From Nitrospirota bacterium (GTDB lineage Bacteria > Nitrospirota > UBA9217): a stretch of DNA of 64,000 nt. The stretch lies in NCBI GenBank assembly GCA_963818475.1, contig CAWFSF010000006.1, forward strand, positions 1,920,001-1,984,000. Reading direction: 5' to 3'. The translations under genes were made by a program, and so were the position numbers. The first letter of the stretch is position 1, and every line of letters begins with the position of its first letter. The notes beneath the pieces are model-generated. The model was not told where the DNA came from and made no database searches. It worked only from the letters and a program-made list of their open reading frames with translations. This document shows, piece by piece, positions 1 to 64,000 of this stretch.

Positions 1-2683
1 TCATCCTCATCAAGGTCGGCCCGAAGACGTGTAGTCATGTACGGTAAAAGTATTTTTCTGCCAATAAACGTCGCTATGTTTTGACCGCGAGCATAAGCAT
101 ACCAATCCGGTCGAGAGCTCCAAGTGCCGCGATCGCGATCACCGAGAATCTGTTTTTTCGATTTGAAATATGCCCATGTAAGAGGATAATCGTTCTGTAG
201 TGCATCGGAAGCAATAAGCTTGGCGTGGCCGTTTGAATCAACAAAGTAAGGATAAATAATATACAGCTGTGCTGATCTATCTGTCACATAACGTTTAACA
301 TGCTCACCCTTGACAACCGGTCGTAATATTGCCTGCTCAATTTCTATTATCTCATTAAGGCCATTAGTTACTCTGCAAATATTGCCTTTCTTTGACTGAC
401 GCGTCACCATGTATAACTTATCAGCGCTCGTCTTAAGGCCCTGAAAACAGTGTGGAGCGATACTATTCAGCAAAGGTAACTCGGACTGTAATCTTGTGAG
501 TAGGTTGCCGCCCGCACCCACGGCAATTGTCCATCGTTGCCCACCATGAGCAAGCTCTATTGAATTAAAATCAAAGTTACCCTCAGACAGCGCCTGCGAT
601 AACCCACTGGTTCCTTCACTTTTGTATATCGCCCCTAAGTGCGCGTAACGACAAATTTGGCTATCTTTGTGTTTCTGCAGCAAAAGTAAGTTTGTATAAG
701 TACCTGCACCCCTGAATATTTGAGCGTCTTCAAAATCTACGATATGATCAATGAGATTATTATCTGCAAGTAATCCGCGCAGACCTTCGCCATAATCTGT
801 TGTAAAGAACTTATTGGGAAGAATAAATCCGAGTCTTCCCTTCTCTTTTAAAAGAGAAACACCTCTCTCAACAAATAAAACATAAATATCATAAGTGGCG
901 GTCGCGGTGCGATAGTCCTGCGAATAATATTCTCGCATTTCTTCGCCTAGCGATTGACTGCGGATATACGGCGGATTCCCGATCACCGCATCGAAACCGC
1001 CAGCCTTCATGATCGCTGAAAACTCTTTATCCCAATCGAAAACATTGACGCGGTACCTGTCTTCATCGTCCAGCATGGTCTGCTGCTGATAGAAATCAGG
1101 TCCGATAAGCGAGTTGCCGCACTTGATGTTGTCGCCGAGATCGGGCAGCGCGCGTTCATGGAACATGCGAAGCTGGTTCGCGAGGGTCTGGTTGTTCTCG
1201 CCTTCGAGGACTTTGAGGAGCAGGGACAGCTTCGTCACTTCCACAGCCTGGGAGTCGATGTCCACGCCGTAGATGTTGTTCAGGAGGATGCGCTTTTTCT
1301 CCGATGTGGTGAGATTCCAATTCGGCGTGTTGGGATCGGGCGATGGGCCTTGATAAATTGAGGGCTGCTTTGTCTTTGCCCATTTTTCGGGTTCGTTTTC
1401 GATGTACCATTTCAAATGCCAGTCGAGAAGATATTGATATGCGCCGAGCAGGAACGAACCGGACCCGCAGGCCGGATCGAGGATCTTCAGTTTTTCGAAC
1501 TCTCCTTCGGCTTCTTGTCCTCGACCAGCTTCCCTCACCGTATTCTTGACGATGTAATCAACGATGTACTTCGGCGTGTAATAGACGCCGCCCGCTTTTC
1601 TGACCTCGGGCTTTTCCTCAACCTTCGCCTGATGTCCGGCGGTGAGGCGGATGACCTTGCCGAGGAACTGCTCGTACACCTGACCGAGGATGTCGGCGGA
1701 CAGCACGGAGAATTCGTACGGGCTTTCAGGATAGTAGAGCCGGTTGATGATGTCTTTAAGCGGCTTGTCGTCAATGGAGATGTTCGGGGTGAGTTTGTCC
1801 GGCTCCTCGTGCCGTTCCTTTTCCCGCTGAAAATGGAACAGGCCGGAATTATACCGGTCATCAGCCTGGCTGAAGAGCTGCACGAGCCGCTTGTAGACGT
1901 TCGTGCCGTTCAGCTGCATCTGGAGCCTGCCGTATTCCTCGATGCCCCGGTCTTCGCAGATTCGCAGGAACACGATGCGGTCGATGGTGCGCTGCACCGC
2001 AAAGTTCAGTTCCCGCGTGGTCAGGTCCGCATTCCGGAGCGCGATGTTCCTGGCGAGCATGTCGCGCCAGTCTTCGATCTCGGTCAGGAAGGCGTCATCA
2101 ACCGTTGCCGTCCCCTTCTTGAGCTTCGAGGACTCGGCATACTTGTCAAAGGAACCTTTAAGTACGGCTTCGCGGGAAAATATGTTGACGAGTTCATCCC
2201 ATTTAGCCGGATAGTCTTTATACGTGAAGTAGAGAACGCGGCCGGTTGAAGCCTTATCGGTCTGGACAGGTTTTATGCGGCAGTCGTAGACGGCGAATTC
2301 TTCGAAGTCGGTGAGGATGCTTAACGGCAGTTTTGCGGACCAGGCATAGCGCCTGAGTTGAAAGGCGGGACTGACATCGTCCTTGAGGTTGACCGAGGGC
2401 TTTTTCGCTTCAACAAAGAACTTCTTCACGCCGCCGATCCGGAAGCAGTAATCCGGGGCCTTGGTTGCGCCGCCGATCTTGATGGCGTCTTCGTGGATCA
2501 CATCCCTGTAGGCTTCGGCATAGCCCGCTTGTTGGTCATGTCCCAGCCGAGAGCGCCAAGGAACGGGTTGAGGAACTCCTGCCGGAGCTGCGTTTCGTTG
2601 TATTGCCCGCCTTTGTAGGTTTCAAGGTTCCGGTCAAAGCGTTCGATCAGTTCAGAGATTTCTTTCGGCAGCCCCATCATCAC
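1..2683 (-). CDS. Type IIG (Eco57I-like) restriction endonuclease-methyltransferase fusion; frameshifted near 2525 and 1530; runs off the window
   Basis: Manual minus-strand translation gives N-terminal NETQLRQEFLNPF and PDY...VEAKK (PD-(D/E)XK), GVYYTP, motif I ILDPACGSGSFL, motif IV FDAVIGNPPY, then an AT-richer C-terminal specificity region. Confidence 0.9.
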
Positions 2684-2797
2684 CCCACGAGCATTGGACT
2701 GAATTTATTCTCGAAAACTCTACTACAAGTGGCTGCAATTGTCCAGAAAAGAGACGTTGGGTGAGAAGAAAGATGAAAGAGGAGAGCACGCTGAGAC

Positions 2798-2841
2798 TTT
2801 TCCAGAAGTGCGACGGGAAAGCTGTTGAAATTATTTGAGCA
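2798..2841. repeat. 44-bp direct repeat, copy 1 (duplicate of the treY 3' end at 3363-3406)
   Basis: ttttccagaagtgcgacgggaaagctgttgaaattatttgagca vs ttttccagaagtgcgacgggaaagctgctgaatatatttgagca; 41 of 44 bases identical. Confidence 0.9.
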
Positions 2842-2964
2842 ATGTTCGCGTCGCCCGGCAGCCCGGTCGACGAAACACACTTGACACGAAACACACTTGC
2901 CACTTGTTTTTTTTATCCAGACCATATAATATAAATACATGCTACAGGAAGGGGGTGCGCTCAG

Positions 2965-3198
2965 GTGGGACATAAAGTGGCGGAAGCAATAATAGAAAAT
3001 GGGGAAATAACGTACGTGGATACCGAATTGCCCAAGGGCAAGATCACGGTCCGCATAATTTACGACACCGATGAGCAAAATGAGGAAACGGACGTGATGA
3101 CGCTCGTACGAGAAACAGCGGGGCTATACAAGAACATCGACGCGGACAGGGAAGCATCAAAGCTGAGAAATGATTGGGATCGTAATGACCGAAACTGA
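2965..3198 (+). CDS. Putative antitoxin (VapB-like/DUF104-like)
   Basis: 77 aa with EAIIENGEI N-terminus and acidic tail ending LRNDWDR; overlaps a PIN-domain start. Confidence 0.6.
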   Translation: MGHKVAEAIIENGEITYVDTELPKGKITVRIIYDTDEQNEETDVMTLVRETAGLYKNIDADREASKLRNDWDRNDRN

Positions 3199-3313
3199 CT
3201 ATCTGCTTGACACAAATATCCTCATTTACCATACCCAGGGATCACCTCAGGCAACAGCCCTTATCACCGACCTTCTTTCCCGCCGCTCTCTCAATCTCTC
3301 CGGATCAAAATAA
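3185..3313 (+). pseudogene. Truncated VapC/PIN toxin
   Basis: MTETDYLLDTNILIYHTQG carries the PIN N-terminal LLDTN motif and stops after 42 codons. Confidence 0.7.
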
Positions 3314-3349
3314 TGCCAAGAAGTGCTTTTCCCAGGAGATATTATTACG

Positions 3350-6327
3350 TCATACAGGAGTTTTTTCCAGAAGTGCGACGGGAAAGCTGCTGAATATATT
3401 TGAGCACAGTATGCCCTTTTCATCGCCCTCCGCATTCGTTGCAACGATTTCTCCGGTAAACACGTTCCGGTAGGATTCTCCTTGAACAGCTTCGGGCAGC
3501 ATGAGCATCGTATCCTCCCAAACCCCTTTGCCGAAGTGCGCTGCTCCGGCCCCCGGAATAAGATGGGTCATGAACCTCGGCACAACGACGATCGTCGACC
3601 CGCCGTTCCTTCGCCGCATAAAAGCGCAGACACATTCGGATTTAGGCCCTTTGGCGGCCAGTGGTAGATACTCGCCCTGGTCGTACAGCCCCCGATTGAC
3701 CCGCCGATGCGTCAGCGCTTTTTGAATAACGTATAATTTTATGCGGCCATCAACGGCGTTTTGTGTCAGTTCCCACGCAAGGGCCGCGCCGGTCATCTCC
3801 CGTTCTTCCCGCTTCAGCTCCTCAAAGATGCTGATCCGTTGTTCAAAATCCACGGGTCTGCGGTTGTCGGGGTCCACGAGGCTGAAATCCCACAGCTCAG
3901 TCCCCTGGTAGAAATCAGGAACGCCGGGTGAGCATATCTTGAGCAGCGTCTGGGACAGGGAGTTGTATCTCCCATAGTGGGAGATCATCTGCTGAAACGG
4001 CAGAAAGTCGTTCTGAAATCGATTTCCTTCCACGGGTGCGAGCAAGGCATGGACAAAAGAGACAAGCGCTTCCTCGTATTTTTCATTCGGGCTGATCCAA
4101 CTGGTGTGCACCTTTGATTCGCGGGAAGCCTTGAGCATATAGTCAGTGATCCGTCCGGTGAAGGCAGCACGGCCATGCTCGTCCATCTGGTTTACCGGCC
4201 AGGCGCCGATGAGCGTCTGGTACAAGAGGTACTCCTCGTTCCGGTCCGGCGCTTCAACGCCGTCTATTACGGTCTTTTTCTTTTTGTTCATCCGCGCCCA
4301 AACCCGAATGCGTTCTCCCCATACGCGGGGGATCTCCGACAAGACGTTTATCCGGGCGCGAACATCCTCGCCCCGCTTCGTGTCGTGTGTAGCGGTCGTT
4401 ATGAGCGCATGCGGCCAGTTTTTTTCGCGCTCAATGTTTTGGCCATGAAAAGTTTCCAGTGGCGTGCCGAATCGCTCCGGCATACCGCCCACCTCGTTAA
4501 GAGAAACAAGCCGGTTATACACATAGAAGGCCGTGTCCTCGACGCCTTTTGCCATAACCGGCCCGGTGATCTGCTGGAACCGCATCACGAAGTCGAGCCA
4601 TGCGGCCTTATCTTCATTTTTCTGCTCGCCCGGAAACCGGAGCAGCAGTACATCCTTCAGAAAATCAAAGATCGATCCGCTAATGGCCGGATTCTTTTTT
4701 TTCGCCCGCGCGATTGAATGCTCGATCACCTGGCGGTCTCTATCCGAAACGGTCCAGGTATTCGTGTACGTTCGATAGACGGGAAAGCAGGCAATCACCT
4801 CGGTAATGGCGCTGCTCAGACTGTTCAGGGTGAAGTCCCTTGTGTGGCGGTTCCTCTCCGAAAGGTCGTTCAAATAATGTCCCAGGGTATTTACTTCGCT
4901 CGCCATGGCCACCTGCATGACGAGTTTCTTCTTCTCGTACATCACTTCGGGAACGTGCAATTTTCGCACGAATGAATTTTTCATAGATCCGGTCAAAGGC
5001 CTTTGTCCTTTCGCCATCAACGAAAATTCCGTTCAAGGAATTGAGGAACACATAGCCTGTGGTGCTGAAGATCGGCCAGTCCTCGGGCATGCGTTCGCTC
5101 TTCGTCAGGATCTTCTCACCAACGATGTAAAAGGGCCGGTAGGCAGGATCGGCAAGGACCACCTCATCGTACCGCTCACCGAGTTCGCGCTCTGTTTCAG
5201 GTGCTGCTTCGCCAGGTCCAACCATCTGCCTGATGAAGCAGCCGCGCTGGAGCCGGTGAAAATATTCCACGGGATTAAAGAGTCCGTCCGGGTGGTCCAC
5301 CCTCAGTCCCGTCACGCTGCTGTCGCCGATCAGCCGAAAAATAAGCTGGTGGGCAGCATGGAAGACGTCGTACTGCTCCATACGTATGGCGCCCAAGCCG
5401 TTGATGTCGAAGAACCTGCGATAGTTGATCTCCTCCGTGGCCACGCGCCAGTGGGAAAGGCGGAAAATCTGTTCGCCAAGCAAGCGGTCGAGAAGATCAA
5501 AGCTCCGGGGATCTCCCTTGTTCCCGTTCAGGAGCCGGACGTTCTCGGTGATGTGCTCCATGACCTTGCCGGACAGTTTCGCGAGAGCAGATAGCCGGCG
5601 TTTGATCACTTCTTTTTCCCGACGACGTTCCTCGGCCTTCGCGGGATCGGTTTCCGTATACGGACGGCAGGTTTTTGAGCGCGGTGACGATGCTTAGATA
5701 CTCTTCATAATTCTGACCTTCATCTGCCATACTTTGCATCAACTCCTCGATCCGATGTTCGAGGAGTATTGAATACGTCTGAGGACTCAGCGGGAACCGG
5801 TGATCAACATAAGAGATGTAAAATGCCCCTTCGGTGAACGAAAGCGTCAATTCCCCGTTTTCGAGGACATCGCCGTACTGATCCCCAAGCACTGGAAAGA
5901 GCACCTTCTGGTTAAGTTCTTTTTTTACCGGCGTCCAGTCGATATCGAAGTAAGAGGCATAGGGAGAGCTCGGACCATTCTCGAGCACGTCCATCCACCA
6001 GGCGTTGTCCGTACATTCGACGCACATATGATTCGGCACGATATCGAGTACCTGTCCCATGCCATGGCGTTTCAGCTCGGCGATCATTGCGTAATAATCT
6101 TCTTCGGTTCCAACCTCGGGATTGAACAAATTGTGGTCTGTTATATCATAGCCGTGCAGACTCCCCGGTTTTGCCGCAAAGTAAGGCGAGGCATAGATGT
6201 CCGTGATGCCGAGATCGTGAAGGTACGCAATGATCCTCGTTGCGTCGCGAAACGTGAACGACCGGTTGAACTGGAGCCGGTAGGTCGAGCCGGGAATTTT
6301 GGGATCAGGAAGATGGACGATATCCAT
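3350..6327 (-). CDS. treY: Malto-oligosyltrehalose synthase (two frameshifts, near 5660 and 4960)
   Basis: STYRLQF, DIVPNHM, INYRRFFDIN, GLRVDHPDGL, THDTKRGED, PGVPDFYQG and LVDPDNRRPVD spread over three ORFs. Confidence 0.95.
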
Positions 6328-6355
6328 TCCATTCCTTTCATCCTTAAAAAAGCAT

Positions 6356-6629
6356 TTGGACACGGATTAACACGGATAAGTGCCGGATAACGGCGGATTA
6401 TTTCTTTTATAAGAGGTTCACCCAATAGGTGAATGCTTTGCTTTAGAATTTATCCGCGTTAATCAGATGTTTCCGATTCTTCCGTGTCCAACTGCCGTTT
6501 TTAGGTTCATGGTAAACGATCGTAACTGCCCAGGTTGGCCGCAAAAGAACGCAAAGAACTCAAAGGAAAACCCAAAATCGTGTATTTCAGTTTTAAATTC
6601 TGTGCGTTCCTTGCGTTCTTTCGCGGCTA
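6356..6629. repeat. Two palindromic intergenic elements with tandem-unit arms
   Basis: ggacacggattaacacggat...atccgcgttaatc..tccgtgtcc and gccgcaaaagaacgcaaagaactcaaag...tgcgttccttgcgttctttcgcggc. Confidence 0.8.
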
Positions 6630-6647
6630 TTCGGTTTTGCCCTCGCG

Positions 6648-9156
6648 TTACGCATTTCCCGTTGTGGACTGAGCCGGCGGGTTCAAATGCGCCACGGAGG
6701 ACGGCGCTTCTCGCTTTTTCAGCACCTCGCCGACATTGAAGGAGAGCTGCTCACCCAGGTTGGTGAAGCTCTCAACCCATACGTGCGCAGCATCGTCGCC
6801 GGCGGACGCGCGGGTGGCGAATTCGGTATATGCCGTTTTCGTCATTCTGAAGTACGTATTCTGGACCTGCCAGTACACCACGTCGACAGGCACGGTTTGC
6901 AGAAGCACCATCGCTTCCGCAAGCTCGCGGAGAAGGCCTGCGTCCCCGGGATTTCCCTCGAGACGGTCCATCACTCCGCTCCATGTGGCGCCTGACGACA
7001 AATTCAGTGTTCACGGGGTCCGCGGCCACGTCCCAGCGTTTCATCTCGTCGGCGATCGTCTTGAGGCGCTCCAGGTTTACCGTCTCCTCCGCAAACGCCT
7101 TCTGCATGTCCGTGTTCAGAATGAATTCGGCGACAGCGAGGAAGGCCTTCGGCAGAGGCATACCCGTCTCCCGGAGGAATCCCATGAGCGCCCGGCTGTC
7201 GTCGTACATGCGGCGGTAGGACGTTTCGAAATCCTCCCGCGTGCTGTCGATAAGCAGGTTCAGCACCTTCCGCTGTTTATCCCGGAAGAGGTCGCGGATC
7301 GAGTAGTTGTTCACGCCGAAATGCTTGTCCATCAGCCTGACAACGTCCGCAAAGTCGCCGGATTCGAATGCTGCGCCGATCTCCTGTTTCATGGCCTGGT
7401 ACGACTCGTCTCCCTGAAACGCACCCACGCCGCAATTCAGCGAGTGATTGCCGAGATGGAGGACCGCAAAACTGACGCGCTCGGATTTTTTCGTGATGCC
7501 CGAAATGACGGAAGCACGACCGACAGCCAGCTTCGTCCTCCCTGCGTCCGTCCTCTGATAATCCTCCCGCAGGACATCGTAACAGTAAATGGCCGTGCGG
7601 TCGCCGTAGTCCTCGAACAGGGAGCTCACGGCATAGTGGACTGCCGTTTTCATGAGGTCTACCATCACGGGCCTGACGAACTTCTCGTATACCCTCGCAC
7701 CGTCCCCATGGTCAGTAACATTGCTCTTCGCTTCCTTGAGAACATCGAGAAAGCCCGGTTCCAGGTTCTCGCCCGAAAGGCCTTCCCAGAGCTGGATCGA
7801 CCGGGCCGCGTATTGCATGACCTGGACGGTCTCGATGCCCGAAAGCTCGTCGAAGAACCATCCGCAACTCGTGTACATGAGCAGGGCGTGGCGCTGGAGC
7901 TCGAGCAGCCTGAGCGCCTTCGACCGCTCTTCCTCGCCGAGCTCCCGCACGGCGTGACGCTTGAAGAACGCGTCCACGTTCCCCTCCGACCGGTCGAGGA
8001 CCACCTCGATGTATTCGTCCCGCGCGAGCCAGGGGTCCTTCAGGTACCGCCTCCCCTCTTCCTCGAACCGGATCGCGAGGTCGTCCCGGAGCCGGTCCAG
8101 CGCCAGGCGCAGCGGCGCCCGCCACTCCTGGTTCCAGCCGGGATGGCCGCCGGAGTTGCAGCCGCAGTTGCTTTTCCAGCGCTCGATGCCGTGGACGCAG
8201 CTCCATGACGTGTTCTCGATGATCTCCGCCTCGTGGTCGGGCGGGTGCTTGGCGAGATACTCGCCGTAATTCGTGAGCTTCGCGAGGCCGCCGGTTTCGA
8301 TGTGGTGAAGGGCGTAGGCGAGGGCCATGTCGCCGAACTTCTGGTGGTGCCCGTAGGTTTCTCCGTCGGTTGCGATGTGAAGGAGCTGGGGCCATTGTCT
8401 CTCGTCGGAAAATCCTCCCATGAGACGGCCCGCAAAGTCCTCTCCCTGGGTGAGCAGCCGTTCGAACGCCACGGCACGGGAGATCGGGCCGTCATAGAAG
8501 AACAGGACGATCTCCTTGCCGGACGCCAGCCTGCACAGATAGGGCCGTGTAGGGTCGACGGTCGCGCCGCTTACGTCCTCCCACTCTTCACTGCCAACCG
8601 CCCGTATGCGTGAAGCCTGATGGGGCGCGAGGATGGTGAATTTTATCCCGGCCTCGGCAAGAATATTCAGCGTCTCCAGGTCCACCGCAGTCTCGGGCAG
8701 CCACATACCTTCGGGAGCGCGCTGGAACCGTCGCTCGAAGTCCCTGATTCCCCAAAGGACCTGGGTCTTCTTGTCGCGGCCGTTCGCAAGCGGCATGATG
8801 ACGTGATTGTACGCCTGGGCGATGGCGCTGCCGTGGCCCGAAAACCGCTCCCTGCTCTGCCGGTCCGCTTCGAGTATTGCCTGGTACGCATCGGGCGCCG
8901 CGCTCTCCATCCACGACAGGAGCGTGGGGCCGTAGTTAAAGCTGATCTTCGCGTAATTGCTCGAAATGTCGATGATCCGCTGGTCCCCGTCCAGGAGCCG
9001 CGCAGCCGAGTTCGGGGCGTAACATTCCGCCGTGATGCGCTCGTTCCAGTTGTGGTACGGGTGGGCCGAGTCCTGGATCTCGATCGCCTCAAGCCAGGGG
9101 TTTTCACGCGGCGGCTGGTAGAAGTGGCCGTGGATGCAGATATATCGTTCCATCAT
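6648..9156 (-). CDS. GH57 family glycoside hydrolase with DUF3536 (frameshift near 6985)
   Basis: IHGHFYQPPRENPW, GMWLPETAVD, ATDGETYGHH, SWSCVHG, MYTSCGWFFD. Confidence 0.92.
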
Positions 9157-9171
9157 TTTTCCTTCCCAGCG

Positions 9172-9657
9172 GAATAGACCGCAATGTCAAAAACTTGTTT
9201 TCTCCCCCCATACCCACCTGTGCAGTTTGTCACCTTTCTTGCGTGCCCAAGAAAGGTGACCCAAAGAAGGGCACCCGGCGAAAATTCTTAACGCCATGCT
9301 CGGTCGTCCTCGGTACATTTCGGAAACTCGCCCTTCGGGCTCAGACAGTCCGAAATGCTTCACCCTCGGACTCGGTCGCCTGGCTAAATTTTCTTATGGG
9401 ACTGCTCTTAAGTCTTTACCCAAACCCCCGCACGTCCCCGGAGCGGACCTACGAAATTTTGGGGCACACGTCTTGGCCTAAGGAAGCGTCCCGCAGGGCG
9501 AACGCGCACTGTCTGAGGCCGCAGGCCGAGTTTGCGCGGTCGAGCGAACGTGGCCTTAGACGGGTCCAAAATTTCGCCTGCACTCTGCGAGTGTTAAGGC
9601 CGCGAAGGGGATGTGCAAACAACCCCTTCATTCTTGAGACAGCACCGAATAGACCGC
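9172..9657. mobile_element. ~465-bp non-coding insertion flanked by the 11-bp direct repeat gaatagaccgc
   Basis: Direct repeat at 9172-9182 and 9647-9657; internal hairpins gtcacctttcttg/caagaaaggtgac and aaactcgcc..ctcagacagt/actgtctgag..gccgagttt. Confidence 0.65.
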
Positions 9658-11474
9658 TATGCTGTGACCGCGCAGGTGGTGACCGCATCGCCATTCCCAA
9701 GCCTCCCGGGAAGTATTGCGCCGGGACCTTCCCACATGCCGTCGCCGGAGTCCAGGATCTTTTCCCACGGCCCTTCAGGGAGCGTTGCCTGGAACGAGAC
9801 GTCGCTGGCCATGAAGTTGAGCAGTACGCATACACGGCTTTTTCCGTCACCGCTCCTCCGCAGCATGGTCAGGACCTTCTCCGCCGCGCAGTCCCGGACC
9901 TCGGTCCGTTCCCGTTCGAGCTCGAAGAGCGCGGGCGTTCCCGTTCGCAGGGCTATAAGCTGCTTGTAGAATCGCAACAGCGTTCCATGGCTGCCTTTTG
10001 TCCGCTCTTCCCAATGAAGCTCCGATGCGAGGAAGGTCCCTTCGTCCTGGGGGTCAGGCGGCTCGCCCTCCCATCCGAAGGCCCTGAACTTCTCTTTTCT
10101 GCCCTTGCGCACCGCCTCGATCAAACCTGGATCTGCATGGCTGACGAAATAGAGAAACGGCGCCGTTTCCCCGTATTCCTCTCCCATGAACAGAAGCGGC
10201 AGATAAGGCGAGAGGATCACGCAGCCTGCCGCCAGTTTCAGCGCTTCGAAGGACACGAGGCTCGACAGCCGCTCTCCTTGCATACGGTTTCCCACCTGGT
10301 CGTGGTTCTGTGAAAATACGACGAACTGCCGGGCAGGCCGGTCTTTCGAGGAACTGCCGTGCCTCCGCTTCCGAAAGGGAGAATACTGGCCCGAGTAGAC
10401 AAATCCGTCGCGATAGGCCTTTTCCATCTGATCGATCGTGCCGAAATCCTCGTAATATCCGCTCTTCTCACCCGTGAGCAGCGTACGGAGGCAGTGATGA
10501 AAGTCATCGTTCCACTGGGCATCGAGTCCGTGGCCGCCGAGTTCAACAGGACTTATGACCCGTACGTCGTTCAGATCGCTCTCGGGGATCACGTAGATGT
10601 GCCTGCCGAGTTCTCCTGCCCGCGCATGCACCGCCTCTCCCAGTTCCCGGAGAACATGCTTTGCGCTGAAATCGAAGATGCCATGGATGGCGTCGATCCT
10701 GAGGGCGTCCAGGTGATAGTCCGTGACCCATGACAGGGCATTCTGAATGAAAAAGTTCCTCACCTCGTCGCTGTATGGCCCGTCGAAGTTGATCGCATCA
10801 CCCCAGGGCGTTTTATACCTGTCGGTAAAATAGGGACCATAGTCCCAGAGATAGTTCCCTTCCGGTCCCAGGTGGTTGTAGACCACATCGAGGATCACGG
10901 CCATGCCCCGCTTATGGCATGCGTCCACGAGACGTTTCAGGCCCTCCGGGCCGCCGTAGGAATTCTGCACTGCGAAGGGATAGACGCCGTCGTAACCCCA
11001 GTTCCGCACTCCGGGGAATTGGGCCACGGGCATGAGTTCCACTGCCGTGATCCCAAGCTCCCTGAGCGCGTCGAGACGCGGGATGATTGCTTCGAACGTT
11101 CCCTCGCGTGTGAACGTTCCCGTGTGAAGCTCGTACATGATCATCGACGAAAGCGCGAGGCCGTTCCACCCTTTATCCGTCCAGCTGAACGCGGTATGGT
11201 CCACCACTTCCGACGGCCCGTGCACCCCCGCGGGCTGGTATCGTGAGGCGGGGTCAGGCCGATCCCGGTCGTTTTCCAGACGAAAGACATACCGCGCACC
11301 AGGCCCGATTCCCTGCACCATCGCCTTCCAGTAGCCCTCTGCATCGCGGGCCATCGGGACGATCTGATCAGCAGGAGCAATGATCTTCACCTCCACACGC
11401 TCGCGCAACGGTGCCCAGACGCGGAAGATGCAGGCCCCGGTCCTGCGGTCATACATGGCGCCAATCCCCTTCAT
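9657..11474 (-). CDS. treZ: Malto-oligosyltrehalose trehalohydrolase
   Basis: FRVWAP, YELHTGTFT, WGYDGV, DVVYNHLGPEGNY, LRIDAIH, QNHDQVGNR. Confidence 0.95.
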   Translation of the reverse strand: MKGIGAMYDRRTGACIFRVWAPLRERVEVKIIAPADQIVPMARDAEGYWKAMVQGIGPGARYVFRLENDRDRPDPASRYQPAGVHGPSEVVDHTAFSWTDKGWNGLALSSMIMYELHTGTFTREGTFEAIIPRLDALRELGITAVELMPVAQFPGVRNWGYDGVYPFAVQNSYGGPEGLKRLVDACHKRGMAVILDVVYNHLGPEGNYLWDYGPYFTDRYKTPWGDAINFDGPYSDEVRNFFIQNALSWVTDYHLDALRIDAIHGIFDFSAKHVLRELGEAVHARAGELGRHIYVIPESDLNDVRVISPVELGGHGLDAQWNDDFHHCLRTLLTGEKSGYYEDFGTIDQMEKAYRDGFVYSGQYSPFRKRRHGSSSKDRPARQFVVFSQNHDQVGNRMQGERLSSLVSFEALKLAAGCVILSPYLPLLFMGEEYGETAPFLYFVSHADPGLIEAVRKGRKEKFRAFGWEGEPPDPQDEGTFLASELHWEERTKGSHGTLLRFYKQLIALRTGTPALFELERERTEVRDCAAEKVLTMLRRSGDGKSRVCVLLNFMASDVSFQATLPEGPWEKILDSGDGMWEGPGAILPGRLGNGDAVTTCAVTA

Positions 11475-11640
11475 ACTGAACAGGTCCTCTCAATCTTCCG
11501 CCCCGCCTTGGGAACGACCACGATGCCTCCCCGTCGACATGGTACTTACCCTCCCGGCGGTCGCGCTCATGGTCGAAACCGATCGACGAGCCCTCGAGAA
11601 TCACATTAAACTTGCCCACGATCACCCTCTTCAGGCGGCA
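11471..11640 (-). pseudogene. glgC: C-terminal remnant of glucose-1-phosphate adenylyltransferase
   Basis: Translates as RLKRVIVGKFNVILEGSSIGFDHERDRREGKYHVD-GIVVVPK, like the GlgC C-terminus; its TGA overlaps the treZ ATG. Confidence 0.7.
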
Positions 11641-11650
11641 CCCTTTTTTG

Positions 11651-11741
11651 AACCGCGAATGAACGCGAATTCACGCGAACTAAATGAAAGTAATAAGTAC
11701 TGCTTTTTGATTAGCGTTTATTCGCGTACATTCGCGGCTAA
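11651..11741. repeat. Palindromic element with tandem cgcgaat arms (second copy at 40076-40147)
   Basis: aaccgcgaatgaacgcgaat...attcgcgtacattcgcggct. Confidence 0.8.
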
Positions 11742-11824
11742 ATAAATCCGTGGCTCCCGGCGTATCCGGAATCAGTCCTGCCGTGTCAAAGATATTGAAC
11801 CGGTCTTGTTTTACTGTTCGTAAT

Positions 11825-13808
11825 TTATCCCTGTCTCTTGAACACCACCATTCCGAGCGGCGGGAGGGTGAGCGACAGGGAGTGGTACTTCCCATGGGAC
11901 GGCACCGGCGTGGCCTCCAGACCGCCGAAGTTACCCTGCCCGCTGCCGCCGTACTCCGGCGCGTCGCTGTTCAGCAGTTCTTTCCAGAATCCTCCCGTGG
12001 GAACGCCGACGCGATAGTTGTGGCGCGGCACGGGTGTGAAGTTGCAGGCCACCAGGACCGTATCTTCCGCTCGTTTCCCCTTGCGCAGGAAGGTGATCAC
12101 GCTGTTATCCGCGTCGCTGAAATCCACCCATTCGAACCCTGCGGGATCGAAATCGAGCTCATAGAGCGCCCGCTCGCCGCGGTACAGGATGTTCAGGTGC
12201 TGGACCCACCGCCGGAGCCCCGCGTGCGGCGCATACTCGAGCAGGTTCCAGTCGAGGCTTGTGTCGTGGTTCCATTCACGCCATTGGCCGATCTCGGCGC
12301 CCATGAAGAAGAGCTTCTTGCCCGGGTGCGCGTACAGGTACCCGAAGAGCAGCCGCATGTTCGCGAACTTCTGCCAGTCGTCCCCGGGCATCTTGCCCAT
12401 GAGCGAGCCCTTGCCGTGCACCACTTCGTCGTGGGACAGGGCGAGCATGAAGTTCTCGGTGAACGCGTACCAGATACTGAAGGTGAGCTGACCCTGGTGA
12501 TACCTGCGGTACACCGGCTCGCGGGAGAAGTAGAAGAGCGTGTCGTGCATCCAGCCCATGTTCCACTTCATGCCGAACCCGAGGCCTCCCACAAAGACCG
12601 GCCGCGACACCATGGGCCAAGCCGTGGACTCTTCGGCAATGGTCTGCACGTCCGGGAAGACCCGGTAGACCTCCTCGTTCATTTTGCGCAGCAAGGTGAT
12701 GGCTTCGAGATTCTCCTTCCCGCCGTACTTGTTCGGGATCCACGCGCCCTGCTTTCTGGCGTAATCGAGGTAAAGCATCGAGGCCACGGCATCGATCCTG
12801 AGCCCGTCGGCATGGTAGAGGTCGAACCAGAAGAGCGCGCTGCTCAAGAGGAACGACCGCACCTCGTGCCGGTCATAGTTGAAGATGTAGCTGTTCCAGT
12901 CGGGATGAAAACCTTTGCGCGGGTCCTCATGCTCGTAGAGATGGGTTCCGTCGAAGAATGCCAGGCCGTGCTCGTCGCTCGGAAAGTGCGACGGCACCCA
13001 GTCGAGGATCACGCCGATGCCCTCCTGGTGGAGGCGGTCGATGAGATGCATGAAATCCTGCGGCGTGCCGTAGCGGCTCGTGGGCGCAAAATAGCCCGTC
13101 ACCTGGTATCCCCAGGACCCGAAGAAGGGGTGCTCCATCACGGGCATGAACTGCACATGCGTGAAACCCGTGTCCTTGAGATATCCCGGCAGTTGTTCCG
13201 CCATCTCGCGGTAGCTGAGCGACCGGTTGCCGTCCTCGGGCACCCTGCGCCAGGAGCCGATATGCATCTCGTACACCGACAGGGGCGCGTCCAGGGCGTT
13301 CGCCCGCTTTCGGTTCTTCATCCAGTCCTGGTCGTGCCACGGGTAGGCAAGGTCCCAGACCACCGATGCGCTTCCTGTCTTGTGCGACAGCTCCCACACA
13401 AAAGCGAAGGGATCGCCCTTGTCAACGCTGTATCCGCGTTGATTCGATACAACGTGGTACTTGTAGAGACTGCCGTTCCCGATGCCGGGAATGAAACCCT
13501 CCCAGATGCCTGATCCGTCCCACCGCGATGCAAGTTGATGGGAGGAATTGTTCCAGCCGTTGAAATCGCCCACCACCGAGACCTGTTCGGCATTCGGCGC
13601 CCATACCGCGAACAGCGACGCCCGCCACACCGTCCACGGTCATGAGGTGCGAACCAAGCTTCTCATACAGCCGGGAGTGGCTGCCTTCCTTGAACAAATA
13701 GATATCCTGCTCCGTCAGCAGACTTGCCCCGTGGATGACCGGGGCCTTTGGAGCAGCCTGCGTCGACGGCTTTTTCGGCGCGCTTACCTTCTTTTTCTTT
13801 TTAATCAT
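11825..13808 (-). CDS. glgB: 1,4-alpha-glucan branching enzyme (frameshift near 13625)
   Basis: DIYLFKEGSH..LYEKLGSH, FAVWAPNA, WGYQVTGYFAP, DGLRIDAVASMLY, AEEST, LSHDEVVHGK. Confidence 0.96.
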
Positions 13809-13847
13809 AAATAATCTCCGTTAAAGCAACAAAACAACTGCGGTCAT

Positions 13848-14180
13848 CTCTCGCAGAGGCGCGGAGGCCGCAGAGAAAGTCCAGACTATTAACGATCAAA
13901 ATCAACTTCGATCTCTCGCAAAGCTCGCAAAGGTCGCAAAGAGAATCTAAACGGTGAACATCAAGACAATAACAAAATCAACACCTATCGCTCGCAGAGC
14001 CGCAGAGACGCTGAGAAAAATAAGGCTTCTGTTCCGGTTTCAAAATAAAGCTTAGAATTTTTGCTCTCTCTGCGCCTCCGCGCCTCTGCGAGAGAACGCT
14101 TTGCTTAGCCTTTTTCTGCGTCCTCTGCGAGAAAATGCCCTAGCCGTATCCGCGTTCATCCGCCGTTATCCGCGTCCCCT
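13848..14180. repeat. Composite palindromic repeat cluster, largely repeated at 17565-17762
   Basis: cgcagagccgcagagacgctgagaaaa...ttgctctctctgcgcctccgcg and ctcgcaaagctcgcaaagg occur on both sides of treS. Confidence 0.85.
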
Positions 14181-14202
14181 GCATTTTTCACATCTTTTCC
14201 CC

Positions 14203-17532
<3,330 letters not shown>

Positions 17533-17564
17533 GGTCTTTTATCAGGAACGCTCAAAGCAACGGC

Positions 17565-17762
17565 GTCTCTCGCAAAGCTCGCAAAGGACGCAAAGGAAAT
17601 CTTCACGTCCCGGTTTTTTAAACTATAAAAATAAAAATCAACTGCGAACGGCTGTCTCGCGCAGAGCCGCAGAGACGCTGAGAAAAACAAGGTTTTTGTT
17701 CCGGTTCAAAACAAAGATTAAAATTTTTGCTCTCTCTGCGCCTCCGCGTCTCCGCGGGAAAA
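17565..17762. repeat. Composite palindromic repeat cluster (copy of 13913-14096)
   Basis: Same units in the same orientation as upstream of glgB. Confidence 0.85.
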
Positions 17763-17777
17763 AATCTTTTCGCTGTG

Positions 17778-19772
17778 TCACAGAAAATAATCAAAATCCG
17801 TCTCGCGCTTCAGCTTCTTCCGCACCCGGAAGATGTTCCCCGGCATGACCTGCGGGTTGATCTGCACGAAGTTCCGCTCCCCTTCCCAGATGTACTTGTC
17901 GTCGCCGATCAGGTCGTGCACCAGGTAGGGCTTGTGCTCGCCCAGCCCGAGTTCCTCCACCGGGACCTTTACCCAGCCGGACTGGGTGTGAAAGGGGTCG
18001 AGGTTCACCACGATGATGAGGCTGTTCTCGCCGTCCTCGGTCGACTTGCCGTAACACAGCAGGTTGTCGTTCTCGGTCTCGTAGAACTCCAGGTTCCAGG
18101 TGGTCTGGAGCGCCTTGTTCTCCCGCCGTATGCGGTTGATGCGCGCGATCACGTCACGCAGGCTTTTGGGATCATCGAGATTCCAGCTTTTGATCTCGTA
18201 CTTTTCGGAATTAAGATACTCTTCCTTCCCGGGGATCGCCTCGTTCACGCAGAGTTCGAAGGCCGGTCCGTAGATCCCGATGTTCGAGGAGAGCGTGGCT
18301 GCCAGCAGATAGCGCGTAATGAACGCCGGCCTGCCGCCGTACTGCAGGTGCTCCGGCAGGATGTCCGGCGTGTTCGGCCAGAAGTTCGGCCGAAAGAGGT
18401 CACGGAGGTCGCTCTGCGTCAGCTCGGTCAGGTACTCCATGAACTCCCGCTTGGTATACCGCCAGGTGAAGTAGGTATAGGACTGGGCGAACCCGACCTT
18501 GCCGAGCCGGTACATGGTCTTGGGCCGCGTGAAGGCTTCGGCAAGGAAGAACACCTCCGGATGCTCTTTCCGGATACCGCCAATGAGCCATTGCCAGAAA
18601 GCAAAGGGTTTGGTGTGCGGATTGTCCACGCGGAAGATGCGCACGCCCTTCTTGATCCAGAACCGCACCACCCGCCCGATCTCCTCCCAGAGCGCTTTCC
18701 AGTCTTCGGTCTCGAAATTGAGGGGATAAATATCCTCATATTTTTTGGGAGGGTTCTCCGCGTACTGCACCGTATTGTCGGGCCGCCAGCGGAACCATGT
18801 CGGGTGGTCCTTCACATAGGGATGGTCGGGAGAGCACTGGAGCGCGAGATCGATCGCCACATCGATGTCCTGCTCCTTCGCCTTCTGTACGAACCGCTCG
18901 AAGTCCGGGATCGTGCCGAGGTCCGGATGGATTGCGTCGTGGCCGCCTTCTTCGGACCCGATGGCCCAGGGGCTCCCCACGTCGCCCGGCCCAGCCTTTG
19001 GCGCATTGTTCTTCCCTTTCCGCTCCGTTTTGCCGATGGGATGGATGGGCGGGAGATAGATCACGTCGAACCCCATCTCCTTGATATAAGGAATGAGCTT
19101 TTCGCAGTCCCGGAAGGTCCCGTGGGTCCCCTGCTCCGGCGTACAGGAGCGCGGGAAGAACTCGTACCAGGTGCTGAAGAGCGCCTTGGGAACATCCACG
19201 ACAACGACAAGTTCCTTGTCGTAGGACACGGAAAAAGCGCGGTCCGGAAAGGCAGCCATGAGATCGGCGAGCTTTTCGCTCAAGGCGAGGGACCCGGCCT
19301 CTGGGTCGTCCTTTTTCACCGCATCCGCCAGCCGGTCGCGGAGCGCCCGGAGTTCCTGTCGCTCCTTGCTATCTTCTCCGCGGCCAAGCGCAGACTCGAT
19401 CAGGATCAGCCCGGTCAGAAACTCCATCTTCACGTCCTGTTGCGCGTCCACCCTTTTTTTGAGGTCCCGCTGCCAGGTCTTGAAGTGGTCAACCCAGCCT
19501 TCCAGAGCATAGACGTAGGCGCCCAGTTCCGTGACCGTAAACCGCGCCTCCCACCTGTCGTTCAGCCGGGGCTCGAAGGGGACCTCTTTCCATGCCCCGC
19601 CCTTCTCATGTTTATACAGGAGCCGGGCAGAGAGCGAGTCATGGCCGTCCGAGAAAATGTCCGCGGACACGACCACGCTTTCACCTATCACGCGCTTGGC
19701 CGGGAACCTGCCGCAGTTGATCTCGGGTTTCACATTCTCGATAACGACCCGTTTTCTGCCGTCTTCTGCCAA
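17778..19772 (-). CDS. glgE: Alpha-1,4-glucan:maltose-1-phosphate maltosyltransferase
   Basis: WYEFFPRS, YLPPIHPIG, AENPPKKYEDI, FRVDNPHTKP, FLAEAFTRP, FWPNTPDIL. Confidence 0.96.
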   Translation of the reverse strand: MAEDGRKRVVIENVKPEINCGRFPAKRVIGESVVVSADIFSDGHDSLSARLLYKHEKGGAWKEVPFEPRLNDRWEARFTVTELGAYVYALEGWVDHFKTWQRDLKKRVDAQQDVKMEFLTGLILIESALGRGEDSKERQELRALRDRLADAVKKDDPEAGSLALSEKLADLMAAFPDRAFSVSYDKELVVVVDVPKALFSTWYEFFPRSCTPEQGTHGTFRDCEKLIPYIKEMGFDVIYLPPIHPIGKTERKGKNNAPKAGPGDVGSPWAIGSEEGGHDAIHPDLGTIPDFERFVQKAKEQDIDVAIDLALQCSPDHPYVKDHPTWFRWRPDNTVQYAENPPKKYEDIYPLNFETEDWKALWEEIGRVVRFWIKKGVRIFRVDNPHTKPFAFWQWLIGGIRKEHPEVFFLAEAFTRPKTMYRLGKVGFAQSYTYFTWRYTKREFMEYLTELTQSDLRDLFRPNFWPNTPDILPEHLQYGGRPAFITRYLLAATLSSNIGIYGPAFELCVNEAIPGKEEYLNSEKYEIKSWNLDDPKSLRDVIARINRIRRENKALQTTWNLEFYETENDNLLCYGKSTEDGENSLIIVVNLDPFHTQSGWVKVPVEELGLGEHKPYLVHDLIGDDKYIWEGERNFVQINPQVMPGNIFRVRKKLKRETDFDYFL

Positions 19773-19806
19773 GGGATATTTCCTTTCAACTTAAAAAGAG
19801 CAGTTC

Positions 19807-19937
19807 AGCCACAAAAGGCACATAAAGCACATAAAAAGCAAGCAATAATTTGATAAAGCGCTTCACCAAGAAGGTGACTATGCTTTTTGCGTTAAGAGAC
19901 TGATGTTACTATGTGAATTTTGTGACTTATGTGGCCA
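19807..19937. repeat. Palindromic element with tandem-unit arms
   Basis: gccacaaaaggcacataaagcacata...tatgtgaattttgtgacttatgtggc. Confidence 0.7.
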
Positions 19938-19992
19938 ACTGCCGTATCCTAGGTTCAAAACTGATTTTTCAGCATCCATCGCAGTAGCGAAA

Positions 19993-20077
19993 ATCCCCCT
20001 CACCCCAGCCCTCTCCCACGAAGGGGAGAGGAAGTAAGAGGTAGCCCCTCCCTTGATGGGAGGGGTTGGGGAGGGTG
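19993..20077. repeat. REP-like element (related copy at 37251-37291)
   Basis: cccctcaccccagccctctcccacgaaggggagagg...cccctcccttgatgggaggggttggggagggtg. Confidence 0.7.
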
Positions 20078-20407
20078 CTCATTTAGTATCCGAAAAAATA
20101 ATGGAAATGGTGATCTCCGTGGTTATTTTTCTATATCGCCCGGAACTTATTGATTTAATTATAACAGATGCATCCCAGGGCTGCGGCGGGCTCGAACCCT
20201 CTTTTTCCAAGAGATCCGGTACGGCCATTCGGCGCTTTGTGCATGACTGAAGAAGACGTGGCTGGCAAACGGACTATAAACCATCCGTCATTCGCGGAAC
20301 ATTTCAGAGCGGCAAGTTTTTCGATAATAAAATCGGCTCATCGAGAGCGCCTCTTACACCTGCCCGGGATTCCGCCGGAAGTGATCCAATACATTGGCAA
20401 ATATACC

Positions 20408-20436
20408 TTGACATGCCTGAATGAATAAAATATAGT
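20408..20436 (+). promoter_or_regulatory. Sigma70 promoter facing the cassette array (Pc candidate)
   Basis: TTGACA-17 bp-TATAGT. Confidence 0.6.
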
Positions 20437-20752
20437 TTTTTTGTCGCTGATCCCATTTACTACTTTCCAAAGAGTGCGCTTTTCCCTGCTCTCCGTTTAC
20501 ATCCGTCTCCTGAGCACTTGTTTCTTCCTGTCAGGGAATTTATTTTGTTCATTTGTCCCTGGGCTGAGGTCGGAAAAAACCCTGGACGCCACCCTCGCAC
20601 CGATTCAAAGATGACACTCATGTGCCTGTGCGTATTTGGTATGGCGAAAAAGCTTTGCGGGAAAAGGCCAAGGCAGCGGAGGGGAAATAGGGGCCGAAGA
20701 CACGAGCATGGCATGTCCAGTTCGGGAAAATCAAGGGCACCGAATTGGAAAA

Positions 20753-20861
20753 GTTTATCATAAACCGTAAAAGTTTATGATAGCAATAACCGGTTTACGT
20801 TATCATAAACTTGCTTATGTTATCATAAACCGACTTGCTTATAGTCAACAACATGTTAGTT
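20753..20861 (+). mobile_element. attI-like integron recombination site
   Basis: TATCATAAAC three times direct and once inverted, ttgcttat twice, ending in GTTAGTT 27 bp before the first cassette ORF. Confidence 0.6.
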
Positions 20862-20888
20862 TTAAAATAAATTAAACGAGGTGCCTTT

Positions 20889-21179
20889 ATGACGAAAAAA
20901 AGCTGGACCTATCTATTGGGTTACACTGTATTATGCATGCTTGATATTCCGATATCAATTCGTTGGGGTGGCAGCGGAATTCATAGTGGGACGATTATCT
21001 TCATTCTAATAATGATGTTCACACCAATTATTAGCTCGCTATTAATCGCTCTTATTGCTGGTTTTCGTACTAAAAGTTATATTGATAAATTCAATTCAGT
21101 ATTTCCAAAAGCGATAGTTATTTGCGGCCTCTTTGTGGCTTTCTATCTTTTGACTGGCCTAATCATGCCTGGGGGTTGA
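20889..21179 (+). CDS. Cassette membrane protein (hypothetical)
   Basis: 96 aa, about three hydrophobic segments, GAGG RBS. Confidence 0.7.
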   Translation: MTKKSWTYLLGYTVLCMLDIPISIRWGGSGIHSGTIIFILIMMFTPIISSLLIALIAGFRTKSYIDKFNSVFPKAIVICGLFVAFYLLTGLIMPGG

Positions 21180-21192
21180 TTCTGGGGAAATA

Positions 21193-21272
21193 AGGGGACG
21201 TTGTTTCCATCCATGCTTTCCTTGCATGGGTTGGGGCAAGGCCGTAAGGCAAGCATAGAAACAACGTCCCCT
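21193..21272. mobile_element. 80-bp element with perfect 15-bp terminal inverted repeats
   Basis: aggggacgttgtttc ... gaaacaacgtcccct. Confidence 0.7.
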
Positions 21273-21291
21273 GTGATCTCCTTTTGAAAAA

Positions 21292-21801
21292 TTGCCTCTG
21301 ACACCTGACGGTTATCCCGCCATTAGCTCAGTCGAAATCAAAGGAGTAAACCGTCCTTTTGACGTGACTGATTGGCAAAAATATCGTGCTGCAAGCAAGA
21401 ATGATCATGACCGTTTCTTTATTAGATCGATCGAAACGGAAGCTAAGCGCATCGCGACCCATCTTATGAAAAAACGTTGGTCTATTGTTTTCAGCGAAAG
21501 GGAAATGTTCATAACATCTGACAAGCCTGTTCTGCTGCAGCATCAATCAAAAAAGACATTTGGCTTTGGTACAGAGGGGACGATAGTGATGTTTCCTCTG
21601 TCACCTCGCAGACTCTTGGTAATGGATGATATGCATAAGGAGCCATCCAATCAATACTACCCTCTTATGCAGGAAAACGAAGGTGCATTCAATTATGGTA
21701 TTTGGCATAATGGCAGCCGATTTATGATAACAGGCCGTCCTGTTCCTGAGGTTCTACGCGAAATATTAGCATGGACCGATGGGCCGGCAAAACTTATCTA
21801 G
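21292..21801 (+). pseudogene. 5'-truncated DUF4238-like cassette protein
   Basis: FITSDKPV and MFPLSPRRLL motifs typical of the DUF4238 C-terminal half; no convincing RBS or start. Confidence 0.6.
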
Positions 21802-21803
21802 GA

Positions 21804-21863
21804 TGCTAACCATTCGGCTCGAGAGGGTCGCGAAAACCGCGCCCCTCAGCCGAGCCGTTAGTA
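21804..21863 (+). mobile_element. attC site 1
   Basis: tgctAAC cattcggctcgagagggtcgcgaaaaccgcgcccctcagccgagcc GTTagta. Confidence 0.9.
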
Positions 21864-21880
21864 TCTGAGGTGTTGATAGA

Positions 21881-22186
21881 ATGGACAAACAGATAAAATG
21901 CAAGAACTGTAACAACTCATTTGACCCACGGAATAATCGTTTATTCGTGTTTGACTCACTTCCAAAAGAAGAGAAAATGTGGCCATCACCAGCTCTTGAA
22001 AATATGCATAAGGAATGGTGGAATTTTAATATCGTGAAGTGTCCGCAATGCGGAAATCAATTCCGGACAAAAGAGCTAAAGCTGCTCGGTGTGTTTTCTC
22101 CGATGGGGCTTCTTGTATTCGTAATATCTTTTGATATTTCATTGGTTTTATATTTTATTTTTGTTGTTTTGAAAGTGCGATTCTAA
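21881..22186 (+). CDS. Cassette zinc-ribbon protein with a C-terminal TM helix
   Basis: CKNC and CPQC pairs, hydrophobic tail. Confidence 0.7.
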   Translation: MDKQIKCKNCNNSFDPRNNRLFVFDSLPKEEKMWPSPALENMHKEWWNFNIVKCPQCGNQFRTKELKLLGVFSPMGLLVFVISFDISLVLYFIFVVLKVRF

Positions 22187-22222
22187 CTTGCGGGCACGAC
22201 GCGCAAAAGCTGCGTGTTAGGA
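22181..22222 (+). mobile_element. attC site 2 (short, degenerate, 42 bp)
   Basis: ttctAAC ... GTTagga with an internally deleted stem. Confidence 0.6.
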
Positions 22223-22229
22223 GGACGTT

Positions 22230-22721
22230 GTGAACAATACACATACTCTAAAATACTCAAGAGACCTGGTTACGAGGGCGGTACGGTCATTCTTTCTTCG
22301 GAAACTGGGTGCTAGCTACTTCATTGCACTTCTCCTGCTTGTCGGCTACCTCATGTATGACTTGAATGGGGGAGACCGCTCATGGTTTGTCGGCATAATG
22401 GGAGCAATCTTAGGTTTTGGTATTCTCGTTCCATTGGCAGCAATGTTTGGGCACATACGTCTCGGTCTCCGAAAGCTCGCTGAAATGCCAGACGCTACCG
22501 CAACCATGACCATCACTGATAACGGACTCGTAGTGCGATCTGCAATTGGGTCGTATGAGATTACTTGGCGGACCATCACCGAGGTATGGCAATATCCTGA
22601 TTACTGGCTGCTGCTATCAGGCCGTCACTTCCTCATGACGCTACCAATAATTGAATTGCGTGATGACGAAAGAAAGTCTATTCAGGCTGCCCTTCAGAAG
22701 GCGAATATCAAATTCGCCTAG
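22230..22721 (+). CDS. YcxB-like membrane protein
   Basis: Two TM helices, then ITDNGLVVRS..GSYEITWRTITEVWQYPDYWLL. Confidence 0.7.
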   Translation: MNNTHTLKYSRDLVTRAVRSFFLRKLGASYFIALLLLVGYLMYDLNGGDRSWFVGIMGAILGFGILVPLAAMFGHIRLGLRKLAEMPDATATMTITDNGLVVRSAIGSYEITWRTITEVWQYPDYWLLLSGRHFLMTLPIIELRDDERKSIQAALQKANIKFA

Positions 22722-22744
22722 CGGGGCTATCACTCCGACGATGA

Positions 22745-22803
22745 TTCTAACCATTCGGCTTGAGCGGGTCGCGAAAACCGCGCCCTCAGCCGAGCCGTTA
22801 TAT
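22745..22803 (+). mobile_element. attC site 3
   Basis: Near-identical to attC1; ttctAAC...GTTatat. Confidence 0.9.
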
Positions 22804-22831
22804 TGACTGTCGAGCACTAGGAACGTGTGAC

Positions 22832-23551
22832 ATGACGAAATGTTCTCGATATCTTTTACATGCCCTCCTTTCAGTCGTTGCGTTCTTTGTGGTGTGTACA
22901 CTACAAAGCCAAGCAGCTGCGGTGTCGGACGTAATGCATTTTACAGATGACTACCCAACGTGCTCTTTCTCGGCGATTGACGCGAAAACCGGTAATCCAG
23001 TCAAGAATGTATTCGCTATTGCGGAATGGTACAAGGATGTCAGTGTGATGGAGTATGCTACAACGCTATGCCGGAATGCCTACAGAGTACGGTCCGATGG
23101 ATCGGTGTTCTCCATACCTGCTGCTCGTTGCTCGGGATTCCGTCATAACACAACCTTGGAGGTTCGTGTTAAAGCATTAGGATATCGAGTAAAGAAAATT
23201 CGGATATTGAGGCGCCCAAAGACTTCTCACCTTATTCCTCATATCACTTATCTGCCCATCAAAGACTGCGGTAAGGTTCCCCAACTATTGCCACTTGAAA
23301 AAATCCAATCGATCGATAAGGCGCTCGAACAGTATCAAGACAAATATAATCGAGATCAAATTGCAACAGTGTATGGTAATACCGAGACCTATCATGACCA
23401 AATGGTGTCGGAGCTCAAGAACTTTGACCCTCGTCTTGATGTCTCCGAAGCGAGAAAGTCCTATTGCGGAGTCGTACTCAAAGACATTCCTCAGACTGAG
23501 AATAGAGCCAAACTGATCGAATGGACAGAGCCGTACTGCACGGACCGTTGA
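22832..23551 (+). CDS. Cassette exported protein (hypothetical)
   Basis: Signal-peptide-like N-terminus, IDAKTGNPVKNV segment, several Cys. Confidence 0.7.
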   Translation: MTKCSRYLLHALLSVVAFFVVCTLQSQAAAVSDVMHFTDDYPTCSFSAIDAKTGNPVKNVFAIAEWYKDVSVMEYATTLCRNAYRVRSDGSVFSIPAARCSGFRHNTTLEVRVKALGYRVKKIRILRRPKTSHLIPHITYLPIKDCGKVPQLLPLEKIQSIDKALEQYQDKYNRDQIATVYGNTETYHDQMVSELKNFDPRLDVSEARKSYCGVVLKDIPQTENRAKLIEWTEPYCTDR

Positions 23552-23576
23552 CCGAACGGAGACATCGGTAAGAACG

Positions 23577-23632
23577 TCATAACGAGTCGTTCCACGCCGA
23601 CCGCTGCGCGGCGTGTGAACTCGTCGTTCTCT
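23577..23632 (+). mobile_element. attC site 4
   Basis: tcatAAC gagtcgttccacgccgaccgctgcgcggcgtgtgaactcgtc GTTctct. Confidence 0.9.
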
Positions 23633-23762
23633 CCGGCGCTGCGCGCCGGAGAGAACCCCCGGGGCTGAGCCATGAGCTCCTTCCCGGCGCGAGCGCGCCG
23701 GGAGAACCAGGAGCTGGAGACCAATGGACCTGCGGTCCATGGCTCAGCCCCGGGGGTTATAC
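23626..23762 (+). mobile_element. ORF-less 130-bp cassette with an atypical multibranched attC (site 5, 23650-23762)
   Basis: Starts GTTCTCT, the exact complement of its own R'' AGAGAAC; a perfect 21-bp outer stem encloses two hairpins. Confidence 0.75.
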
Positions 23763-23781
23763 CTGAGAGAAGGTAGGGAAG

Positions 23782-24358
23782 ATGAAAAATAAGAAATACA
23801 AATTTTGGAGCGATATATTTCCTATCATAATCTCGGTTATCGCTCTATTTTTTTCAGGTATAAGCCTTTGGCACTCGGATGCTTCATTAACCCTTAGTGA
23901 AAAAACTGCAAAACCATATTTAGATATAAAATTTAAAAAATATTCAGGCAATGATGAATATTACACATTAAAAAGAACTGCTGCCGGTGTCCAAGTAAGC
24001 TTTCAATTTGAACTTGAGAATACAGGCGCTGTGCCTATTACTGATGTATCAATATCAAAATTTGTATTTTATAACCGCAATAAAAATACAAAACAGACTA
24101 TAGAAAACAGCATCGAAAAAATGGTGATCTACCCAGGGAAAAGCAAACTTCTTATTGAAAGCATTCTCTTGGATCGATTCGATATTTCGTAAGGAAGCTG
24201 CCTGGAAGTTAGCACAAAAAGAAGGTTTTATTTTTGATATCGAATTTACTGTAGAGTATTCCAATATTATTGACAGAACAATAAAAACTAAAAGTGAAAT
24301 GGGATACAAATTCAGTAAGGCATTTGCCGAGATTACAAAAAATATATTAGTTGAATGA
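23782..24358 (+). CDS. Cassette membrane-anchored protein (frameshift near 24170)
   Basis: N-terminal TM helix; two overlapping ORFs fill one cassette; AT-rich. Confidence 0.65.
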
Positions 24359-24370
24359 CAATTAGAAAGG

Positions 24371-24426
24371 TAATAACAAATCGTTCCACGCCGACCGCTT
24401 CGCGGCGTGTGAACTCATCGTTAGAG
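24371..24426 (+). mobile_element. attC site 6
   Basis: Near-identical to attC4; taatAAC...GTTagag. Confidence 0.9.
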
Positions 24427-24438
24427 GTCAGATCTATT

Positions 24439-25449
24439 ATGAAAATTTCAATTATACTAGGAATCATTGGGGCGTGGCTTGCCACCAATATGCTATTGCC
24501 AATCTTCCTTAGATCTTTAGAGCGCGTTTATCAAACGCAGATTGACAGTGTGATAAAAAGTGGATGTCGTTTAACCAAAGTCGTTATGCTTAGCTTGCTT
24601 CAAGGAATTCTTATCATATATTTTGCGCCCAGCATATTGATTATTGGTGTTGTCGAGCGTGTTTATCCACGTTTCTTTGAGCTGCCAGTAATCAAGCGAT
24701 CATCCGTGTACTCGTCACTACATTTGCTGTTCACTAGACGTTTCTGGATGGTGCTGGCTGAAGATTTTAGAAACACTGTAAAAATAAGAAAATTGAATAC
24801 GGCTCAAGCATCATCATTAAATGATACTCAAGAAGCATTTGTAGCTGACGTTGCTAAACAATCCAAGAGCAAGATGAATGTTAGATTAAAGAATGCCTTG
24901 AAGTATTTTTCTGTATTTTTCGCCGGTCTTATTATCGGCGCCTTTCTTATTGAGACCATTGAAATGCATTTACGCCCATCTTACCGCGATTTAATCATCA
25001 GAACGCATTTGAAAACGGAGCAAGAATTCCTAGCCTCCCGTGCTGCCCGAGAGAATAAGCATCTTGAGGCAGCATTTCATCGATGGGCTGTAGTCAATGC
25101 TGAATCGGATGAGGGGTTTCGCGTCTTTCAAGAACATGGTGTTGAACTTGATGATCAACCATATACATACCCCTTTGACATGTATATGCTGAAGTGGATG
25201 TCCTCAGGCGCAAATATTAAGAAAGGCCGTAAGATTGTTGAAGGGTTTGACAGGGGAAAACTGGCCGTTGCGTTGGAAGCACTGGGGCAAAAGAAAGAAG
25301 CCGAAAATCAATGGCAGAGCGCACAAATTCTAATTCATCGAAAAACAATCAAAGAAACAAAGGAAGCAGTTTACGTCATGCTTGAACAAGAAAAATCCGA
25401 TATTCATCTGAAGGCCGAAGACAAGATTCTTGGAAAAAAGAAAGAATGA
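24439..25449 (+). CDS. Cassette membrane protein (hypothetical)
   Basis: Multiple TM segments and a helical C-terminal domain. Confidence 0.7.
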   Translation: MKISIILGIIGAWLATNMLLPIFLRSLERVYQTQIDSVIKSGCRLTKVVMLSLLQGILIIYFAPSILIIGVVERVYPRFFELPVIKRSSVYSSLHLLFTRRFWMVLAEDFRNTVKIRKLNTAQASSLNDTQEAFVADVAKQSKSKMNVRLKNALKYFSVFFAGLIIGAFLIETIEMHLRPSYRDLIIRTHLKTEQEFLASRAARENKHLEAAFHRWAVVNAESDEGFRVFQEHGVELDDQPYTYPFDMYMLKWMSSGANIKKGRKIVEGFDRGKLAVALEALGQKKEAENQWQSAQILIHRKTIKETKEAVYVMLEQEKSDIHLKAEDKILGKKKE

Positions 25450-25450
25450 G

Positions 25451-25507
25451 TACCAACATGCCGGTCCACATCGACTCGCCTTGCGGCGAGTGACCGGCGT
25501 GTTGGGC
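25451..25507 (+). mobile_element. attC site 7
   Basis: taccAAC atgccggtccacatcgactcgccttgcggcgagtgaccggcgt GTTgggc. Confidence 0.88.
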
Positions 25508-25551
25508 AGCATGAAAGCCGATCATTGTCACACAGTTTCTCGGGAGTCGAA

Positions 25552-26619
25552 ATGACAGTGAAGATCTGCAGCCTGTTGCTGACAATCTCCGTGTGCTGCG
25601 CAGCGCTTCAGGCTTGCGCGGAAGATTCACGTGTGGCGGAACCCTCCACCAAAGAGTGTCCGGATCTGACCGGTACCTATGAGGTGCGCATTCCCGCGTG
25701 GGCCGATAGGGTCCACCCCTTGGGGCAGCGCCCGAGGATGGGGACCCGGCAGTTCGCCATGTTCCAGCGCCACGGCGGTGGCTTCACGCTGATCTGGCAC
25801 GCGCCCCGGGAGGAGTTCCTGGCGGCGGCCCGATCGCTGGCCCAGCGCGATCCCTACAGGTACGACGTATGGCTGGACAGGATGTTGCGCGATCCCAAGC
25901 TGCCATTGCCGCTCGGCATAGCCAGCGAGCATGACTGGCTCGGGCGACTCGGGAGCGTTGGTCCGGTTTTCCGGGGGGTCGACGAGGTCCTGCAGCTCAA
26001 GCAGTGCAAGCGCGGCTGGTTTCTTGTTTCAGGCCCCGGGCATCGCGATGGCCCGCCCGATTTCGAAGGTGGCATGGAAGGCACGCGCGAACTGGAACTC
26101 TGGCTGGGGCGCGACAAGGACGGCTCGGTCAGCCTGAAGGCGGAGGAGCACCGGACCCTGGTGCTCCTGAGGGAGAGTCTATATACCCCATATCTCGCCA
26201 TACGCCTGGGGTCGTCAGCACGCTCGAGCAAATGGCCGGTTGCGCCCGCGCAGGACCTTACCCCCATCCGCGCGGAGGAGCTGCCTGAGCGCAATCGTCC
26301 TGCCAGGCCCGTTCCGAAGTGCCAGATCACCGGCGACCATGAGGCGGTGTTCTTCCAGCGCCTGAAGGCAAATCTGCCGCCAAAGGTGGAGATTGAAAAT
26401 TACTCATCCAGCATTATCCATGGCCTCATGCGCCCGGACGGGGTTTGCGATCCGACACCCTACACGGTGACCGTCTCGGCGCCAGATGCCGCTGGCATCG
26501 CGAAGGTGGCGGACTACCTGCGTACCGACCCCTTTATCCGGCAGATCGATTCGCAGGAGTCACAAGTTCTGTGGGATGGAAGGCTGATGGTGAAGTTCCG
26601 CATGATGGCCGCGCCGTGA
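25552..26619 (+). CDS. Cassette exported protein, GC-rich (hypothetical)
   Basis: Signal peptide, CPDLTGTY motif; cassette ends GTTGGGC and GCCCAAC are exactly complementary. Confidence 0.72.
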   Translation: MTVKICSLLLTISVCCAALQACAEDSRVAEPSTKECPDLTGTYEVRIPAWADRVHPLGQRPRMGTRQFAMFQRHGGGFTLIWHAPREEFLAAARSLAQRDPYRYDVWLDRMLRDPKLPLPLGIASEHDWLGRLGSVGPVFRGVDEVLQLKQCKRGWFLVSGPGHRDGPPDFEGGMEGTRELELWLGRDKDGSVSLKAEEHRTLVLLRESLYTPYLAIRLGSSARSSKWPVAPAQDLTPIRAEELPERNRPARPVPKCQITGDHEAVFFQRLKANLPPKVEIENYSSSIIHGLMRPDGVCDPTPYTVTVSAPDAAGIAKVADYLRTDPFIRQIDSQESQVLWDGRLMVKFRMMAAP

Positions 26620-26645
26620 GGAAGGGGCGAACGCCATAACATGCC

Positions 26646-26723
26646 GCCCAACCTTCAGTTGCACCGGAGCGTCAACAGTCGCCTTCGGCGCCTATCGCCG
26701 CCCGGTGAACTGAGTCGATAGTT
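26646..26723 (+). mobile_element. attC site 8 with GTT mutated to GAT
   Basis: gcccAAC cttcagttgcaccgg...ccggtgaactgagtc GATagtt. Confidence 0.8.
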
Positions 26724-26727
26724 TTGA

Positions 26728-28089
26728 GTGGAGATTAACTTGAACGAGTCAAGTAAAGCAGATTCTGAGAAAAGCGTATTAAGCAGACTGATCGAAATTG
26801 CAGACCATTTCGCGTTGCGCGATAATCTTTGCAGCGAATTGCCATCATATAAGAAAGCCGATACAGAACCTCAAGCTGCCAAAAGACGTGACTTTGCTAA
26901 TTTGCTCGCAAGTATTCAGGCAGAAGAAATTGCTATTTTCCAGAAGTTAGTCGCATTGAAAGACGATGTGGAACGATATTTTACCGCTCACGGATTAAAC
27001 AAAAAAGAAATTGAAATGGTTGCCGCTTTTAAACCGTTTCAGCTTGCTTTGCATTTTATAAAGAAGAACAAAAAAGAACAAAACGGTACCCCACCTAAAG
27101 GAAACTATTACTCGCTTATCTTCAATAACAAACCATCGTTGTCAGCAGACATGACACCTGTGCTGGCCTATGTATCCTTTGCTGGCGATGATGGCGATTT
27201 GTTCCCGGTAGTTGAACTAATTCTAGATTTGATAAAAATATGGGATATGTTCTTGCTAAATCACACGGAAATTGATATCAAAGAGTTTGAAAAAGGAATC
27301 CTGAACGTTAAAAATAAGAATACAGTTCACAGTGCACCACTTCCGAGAGGATTAATGTCAACTGCAGCAAAAGCAGTCAAACGACAACATACAACAACGC
27401 CTGTGAGCGATAAGAGGAAAATCGCACTAGAAAAAGATATTACTGATAGATTAAATACAATTGCTTTCCATTTTGAAGAAAGGGATGCACTTAGCAAAGA
27501 GCTCACTCAATATACTGGCGCTGATTTGAAATCCTCATCGGCGCGCTACGCAAACCTAAAGAGATTACTCACTCGGATAGAGCAACAGGAAGTCGATGCA
27601 TTATATGAGCTTGTTCACTTGCAGGACAATGTTAAAAAGTATCTCGCTGCTATCGGATCAATCTCGGCAGAGATTAAAGCCATTGATGAATTTAGATCGT
27701 TTCGCGTGGCCGCCAATTATGTAAATATACATAAACATGGAATACGAGGAAGAAATGCCAAGTCTGCCAAGCATGATTATACTTATATATTTTATGATCG
27801 AAAAGGCGACAAGAGTTTACCCGATGATCCGATTGACGAAGTGGCAAATGTCATAAACTATGATGGCAGCTTAATTCCTGCTACTGACATCATTTTGCAT
27901 TTAATAATAGCGTGGGAGATGTTCATTAAATATCATACGCAAATTGACTTCGTTACTTTTAATCGAAGAATTGATGCAGTCCGATCAAGACATCAAGGTG
28001 AAGTGATGTAGAGCGCGCCCATCCCGGATGGTTTGACAAGCCATGCCAGGCGGCTTTCCGACGAGAGAAAGAAGCTTGATATATTATAA
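26728..28089 (+). CDS. Cassette protein with two tandem homologous helical (HEPN-like) domains; in-frame TAG at 28009
   Basis: Internal duplication visible by eye; the second copy has ANYVNIHKH; the reading frame continues to TAA at 28087-28089. Confidence 0.7.
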
Positions 28090-28099
28090 GAAGTACACG

Positions 28100-28149
28100 T
28101 TATAACCTGTCGTTCGAGCCGCCTATGGCGGCTCAACTCGTCGTTAACC
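28100..28149 (+). mobile_element. attC site 9
   Basis: ttatAAC ctgtcgttcgagccgcctatggcggctcaactcgtc GTTaacc. Confidence 0.85.
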
Positions 28150-28290
28150 ATTTCAGAGATTAGAGCAATTGAGTGTTCAGTCAACATTAATCCATAGCAA
28201 GGAGGTGATGTGCAATCAATATTGGCAACGTCATTATCTGCTAATCTAGTTCTTGGCGAAAGATAACTTTAACTACTTCAGGAGGAAAAT

Positions 28291-28773
28291 ATGAAGATTT
28301 TTCGGGTTATATTCACGGTGATTTGCTCCTTGTCATTAACGGTAATAGGAAATAATCTTTATGCTGAAGAACAGCAAGACATACCGGCAACAATCCGACA
28401 GCATCTAAGAATGTGCGTTACTAAATTTTACTCTTTACCAGTATCAAAAAGAAATAATTTAGATACTTGTCAAAAAGCACCATTAAACCTTCCAAAACCT
28501 GAAGGCGTAGCAGAAACAGTCATTGACACATGGGATGCCAAACCTATCTTTACAGTAATATTGTCGGACGGTAGATCCCTGACACAAATCGGAGAGAGGC
28601 TTATCGTTATGCCTACGCTACCCAAAGCAGATGAATCGACGAGCAAATCGACTCATGGCAGCGTCACATGTGGGGTAGGCAAGGGGGATATAAATTGGTG
28701 CAAGACTGCAACATACGCTTGCTACTGGCACGGCGATGTATTTGATCACTGCCAAAGAACCGGATATTGGTAA
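28291..28773 (+). CDS. Cassette exported Cys-containing protein (hypothetical)
   Basis: Signal peptide, AGGAGG RBS, six Cys in the mature part. Confidence 0.72.
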   Translation: MKIFRVIFTVICSLSLTVIGNNLYAEEQQDIPATIRQHLRMCVTKFYSLPVSKRNNLDTCQKAPLNLPKPEGVAETVIDTWDAKPIFTVILSDGRSLTQIGERLIVMPTLPKADESTSKSTHGSVTCGVGKGDINWCKTATYACYWHGDVFDHCQRTGYW

Positions 28774-28888
28774 TACGACAAGAGCCCAACTTCAAATGCT
28801 TGGTCCGACTGGATAAGGCAATGTAGAGGAGTGAGTTTCCTATGTAGCTGCTCGATACCCTAAATAAAGAAAAGATATCTCGTAATTG

Positions 28889-28947
28889 ATTTAACCGGCG
28901 GGTCGAGAGGGGCGGCTGATAATGCGCCTCTCACCCGCGTGTTAATC
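28889..28947 (+). mobile_element. attC site 10
   Basis: atttAAC cggcgggtcgagaggggcgg...cgcctctcacccgcgt GTTaatc. Confidence 0.85.
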
Positions 28948-28968
28948 AATTCTCAGACGAGGTGCGCT

Positions 28969-29223
28969 ATGAATCCCATCGAAAAAAAAGTTGTAAAAGT
29001 CATTGGCGTGGTTGGTTGGATTTTAGTAGGTCTCGGCGGTTTATTTACAACATGGCTTCTTATCAGAGGATTTTCCGAAGGTATGAAGGAACCAATGTTG
29101 ATGCTATTTCTCATTACCCTTATATTCTGCAGCGTTGCAGTCGGCATGTTCTTCGTCATTCTTAATATTGTTGTAAAACTGATGATAAGAATTGCCGGGA
29201 ATACTGAAAGAGCAATTTCGTGA
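28969..29223 (+). CDS. Small two-TM cassette protein
   Basis: Two hydrophobic helices, GAGG RBS. Confidence 0.65.
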   Translation: MNPIEKKVVKVIGVVGWILVGLGGLFTTWLLIRGFSEGMKEPMLMLFLITLIFCSVAVGMFFVILNIVVKLMIRIAGNTERAIS

Positions 29224-29297
29224 GCGTTGAAATGATCGTTGTAAATATATCCGCAAAATGATAATATTTAGACAGGTCAAAGCGAAGGAGGTATTTT

Positions 29298-29519
29298 ATG
29301 CGCGTTAAAGACCTTCCTGAAATATCCAATTTAACCATCCCTGAGAAAATTTTGCTCGTTGAGGACCTATGGGACAGTATTTCCGCGGATGAAACATCCA
29401 TTCCAATACCAGAAAGCCACAAAACAGAACTCGATGCGAGACTCAAGCGATATGAATCTACTCCGGGCGCCCTCCTGTCTCTTGATGACCTTCGAACAAG
29501 AATCGAAAAGAGAAAATGA
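29298..29519 (+). CDS. Addiction-module antitoxin (TIGR02574-like)
   Basis: EKILLVEDLWDSI...HKTELDARL; overlaps the toxin start. Confidence 0.85.
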   Translation: MRVKDLPEISNLTIPEKILLVEDLWDSISADETSIPIPESHKTELDARLKRYESTPGALLSLDDLRTRIEKRK

Positions 29520-29821
29520 CATATCATCTTCGTTTTCTGCCCGAAGTCGAAGATGATGCCGTCAGTGGCCTTTCATGGTATGAAACGAAATCGCCGGGAT
29601 TAGGCGATGAATTTCTTCGAATGTTCTATGCCTGCGCCGGCGATATTCCTCGCAATCCTCTCCTTTATCGAAAAGTGTACGAAGAATTCAGGCGCTGTTT
29701 GATCAGAAGATTCCCCTACGCTATCTACTTCACTATAAAGAATGACCAGATCATCGTAACCGGTCTATTTCATTGTGCACGTGATCCACACCGCGTCGAG
29801 TCGCTGCTATCAGGCCGATAA
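29516..29821 (+). CDS. RelE/ParE family toxin
   Basis: WYETKSPGLGDEFL, RRCLIRRFPYAIYF, FHCARDP. Confidence 0.88.
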   Translation: MTYHLRFLPEVEDDAVSGLSWYETKSPGLGDEFLRMFYACAGDIPRNPLLYRKVYEEFRRCLIRRFPYAIYFTIKNDQIIVTGLFHCARDPHRVESLLSGR

Positions 29822-29827
29822 AACTGA

Positions 29828-29886
29828 TTTTAACCAGCGCCTCGACAGCAACGCGCCAAAGGCGGTGCGTCAGCCGCGTGTTATAC
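29828..29886 (+). mobile_element. attC site 11
   Basis: ttttAAC cagcgcctcgacagcaacgc...gcggtgcgtcagccgcgt GTTatac. Confidence 0.85.
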
Positions 29887-30075
29887 AGTGAAAAAGACGT
29901 TCCGATTGCTTGATCTGCAAAATATGCAGATACGATTGGTAAAGAATGGTTCCGCTTCATGGCGTGGCTTTTGATTATCAGCGTACCTGAATGGAATTCT
30001 TCCCGCGTTGAAAGGAATTATCTAAAGGCAAGTAGAAGCTTGACGATAAACAGATCATAAAAAGGAGGTCAGGTT

Positions 30076-31791
30076 ATGCGAAAGTTAATTATCAGTATGG
30101 GAGTTGCAGTATTTTTTGTCATCGCATCGGTTGGTTCTCAGAATAAGGCCTTTGCCGGCAACAACGTATGGACCACGAACGGACCTAATGTTTCGGCAGT
30201 CAAAGCGATAGCTGTATCGCCGAACTATGCTACTGATCGCACGATCTATGCCGGTACATGGGGGGATGGCGTTTTCAGATCGGTCAACGGCGAAGAGACC
30301 TGGACGAACATCGGACTGCCGTTTGAAGGGAACCTTGTCGGCGGGCTTGCGATATCACCGAATTATGCAAGCGATCATACGCTGTATATCGGGACAGTCA
30401 CACATTTATACAAGTTCATCGACAATGGTTCTGGCGGCGGAACCACGACGGAGGTGAACGTGACATTGTGGCCGAGTATTCCCGACATCTATCCCGTTGC
30501 CGTGTCGCCAAATTACGAAAGCGACCGCACCGTATTTGCGGCCGTCATGAACCAGGGGATGTACAAGATAAGTGATCTGTTGAGCGGCCCGACGGCAACA
30601 CTGATCACATCGTTTCCCACCTATTTCACGTCGTTCGTCGTATCGCCGAATTACGCCGCTGACCATACGCTCTTCGCCGGGACCCCGGGCAACGGGCTCT
30701 ATAAAGTGGTTGAGAACCCCTCAGGCGCCGCGACCCGCACCCTGGCAAACGCCATCTTTACTGATCTCCAGGTAAGCGCCGTGGGCATATCTCCGAGTTA
30801 TGCTGCCGACCAGACCGTATTTGCCGGAACGATCTACGGCGTGATCGTAACAAACAATAATTTCGCGACCGTCTGGCCCACGAGCTGGGCATACGGTTCC
30901 ACGTATAACATTCTATCCATCGCCGTTTCTCCTAACTACGCTGCTGACCGCACAGTATTCGCAGGAACAGCCGGCAAGGGTGTGATCAAATCAACCGACG
31001 GCGGGGCGACTTGGACCCAGGTAAATGTCGGATTCTCGCCCGTGAGCGAGACTTACTTTGTCGATGCCGTTGCCGTGGTTCCAAATTACAGCACTGACCC
31101 CACTATTTTCTCCGAAAAGGATTATAACGTATGGAGCTATTCATTCGCTCCGCTGACGCTCAGTTCGACGATAACAGCACCCCGGAACGGCGCCACCCTC
31201 AGGGGCATCACTTCTGCGATCACGGGTACGGCATCGGGAGGCCCATCCGGCCTGAGCAAGGTCGAAGTATCGATCAATGCAGGAGCCTGGCAAACAACCA
31301 CCGGTACGACATCCTGGAGCTATCCCTGGACATTGCCGAGCGACGGGATTTATTCTCTGCAGTCACGTGCGACAAACACGCAAGGCAACCAAGAGGTGCC
31401 GGGAGTCGGGATCAGAGTGGTGGTAGACAACACGAGACCGGCATCGGCAATTGCAGGCGTTAAATGGAAAAAAATTGATAATAAATGGTTCATTACCGTA
31501 TACGGCACTGCTGCAGACGGTATCGGATCGGGCGTGTCGCGCGTGGAGGTCGGATTCTCCACTGCCCAAATCGGCGGGTTGACCCTGCCCGGCCGCTTAG
31601 TCATACCCCGTGGAACTATAGGTACAGTATGGAAGCCTGCCAACGGGACAAACAAGTGGAGCTATACGTTCAGCGTGCCGTCAACATGGACTAAGTATCA
31701 TGGAAAGAAATTCAAGATACAGAGTCGCGCAAAGGACAGGGCCGGAAATCTCGAAGTGCCAGGCCCAGGTATTAGCGCAACCATCCCTTGA
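30076..31791 (+). CDS. Secreted beta-propeller repeat protein with two C-terminal Ig-like domains
   Basis: Signal peptide; repeated SPNYAxDxTxFAGT blades; STDGGATW BNR-like motif; two GTA..VEV..W..GT..WSY..QSRA repeats. Confidence 0.8.
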   Translation: MRKLIISMGVAVFFVIASVGSQNKAFAGNNVWTTNGPNVSAVKAIAVSPNYATDRTIYAGTWGDGVFRSVNGEETWTNIGLPFEGNLVGGLAISPNYASDHTLYIGTVTHLYKFIDNGSGGGTTTEVNVTLWPSIPDIYPVAVSPNYESDRTVFAAVMNQGMYKISDLLSGPTATLITSFPTYFTSFVVSPNYAADHTLFAGTPGNGLYKVVENPSGAATRTLANAIFTDLQVSAVGISPSYAADQTVFAGTIYGVIVTNNNFATVWPTSWAYGSTYNILSIAVSPNYAADRTVFAGTAGKGVIKSTDGGATWTQVNVGFSPVSETYFVDAVAVVPNYSTDPTIFSEKDYNVWSYSFAPLTLSSTITAPRNGATLRGITSAITGTASGGPSGLSKVEVSINAGAWQTTTGTTSWSYPWTLPSDGIYSLQSRATNTQGNQEVPGVGIRVVVDNTRPASAIAGVKWKKIDNKWFITVYGTAADGIGSGVSRVEVGFSTAQIGGLTLPGRLVIPRGTIGTVWKPANGTNKWSYTFSVPSTWTKYHGKKFKIQSRAKDRAGNLEVPGPGISATIP

Positions 31792-31913
31792 TAGGGGGAA
31801 CACAGAATAGGCCCAAGCATTTCGAGGACAAGGACAATATATACAATACAAGAGGTGCGCTTCCTCATAACATAGATGCCCTCTTGGAATATACAAAGCC
31901 GAAACAAAAATGA

Positions 31914-31972
31914 TCCAAACCAGCCGGTCGAGTCCCGCGCTGATAGGCGCGGGGCCCACCGGCGCGTTCTTG
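31914..31972 (+). mobile_element. attC site 12
   Basis: tccaAAC cagccggtcgagtcccgcgctgataggcgcggggcccaccggcgc GTTcttg. Confidence 0.8.
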
Positions 31973-32064
31973 CGGCAGCCAAAGCCTTTCGCCTTTCTTT
32001 GTGATCTCTGTGGCTTCGTGTGAGATGGGCTTTAAATGATCCGTAGAGGATCGAGGAGAATGTC

Positions 32065-32922
32065 ATGCCAAGAATAATCACAGGATTTCTGCATTCTCTT
32101 TTCGTGAAAGCGACTGGTAGCCTGGTTCTGCTTGCCGCTTTCGCGTGCAGCCTGGCTTCCTGCGGAGACGACTCTCTTCTCAATATTATTAAGACGAGGC
32201 CTTCACCTACCACATCCGGAGAGGATGGCCAGTATATCGAGACGTCCAACCTCGCAATCGTCGCAGAAACGTACTACCTGGATGATCTTCACCCGACCCA
32301 CGGCACAATGACCATTCATCTCAGGCGGAACGACACATTGGAAGTTGTGCGGCTCGGAAGCACTGACGATCTGACGGTTACTCTCGGCGGTATACCCCTG
32401 ACGATCAACGAAAGTGGAATTTACGGCTGCGACGGCCCTGTCGGTCCGTGCCAGTATTATTATGGCTATTCTGCTCTGTTTGACAACGGTGTCGGAGGAA
32501 ATCCGGTCACGATCAATTTCTCCCGGCTTTCGGGCGATAATGGTTCGATTGCCGGCACGTTGCCTCCCAATCCGGTGTTCAGCTCGCCGTCACAAGGCAG
32601 CAACATACATTTCCCGGACGACCCGCTGACTGTTTCATGGCAGGCCGGAGAAACAGGCGACCATGTCGATCTTGAGCTGAGGGGAGATTGCGTGTACGCC
32701 TACAAATTCATTCCGGAACCAACGAATTCCGTCGCTTATAGCGCAGGAGACCCGGATCTTCATTGGTACGAAAACAGCAGCTCCTGTGAAACCGCGTCAT
32801 CGGACACGGTTGTGATAAAAGCGGTCCGCACCCGGTCCTATGATGCTGCGGAAGCTCTTGGTCCGTACAGTCTGCTTACCCTGTCCACGGAGGATCTTAT
32901 TTCGATCTCGGTGAACAGGTGA
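32065..32922 (+). CDS. Lipoprotein (hypothetical)
   Basis: Lipobox LASC, acidic beta-rich body. Confidence 0.72.
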   Translation: MPRIITGFLHSLFVKATGSLVLLAAFACSLASCGDDSLLNIIKTRPSPTTSGEDGQYIETSNLAIVAETYYLDDLHPTHGTMTIHLRRNDTLEVVRLGSTDDLTVTLGGIPLTINESGIYGCDGPVGPCQYYYGYSALFDNGVGGNPVTINFSRLSGDNGSIAGTLPPNPVFSSPSQGSNIHFPDDPLTVSWQAGETGDHVDLELRGDCVYAYKFIPEPTNSVAYSAGDPDLHWYENSSSCETASSDTVVIKAVRTRSYDAAEALGPYSLLTLSTEDLISISVNR

Positions 32923-32945
32923 TGTGACCGGCAAGGTGAGTGATC

Positions 32946-33097
32946 AGAGCCTATCTCAAAATCAGTTTTTTGCTTTCGTCCGTCTTTTTGCGTCATTCCC
33001 GTGTAAACGGGAATCCAGTGTTTTCGGCCTTTTCTGGATACCCGCTTTCGCGAGTATGACGAACTTTGAATAGAGAATCAATTTTGAGATAGGTTCT
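32946..33097. mobile_element. MITE-like element with 17-bp TIRs and an internal REP-like palindrome
   Basis: agagcctatctcaaaat / attttgagataggttct (1 mismatch); internal cgtcattcccg..cgggaatccag...ctggatacccgc..gtatgacg. Confidence 0.75.
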
Positions 33098-33159
33098 AGT
33101 AACTACGCTCGTTCACTTGAACTCCAAGCGGTCTCCTCCATCTGCCCCAGTCACAACGC

Positions 33160-33188
33160 TTGACATTTATAAACATTTTGTTTATAAT
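33160..33188 (+). promoter_or_regulatory. higBA promoter with an overlapping palindromic operator
   Basis: Perfect TTGACA-17-TATAAT; ttataaaca-ttt-tgtttataa palindrome. Confidence 0.85.
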
Positions 33189-33194
33189 TTCTTC

Positions 33195-33476
33195 ATGATT
33201 CAGACGTTTGCCTCTTCCGAAACGGAACACTTCTTTGCCACCGGGAAATCACGTCGCTTGCCGCAGGATATATTGAAGCGTGCGGCAATGCGCTTAACGC
33301 AGCTGGATGGGGCCGCAAGCCTCGAAGATTTGCGTTTCCCTCCTTCAAACAGACTGGAGTCCCTCGCTCGTGACCGCGCCGGGCAATGGAGCATTCGCAT
33401 TAACGACCAGTGGCGCGTATGTTTCCGTTTTGAAAATGGCGATGCTTATGACGTTGAAATCGCTGATTATCACTAA
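33195..33476 (+). CDS. higB: HigB toxin
   Basis: DLRFPPSNRLESL..DRAGQWSIRINDQWRVCFRF..DVEIADYH. Confidence 0.93.
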   Translation: MIQTFASSETEHFFATGKSRRLPQDILKRAAMRLTQLDGAASLEDLRFPPSNRLESLARDRAGQWSIRINDQWRVCFRFENGDAYDVEIADYH

Positions 33477-33489
33477 AGGAGATACAGAC

Positions 33490-33786
33490 ATGGTTAAGAA
33501 TGGTTTGCCTGCAATTCATCCGGGAGAATTCCTGGTAGAAATTTTGGGAGAGATGGGTATATCTCAGGCTGAGTTCGCGCGCACTATCGGGGTATCGCCG
33601 ATGCGGATTTCGCATGTAATCAAGGGGGATCGTCCGGTAACGGCGGAACTGGCGTTATTGTTTGGTCGTGCGTTTAACCAGACGCCGCAATACTGGCTCA
33701 ATCTTCAGGCGTCTTACGATTTAAAAATTGCGAAGGCGAGCATCGGTAAGCGCCTTGCTGGTATTCATGCCCTCGCGCATGCCTAG
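33490..33786 (+). CDS. higA: HigA antitoxin
   Basis: IHPGEFLVE, HTH, VTAELALLF, WLNLQASYDL. Confidence 0.93.
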   Translation: MVKNGLPAIHPGEFLVEILGEMGISQAEFARTIGVSPMRISHVIKGDRPVTAELALLFGRAFNQTPQYWLNLQASYDLKIAKASIGKRLAGIHALAHA

Positions 33787-34966
33787 TTTCCCGTCAATCG
33801 CAACCAATATCATCGACGAATGCTACGCTCGTTCGCTTGAACTCCTGGAGAAGAACTCCCACGGACACGGCGTGATCGCGGCGGCGCTGACGAAAAAGTC
33901 CGTTGACCGGAACTATGCCAGCATCTTCGGCAGGGACGCGGCCATCTGTTCGCTCGGCATGGTCGCCTCGGGCGACAAAGCGCTCATCCGCCACGCGAAG
34001 AAGAGCCTCCTCACCCTTGCCCGCTTCCAGGCGCCGAACGGCCAGATCCCGAAATACGTGAAGCCGGAAAAACGCGAGTCCGACTTCTGGTACTCCGGCT
34101 GCATCGATGCAACGCTCTGGTGGCTCTATGCGGTGGATAACTTCGACCGCGCCGTTCCCTCTTCGGGCCTCAAGAAGAAGCTGGAGCCAAAGATTGCCAG
34201 GGCATTGGGCTGGCTTTTCTGCCAGGAGCATCAGGGCATGTTCCTGGTGCAGCAAAACGAAGCGAGCGACTGGGCGGACATCATGCCGCGCTCGGGGTTC
34301 GTGCTTTATTCAAACACCCTGTGGTACGCGGTGAAGAAGCAGTACGGCATCCGCACCGCCGCCAAAACGCGCCACTTCTTCAGCCACATCTTCTTCCCCT
34401 TTGACCAGTCCTGCTCCGAACACCACCGCGCCAAAATACTGACCGAGTACGTGATGGGCGGGGCAAAACAGCGCGATTTTTTCCTTAGCTTTGTGAACTT
34501 CTCCTTCTGGGGCGAGGACGTGGACGTGTTCGGAAACGTCCTGGCGTGCCTGTTCAACATCCCCTCCGCAGAGAAGCGCGAGCTCATTGTCGACCGCCTG
34601 CTCAAGCGGCGCGCGAACCAGCCCTGGCCCATCCGCACGATGCTCTCTCCTATCAGCGAGGACAGCTCCTTCTGGAGGCCCTATATGGACCGGCACAAGC
34701 AGAACCGGCCCTACCAGTATCATAACGGCGGCATCTGGCCTTTCGTTGCGGGCTTCTGGATACTGCTGCTGCTCAAGCTGGGACGGAGGGATCTGGCGAA
34801 AGAAGAGCTGGAACGATACGCCGGGGCGTGCAAACTGAACAACTGGGAGTTCAACGAATGGCTGCACGGCAAGACCGGCAAACCCATGGGCATGGCTGGG
34901 CAGTCCTGGAACGCAGCCATGTTCGTGCTTGCCTGTCAGGCCATGCGTGGCAGCGTGAAGTTTTAG
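33779..34966 (+). CDS. GH100/amylo-alpha-1,6-glucosidase-like glycoside hydrolase
   Basis: IFGRDAA, IDATLWW, YHNGGIWPF, FNEWLHG, QSWNAA. Confidence 0.82.
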   Translation: MPSFPSIATNIIDECYARSLELLEKNSHGHGVIAAALTKKSVDRNYASIFGRDAAICSLGMVASGDKALIRHAKKSLLTLARFQAPNGQIPKYVKPEKRESDFWYSGCIDATLWWLYAVDNFDRAVPSSGLKKKLEPKIARALGWLFCQEHQGMFLVQQNEASDWADIMPRSGFVLYSNTLWYAVKKQYGIRTAAKTRHFFSHIFFPFDQSCSEHHRAKILTEYVMGGAKQRDFFLSFVNFSFWGEDVDVFGNVLACLFNIPSAEKRELIVDRLLKRRANQPWPIRTMLSPISEDSSFWRPYMDRHKQNRPYQYHNGGIWPFVAGFWILLLLKLGRRDLAKEELERYAGACKLNNWEFNEWLHGKTGKPMGMAGQSWNAAMFVLACQAMRGSVKF

Positions 34967-35002
34967 CGGGTTGCTGAAAGGTATCTTTTCACGTTTTCTT
35001 CC

Positions 35003-36043
35003 TTACGAAGCGTTCCCTTTCTCGCGCAGATGCACGGTACGCTGCGGGAACGGGATCTCGATGCCTTCCGCCTTGAACCGCTTGAATATCCGCTTTCTGA
35101 GCTCATGCTGCGCGAGATACTGGTCCGTGAACTCGGCGACCTGGCAGATGAGCGTGAAATCCAGCGAACTCTCGCTGAATCCGGGGATGAACCGCACAAA
35201 GGGCTCGGGTTCGGCGAGCAGCCCCGGAATGTTCTTCGCCCCCTCTTTCGCTTCTTCGACCAGTACCCTCTCCACCTGCTCCGGATCGCAGGCATAAGAT
35301 ACGGAAATCGGGATAAGAAGGGACATCTGTTTTTCCGGGAGGTAATAGTTCGTCACCACGCTTTGAGCAAGCTTGCTGTTCGGGACAACGACGATATTGT
35401 TCGGCAGCATTCGCACCCGCGTGGTACGCCAGGTGATATCGTCGACATAGCCTTCCTGCCCGGATTCCAGCCTGATAAAATCGCCGATCCTGACGGACTT
35501 TTCCGTTAGGACATGGATGCCGGCGAAGAGGTTAGCGAGCGTATCCTGGAGCGCTAGCGCAACTGCCAGCCCGCCCACACCGAGGGCGGTGATCATAGGG
35601 GTGATGGAAATGCCGAGCAAGCTGAGGACGATCAGTATGCCGATGCCGTAAATGGCGCCCTGCATTACGCCGCTGGCGAGCCCGGTCGCGGAAATGGGCA
35701 GGTTCGACTTTCCCACATACTGGTGGACCGCTTTAACCGACAGTTTTGCCAGAGCGAACGTGACGGAGAGGATGATCAGCACATGGATCATTCTGGCGAT
35801 AGGCAGGGCATACCGCGCGGGAAGGTCCGAAACTTCGATGCCCAGATAGACGCCGAGCGCAAGAGCCCAGAAGACCGAGGGCACCCTGAATGACTCCATG
35901 ATCATATCGTCGGCCTTTGTTGCGGTCTTCCCGGCCCAACGATGCAGAATGCGGAACGACACCGACCTGACGATCAGCAGAACGACAATGAACCCCAGCG
36001 ACACGGCTGCCGGTGTGATGATCTTTTTCATGACGGGATCCAT
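35003..36043 (-). CDS. mscS: Small-conductance mechanosensitive channel
   Basis: LGVGGLAVALALQDTLANLFAG, IGDFI, VPNS, IEIPFPQR. Confidence 0.9.
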   Translation of the reverse strand: MDPVMKKIITPAAVSLGFIVVLLIVRSVSFRILHRWAGKTATKADDMIMESFRVPSVFWALALGVYLGIEVSDLPARYALPIARMIHVLIILSVTFALAKLSVKAVHQYVGKSNLPISATGLASGVMQGAIYGIGILIVLSLLGISITPMITALGVGGLAVALALQDTLANLFAGIHVLTEKSVRIGDFIRLESGQEGYVDDITWRTTRVRMLPNNIVVVPNSKLAQSVVTNYYLPEKQMSLLIPISVSYACDPEQVERVLVEEAKEGAKNIPGLLAEPEPFVRFIPGFSESSLDFTLICQVAEFTDQYLAQHELRKRIFKRFKAEGIEIPFPQRTVHLREKGNAS

Positions 36044-36186
36044 TCTATGGACTCAGCTCCATGCCAGAAATGATAAGCTCTCCGGATTTATATATAATTA
36101 AGTATAGCAATTCCCCATGCTAGTATTACTGTGACAGGTGAAAAGTTGAAATGATCAGCATTCTCCGAAGCTATGCAGGGCTGAAG

Positions 36187-37200
36187 CTATCCCCTCCCTC
36201 GCAGCCGGAATAAAAGGACGATATTCACGAGATAGGCGAAAATCAGCGCGAGCGCGTCCCATCCGATGCGTAAAGCAGTTTTCTTTTCCAGCCGGTACAT
36301 GAGGCTCACGACGACGATACCCGTCATAATGATCGCGATTATTCCGGTTATCGCATGATTCTGGGACACCGCATTGAATAAAGGGCCCTGCGGGTAGGCA
36401 AGATCGTCAATGGCGAGGATCACCATATTGAACAGATTGCTTCCAAGGAGGTTCGCGATCGCCATGTCCGCTGCTCCGATCCGGAGCGCCGAGATCGATA
36501 CGGCCAGTTCCGGAAGCGACGTGGTCATGGCGATAAGGATGGACCCCACGAAGCTCCTGCCGAGGCCGGTCGCCCCGGCCAGCCGGTCGCCGATGAACGG
36601 AAGCCATGTTGCGGCAGCGACGATGACCAGGGCGTTCAGTCCATATTTGATCGATGCTTCTTTTGTGGAAATATGTCCGTACTGAAGCGCGGGGGCGATT
36701 GCTCCGATGTGGGGGGCCGCCTGCCGTTTCTGGAACAGGAATACGCTCCGCATGGAAAGAGCATATAATCCGATGATGAGCGGAGTGGAAAGCGAGATCT
36801 GTCCGACCGAAGGGATCCCTGTTGCAGCAGCGACGGAAAACGTGGCGATCCCCATCAGGATCACGCCGAATCCCGCGCTCAGAATGTGGCTGTGCTCGGC
36901 TCGGGAGAAGATCGGTTTCGGACCGTGCAGCATGTCCATGAGGGCGATAAGGGAGAGATTGAGCACACAACTCCCCATCACGTCTCCGAGGGCGATATCG
37001 GGAACCCCGGCGAAGGCAACGGAACTGACTCCGGTGATCAGCTCCGGCAGGGAGGTGACGCCGGCCATCAGGATAAGCCCGATCCACGCTCTCCCCAGCC
37101 CGGTCTTTTCCGCGATCACGTCCCCGTAGCGCGACAGATTCGTACCGCAGAAAACGATGAGGGCGGAGCAGAACAGGAACTCAAACCACAGCAACGTCAT
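36187..37200 (-). CDS. Sodium/calcium antiporter (CaCA family)
   Basis: Two TSLPEL alpha-repeats followed by GS..N. Confidence 0.88.
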   Translation of the reverse strand: MTLLWFEFLFCSALIVFCGTNLSRYGDVIAEKTGLGRAWIGLILMAGVTSLPELITGVSSVAFAGVPDIALGDVMGSCVLNLSLIALMDMLHGPKPIFSRAEHSHILSAGFGVILMGIATFSVAAATGIPSVGQISLSTPLIIGLYALSMRSVFLFQKRQAAPHIGAIAPALQYGHISTKEASIKYGLNALVIVAAATWLPFIGDRLAGATGLGRSFVGSILIAMTTSLPELAVSISALRIGAADMAIANLLGSNLFNMVILAIDDLAYPQGPLFNAVSQNHAITGIIAIIMTGIVVVSLMYRLEKKTALRIGWDALALIFAYLVNIVLLFRLRGRG

Positions 37201-37322
37201 GGGAGAACTCCCTTCGCGGTAATGAACCTCCCCATAGCAAGCTTCCAACTCTCCTCTCCCTTCGATGGGAGGGGATCAAGGGGAGGGTGAAGTATCCCGG
37301 CGTTCATTCTCGTCTGTGCAAG

Positions 37323-38540
37323 TTAAACGGAACATTCTTCGGGCAGATTCTTCATCAACGGTTTCAGCGCGAGAGGAGCGAGAAGCGTCGTCACCGCCAC
37401 GACGAAAACGACCACGGCGTAGACGGAGTCATCGAATATGCCGTTCCTTCTGCCCACTTCGGCGAAAATGAGCCCCACCTCGCCGCGCGGCACCATCGCC
37501 ATACCGGTGGACAGTTTGCAGTCCCACCCGCCCTTCACCCAGAGACCGCTGAGGAGTTTGGAAAGAATGGCAGCCGCGGACAGCGACCCGGCGAACCACC
37601 AGAACGCTCCGGAGGTCGCGTCGATCACCCGAAAATTGATAGAGGCGCCCACCATGACGAAGAATACGGGAACGAACAGATCGATGATGGGCGTCATGCT
37701 GTCCTCGATCTTTTTCGCGATACTCTGGCTGTAATGTTCGATGGCCGATCCTAGAGGAAGAAAGAACCGTCTTGCCAGAGCGATGCCGGCGGCAAAAGAA
37801 CCAAGGATCTCGGGAGCGCCCACCTTGTGGGAAATGACCGCCAGTCCCAGGATCATCGAAATGATGAGCGTGGGGATCATGCCCTTCGTTTTACTGTTCG
37901 CGGAAAGCTTAGCCATCGTGGGCACGAAGAGCTTGGCGATGACCGGGGCGACAACCAGAAAGACCGTGATGAACACCACGATCCTGACCGTGTCCGCAAT
38001 GCTGACCGCTCCCTTGACGGCAAAGTCATACAGCACCGCGAGGATAACCACGCCGATAATATCGTCGAGAACCGCGGCGCCCAGGATGATTTGCGAGATG
38101 ACCGTGTTCTGTTTTTTCAGGTCCGTCAGGACCCGCACGGTGATGCCGATGCTCGTGGCCACGACGGTCCCTCCGATGAAGAGCGAGGGGATCAGCGCCA
38201 GGTTGAACCAGAAATAAGCGAGGTAAAAGCCCGCGACCGCGGGAACAACGACGCCCGTCAAGGCCACCAGTGCGGATTGGACGCCGACCTTGATGATCCG
38301 GCCGACGTCCGTTTCGAGCCCCACCTCGAACAGGAGCAGCAGGATCCCGCTCTCCGCCAGGAGCTAGAACGTGGCATCCGGTTGGATGAATCCGAGCAGG
38401 CTCGGGCCGATCACGATCCCGGCCGTGACCTCCCCCAGCACCGGCGGCATGCGGAGGCGCGCGAAGACCTCGGCGAACAGCTTCGCCGAAAGGATGATCA
38501 CCAGCAGCTTGATGAAGAACTCCGAAACTTCCATGGACAT
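37323..38540 (-). CDS. Cation:proton antiporter (CPA2, NapA/KefB-like), interrupted by an in-frame TAG at 38364-38366
   Basis: PPVLGEVTAGIVIGPS, LFEVGLET, ATSIGIT, AAVLDDI, MVPRGEVGLI. Confidence 0.88.
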
Positions 38541-38551
38541 GCTCCCCGAAG

Positions 38552-38660
38552 CTGAAAAAAGAAAAGGCCGGCAAAAAGAATTAACTTTTTGTCAGCCCTC
38601 TCTCCCGACGGTTTGGAACTCCGTCAGGCGCGTCAGTCCGCAGATACCATTTTTATTAAC
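38552..38660 (-). ncRNA. Candidate riboswitch/attenuator leader of the CPA2 antiporter
   Basis: Hairpin CCUGACGG/CCGUCGGG, then terminator GGCUGACAAAAAG/CUUUUUGCCGGCC with a U-tract, just before the GGGGAG RBS. Confidence 0.6.
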
Positions 38661-38666
38661 AGTTTG

Positions 38667-38695
38667 AGTATATTCTATAGAAGCCTTTGTGTCAA
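38667..38695 (-). promoter_or_regulatory. Sigma70 promoter
   Basis: TTGACA-17-TATACT on the minus strand. Confidence 0.8.
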
Positions 38696-38704
38696 ACGCA
38701 TCCC

Positions 38705-39970
38705 TCAGTGTAGTAGTACATAGGCAACCGCACCGCCTATGTAGCCAATGAGGGCAAGAAGGCTGATCCTCCGGACATACCAGAAAAACTCGATCTTTTC
38801 GATGCCCATAGCGGCGACGCCCGCTGCTGACCCGATGATCAGGATCGAACCGCCTGTTCCTGCCGCGTAGGCGAGAAACTCCCACAGGGACGAATCGGTC
38901 GGGAACTGCGTCATGGAATACATTCCCATGGAAGCCGCAACAAGCGGCACGTTATCAATGATCGCGCTGACCAGTCCGAAAATGGAAACAATGATCGCCT
39001 GGTTGCCAACAACCTTGTCGAGCCATTGTGCCAAAGAGGTCAGGATATGAGTGTGTTCAAGCGTCGCCACGGCAAGAAGAATCCCGATGAAGAATACGAG
39101 CGACGACATGTCGATCCGTTGAAGGGCCGACACAAGCGTCAAGCGCTGCTTCTCTCCTTCTTCTTTATTGCGGTGGATCAGCTCGCCGGCCAGCCAGAGG
39201 AGTCCCAGGCCGAACAAAATGCCCATAAATGGGGGCAAGTGGGTCAAGGTTTTGAAGATGGGAACGGCGCAGAGTATGCCGATCCCTGCGAAGAACATGA
39301 AGCTCCTCTCGAATGAGGTTGTTTCATATCTGCCTTCGTTTTCCGCTGCCTTTTCGGGGCCGACAACAGGCTTTCCCCGAATCATATAGCTGATGACGGC
39401 CAATGGCACCGCCATATTGACTACGGAAGGGATAAAGACGCCTTTGATGATCGCGAGAGCGGTAATTTGCCCTCCTATCCAGAGCATGGTGGTGGTCACG
39501 TCTCCAATGGGCGACCACGCGCCGCCGGCGTTGGCTGCGATGACAATGATCCCCGCGAAGAACAGCCTGTCGTCTTTCTTGCCCAACAGCTTCCGGGTCA
39601 GAGACAACATCACGATGGTCGTTGTCAGGTTGTCGAGCACAGCGCTCAGGAAGAACGTGACAAAGCCGATCAGCCACAGCAGGCTCGTCATCTTTGCCGT
39701 GTTGATCCTGTCCGTAATGACGTTAAAACCGTCATGCGCGTCGACGACCTCAACGATTGTCATTGCGCCCATAAGAAAAAAAACGATCTGCGCGGTTGCG
39801 GAAAGAGTTTCGTTCAGCTGCTCGGTTACCTGGCCCGTGAAGACCGCGTAGATGGTCCATAACAGGCCGGCGCCTACCAGGGCGGGTGCGCTTTTATTGA
39901 CCTTGAGCGGATGTTCGAGAGCGATTGCCGCATAGGCTATCACGAAAACAATGATCAGCAAAGTATTCAT
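38705..39970 (-). CDS. nhaD: Na+/H+ antiporter NhaD
   Basis: FFLSAVLDNLTT, AANAGGAWSPIGDVTT, SAIIDNVPLVAA, GTGGSILIIGSAAGV. Confidence 0.93.
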   Translation of the reverse strand: MNTLLIIVFVIAYAAIALEHPLKVNKSAPALVGAGLLWTIYAVFTGQVTEQLNETLSATAQIVFFLMGAMTIVEVVDAHDGFNVITDRINTAKMTSLLWLIGFVTFFLSAVLDNLTTTIVMLSLTRKLLGKKDDRLFFAGIIVIAANAGGAWSPIGDVTTTMLWIGGQITALAIIKGVFIPSVVNMAVPLAVISYMIRGKPVVGPEKAAENEGRYETTSFERSFMFFAGIGILCAVPIFKTLTHLPPFMGILFGLGLLWLAGELIHRNKEEGEKQRLTLVSALQRIDMSSLVFFIGILLAVATLEHTHILTSLAQWLDKVVGNQAIIVSIFGLVSAIIDNVPLVAASMGMYSMTQFPTDSSLWEFLAYAAGTGGSILIIGSAAGVAAMGIEKIEFFWYVRRISLLALIGYIGGAVAYVLLH

Positions 39971-40075
39971 AGTTTCCAGACCTGTTCAGGATTTCCCCTT
40001 CCTTTTTGCAACTATTCAGCATCTCTTCCGCAGTTACGCAGATGAATGCGGATTAAAAACACTTTCAGTCTAAGC

Positions 40076-40147
40076 AACCGCGAATGAACGCGAATAGACG
40101 CTAATAACTCTTTCTGAATTCGTGTTTATTCGCGTTCATTAGCGGTT
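40076..40147. repeat. Palindromic element, same family as 11651-11741
   Basis: aaccgcgaatgaacgcgaat...attcgcgttcattagcggtt. Confidence 0.8.
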
Positions 40148-40298
40148 TTCGGTTTTTTCCTCTTCGCTTGACTTCCAAAATCCCCCGCCAAGAGCTTCTC
40201 CCTGCAGTTGTGCTGAGCAAATATACTATGCATGGTTGATTACTGCAAGGAATTTGCCGGAGGATGCCATAACCGCCAAAGATACCGTCGTCTGCAGC

Positions 40299-40335
40299 AA
40301 AAAAACGGGGATTGGATAACTGCTCCAATCCCCCT
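40299..40335 (-). terminator. Intrinsic terminator after acs
   Basis: GGGGATTGGA-loop-TCCAATCCCC followed by a T-run. Confidence 0.75.
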
Positions 40336-40363
40336 GGTCATTTCAGTTCACCGCAGTGCGGGT

Positions 40364-42340
<1,977 letters not shown>

Positions 42341-42508
42341 TATTTCTCCTTCCTGTTCAGTAATGCTTCTCTTGGGAAGAACCTGTTGCTCTGCATACTT
42401 AGATAACTGTAGGGGAAGCTGGAGAAAAAGTCAAGGGCAAGGAGCAGACCGCGAATACCGGCCTGCCCCTGCCCAGATTTGTAAAGCACTGCAGAGGAGT
42501 TGATGGTG

Positions 42509-44304
42509 CTAGTCTTCCGAACCGATACCGAGATACTCACGGACCTTTACGCCGGCAAACTTGTCCTCTGCAGCCTTCTCAGGCCTCAGGATGGAGACGA
42601 AGAACGCCATGAGGAATGCCGCGGCCATGGAGTAGATGCCGGGATTCTTGAGCGGGAAGATCGGCTTCGGCATGGCTGTGCCTGCTTCCTTCTTCTTTGC
42701 CGCCAGCTGGTCCTTTTCCTGCGTCTTGGCGTCAATGGCAGCCTGCAGTGCCTCGTTCTTCTTCTCGGCAGCCGCCTTTTCCTTCTTCTTCAGTTTGGCG
42801 AGAGCATCAGCAGCGACGACCTGCTTCTGCAGGTCAGCGACCTGGGTGTCACGGCCTGCCATCTGGCCGCATCGATCTCCTTGACCTGCTTGTTTCCACT
42901 TTGGTCTTGTCGTCCTTGTGGATGATGTCGACCCAGACCGTGGGGCTCAGGATGATGAGCACTGATGGCCACGATCATGCCCGTGTAGATGCTCCACACC
43001 GCGCCCGTAGGTCGTCAGTTTCTTCCACATGATGGAAAGGAGCAGCGCCGGGAAGTTCGCGCTTGCGGCGATCGCAAAGGTCAGACCGACCAGGAACGCA
43101 ACGTTCTGGCCTTTGAAGAAGATACCCAGGATGATGGCGCAGATGCCGAGGCGCGACCGTCGCGATCTTGGCGACCTTCACTTCTTCCTTCTCGTTCGCC
43201 ACGCCGCGCCGGATCACGCCCACGAACAGGTCATGGGAAAGCGCCGATGCGCCGGCAAGGGTCAGACCGGAGACCACGGCGAGGATCGTGGCAAAGGCCA
43301 CGGCCGACAGGAAGCCGAGGAAAATGTTGCCGCCCAGCGCCTCGGCGAGCATGCGGGCCGGCCATGTTGCCGCCCTTGTCAATGCCCATGATGGCCTTCT
43401 GGCCCACGAGCACCGCGGCGCCGAAGCCGATGGTCACGGTCAGGATGTAGAAGTAGCCGATGAAGCCGGTGGCCACGAACACGGACTTGCTCGCCTGCTT
43501 GGCGTCGGGCACGGTGTAGAACCGCATCAGGATGTGCGGGAGACCGGCGGTGCCGAACATGAGCGCGAGACCGAGCGAGAAGGCGTCAATGGGGCTCGGT
43601 CACCAGACCGCCCGGTTCGAGGAACTTCGCGCCGTAAAGATTGCTTGCCTGGCCGAAGAGTTCGCCGTAGCTGAATCCGAACTTGGAGAGGGTCAGGATC
43701 ACGAGAAGCGTGGCGCCGCCCAGCAGCAGCACGGCCTTGATGATCTGCACCCAGGTCGTGGCGATCATGCCGCCGAAGAGCACGTAGGAGATCATGAGTG
43801 ATGCCTGTGACGACCATGGCCAGCTCGAAGGGAAGACCGAACATGAGCTTGATCAGGGTGCCGGCGCCGACCATCTGCGCGATCAGGTAGAAGATCACGA
43901 CGACGAGCGAGCCCGTGGCCGCTGCTGCACGGATCGGCCGCTGCTGCAGGCGGTAGGCGACCACGTCGGCAAAGGTGTACTTGCCGAGGTTCCGGAGCGG
44001 CTCCGCGATCAGGAACATGATGATGGGCCAGCCCACGAGCCAGCCCACCGAGTAGATGAGGCCGTCATAGCCCTTTGGTCGACACGAGGCCGGCGATGCC
44101 GAGGAACGAGGCCGCGCTCATGTAGTCGCCGGCAAGGGCCAGTCCGTTCTGGAAACCGGTGATGCTCCTGCCTGCTGCATAGAAATCCTTCGTGGTCCGT
44201 GTCCGCTTGGCCGCCCAGTAGGTGATGCCGAGCGTGCTCAGCACGAACAGGACGAAGAACATAATTGCAATCGGGTTTATCTGTCCAATGATTGTCTGTG
44301 GCAT
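42509..44304 (-). CDS. actP: Cation/acetate symporter (multiple frameshifts)
   Basis: [47 protein letters not shown]. Confidence 0.9.
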
Positions 44305-44306
44305 GG

Positions 44307-44620
44307 TTATCCTCCCACCTTTTCTTTGACTTTTTTGACCATGCACATCGTACTTGCTGTTCGCCCACCAGATGTAGATGCCCGGTGAACACCCAGGAAA
44401 GTAGGATGGTGCCCACGGCGATGGGGATGCCGATCGTCATGGCCGAGCCCTCGGAGATCTTCTGCGCCAGGAACGGCTTGTTGAACGCGATCAGGCCGAT
44501 GAACCCGAAGTACAGCACCAGCTCCAGGATCGTCAGGATCCACGAGATAGTGAACTTCTGTCGAGACAGGTCTTTGAAATCCGGATCTTCCAAAATGTCT
44601 TCGTGTTTTAATTTACTCAT
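44307..44620 (-). CDS. DUF485 (YjcH-like) membrane protein (frameshifted)
   Basis: [17 protein letters not shown]; immediately upstream of actP. Confidence 0.8.
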
Positions 44621-44693
44621 GTTCCCTCCTCCTTTTATTTAGCTGCTGTGAGTGTTTAAAAGTTGCCGAACTCGCCTGATCTGTCTGAACTGA

Positions 44694-45350
44694 TCACCTC
44701 CTTCGAATGGCGTTCCTACTCTTAACAAGTTCTCCGATGTCCGTACCCCTGCCTCGGCAAGATAGCGGGATAAAACGCTGAAACAGCTGCGCGGTGGTAA
44801 ATGCGTCCATGATCGCGTTGTGCGCGTCCTGCCACCGGGATATCGAAACATTTGCTGATGTCATACAGCCGGTACCCGGCCGATGGGTGTCGTAAAACAA
44901 TCACGCGCTCGCTGCCGTTTCCGAAGCCATTCATAGATGCTGAACGTGTCCAGCGCGGGGTTCGGCAGCTCGCGTCCATGGATCCGCTTCATCTCCCGGT
45001 TCAGGAACGCCAGGTCGATGGAAATAAAGTGTCCCACCAGAACATCGTTCCCGGCAGAAGTCCAGGAACTCATCAAGCGCCGCTTCGATCCCGGGCTGCT
45101 CGGCCACATCGGACGGCGTGATCTCGTGGATGACCACGCTGTCGGCCTTCAGTTCCGTCTTCGGACTTACCAGCCGGTAGAACTGGTCGCCGAGGTGGAT
45201 CGTGCCGCCCGTCATGCGCACCGCACCAATGGAAACGATGGAATCCTTTTTTTCGTCAAGCCCGGTCAGCTCCGTGTCCACGACCACGAACCGGCATCGC
45301 TGATCGGCGTCTGATTCGTCAACGACAGTCTTCTTTTTCCTATTGAACAA
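44694..45350 (-). CDS. DEDDh 3'-5' exonuclease (DnaQ-like; frameshifted)
   Basis: VVVDTELTGLD, LVGHFISIDLAFLN, AHNAIMDA. Confidence 0.85.
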
Positions 45351-45438
45351 GTCCTAAGCATGAGCGGCTACACTTTCTGCCGCATTGCGCCTGCTCCGCA
45401 GTTCTTATTCCGCAATCCGCATTCCGCAATCGCCTCTC

Positions 45439-47395
45439 CTACCAGATCAGCGACTTGTACCGTTCGATGATCAGGTCCTGCACCTTTGCAGACAAGCTGG
45501 AAGGCCTCTTTGATCGACCGTTTTTCGAGGTTGCTCAGCCGGTTCGGATTGATGAAATTGTCCGGGGCCCGCCCGAGCTGATCTGCGCATACTGGTGATG
45601 GATCCGAAGCAGCGTGATGAACTCGAAGGCCTGCTCCAGTTCGTCGGCGTATTCCTCCACAATCGTATGCATTGCCCCGCAGCGCCTCGATCCGCTCCAG
45701 CGTCGAGGTCTCCCGGACGCCCTTCTCGAGGGCGAAGAGCCGCACGATGTCCACGAGCGGCGCGATCCCCTTGATCTTGAGGTTCAGCTCGTCCTTGTGC
45801 TCGCCGTCCTTCTCCACGACAAAGGACTTGAAGAACCCGATGGGCGGCTGGTTCTTGATCGCCATGTTCGCCAGGTAGCCGAGGAACACCTTCTGGTCCT
45901 TCAGTAGCGCAGTGCAGATGGTCCCGGAGCTGCTTCGGCAAGCAGGCGAGCTCGCCCGTAGAGGGGCCGGAAATCGAAGAAAGCCACGGAGTTGCAGGAT
46001 CGCCTCCGCCGTCGGCGTGGCGATCCAGGTGGAAAAATATTTTTTCCAGGCCCTGAGCGGCTGGCACCACTGGGGATTGCTCGCCATGTAGTTTGCCGGG
46101 CAGGGCGGGAAACCCGCACTGCAGCAGGCTGTCGCGCACGAACTCGGCGAAAGCGGCGAAATAGCTTCCGGGCCGCCTCGGCCTCGGCCGCGGTTGTCCG
46201 GGTCGGCATAGATGATGCGCGTTGTCCTGGTCCGTCTTGAAGGTCTGCTCCTTGCGGCCCTCGCTCCCGAACACGATCCAGCAGTAGGCCACGGGCGGCT
46301 TGCCGAGCTTCCGCTCGGCGAACTCGAGCACCTTGCGCACCAGGCGGTCGTTGATCTCGGTGATGACCTTCGTGATGTTGCTCGCCTTGGCGCCTTCCTT
46401 CAGCAGGAGGCCGACGATGCTGTTGATCTTCCTCGAGACCGGGACGAGCCCGTCGATGGTCTGCTGGCTCTCGATGTCCTTGGTAAGCGAGAGCGGCGAC
46501 GTGCCCTGGAGCATCATCAGGTCGTGGTTCGTGATCACGCCCGTAAGCTTGCCGTCCTTGATCACGAGGATATGGTGGATATTGTACTTGATCATCTTGA
46601 GCACGGCTTCGAAGCAGTAGTCCCGGGCATCGACGCGGATGAGCGGTCGCGCTCATGATGTTCTTCACCGGATCCTGAACGTCCGCTGCCCCGGGCCACC
46701 ACCTTCTCGCGCAGGTCCCGGTCGGTCACGATGCCCGACGGGCAGATTGTTCCGGTCGATGATCGATGATGGAGCTGATCCGGTTCTCGGACATGATCTG
46801 CGCCGCTTCCCGGATGGACGGTTCTCCTCGCGCGGTCAGACCACGTCCTTGATCCCCATGTCCCCGACCCGGGTGGTGAACAGGAGACGGTCGCTGCCGC
46901 CGTAGAACATGCTCTTGTCCTGCATTTCCCGGTAGGTCCGGTCGATGTACTTGGTGATGTGGGACTTGAGAAAGTACTCGGTGAAGGACAGGTGCGAATC
47001 GAGGAGCTTCAGGAACAGTTCCTTGCCCAGCAGGTAGCAGATGCGTGTCTTCCACGGCCGTGATGTTCGACCGGATCCGGTCCTTGCCCACGAGCGACAG
47101 GAACCCGAAGGTATCGCCCTCGCCCCGGTAGTCGATGACGACCTCGTCGCCGTCCTCGGAGACCATGGACACCTTGACGCCGCCCTTCTTGATGATCCGG
47201 AGCGCGTCGCTGGGCGGACCGTCCTGCTTCAGGATGACCGTGTCCTTGGGGTAAAACTCCATGGACAGGTTCCGGGCCAACAGACTGCAGGTTCGCTTCG
47301 TCAAGGAACTGGAACGGCGGGACCTTCTTCAGAAAGGCGACCACGTCTTCCAGGATGACATTGTTGCCGTGATTCGACGGAGTAACAGGTATCAT
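45439..47395 (-). CDS. cNMP-binding/CBS/DUF294 nucleotidyltransferase-like protein (frameshifted)
   Basis: FLKKVPPFQFL, GSEGRKEQTFKTDQDN, MASNPQWCQPL, LNLKIKGIAPLVD. Confidence 0.88.
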
Positions 47396-47866
47396 GTATA
47401 CTATTTAAGCAAATTAAATACCAGTTCACGCAGATTCTAGAAACAATTGCGTTCGGGACGCAGGCCTGTCCTTTGCGGCAACCTGTTTGGGTTGATTATG
47501 AACAAGATGAGTTAATTACGCTGTATACTGGAAACTGGCAGCGACATGATAAATCATAATTAAATCGAGAGTTTTTTGTGCAATAGCGTGTTTAAGGAAG
47601 GAGGCACGGCAGGGTTATAGCGCATACACATAAAGTTGTAGTTATAGAAAATTACATTCTATAAATAGACACTTAGGTGAAATATTTTTATTACCTTCAT
47701 TTGGATTACCGTGGCGCACATCTGTTTTTCGATGCCAGTGTAACTAATGGTAATCACCAGAAGAATGGACAGGATACAATAAGTAACCGGACAGGAGGAC
47801 ACATAAAATTCGCACGTTGTTGCAGACCAAAAACAGTTCCAGGCACTAATGGTTTTTCCTTAACCG

Positions 47867-48457
47867 CTACGTTCCTGCTTTATACTTCTTTACGGCCATT
47901 TGCACTGCTTTGCCCGCATCCCGCTTAAGCCAGAAAACACAAAAGACCGATGCAGCAATCACCACAACAGCAAGACCCTTTTCACCGCGTTGGATCATCG
48001 CGATCGCACCGCTGAGAAGAAAGATCATAAAACCAAGAGGGATGAATATTCTTGAGAGGATCTCTTTGACCGGAGAAAGGTTCCTGTAGCATGCCCGCGC
48101 ATCAGCGGGCCTTCCCATTTTTTCGTAGAGATCTCCCAGACCGAACCAGAGCGCATTATTCTGCGGATCCGCCTTGGTCACCCGTTCGTAATAGGTGAGC
48201 GCCCTCGCGGGATCGATGTCGTGAAGCTGCAGGGCAAGACGGCTCCAGAGGGTGTACCGGTTCCCCGACTTCCCGTAATGCTGTTCTGCAGCATCGGCCC
48301 TCCCCGTCTCTTCGAGGATCACTGCTTTCATGAACTGTCCCCGGTGAAAATCAGGATGAGAGAGAATAAGCCCATCCACCAGCTTCTCAGCTGCTTCATA
48401 TTCCTTTTTTTCATAATGCGCGATTATCTGGTTCAGCAGTCTGGTGATAGACTCCAT
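47867..48457 (-). CDS. TPR-containing membrane protein
   Basis: TPR-like helices (LWFGLGDLYEKMGR) and two C-terminal TM helices; AGGAGG RBS. Confidence 0.75.
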   Translation of the reverse strand: MESITRLLNQIIAHYEKKEYEAAEKLVDGLILSHPDFHRGQFMKAVILEETGRADAAEQHYGKSGNRYTLWSRLALQLHDIDPARALTYYERVTKADPQNNALWFGLGDLYEKMGRPADARACYRNLSPVKEILSRIFIPLGFMIFLLSGAIAMIQRGEKGLAVVVIAASVFCVFWLKRDAGKAVQMAVKKYKAGT

Positions 48458-48631
48458 GATTCCTCCTCCTCTAATCTAAAAAACCTTTGGACATGGAAAA
48501 ATATGGATGAACGCCTGATAAGCGGATGATCCCGGACGGGCAAATATCCCTTGCGCGTGAAACCGCATCGGTAGGAGAACGGGGAGAAGACTGCTCATGA
48601 ATCTCCCTCAGGCAGGGCAGCATAGGCTTCG

Positions 48632-48719
48632 TGAAGGTCTCCTGTGTTTAAAGGCGAGATACTTCTGATCCCTGACGAGCTGCAAACCACAACTTTCGTG
48701 CCGATCATGAGACCTCCAG
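48632..48719 (-). ncRNA. Candidate structured leader RNA
   Basis: Closing stem GGAGGUCUC/GAGACCUUC around an inner UGAUC/GAUCA stem; TTGACA promoter just upstream at 48766-48771. Confidence 0.4.
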
Positions 48720-48886
48720 AGCAGGAAGTAAGCAGGTGGGTAGATATACCATGGGCAAGAGAGAATGTCAATTTAGCATTGGGCTCCGGTCAGAAGCAAT
48801 CTCGTATTTCCTATCTGCCGGATGAATTGAAGTGCCGCGTCGCCGTTCCTCGCAAGAACCGTTAGGGGGATTTTTTCGAGACCACA

Positions 48887-50474
48887 CTATTGGGCGCTTT
48901 GAACAATATCCAGTTCCTTTTCATAGACAGATGTTTCAATTTCCATAAAGCCCAATATCGTGTGAAAAACGTTATTATGAGTGTACTTTTTGTCCCTTTT
49001 TTTTATCAGTGAGCTCACCGTTGCTTCACTAAAATTCTTTCCGAACCACATAATGGCCGGGATCCGCCGTTGCGCATCGGGCGCGATAAATGTCGGCATA
49101 CCATGAAGATAAACACCATTCTCACCCAAGGACTCGCCGTGATCACTGACATAGAACATGGCAGGTTCAAATTTCGCGTTGTTTTTCTTAAGCAGCCCGA
49201 TCACCTTGGACAAGAAATAATCCGTATATAAAATGGCGTTATCATAGGCATTATCTATTTCGTCCATAGTGCAATCTTCCAATTGATTCGTCCCGCAGGC
49301 GGGTAAAAATTTTTCAAACGCGGGCGGATATCTTTTGTAATATGCCGGTCCATGATTGCCCATTTGATGGAGAACGATAAAAATATCACCGTGTCGATGT
49401 TCGTCGATATATTTCTGGAGATGAGACAGCATTCCCTCGTCCCTGCATTCCACATCACAGATCGGGTTGTTTTCCGCTATTTTATAGTTTTCATAAGCAA
49501 CCCTCAAAGCCACGCCATGTGAGTCCGAATTATTGTCCAACCAGAGCACATTAACACCGGCGTGCCGCAATACATCAAGCAGATTCTCGGTTCCCTGTGC
49601 CTTTGCATCATTGTATTCGGATTCATTATAAATAGAAAACATGCAGGGAACAGAAACGGCGGTCGATGTACCGCAAGCCCAATAGTTGGTAAAACTAATC
49701 ACCTCTTCTTTTTTTAACAAGGGATTGGTTTCTCTTTTATATCCATTCAGAGAAAACCTGTCTGCCCTTGCCGTTTCTCCGACAACGAAAATTATCAATT
49801 CCCGTTCACTGTCCGTCGGAAGGATTTTGGCATCGGTCCCGACTTGTATCAAAGGAAGGCTGTCTTTTTTGCTCAGCGCATGTACATATTTCGCGGTAGC
49901 GTAAAGGTAACTGGAAGGGTTTGCATAATATCGCAATGGCTTATGCTCCCTGAAAAAAGATGCGTAAAAACTGCCGAAAATCAGCACCACTGAAATGGCC
50001 GTCACGAGAGCGAGTAAAAATAATTTGGCCCTTGAAGCGACCTCTCGCAGTGGGCCTTCAAATTTGACATTCACGTTATATACGAATAGTGATGGGATGA
50101 TGCCTAACAAGGTGACGTACAAAATCAGTTTAAGCGTGATCAAATCCCGAGTTTCTGCCATGTCGGTATTGACAAGATTTTGTATCATGGTGCTGTCTAT
50201 AATCACGTTATAACTATCCATGAAGTAGCTGGCAAAAGAAGAAAATAAAAGGATTATTATTAAAACCGGCTTGATGGTATGCTTATAGCAGACTAACGAG
50301 AGCAGGAGAACAGGAATGCTGCCAAAGACAAGGACCAAAGAACCCAGAAATGCGATATTCTTCAGATTAGCGGGATAAATCTCGGTAACATTTGGAAAAA
50401 AACGTTAAATTATCAGCGGTAATCAAAAAAATGGCAGCGAGAATGATAAGTTTAAAACTGGTAATTTCTTTCAT
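48887..50474 (-). CDS. eptA: Lipid A phosphoethanolamine transferase (frameshift near 50390)
   Basis: VVGETARAD, CGTSTAVSVPCMFS, HQMGNHGPAYY, SDHGESLGE..YLHG. Confidence 0.92.
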
Positions 50475-50503
50475 AAGTATTAAAAAATAATGCCTTCCCG
50501 GAA

Positions 50504-50534
50504 CGAACCGCCCCGTAGCAAGCTAGGGGGTATC
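50504..50534. repeat. Short REP-like hairpin
   Basis: ccccgtagcaagctagggggtatc. Confidence 0.45.
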
Positions 50535-50994
50535 GTGGATTTTAACGGTGACCTATATGCTTGGCTCACTGCTTTTCATAGGATTATCTTTTGTTGTTCT
50601 TTTTTTGGTCGTTCTGTTCATCCGGCTTTTCGTCCCTTCTACAGAAGGGATCAGGGCCGGGTCCTCAGCCCATGCCGAAATGGTTCTTCACGATCCCGAG
50701 TGACCGCGAAGAACAGAATGCCGACAATAATATTGATCGTTTGTTCCGACATAGTGTTTTCATCCTCCTTTACCAGCAAGATCAGATCATTGTAACTCTT
50801 TTTGGTCCGGCCATGCAATATGTTAAACGCGTACTGCTGAGGGATTTCCAGAGGTGCTGCATTGTGGACAACGAGGCATATTGTCGAGGGCGGGCGTTTT
50901 TGCTGGCGGGGTTCCAGCAGGAACTCCCCTCCCGCATGACAAAAACGTCACGGGGAGGGTGAAGCATTGGGCAGAACCACTCGGGACCGGACTC

Positions 50995-51665
50995 TTACTC
51001 CTTGAACCGCGTTTCTTCCTTCTGTATCCGTTCAAGGTTTTCTTTGCGGGTCTTGCAGGCGATGCAGAAACGGGCCAGGGGATTGACCTCAAGCCTTTTG
51101 ATGTCGATCTCCTCGCCGCACTCTTCACAGAGGCCGAAGCTGACATTTTCGAGCTTGCGGAAGGCATCGGCAATGTCCTTGTACTGCTCATACTTCATTT
51201 CCAGGAGCGAATAGTCCATCCCCTGCTCAACATCGTGGGAGGACATGTCGGCGCTGTCCATGGCGGAATCCACTTTCTGGCCTGATTCGGTCGTCAATTT
51301 GCGGCCGATCCTCGCCTCGATCCCCGTCGACGACCTCGTTCCGCTTTTTCAGCAGGATCGCTTTTAAGAGCGCATAGCGCTTCTTCGTGGCCGGCGACAG
51401 ATGCGCCGCATCTTCCTTCGGGCTCGGCCGTGGTCGTTTTCTTCGCCGGTTTGGCTGCTTTCGCTGCCTTCCTGGCAACTGCCTTCCTGACCACACGTTT
51501 GACGGTCTTTTTTGCCGCTTTTTTCGCCACGGCTTTTTTCGCCTTCTTTTTTACGGGTTTCGCTGCCGGCTTCTTCACTGTTTTTTTGGCAGTTTTCTTT
51601 TTCGCTGCCTTCTTGGGCCTGGCAACGGCAGGTTTCTTTTTTTTGGCTCCCTTTTTTACCGCCAT
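50995..51665 (-). CDS. dksA: DksA/TraR C4-zinc-finger protein with a Lys/Ala-rich N-terminus (frameshifted)
   Basis: DSADMS tip motif, FGLCEECGEEIDIKRLEVNPLARFCIAC. Confidence 0.8.
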
Positions 51666-51972
51666 AATGTTCACTACCTCCTGACCAGAGTAGGACTTCC
51701 GGAAACTGCCGGCCGGAATATCCTCATTCCCGCATCCATATTGGTAGTGATTATAGATGCGTCTCTGACTAAATTCAAGACAATTTGTGACAGACTGAAA
51801 ATAAATATGACGATCCCGGTGAAATAGCTGTTTTAGGCCTGTTCATCGGAATAACGGCATCTCATGCGGGGCCAGGTCACGAGCAAGGCAAGGTCTAGCC
51901 ATTTTCGCCTGTTTCTGTTATTATTGAACAATGAACTTTTCAAATCGAGGAACAGGTCAGGACAGACGCTCA

Positions 51973-54218
51973 ATGGCTTATAGATCATTATTACTGCTCT
52001 CGCTGCTCGTGGTATTCCAGACAGGCTGCGTTACCGGAGCGGCGAGATCGCCCTCCCTTGCCGCCGGTGCCGGAGATCAACAGCAGTGACTGCCGACGAG
52101 GCATTGAAAAGACTCGGGGATCAAGGACCTCAAGGCCTTTTTTGCCGATCCCGTTGTGCAGGATATCCTGGGAAAAGACTGGACGCATCGCAAGCAGGCG
52201 CTGCTCGATTATGGGGCGTTCGTCCATGCCGGGAACGAGACCCCGCTCAGCGCATTTGCCGGAGGCACTGACCCGGCCTCAGCGGCCCAGTTCAAAGGCA
52301 AGGCCGCCCTGGTCTTCCACCTCCTCAAGACCATGATCAAGGAAGAGGCCTTCTCCCGTGCCGTTGCGAAGCTCAGTGAGGAGCAGCCGTCAGGACAGCT
52401 CTCCTGGGACGACATCCGGGTGGTCTTTGAAAAAGAGAGCGGCCAGGACCTGGGCTGGTTCTTTACCCAGTGGATCGGCCGCAAAGGGCTGCCCGACCTG
52501 CATGCGGAAAATCCAGACCATGCGAAGGAGCGGCAGCAGGTTCGAAGTGAGCTTCGAGGTGCTCCAGAAGAACGGGGTATATATCCTGGACCTGCCCGTG
52601 ACCGTATCCTTCCAGCGGGGAGGAGTACGACGGAGAAGATCAGGCTCGACGAAGAACGAAAGAAGATCACCCTGACCTTTGATGACGAACCGCTTTCGCT
52701 CGTGATCGACCGGGACTATGACCTCCCGCGGCATGCTCACTGATGACGAGACGCCGCCGCTGCTCGCAACGCTCCTGGGCGACGAACACCCTATCGTGGT
52801 GCTGCCGGTCTCGCAGCCGGACGTTTACCAGGACCTGCGCGAGCTGTTCAAGAAACAGGGCGCCGAAGAGCGGAAAGCAGACAGTCTCCGCGACGAGGAC
52901 ATCAGGCGGTCATCGCTCGTGCTGCTCGGAAGCGACAACCCCGTCATAGGCAGGCTCTTTGGGCGGATGGACGCGGGGATCGCCGACGCTGCCGTGGTGG
53001 TGAAAAAGAATCCCTTGAACCATGACAAGGTGGCGCTTCTGGTCCAGGCGCGGTCAGGCACACGCAGCTGCGGTCGCAGCACAGGAACTCGCCCGCTACG
53101 GCGCATCGAGCACGATCCGGTTCAACAGGAACATAACGGCGCAGACAGCAGACTCCGAAAGGGGGATCATCATGGAACTGGGACAAGAGGCCCTGGTCAT
53201 CGACCTGTCGCTGCTCAAGACGATGGCCGCCGTGATCGACGGCGCAGCACGGGAAAAAGATCGTCTATGTGGGGGAATATCACGACCGCTTCGCGCACCA
53301 CAACGTGCAGCTCCAGGTCATCAAAAGCCTCCACCAGAAGGACCCGAAGCTCGCCATCGGCATGGAGATGTTCCAGCGGCCCTTCCAGAAAACGCTGGAC
53401 GACTACCTGGGCGGCGCCATCGACGAACGCGAGTTCCTGAAGCAGTCGGAATACTTCAAGCGATGGGTCTTCGACTACAACCTGTACAAACCGATCCTCG
53501 ATTACGCCCGCGCCGAGAAGATCCCCGTCGTCGCCCTGAACCTCACGCGCGAGATCGTCGAAAAGGTGTCCAAAAGCGGCATGGACGCGCTCTCCGATGA
53601 TGAGAAGAAGGCGCTGCCGCTGCAGATGGACTTCTCCGATGACGACTATCGCGGCCGGCTGAAGCAGGTCTTCAGCCAGCACAAAAGTGCCGCGACCGGA
53701 GCTTCGACTTCTTCTACCAGGCGCAGATCCTGTGGGACGAGACCATGGCGGAATCCATCGACCGGTACCTGAAGCAGCACCCGGACCTCCGCATGGTCGT
53801 CCTGGCAGGCGGCGGCCACATCGCCTTCGAATCGGGCATTCCGCTGCGCGCCTTCCGCAGGAACAGCTACCCCTATGTGACGATCCTGAACGATGCGGAC
53901 ATCGAACCGGGAGCCGCGAACTATATCGTCTACCCCCAGCCGCTGGACGGCCTTACCGCGCCGCGCCTCATGGTGTCGCTCAAGGAGCAGGACGGCCGGT
54001 TGAACATCGTTGATTTTCAGGAAGGGAGCGTTGCGAAGCAGGCGGGGCTCAAAGCAGGCGACACCATCATCTCCGTTGACAATTCGGCCATCAGCACCGT
54101 GGAGGACCTGAAGCTTCTGCTCTTCTACAAAAAGAAGGGCGATGCCCTTGCGGTCAAGGTCGTGCGAAAGCGCTTCCTGCTTGGCGATAAAGAGATGGAA
54201 TTCACGGTAACGCTGTAG
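51973..54218 (+). CDS. Lipoprotein: degenerate M1-peptidase C-terminal region, ChaN and PDZ (multiple frameshifts)
   Basis: QTGC lipobox; DLGWFFTQW; GEYHD..HH..Q, IGMEMFQRPFQ, WDETMAESI, LAGGGH; SVAKQAGLKAGDTI. Confidence 0.8.
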
Positions 54219-54244
54219 CGCTGCTCGGACACACCTGAACATAA

Positions 54245-54352
54245 TTTGCCACGAAGACACGAAGGCACAAAGAACAACGAACACCGTAATAAGGCGTTGT
54301 TTTACAGTTCAGATTAAAGCACACTTCGTGTCTTCGTGCCTTCGTGGCAAAA
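54245..54352. repeat. Palindromic element with tandem cacgaag arms
   Basis: tttgccacgaagacacgaagg...cttcgtgtcttcgtgccttcgtggcaaa. Confidence 0.8.
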
Positions 54353-54421
54353 TTTTTTATGATCTTATCGCGTATGACGTGCATCATAGAAAGAGTAGTT
54401 GCACAGGAGTATAGTTCACCC

Positions 54422-54664
54422 ATGTTTAAAGAAGGATGCCCAGGAAGTATAGAGATCCGGTCGCCCAAGCCGGAAGATATCCGCTGCCAGCAGTGCGGCG
54501 AGAAGATCGAGATCTGGTCCGATGAGCCGGACACGGCATGCAAGAAGTGCGGCCACCTGAACGCCAGGCCCATCGGCACGTCCTGCGTCGAGTGGTGCGC
54601 CTTTGCCAAAGAATGCGTCGGCGCAGAGAAGCTCGAAAAGCTGCTGAAGGCAAGCAAGGGCTGA
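54422..54664 (+). CDS. Small Cys-rich metal-binding protein
   Basis: CPG, CQQCGEKIEIWSDE, CKKCG, SCVEWCAFAKECVG. Confidence 0.75.
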   Translation: MFKEGCPGSIEIRSPKPEDIRCQQCGEKIEIWSDEPDTACKKCGHLNARPIGTSCVEWCAFAKECVGAEKLEKLLKASKG

Positions 54665-54764
54665 GCCCGGAGCGTTGGTCGGAAGCTGGCTTTCCCCTCC
54701 GGTCGGGGAAAAAAACCGGCGTTACACGGCATTAAAATGTTCTGACCGTGGCGCAGAGGTTTCA

Positions 54765-55256
54765 TTAATCTGTCATTTCGATAGATGTGGTATCTGTAAT
54801 GTTATACGAGACTTTTACATCCATGTCTTTTCGTAATGAGTTGTAGACAGAACAGTATTTTTCGTGCGACAGGGATACGGCTCGGGCGACTTTTTTGGCA
54901 TTCAGGTTCTTCCCGGTAAGATGAAGGATTATGTCAACAGTTTTAAAATACTGCGGTGGCGTTGTATTCCGCTCTCCAATGATATCCACTTTGAAGTTCT
55001 CCAGCGCCATCTTCATCTTCTGCAAAAACATAACGACGTCGATCCCCATACAACCGGCAAGACTCAAGAGTAGAGCGTCCGTTGGTTTGCAACCCCACTG
55101 GACATGGGCGTCAAACTCTATCTCATACCCTTCTTGTGTTCTACCAACGAATATCAGTTCCTTGTCCCAAGTCAACGTCGCTTTGGACACATGATTAATT
55201 TTCTGTTTATATCCGGTTAAAGACTCTTCCAGTCCTTCCTTCTCGTTCTCAGACAT
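54765..55256 (-). CDS. OsmC/YhfA family protein
   Basis: PTDALLLSLAGCMGIDV, AVSLSHEKYCSV. Confidence 0.88.
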   Translation of the reverse strand: MSENEKEGLEESLTGYKQKINHVSKATLTWDKELIFVGRTQEGYEIEFDAHVQWGCKPTDALLLSLAGCMGIDVVMFLQKMKMALENFKVDIIGERNTTPPQYFKTVDIILHLTGKNLNAKKVARAVSLSHEKYCSVYNSLRKDMDVKVSYNITDTTSIEMTD

Positions 55257-55329
55257 AATGACTCCCCATTGCTTCTTTTCACGTTTGTCAAGCAAAGAAC
55301 CCGCCCCGGCTTGGAACGGGTCTTTTTTT

Positions 55330-55785
55330 CTATCTTCTCCATCCCGCCCATGCGGGAACGCCCGCGCTATCCCGCAGGATAAGGACACTGTCACCCTTTT
55401 TGCACTCTGCCGCGATGATGACAGGTTTGCCATCGAAGGTTATCCTTGACCCCTTCACCTCGATCTTGTCGCCTTTTTCAAGCTTTACGTCTTGCCGCTC
55501 AATGTACCATTCCGGTCCGAGATGAACGGCTATGGTCTCCTTGTCCGTCTTAAGCATGAGATGGATGCCGGAGTACATCCCCTTTGTCGGCGTGATCTTG
55601 TCCACTGATTCAACAACGCCCGAAACGGTCTCCACCGTTGCCGGATCGTACATTCTCTGGTAGGACGAGCCCATGCCCCACCCGCCGCTCCCTCGCCAGC
55701 CTTTCCAGGGGCCCGCAAGGGCGATTGAAGAGACAAAAAGCACTGATAACGCAACTGCCATGCTGATAATTCTTGCTGTTCTCAT
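55330..55785 (-). CDS. Exported OB-fold-like protein
   Basis: Signal peptide, YDPATVETVSG, VHLGPEWY, GDKIEVKGS. Confidence 0.75.
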   Translation of the reverse strand: MRTARIISMAVALSVLFVSSIALAGPWKGWRGSGGWGMGSSYQRMYDPATVETVSGVVESVDKITPTKGMYSGIHLMLKTDKETIAVHLGPEWYIERQDVKLEKGDKIEVKGSRITFDGKPVIIAAECKKGDSVLILRDSAGVPAWAGWRR

Positions 55786-55814
55786 GACTGCCTCCTTTGA
55801 GCCGGGATAATTTA

Positions 55815-56060
55815 GCGTGCTCTGGTACCTATCCGTTTTTGGGTAAAGTAAAACTGAAGTGCTGCCTTTCCCAAGCGTGCTTACCACCCCTATCTTTCCG
55901 CCATGCGCCTCGATGATCGTTTTGACGATGAACAATCCGAGCCCGGACCCTTTTGAGTCCAGGCTTATACGAAAAAATGCGCCAAACATATAGGGCAGTT
56001 TATCTTCCTGGAGCCCTCATCCGTAATGGCAACATGCAGTGCGTCGTCCCTCGCGGTAAG
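55815..56060 (-). pseudogene. Histidine kinase HATPase fragment
   Basis: GSGLGLFIVKTIIEAHGGKIGVVSTLGKGST with no upstream kinase body. Confidence 0.7.
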
Positions 56061-56146
56061 CGTAATGCCTATGCTTCCGCCAGTGTCCGTTCGGCGTTAA
56101 TGGCGCAGGCTTTAAATATTGGAATCGCTCCATCCATAAGCAGCAT

Positions 56147-56482
56147 TTATTCTACGCCGAATCCATGAGGATTGCCGTCCATGATCTGGGTAAGAGCCTC
56201 CTGCATGAGACTGCAAGCGTTAATAAGCTGCTCATTCGCTATTCTGTAGTAGATGTTCGTGCCGTCTCTTCTCGTTTTAAGGATACCTCGCATGCGCATC
56301 ACCATGAGATGCTGAGAGGTATTGGCCTTCGTAGTTCCTAACGCTTTCGTAATATCGCTGACGGCCATCTCCCCAGCCTTCAAGAGATTAAGAACCTCTA
56401 GACGTTTAGTATTGGAAAAGGTTTTGCAGACTTGCGATTGGAAGTCCAGTATTTTTTCTTTCATACCATCACTCTCGGTCAT
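56147..56482 (-). CDS. ArsR/SmtB family regulator
   Basis: KTFSNTKRLEVL, NTSQHL, RRDGTNIYY. Confidence 0.88.
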   Translation of the reverse strand: MTESDGMKEKILDFQSQVCKTFSNTKRLEVLNLLKAGEMAVSDITKALGTTKANTSQHLMVMRMRGILKTRRDGTNIYYRIANEQLINACSLMQEALTQIMDGNPHGFGVE

Positions 56483-56533
56483 TTAAACATCGACGGAACT
56501 ACACACAACCGTTCATTAAAATATGGTGATGAA

Positions 56534-56902
56534 TTAAAATGTCACGTTCTGTCGTTTCATAAGCAGCTCACCGAGGTAGGAGCCCGGCTTAACTTCTGCG
56601 TTCTTTATCCACTCGGCTCCTGCAAGGCCATATGGCTTCACACATGATGCGCAGATATAGAACTTACAATCGAAGTCTTCCACCAGGCTTTTCATAAGTT
56701 CCGCAACGGGCGAAAACCCTTTTTGAAACGTAACCGACTCGGCAAATCCCTTATGTACCAGATGCACGCCTTCGTTCATGAGAAAGAAATCTATTTTGGC
56801 ATCAAACGCCAGCATGTTGGTGGCAAGCTGGAGCGCTGCGGCCGCGCGTTCAATCGCATCATACGAATGAGTGAGAACAAATACGAATTCCTTATTTTCC
56901 AT
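56534..56902 (-). CDS. DsrE family protein
   Basis: FFLMNEGV, FYICASC. Confidence 0.8.
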   Translation of the reverse strand: MENKEFVFVLTHSYDAIERAAAALQLATNMLAFDAKIDFFLMNEGVHLVHKGFAESVTFQKGFSPVAELMKSLVEDFDCKFYICASCVKPYGLAGAEWIKNAEVKPGSYLGELLMKRQNVTF

Positions 56903-56933
56903 TTTATTTCCCTCGTGATAGTGATGTAATTAT

Positions 56934-57314
56934 TTAATGCGCGCAGCCCCCGTCATTACTGTGGCCGCCGCAGCATCCCTGAACCGTCAACACGGGAAGC
57001 GTCTTAGCGTGAAACATCGAAAGATTTTCTCGTATTGTTTCCCCCTGTGAACGATGCACCGTGATCCCCATCTGGTTCAGCCTCGTGAGCGCTCCTGCCC
57101 CGATGCCGCCAACGACAATCGCATCGACTTTTTGATCGTCGAGCGCCTTCATTGGATTGCACGAGCCATGTGTGTGGTGCTGGTCTTGATTGTTGATAGA
57201 CGCAACGCCGTTTGTTTCCGTATCGAAAACGACAAATACCGGCGCTGAGCCAAAGTGGTTGTACACCGTGCTCTCGATCCCATTATCATCCTGGACGGGA
57301 AAACAGACCTTCAT
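56934..57314 (-). CDS. NifB/NifX family FeMo-cofactor-binding domain protein
   Basis: HFGSAPVF, VVGGIGAGA, Cys/His-rich tail. Confidence 0.85.
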   Translation of the reverse strand: MKVCFPVQDDNGIESTVYNHFGSAPVFVVFDTETNGVASINNQDQHHTHGSCNPMKALDDQKVDAIVVGGIGAGALTRLNQMGITVHRSQGETIRENLSMFHAKTLPVLTVQGCCGGHSNDGGCAH

Positions 57315-57348
57315 GTGCAGTTCCTCCTCTGTATCATTTATACGACGA

Positions 57349-57624
57349 TTATTCAAATACGATAGCCTGACCTTTGCTCAGTGCCTTCGCAACTTTTTTC
57401 CTCGCAACAGCAAGTATTCTCTGAATGGTTGCTCGCGATACGCCCATCCTCGCGCCGGCCTGCGCTTGCGTAAGATCGTCAAGATCGCAGAGCTTTAAAG
57501 CCTCAAGCTCTTCCCGCAAGAGTGGTATTTGCTTTACCTCGGACATCATTACGCATGTGGGTTTGAAAGCTTTGCCTTTAAACTTGCATTTGCAGTTTCG
57601 CGGTTTTTTACACCTTGGCGACAT
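57349..57624 (-). CDS. DUF134 HTH protein
   Basis: EELEALKLCDL..LTQAQAG.RMGVSRATIQRIL..ARKKVA. Confidence 0.88.
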   Translation of the reverse strand: MSPRCKKPRNCKCKFKGKAFKPTCVMMSEVKQIPLLREELEALKLCDLDDLTQAQAGARMGVSRATIQRILAVARKKVAKALSKGQAIVFE

Positions 57625-57640
57625 GCTTACCCCTTTTTTG

Positions 57641-57688
57641 TTATGAGCATATGCTCACAACGATAGCAGGCACGGCTATTGTTGTCAA
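57641..57688 (-). promoter_or_regulatory. Promoter and palindromic operator upstream of DUF134
   Basis: tgagcatatgctca palindrome at 57644-57657; TTGACA-17-TATCGT. Confidence 0.6.
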
Positions 57689-57829
57689 GTTTTGCTTAAT
57701 GAAAGTTTACTTTTTAAGCCAATGTTGTCGAAATATAATACCGTTTTATTCCGCATGCAGGCTTTGTCATGCGATACAGTGAAGCAGGATGGGTCGGACA
57801 AGCCTCTCCCCTTCCCCGGAGTCTCCGAA

Positions 57830-58120
57830 GAGTGACGCAAAGATCGGCTTTCTCTTGAAATCGATGCAGGTGTCGTTGCGATGCGATAGAGTCAGGTGGA
57901 GAGCAGCGCTTTGGGCTGGAACCGGGGCAGGCCAGGTATGCCTTCAGGAAAGCATCCTGTGCAGCATCCTCTGCGTCGTGGGGGTTGCCCAGCGTATGGC
58001 GGCAGAGGCTGTATATCTTCTCCTGCTTCGAGGACGATCTCGCCGAATGCTGCGGTATCGCCGTTCTTGAATCTGTTTATACGATCGAGGTCATCAGGCG
58101 CCGAATTATACAGAGGACGC
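57830..58120 (-). pseudogene. Degraded ECF sigma factor
   Basis: DLDRINRFKNGDTAAFGEIV, then a frameshifted AEDAAQDAFLKAY-like region 2. Confidence 0.6.
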
Positions 58121-58212
58121 CCCTTTTCAAAGAAGATCTCCTGCATTGCTTTTCTTGCTCCTGTCGGCAAAACACCCGCAGCAAGAGTTCGGACAAAAGA
58201 CCGGCATGCCGC

Positions 58213-58812
58213 CTATTTTTTCTGCACATAGTTTGGATATATCTTAGCCGCACACTCGGAGCACAGGCCATGGCTGAACTCAGCGTTGGAATGGGTACTG
58301 ATGTAAGCTTCCATCTGGGTCCAGACGCCCTGGTCATCGCGGATCTTCTTGCAGTGCATGCAGATCGGCAATAAGCCCTGCAATACTTTTATTTCCTTCA
58401 AGGAGTTTTCCAATTGGGTGAGCAGCTTTTTCCGCTCGATCGCATAACGGATCGAACGTGTCATCATTCCCCCTGTCACCTGTCCTTTGACGAGAAAGTC
58501 CTGGGCCCCCTTCTGCACGGCCAGGGTGGCAACCTCGTCATTGTCGTTGCCGGTCAGCACAATGACCGGCAGACCGGGGCTTTTCTCCTGAACCCTGAGA
58601 AAGGTATCAAGCCCCTGGCTGTCAGGCAGGCCGAGATCCTGCATCACGATATCGAACGATCCCTTTTCAAGAGATTCGAGCCCCGTGGCGAGCCGAACAG
58701 CCCGGGTAATATGAAAAGAGCACTTTACCGAAGGCGCCAGGAATTTCTGGATGAGCAATGCGTCTTCGTCATCATCCTCGATGAGCAGTATGGAAATCGT
58801 ATCGGAGGTCAT
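58213..58812 (-). CDS. Response regulator with a C-terminal LPICxxCKKIRDD domain
   Basis: ILLIEDD, DLGLPDSQG, FSHGLCSEC. Confidence 0.88.
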   Translation of the reverse strand: MTSDTISILLIEDDDEDALLIQKFLAPSVKCSFHITRAVRLATGLESLEKGSFDIVMQDLGLPDSQGLDTFLRVQEKSPGLPVIVLTGNDNDEVATLAVQKGAQDFLVKGQVTGGMMTRSIRYAIERKKLLTQLENSLKEIKVLQGLLPICMHCKKIRDDQGVWTQMEAYISTHSNAEFSHGLCSECAAKIYPNYVQKK

Positions 58813-59255
58813 GGCAGTTCCTTTCCGCCGGAAGGGAGCTTGACGAGCGAGAACCAGAAATCATCGATCTCATGTACGACCTTGATAAAGGCCTCAAAAC
58901 CGAGAGGCTTGACAAGGTAGCAGTTCGCGCCGAGATCATAGCACTTGGCAATATCAGAATCCGATCCCGAGGTGGTGAGAATGATCACCGGGATCGACCT
59001 CAGGGCAGCATCACCCTTGATTTCTCTGAGCACTTCGCGTCCGTCCTTCTTCGGCAGATTGAGGTCCAGCAGGACCAGATCAGGACGGGTTGCGGCAGGA
59101 TAGGGGTGTTGCCGCTTCAGGTACTTGAGCGCCGATGCTCCGTCTGGGACAACATGCAGATTGACGATCATCTTGGCGGTTTTCAAAGCTTTTCTGGTCA
59201 ATTCCACATCGCCGGGGTCATCCTCGACCAGCAGCACATCTGCAGCTTCTTTCAT
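58809..59255 (-). CDS. Single-domain response regulator (Rcp1-like)
   Basis: LLVEDDPGD, PDLVLLDLNLPKKDG, LTTS, GANCYLVKP. Confidence 0.9.
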   Translation of the reverse strand: MKEAADVLLVEDDPGDVELTRKALKTAKMIVNLHVVPDGASALKYLKRQHPYPAATRPDLVLLDLNLPKKDGREVLREIKGDAALRSIPVIILTTSGSDSDIAKCYDLGANCYLVKPLGFEAFIKVVHEIDDFWFSLVKLPSGGKELP

Positions 59256-59320
59256 ACTCACCTCCAGCACTCAATATGGGATTACATCACTCTGCCGGCA
59301 TCCGGCTGCGCTGAAGCCCT

Positions 59321-61049
59321 TTACGCAGGAATGGTAAAGCGAAATGTCGACCCTTTCCCCTGCTCCGACTCGACCCAGATGCGTCCCTTATGCCTCTCAA
59401 CGATCTTCTTGCAGATAGCGAGACCCAGGCCGGTTCCGGGATATTCCGTCCGCGTATGAAGCCGCTGGAACATGACAAATATGCGATCAGCATACTCAGG
59501 CGCGACGCCGATGCCGTTGTCCTGCACCGAGAAGATCCATTCCTTGTCGCGTTGTTCCGCGGAAATATGAACCTGCGGGGGCCGCTGTGCCGCGGAATTT
59601 TACTGCATTCGTGATCAGGTTCTGAAAGACCTGGCCGAGCTGCACTCCATCGGCATTGACAGTCGGCAGAGGGTCATAGGTTACGGCAGCGCCCGCCTCG
59701 TCGATGGCCAGGTGGATATACCTGAGCGTACTGTCCAGGACCTCGTTGCAATCGGTCGGGCTGAATTCCTTTCCCCGGCTGTCAATGCGCGAGTATTCGA
59801 GCAGTTCCCGGATCTGCGTCTGCATCCGGTATGCGCCGTCGATGATATATTCCAGATACCGGTCGGCCTCGGCATCCAGCCGGCCTTTATACTGCGATGC
59901 AAGCAGTTCGGAAAAGCTCGCGATCTTGCGCAACGGCTCCTGCAGGTCATGGGAGGCCACATAGGCAAACTGCTCAAGCTCCTCGTTGCTCTTCTTGAGC
60001 TTGTCCTCGTAGCGCAGCCGCTCTTCGTCGCCCGCCTCAATGGTTTGCATCATGGTGAGTGTCATGTTCCCGAAGGCTCCCATCTCATCGTGCCTGCTGG
60101 AATCGCCGGCGAGTCCTGCTGCGAACAGAGGATCTACTTTTCGTACCCGGGCAAATTGCTCGGTTGCATTGCTCAGAAAGAGGAGACGGCGGATGTAGCG
60201 GGTGATCCAGGAGCCAAGGGACAGCCATATGGCCGCGGCCAGGGCGGCAAGCACCGCCACGCTGAGCAAAACAGTCTCCGCGGCGCTGAAGGGACGGCTG
60301 ACGTGCCTCCTGATCACCAGAACCGGCGTTTCCGGTTTACTCAAGTTAGCTCCGGTGAAGGGGAGCAGGATCTCTTCGTAATAGCTGTTGTCGATGACAC
60401 GTTTCCCCGCGATCTTCGAAAATTGCGCAATGCCTTCATACCCCTGTGACGATGCGGTCGCCTGTCCATTCCAGGTTAAATAGAGATCTGTATCGGGATA
60501 GGAGATCTCTCCGAGAAAAGCGTTGTCAAGTGGTTTCAGCAGGAGAAGATAACCCATTCCGTCGGAACCCATAAACACCGGGAGCCTGAAAACGCGATAG
60601 ATCCTTTCCTTGAACTGCAGGTACTCCTGCGACCACTCCACCTGCGTAGTTGAAACAAACGGGATCATCTCCGGGCCGTCTCCGAACCTGAACAGCATCT
60701 TGCCGTTGCTGTCCGAGACTGCCACAAAGGAGTATTGGCGGGTGCTTCCCTGGGCGATAAAATAGGCTTGGAGCTTTTCCCAGCGCAGCACCCGATCCTC
60801 CAGATATTTCGTCAGCTCAACAAGCGTTTTGGTGCGCAGGACCTCCTCTTCCCAAATCTGATTTTGCCGTTCAAGCCGTTCCTTGAAATGGTTGGTCGTG
60901 TTTCTCCGTACCGTCAACTTTGCCTTCTGAAAAGCGGCATTGTTCAGCCAGAACGCGGCAGCAGCCACGACTACGATGGCAACACACGAAACCGACAACA
61001 GTCGTAAGAATGCCTGTTTTTTCATCGAAGCGGCAACAGGGAGGAACAT
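59321..61049 (-). CDS. Membrane sensor histidine kinase (frameshift near 59570)
   Basis: Two TM helices, [38 protein letters not shown]. Confidence 0.9.
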
Positions 61050-62074
61050 TATTTCTTGCTCCCGGACCAGCGATCGTCAACCAGGCCCTCCAGGGAGAGG
61101 GGCGATGATGATGCCGGCAAAGAACCTTTGAAAAACCGCTCGGTCTCCTGCATCTGCTGTTTGGAAAATCGTCCATCCGGACTGAACATGTTCGGGTATT
61201 TTTTCAAGGTCAGAAGCAGCCAGCGCTTCTCCTCGGGATCCTGGACCTCGAGTTTATCCACGATCTGCTCCGGTGTGGCTTTCGACATCCACTCCAGGGT
61301 CCGTTTTACTATTTTGACCATGACTTCTACTTTTTTTGGTTCGCGCTGAACAACCTCCCCCCGGGTCGCCACAACAGCGTGGAGGAATCCCGCGTCAGGA
61401 ATCTTTTTTGCTGTTGACGGGTCCGCAAGATTCATAAGAAAAAAAACTTCTTTTTCAGCCAGGAGACGCGAAGCAAAGGGTTCGCTGCCCATCACTGCGT
61501 CCACGGTGTGGCTTTTGAACAGCGCAGAGAGCAACTCGTAACTATGTTCCGCGGAGACATAACGGACGAGTTCCGGAGACACGCCGTTCGCCTTCAACAC
61601 CATCTCGGTAAGCTGCTGGGAGACGGTCTTGCTTGATAACGAACTGGTATAGATCCCTATCACCCTCCCTTTCAGGTCAGCAATGGTCCTGACCTTGTCC
61701 TTGAGATCCGCCCGGACCATGAGAATAAAAATGGGCACATTGCCGCTGAGAGGTGCGATTACAACGACACTTCCGCCATTGTTTTTCAGCGACATGGCGG
61801 CGGGCGTGCCTGCGACACCGAAATCCGTATTGCGCGACATGAGTTCCTTATACACCACGCCGCCGCCGCTTAAGTAGCGCACGGTCACCACGGCTCCTTC
61901 CGCCTTATCCGCGCCGATCTTTGAAATAAGGTCGATGGGCAGATAGCTCAGGCTGCGCGGTCCGGGTACGCTCACCACGATCTGGAGGGGTGGTTCCGCT
62001 GCCTGCGCAGTCCACCCGGCTGCCAGGAGCAAAGACGAAACAATAATGCTTAAGATTCTGTGTTTTTGCGACAT
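61049..62074 (-). CDS. Periplasmic solute-binding protein (NMT1/SsuA-like)
   Basis: Signal peptide, SYLPIDL, IADLKGRVIG, EPFAS. Confidence 0.82.
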   Translation of the reverse strand: MSQKHRILSIIVSSLLLAAGWTAQAAEPPLQIVVSVPGPRSLSYLPIDLISKIGADKAEGAVVTVRYLSGGGVVYKELMSRNTDFGVAGTPAAMSLKNNGGSVVVIAPLSGNVPIFILMVRADLKDKVRTIADLKGRVIGIYTSSLSSKTVSQQLTEMVLKANGVSPELVRYVSAEHSYELLSALFKSHTVDAVMGSEPFASRLLAEKEVFFLMNLADPSTAKKIPDAGFLHAVVATRGEVVQREPKKVEVMVKIVKRTLEWMSKATPEQIVDKLEVQDPEEKRWLLLTLKKYPNMFSPDGRFSKQQMQETERFFKGSLPASSSPLSLEGLVDDRWSGSKK

Positions 62075-62159
62075 AGGGAAGCCTCCTGACGAGAAACGCT
62101 GCGTTTATGCGCAATGAAACAATTCACAGAGTACGAGCAACCTTGGATGACGATCTGTT

Positions 62160-64000
62160 TCATGTTTTTCCATTATCCAGTACGCTTCTTATCGTTTTCA
62201 GCAGCGTCGGGATCGACGCGGGCTTATAGACCACGGGCACTTTCCGTTCAAGCAGCGACTTTTGACGGATCAAATCCGGATCGTATCCGCTCGCGAAAAT
62301 GACCCTGATGTCCGCCCGCATCTTCCGGATCTCATCATAGGCATCCTTGCCCGTTTTTTTGGGCATGATGAGATCGAACAGGAGGAGCTGGATGCGGTCC
62401 TTATTGTCCGTGAACTTCTTAACTGCATCTGCTCCGTCAACAGCCGTGATGACCGTATAACCAAAATCCCGCAGTATTTGCCCGGTGATATCAAGGACAC
62501 GCTTATCATCTTCCGCCAAAAGGATTGTTTCCGAGCCTCCTACGGGTGGTTCCTCCGCGGCATTCTCCTTTTCTTCGGACACGCCTGTTGCGATAACGGG
62601 GAAATAGATCCGGAAGGTCGTGCCCTGGCCCGGTTCGCTGTATACATTGATCAAGCCCTCGTGCTGTTTCACGATGCCGTACACGACCGCCAGGCCGAGC
62701 CCGGTGCCTTTCCCGACCTCCTTGGTTGTGAAGAAAGGTTCGAAAATTCGCTGCGTTGTTTCCTCATTCATTCCCTGGCCCGTATCCGATACGGTTATCA
62801 AGACATACCTGCCGGACATCCCGAGACCGTGGGTGGAAGCGAACGTTTCATCAAGCCAGGCCTGTTCTGTGGTAATCTTGAAAATACCGCCCTGAGGCAT
62901 GGCGTCCCGCGCATTCGTGGCAAGATTCATCAGGACCTGATCGACCTGGTGTGAATCCGCAAAAATACGCATGTCGCCTCCGGATAACGTGGTTTTGAAC
63001 GCAATGTCCTCTCCGATGATCCGCGAAAGGAACATGGCCACCTTCTGGATGTGCTCGTTCAGCTTAACGGGTTTCCGGTCGATGGGCTGTTTTCTGCTGA
63101 ACAGGAGGAGGTCTTTGGTGAGATGCGCTGCCCGGTCTGCCGCTTCCAGCACATGTTCGACATTCTGTCGTTGAGAATCGCTCTTGGGCATTTTGTTAAG
63201 CACCATGTTGCCGTAGCCGATGATGGCGGTAAGCAGATTGTTGAAATCATGGGCCACGCCGCCGGCAAGGGTGCCGATGGACTCCATCTTCTGGGATTGG
63301 CGGAGCTGGTCTTCGAGTTTTTTGCGCTCCGTGATGTCAAGGATTGCCCCGATCAGCCCTATGATGGCTCCCTGACTGTCCGTGAAAACCGCCTTGTTGA
63401 AGATGACATTGCGCAGCAGGCCGTGCGCGTTCTTTACCTGAGACTCATATTGCTGCACCTCCCCGCTCTCGAAAAGCTCGGCATCCTTGGCGCGATATAT
63501 TTCGGCAAGCTCCTGCGGGTTGATGTCGAACACTGTCTTACCGATCAGTCGTTCCCTTGTTGCGCCGAAAAAGGTCTCGAAAGCGTTGTTGAAGCCCAGG
63601 TATCGTCCATCCCTGTCCTTATAAAAAACCGGAATAGGGATCGCATTGAGCAGCGTGTTCAGAAAAAACTCGCTTTCTCGCAGCGCCACTTCGGCGCTCT
63701 TGCGGTCGGAGATGTCTATTCCTGGACTGACGAAGCCGGTTTTGGCAGAAACCCTTGATTCTGCGGCTTGCCATTCGGAGATCTGCTCGGAGAGTCGTTG
63801 GGTGCGCTGCTGAATCAGGGTTTCGATATCTCTCTGAGGGAAATCGTTCAGGCGGCGCTGTTGACGCTCCTCCAGAATGATTGCCGCCATAAAACTCAGG
63901 TAACGGATGGAGGAAGAGTAAGGCAGGAATTGTTCCGGATCGGAGACGGTAATAATGATCTCGCCAAAGTGTTTATCGTTGCTGCGAAGCGGAAAATGGT
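62160..64000 (-). CDS. PAS-containing hybrid histidine kinase (5' part incomplete)
   Basis: PAS domain, [36 protein letters not shown]-terminal receiver. Confidence 0.9.

Follow-up and report, generated by a model that had tools for sequence, protein, structure and literature searches.

An ORF-less element of 130 nt, lodged in a cassette array of a Nitrospirota bacterium, is probably a minimal integron cassette, presumably selfish, whose attC site is non-canonical. The element occupies positions 23627-23756 of the window, i.e., the whole 64,000-nt stretch of contig CAWFSF010000006.1 that was analysed, and belongs to a family of approximately 130-nt elements that is conserved and shows covariation. 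Members of this family keep the box order of an attC site and drop the features by which such sites are defined, yet they bear the footprint of frequent and precise movement in many phyla.

The element is surrounded by a low-G+C cassette array extending over approximately 20.8-30 kb of the window, where attC sites are recognisable at ~21802-21862, 22186-22225, 22743-22802, 23567-23632 and 24367-24425, with others beyond. The cassette genes of this array have either no function or only a DUF assignment. The attC immediately upstream of the element, labelled attC4 in the initial annotation of this DNA, is composed of R'' TCATAAC, L'' GTTCCAC, the apex CCGC-TGC-GCGG, L' GTGTGAAC, the spacer TCGTC and R' GTT, and a second copy, 89% identical, is located at 24367-24422. 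No integrase was found adjoining the array, and no IntI scored above the family cut-off in the whole genome (91% complete). The same genome contains no second copy of the element, so that no spread is visible there. Two ORFs on the - strand cross the element (23285-23740, 151 aa; 23491-23724, 77 aa), both antisense to the upstream cassette gene, while no ORF of at least 40 aa lies on the + strand of the element segment. The features of the locus are collected in Table 1.

Table 1. Coordinates in the window of the 130-nt element, its structural parts and the adjoining cassettes.
Feature	Position	Strand	Description
Upstream-cassette gene	22760..23551	+	263 aa, no Pfam family
Canonical attC of the upstream cassette	23567..23632	+	Recognised from sequence; R' GTT at 23626-23628
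ORF-less cassette proper	23627..23756	+	130 nt; crossover points G|TT at 23626/23627 and 23756/23757
Hairpin H1	23626..23656	+	Perfect 14 bp, GTTCTCTCCGGCGC-tgc-GCGCCGGAGAGAAC; TGC loop
Outer stem P1	23654-23674 with 23738-23758	+	AACCCCCGGGGCTGAGCCATG with CATGGCTCAGCCCCGGGGGTT; 21 perfect bp
P1 5' arm	23657..23674	+	Fully paired spacer CCCCGG, then L''-like box GCTGAGC (23664-23670)
P2 enclosing P2a	23675..23715	+	P2 AGCTCCT/AGGAGCT; P2a (23682-23703) TCCCGGCGC-gagc-GCGCCGGGA
Unpaired junction strand J2/3	23716..23725	+	GGAGACCAAT; family consensus GARACCRAY, conserved
P3 hairpin	23726..23738	+	GGACC-TGC-GGTCC; last base competes with P1
P1 3' arm	23738..23762	+	L'-like box GCTCAGC (23742-23748), paired spacer, R' GTTATAC (23756-23762)
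Downstream-cassette gene	23782..24192	+	136 aa; DUF7507 match only sub-threshold; own attC (24367-24425) follows

Structurally, the element is a three-way junction enclosed by the outer stem P1, to which the hairpin H1 is added. The base of H1 is a duplex between the cassette start, (G)TTCTCT, and the cassette's own R'' AGAGAAC (23650-23656), with CCGGCGC-TGC-GCGCCGG as its cap, and the terminal AAC of the hairpin is also the opening of P1. The outer stem of the window copy reads AGAGAAC, CCCCGG, GCTGAGC ... GCTCAGC, CCGGGG, GTTATAC; from the TT of this R' box onward, the bases are those of the next cassette. Within the junction, P2a is a near-copy of H1 ending in GGGAGAAC, and the 3' side of P2 presents a conserved unpaired GAACC at 23704-23708. 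The stem of P3 can be written as (AT)GGACC-tgc-GGTCC(AT), its terminal bases competing with the outer stem, and it is capped by a triloop reading TNC on the top strand and GNA on the bottom strand. The element is composed of two parts: a non-canonical attC of ~113 nt and ~21 nt whose sole visible role is to pair with the element's own R'', forming H1.

As single-stranded DNA, the region 23560-23790 folds with -81.5 kcal/mol on the + strand and -81.2 kcal/mol on the - strand, against -42.9 and -41.2 kcal/mol for shuffled sequences (z-scores of -10.97 and -10.86, respectively), and none of 200 shuffles folds as well. All the stems that the initial annotation had described between 23626 and 23762 are present at those coordinates, with a z-score of about -11 on either strand. 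Its description of the segment as ORF-less (no + strand ORF of at least 40 aa), as placed directly after an attC GTT, and as starting with a GTTCTCT complementary to R'' AGAGAAC is likewise borne out, the two latter sequences being paired in a helix where 10 of 11 pairs covary.

H1 and P2a resemble attC apex modules, their GTTC...CGC-TGC-GCG...GAAC design being shared by the canonical attC of the window. By eye, the two hairpins change together in variant subfamilies (GAGAAT/GAGAAC, GAGATT/GAGATC, CATATT/CATATC). In a regex-anchored identity test their co-variation was weak, with 5.18 of 9 positions identical versus 4.89 after permutation and registers that are imprecise. The duplicate hairpin P2a may give the same protein a further site to bind, or allow an alternative pairing.

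Integron integrases read attC sites by their unpaired spacer, their extrahelical bases and the AAC/GTT triplets, the last being, to our knowledge, the sole invariant bases of these sites. The total length of canonical attCs ranges from ~57 to 141 nt, and their terminal structure is variable, without sequence conservation. When the element is read in these terms, its outer stem displays R'' (GAGAAC/GAGAAT), a 5-6-nt spacer, L'' (GYTRAGC), the variable part, L' (GCTYARC), a second 5-6-nt spacer and R' (GTT/ATT), with GTTAAGC and GCTTAAC as the inner boxes of a second subfamily. A pattern search picked out both L boxes in 60 of 103 copies; spacers were 5/5 or 6/6 in 57 of these 60 and equal in length on both arms in 58. 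The outer triplets were AAT...ATT in 35 copies, AAC...GTT in 23, including the window copy, and mixed in two, with covariation between the R'' and R' triplets. Two canonical attCs of the window (21802-21862 and 22743-22802) use the same GGCTGAG/CTCAGCC duplex as their L box, in which they have an extra base, and their spacer is largely unpaired.

The element therefore has in common with canonical attCs the box order, the 5-6-nt spacers, an imperfect palindrome, GNA-type apex loops on the bottom strand, a bottom strand that is slightly more stable, and crossover at the first base of R'. In contrast to them, it has no unpaired central spacer, since CCCCGG and CCGGGG are complementary in the window and the spacer is paired across the family, and its outer stem carries no extrahelical bases (21 perfect bp in the window), the sole asymmetry being found inside the three-way junction. 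The initial annotation had pointed to both absences in the window stem, and they extend to the family, in keeping with the equal spacer lengths. Furthermore, AAT/ATT replaces the usual triplets in 35/60 copies, and the variable part takes the form of a three-way junction of ~75 nt, conserved in sequence, with a second R-box-like hairpin; the attC-like site measures ~113 nt, within the canonical range of lengths. The element keeps the binding boxes of an attC and drops its usual unpaired features, and is a putative substrate for recombination.

Relatives with 73-84% identity were retrieved by BLAST from 20 of 61 related genomes. In an alignment of 17 sequences (A1) with a 47-pair structure, 84.5% of the cells were paired, versus 34-46% with slid partners; 21 columns were invariant, and 23 of the 47 pairs change on both sides, a number reached in none of 500 shuffles. 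Changes on both sides concern 10 of 11 pairs of helix 1 (H1) in A1 and 15 of 17 pairs of helix 4 (the outer stem P1). A covariance model was built from the 17 copies of A1. The 90 model-aligned matches of alignment A3, which is fitted to the model and leans towards its structure, had 88.3% of cells paired versus 38-48% with slid partners, with 42 of 47 pairs changing on both sides and 95.3% of cells paired in helix 4. Covariation analysis and a search for homologs had been proposed as checks on the element, and both gave positive answers, the BLAST and covariance model searches finding relatives in the window's own family and beyond.

Model matches occurred in 31 of the 64 genomes of that family, with a maximum of 10 copies per genome, and in 20 of the 151 genomes of a sample of the phylum, across six families. 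One genome per species was also scanned with a pattern, which gave 113 stretches; 80 were returned as loci, and the model confirmed 69 of these. According to record titles, confirmed loci are mostly from Nitrospirota, the others being from Nitrospinota, 'Deltaproteobacteria'/Thermodesulfobacteriota/Syntrophales, Gallionella, Ca. Brocadia sapporoensis, Methylomirabilis, Armatimonadetes, Dehalococcoidales and Patescibacteria; going by these labels, the family is present in at least seven phyla besides Nitrospirota. One contig end labelled Bifidobacteriaceae also matches the element. The 11 loci that the model did not confirm, among them the Clostridia, Flavobacterium and Acidimicrobiia records, appear to have matched the pattern by chance. 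Among 72,556 plasmid records, no match was found.

Several arrays contain from three to seven near-identical copies at cassette spacing (loci L136, L185, L130 and G087). Deletion derivatives also occur, in which the inner part is joined to half of an attC or to H1 (L020, L063 at 4340, L123 and L159, the last having H1 joined to P2a). In one subfamily the element starts with GAT instead of GTT, and a compensating change keeps H1 paired, which suggests selection on the linear form, either integrated or transcribed.

The junctions were surveyed through the flanks of 103 distinct copies, repeated loci being counted once. Under an automatic rule requiring a hairpin of at least 8 bp that ends no more than 12 nt before the junction, 62 copies are placed after a canonical attC-like hairpin and 17 after an attI-like module, which leaves 24 with neither. 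The initial annotation asked whether homologs always follow an attC GTT: the 62 hairpin-associated and 17 attI-associated copies largely conform to this, and the remaining 24 do not. Inspected by eye, about half of these 24 are attC or attI sites split by the fold, and the rest are mostly 5'-truncated copies. Copies terminate in ATT or GTT followed by AG, AT or AA, like the R' boxes of these arrays, and tandem copies have one ATT in common (L154, L133). The orientation of the element is fixed: the 500 nt downstream have their longest ORF on the element's strand in 78 of 93 copies.

The attI-like module is a conserved sequence of ~75 nt with the layout GTCAAG...TTGAC...TGnTAnnnT...TAATAACTG|GTT. 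At three loci (L177, L136 and L133), the divergent gene upstream of the module encodes an integron integrase, with TIGR02249 scores of 372.8, 381.5 and 366.4 bits, respectively (cut-off 265), and the three proteins are mutually 82-85% identical. This integrase clade seems to have an extra N-terminal domain of ~170 residues. Searched for by itself in 401 Nitrospirota genomes, the module was present 20 times, in 18 genomes, and the reversed pattern gave no hit. The 20 modules are followed by the element in five cases (four full matches and one cut by a contig end) and by ordinary cassette starts (GTTAG..., GTTAA...) in 15. The module is regarded as attI-like because IntI lies beside three of its copies, it occurs independently of the element, and ordinary cassette starts follow it in 15/20 cases. 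Since these 15 modules precede other cassettes, the element is not part of the integron platform and represents an alternative and frequent first cassette. In the 64 genomes of the window's own family, 18 have both the element and IntI, 13 only the element, 14 only IntI and 19 neither, a weak association. Movement of the element by an integron integrase is putative, the link between the two being one of association.

Both flanks of the window copy exist without the element, as emerged from comparing contigs of four metagenome runs (four studies) with positions 22800-24400 of the window. Many contigs carry the same attC type with other neighbours, and most matches end between 23622 and 23635; the best-supported loose ends are at 23628, followed by AG... 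sequences, and some contigs run on into another copy of the element. Record 22 of X5 holds the 3' part of the upstream gene and the 5' part of its attC, and a separate X5 loose end at 23620, belonging to a record not linked to record 22, displays the attC type with a different R' continuation and no element. On the other side, the match of record 15 of X2 (485 nt aligned, 16 differences) begins at 23755 and covers the downstream cassette, with unrelated sequence before it. The breakpoints fall within a base or two of both G|TT points, which identifies 23627-23756 as the unit.

The loops of the element bear on whether its structure acts as folded DNA or as RNA. Triloops closed by C-G, reading TTC, TAC, TGC or TCC on the top strand and consequently GNA on the bottom strand, cap H1 in 59 and P3 in 70 of 90 copies (TTC, TAC or TGC in P3). 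GNA triloops are especially stable loops of DNA mini-hairpins, and the window's canonical attCs share the same triloop apex. With DNA parameters, the bottom strand was the more stable in 77 of 103 copies (by a mean of 1.4 kcal/mol), as it was in 35 of the 52 canonical attC-like neighbouring sites in which the strands differed. Loops and energies thus point to the bottom DNA strand over RNA as the folded form. UNCG tetraloops, considered as a sign of RNA, were dropped, the folded loops being triloops of the type C(TNC)G. On the top strand, G-T/T-G cells outnumber A-C/C-A cells by 172 to 83, counted as cells rather than events and in columns some of which are poorly aligned; this excess fits folding of the top strand or of RNA better than folding of the bottom strand. 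Of 13 sequencing runs listed for the region, none was an RNA run. Based on triloops and strand energies, the DNA reading was ranked first, with an RNA role as its main rival.

According to this rival, which we regard as unlikely, the real cargo of the element would be a structured RNA, a three-way-junction RNA of 130 nt transcribed from an attI-side promoter, with the boundaries of the integron cassette unchanged. It could act as a trans-acting sRNA, by self-cleavage, or in cis, where it might serve as a leader, influence processing or stability, or block ribosomes. The conservation of unpaired bases (GAGAACCAG and GARACCRAY) would suit such an RNA, as would the predominance of G-U over A-C cells on the sense strand (172 vs 83) and the pairing of H1 in the linear form of the GAT subfamily. 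The location of the element is also suggestive, being co-oriented with downstream ORFs in 78/93 copies, usually 10-40 nt from the start codon, and, in the attI-adjacent copies, ~10-20 nt downstream of a promoter-like site TTGAC...TGnTAnnnT identified by eye; however, the rules of cassette insertion explain orientation and position equally well. The triloops are GNA-type on the antisense strand and are not the tetraloops typical of RNA, the bottom DNA strand is the more stable in 77/103 copies, and the downstream genes encode unrelated hypothetical proteins, which argues against a riboswitch. ORF-less cassettes encoding sRNAs have been reported, according to a review (PMC8876359).

Nor did Rfam 15, including its self-cleaving ribozymes and riboswitches, contain a family matching the element at gathering score; apart from RF01681, sub-threshold matches were of miRNA type and limited to palindromes, and the group II intron models, serving as a positive control, hit the intron at locus L049. 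RF01681 (Pseudomonas sRNA P4), which has a similar layout of a 5' hairpin and a branched stem, matched the window copy with 30.5 bits (E = 2e-6 in a search of 241 nt), against a gathering score of 37. Identity with this family was rejected: the match is sub-threshold, none of 20 homologs matches (E <=0.05), and a scan of the element's own genome gave a sole match (14 bits), located elsewhere. The RF01681 match is attributable to chance or composition. Among the options listed in the initial annotation, that of a minimal cassette is favoured by the G|TT boundaries, the start complementary to the element's own R'', the homologs placed after attC or attI and the flanks lacking the element, whereas a non-coding RNA or an attenuator is less likely, loop types and strand energies favouring bottom-strand DNA.

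It is improbable that the element is immobile attC material, decayed or rearranged, made of nested or duplicated halves or forming part of a neighbour's composite attC, and carried along passively. H1 and P2a do look like attC apex modules, and deletion derivatives such as those at L020, L063 at 4340, L123 and L159 are compatible with this origin. However, the whole unit is conserved at ~73-84% within the family by BLAST and model-confirmed in records of other phyla, every helix covaries, copies occur beside many unrelated flanks, in first positions at attI and in tandems, and both flanks of the window copy occur without it.

The least credible alternative, and a very improbable one, is a non-integron mobile element targeting attC and moved by an enzyme other than IntI, such as a miniature IS1111-attC/IS110-type derivative or a relict group IIC-attC intron. 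In its favour, the element is strictly associated with attC ends, copy L049 is preceded at ~140 nt by a group II intron on the other strand, and 13 of 31 element genomes have no detectable IntI. Against it, insertion occurs exactly at the integrase crossover G|TT, at attI-like sites as well, the 3' end reproduces an R' box whose triplet covaries with that of R'', the stem carries the L-box sequence of neighbouring canonical attCs, the flanks surveyed display neither transposon-type terminal repeats nor a target duplication, the Rfam group II intron models hit the L049 intron and not the element, and a unit of 130 nt with no + strand ORF of at least 40 aa and no intron model match does not fit membership in either the IS1111-attC or the group IIC-attC group.

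A minimal integron cassette remains our preferred reading of the element, against which several observations speak. These are the missing unpaired spacer and extrahelical bases, the AAT/ATT triplets in 35/60 copies and the conserved unpaired junction bases, unlike the variable parts of canonical attCs, together with the GAT subfamily, the G-T excess (172 vs 83), the weak association between element and IntI and the lack of an IntI above the cut-off in the window's genome. If the element is such a cassette, its bottom strand would fold into a branched hairpin, in which an integron integrase would cleave R' after its first base, just before the TT. The element would then leave as a circle and re-enter at attI or attC, generating the junctions G|TT...(A/G)|TT. 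In the circular cassette, the H1 duplex would constitute an R box stacked on the outer stem, and the unit would become a closed, fully paired 'dumbbell' whose sole cargo would be the ~10-15 nt of the cap. A cargo-less element with several near-identical copies per array would be a selfish passenger of integrons, although it may affect its neighbours by offering an extra recombination site or by placing a very stable structure in the array transcript.

More tentatively, and with the balance of our judgement against it, the family may represent a new class of integron substrate. This would be a closed, fully paired 'dumbbell' devoid of unpaired spacer and extrahelical bases and tolerating AAT/ATT at the cleavage triplet, which would recruit the integrase, perhaps that of the associated clade, and set the strand by means of the conserved three-way junction with its duplicated R-box hairpin. 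As such it would be the smallest cassette, and a hyper-parasite of integrons taking the first attI position in about a quarter of that array type (5/20). Should the element recombine, the definition of a cassette site would widen, and the calling of sites by integron finders would be affected. It would also show that branched single-stranded DNA can serve in nature as a substrate for recombination, and imply that integrons, like other genetic systems, carry minimal parasites of their own.

The initial annotation had put the element forward as its best candidate for an undescribed one, and this holds within what was searched: it matches no Rfam family at threshold, and the openly accessible main texts covered yielded no description of the family. 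As a kind, non-coding cassettes are already known, and the element differs from them in being cargo-less, distributed across phyla and equipped with a rule-breaking attC. For the paralogous non-coding cassettes of Vibrio chromosomal integrons, Boucher et al. 2006 (PMC1382264) proposed either selfishness or a benefit to the integron. Like the element, these cassettes lack an ORF, retain nucleotide-level conservation across species and often have several copies in one array (PMC1382264). Their reported occurrence is confined to vibrios (PMC1382264), whereas the element family is found in records of at least eight phyla by label. Unlike the Vibrio cassettes as described there, the element is ~130 nt long and has practically nothing outside its recombination site, which is non-canonical, and it is present in one copy in the window's genome.

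ORF-less cassettes carrying promoters (Treponema, oral metagenome) or an sRNA (Xanthomonas sRNA-Xcc1) are mentioned in a review (PMC8876359), where the first position beside attI is discussed for promoter cassettes. They resemble the element in having no protein gene and in that they may act on their neighbours, but by that account they carry non-coding cargo followed by a classical attC, whereas the element is almost cargo-less (PMC8876359). No sigma-70-like promoter was seen by eye in the G+C-rich element. The DUF1874 motif is a multistem structure with conserved internal-loop bases, located in consecutive intergenic regions (Weinberg et al. 2017, PMC5737381). Its authors suspected it to be an unusual attC whose single-stranded DNA is more complex than a hairpin (PMC5737381). 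A difference is that ordinary attCs also occur in the arrays of the element's family, where they adjoin it.

Open frames of about 443-560 aa that adjoin arrays with the element have an integron integrase at their C-terminal end; the match to the integron integrase model TIGR02249 is restricted to the last ~313 residues. In the L136 integrase, the N-terminal part spans about 165 residues and includes a second SAM_4-like stretch (Pfam), and the frame at L177, another locus with an attI-like module beside the integrase gene, is shorter, at only 328 aa. An additional DNA-binding domain may be present at the N-terminus of this integrase clade. Integron integrase frames were also found in genomes of the window's own family; in the whole genome of the window, none scored above the model's cut-off (265 bits).

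The attI-like module occurs once in the window's genome, outside the window. There it leads into GTTAACC... instead of the element, so the genome has a second cassette site. Immediately 5' of the first cassette gene in the window, direct repeats of GTTATCATAAAC are followed by GTTAG, and this stretch, whose nearest upstream gene is a large ORF on the opposite strand, may be a different attI-type site starting the window's array. Beyond the same cassette gene lies a near-perfect palindrome dissimilar to the other attCs of the array, for which Rfam returned a single, sub-threshold match of miRNA type.

Deletion derivatives of the element were of three forms: the 3' half of the inner hairpin P2a joined to the 5' hairpin H1 (L159), the attI-like module followed by an element without H1 (L123), and the outer stem joined directly to a canonical attC half (L020 and L063). 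A cassette array at L049 contains a group II intron, which lies about 140 nt 5' of one copy of the element and runs in the opposite orientation.

Features of the window, its genome and other loci
Feature	Location	Strand	Details
Integron integrase frame	L136:2445-3887	+	TIGR02249
Integron integrase frame	L133:374-1870	+	TIGR02249
attI-like module	G000:C6:706907-706982 (L235)		
Large ORF	window ~17780-19770	-	
Direct repeats, GTTAG	window 20760-20860		
Palindrome, 80 nt	window 21195-21275		GGGGACGTTGTTTC ... GAAACAACGTCCCC; 3' of first cassette gene
Deletion derivative	L159:6441-6557		
Deletion derivative	L123:7861-7984		
Deletion derivative	L020:6328-6459		
Deletion derivative	L063:4320-4440		
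Group II intron	L049:956-1365	-	RF02001, 132.5 bits; RF01998, 73.4 bits
Intergenic repeats	window 13912-14061		
Intergenic repeats	window 17566-17728		
Gene pair	window 29290-29820		

Elsewhere in the window, two intergenic stretches, both adjoining gene ends, share repeats of 42 nt and 82 nt (78-88% identical) with periodic CGCAAAG/CGCAGAG motifs; these are unrelated to the integron array. Finally, one cassette contains two short neighbouring genes which, by eye, look like a candidate toxin-antitoxin pair of the addiction-module type.
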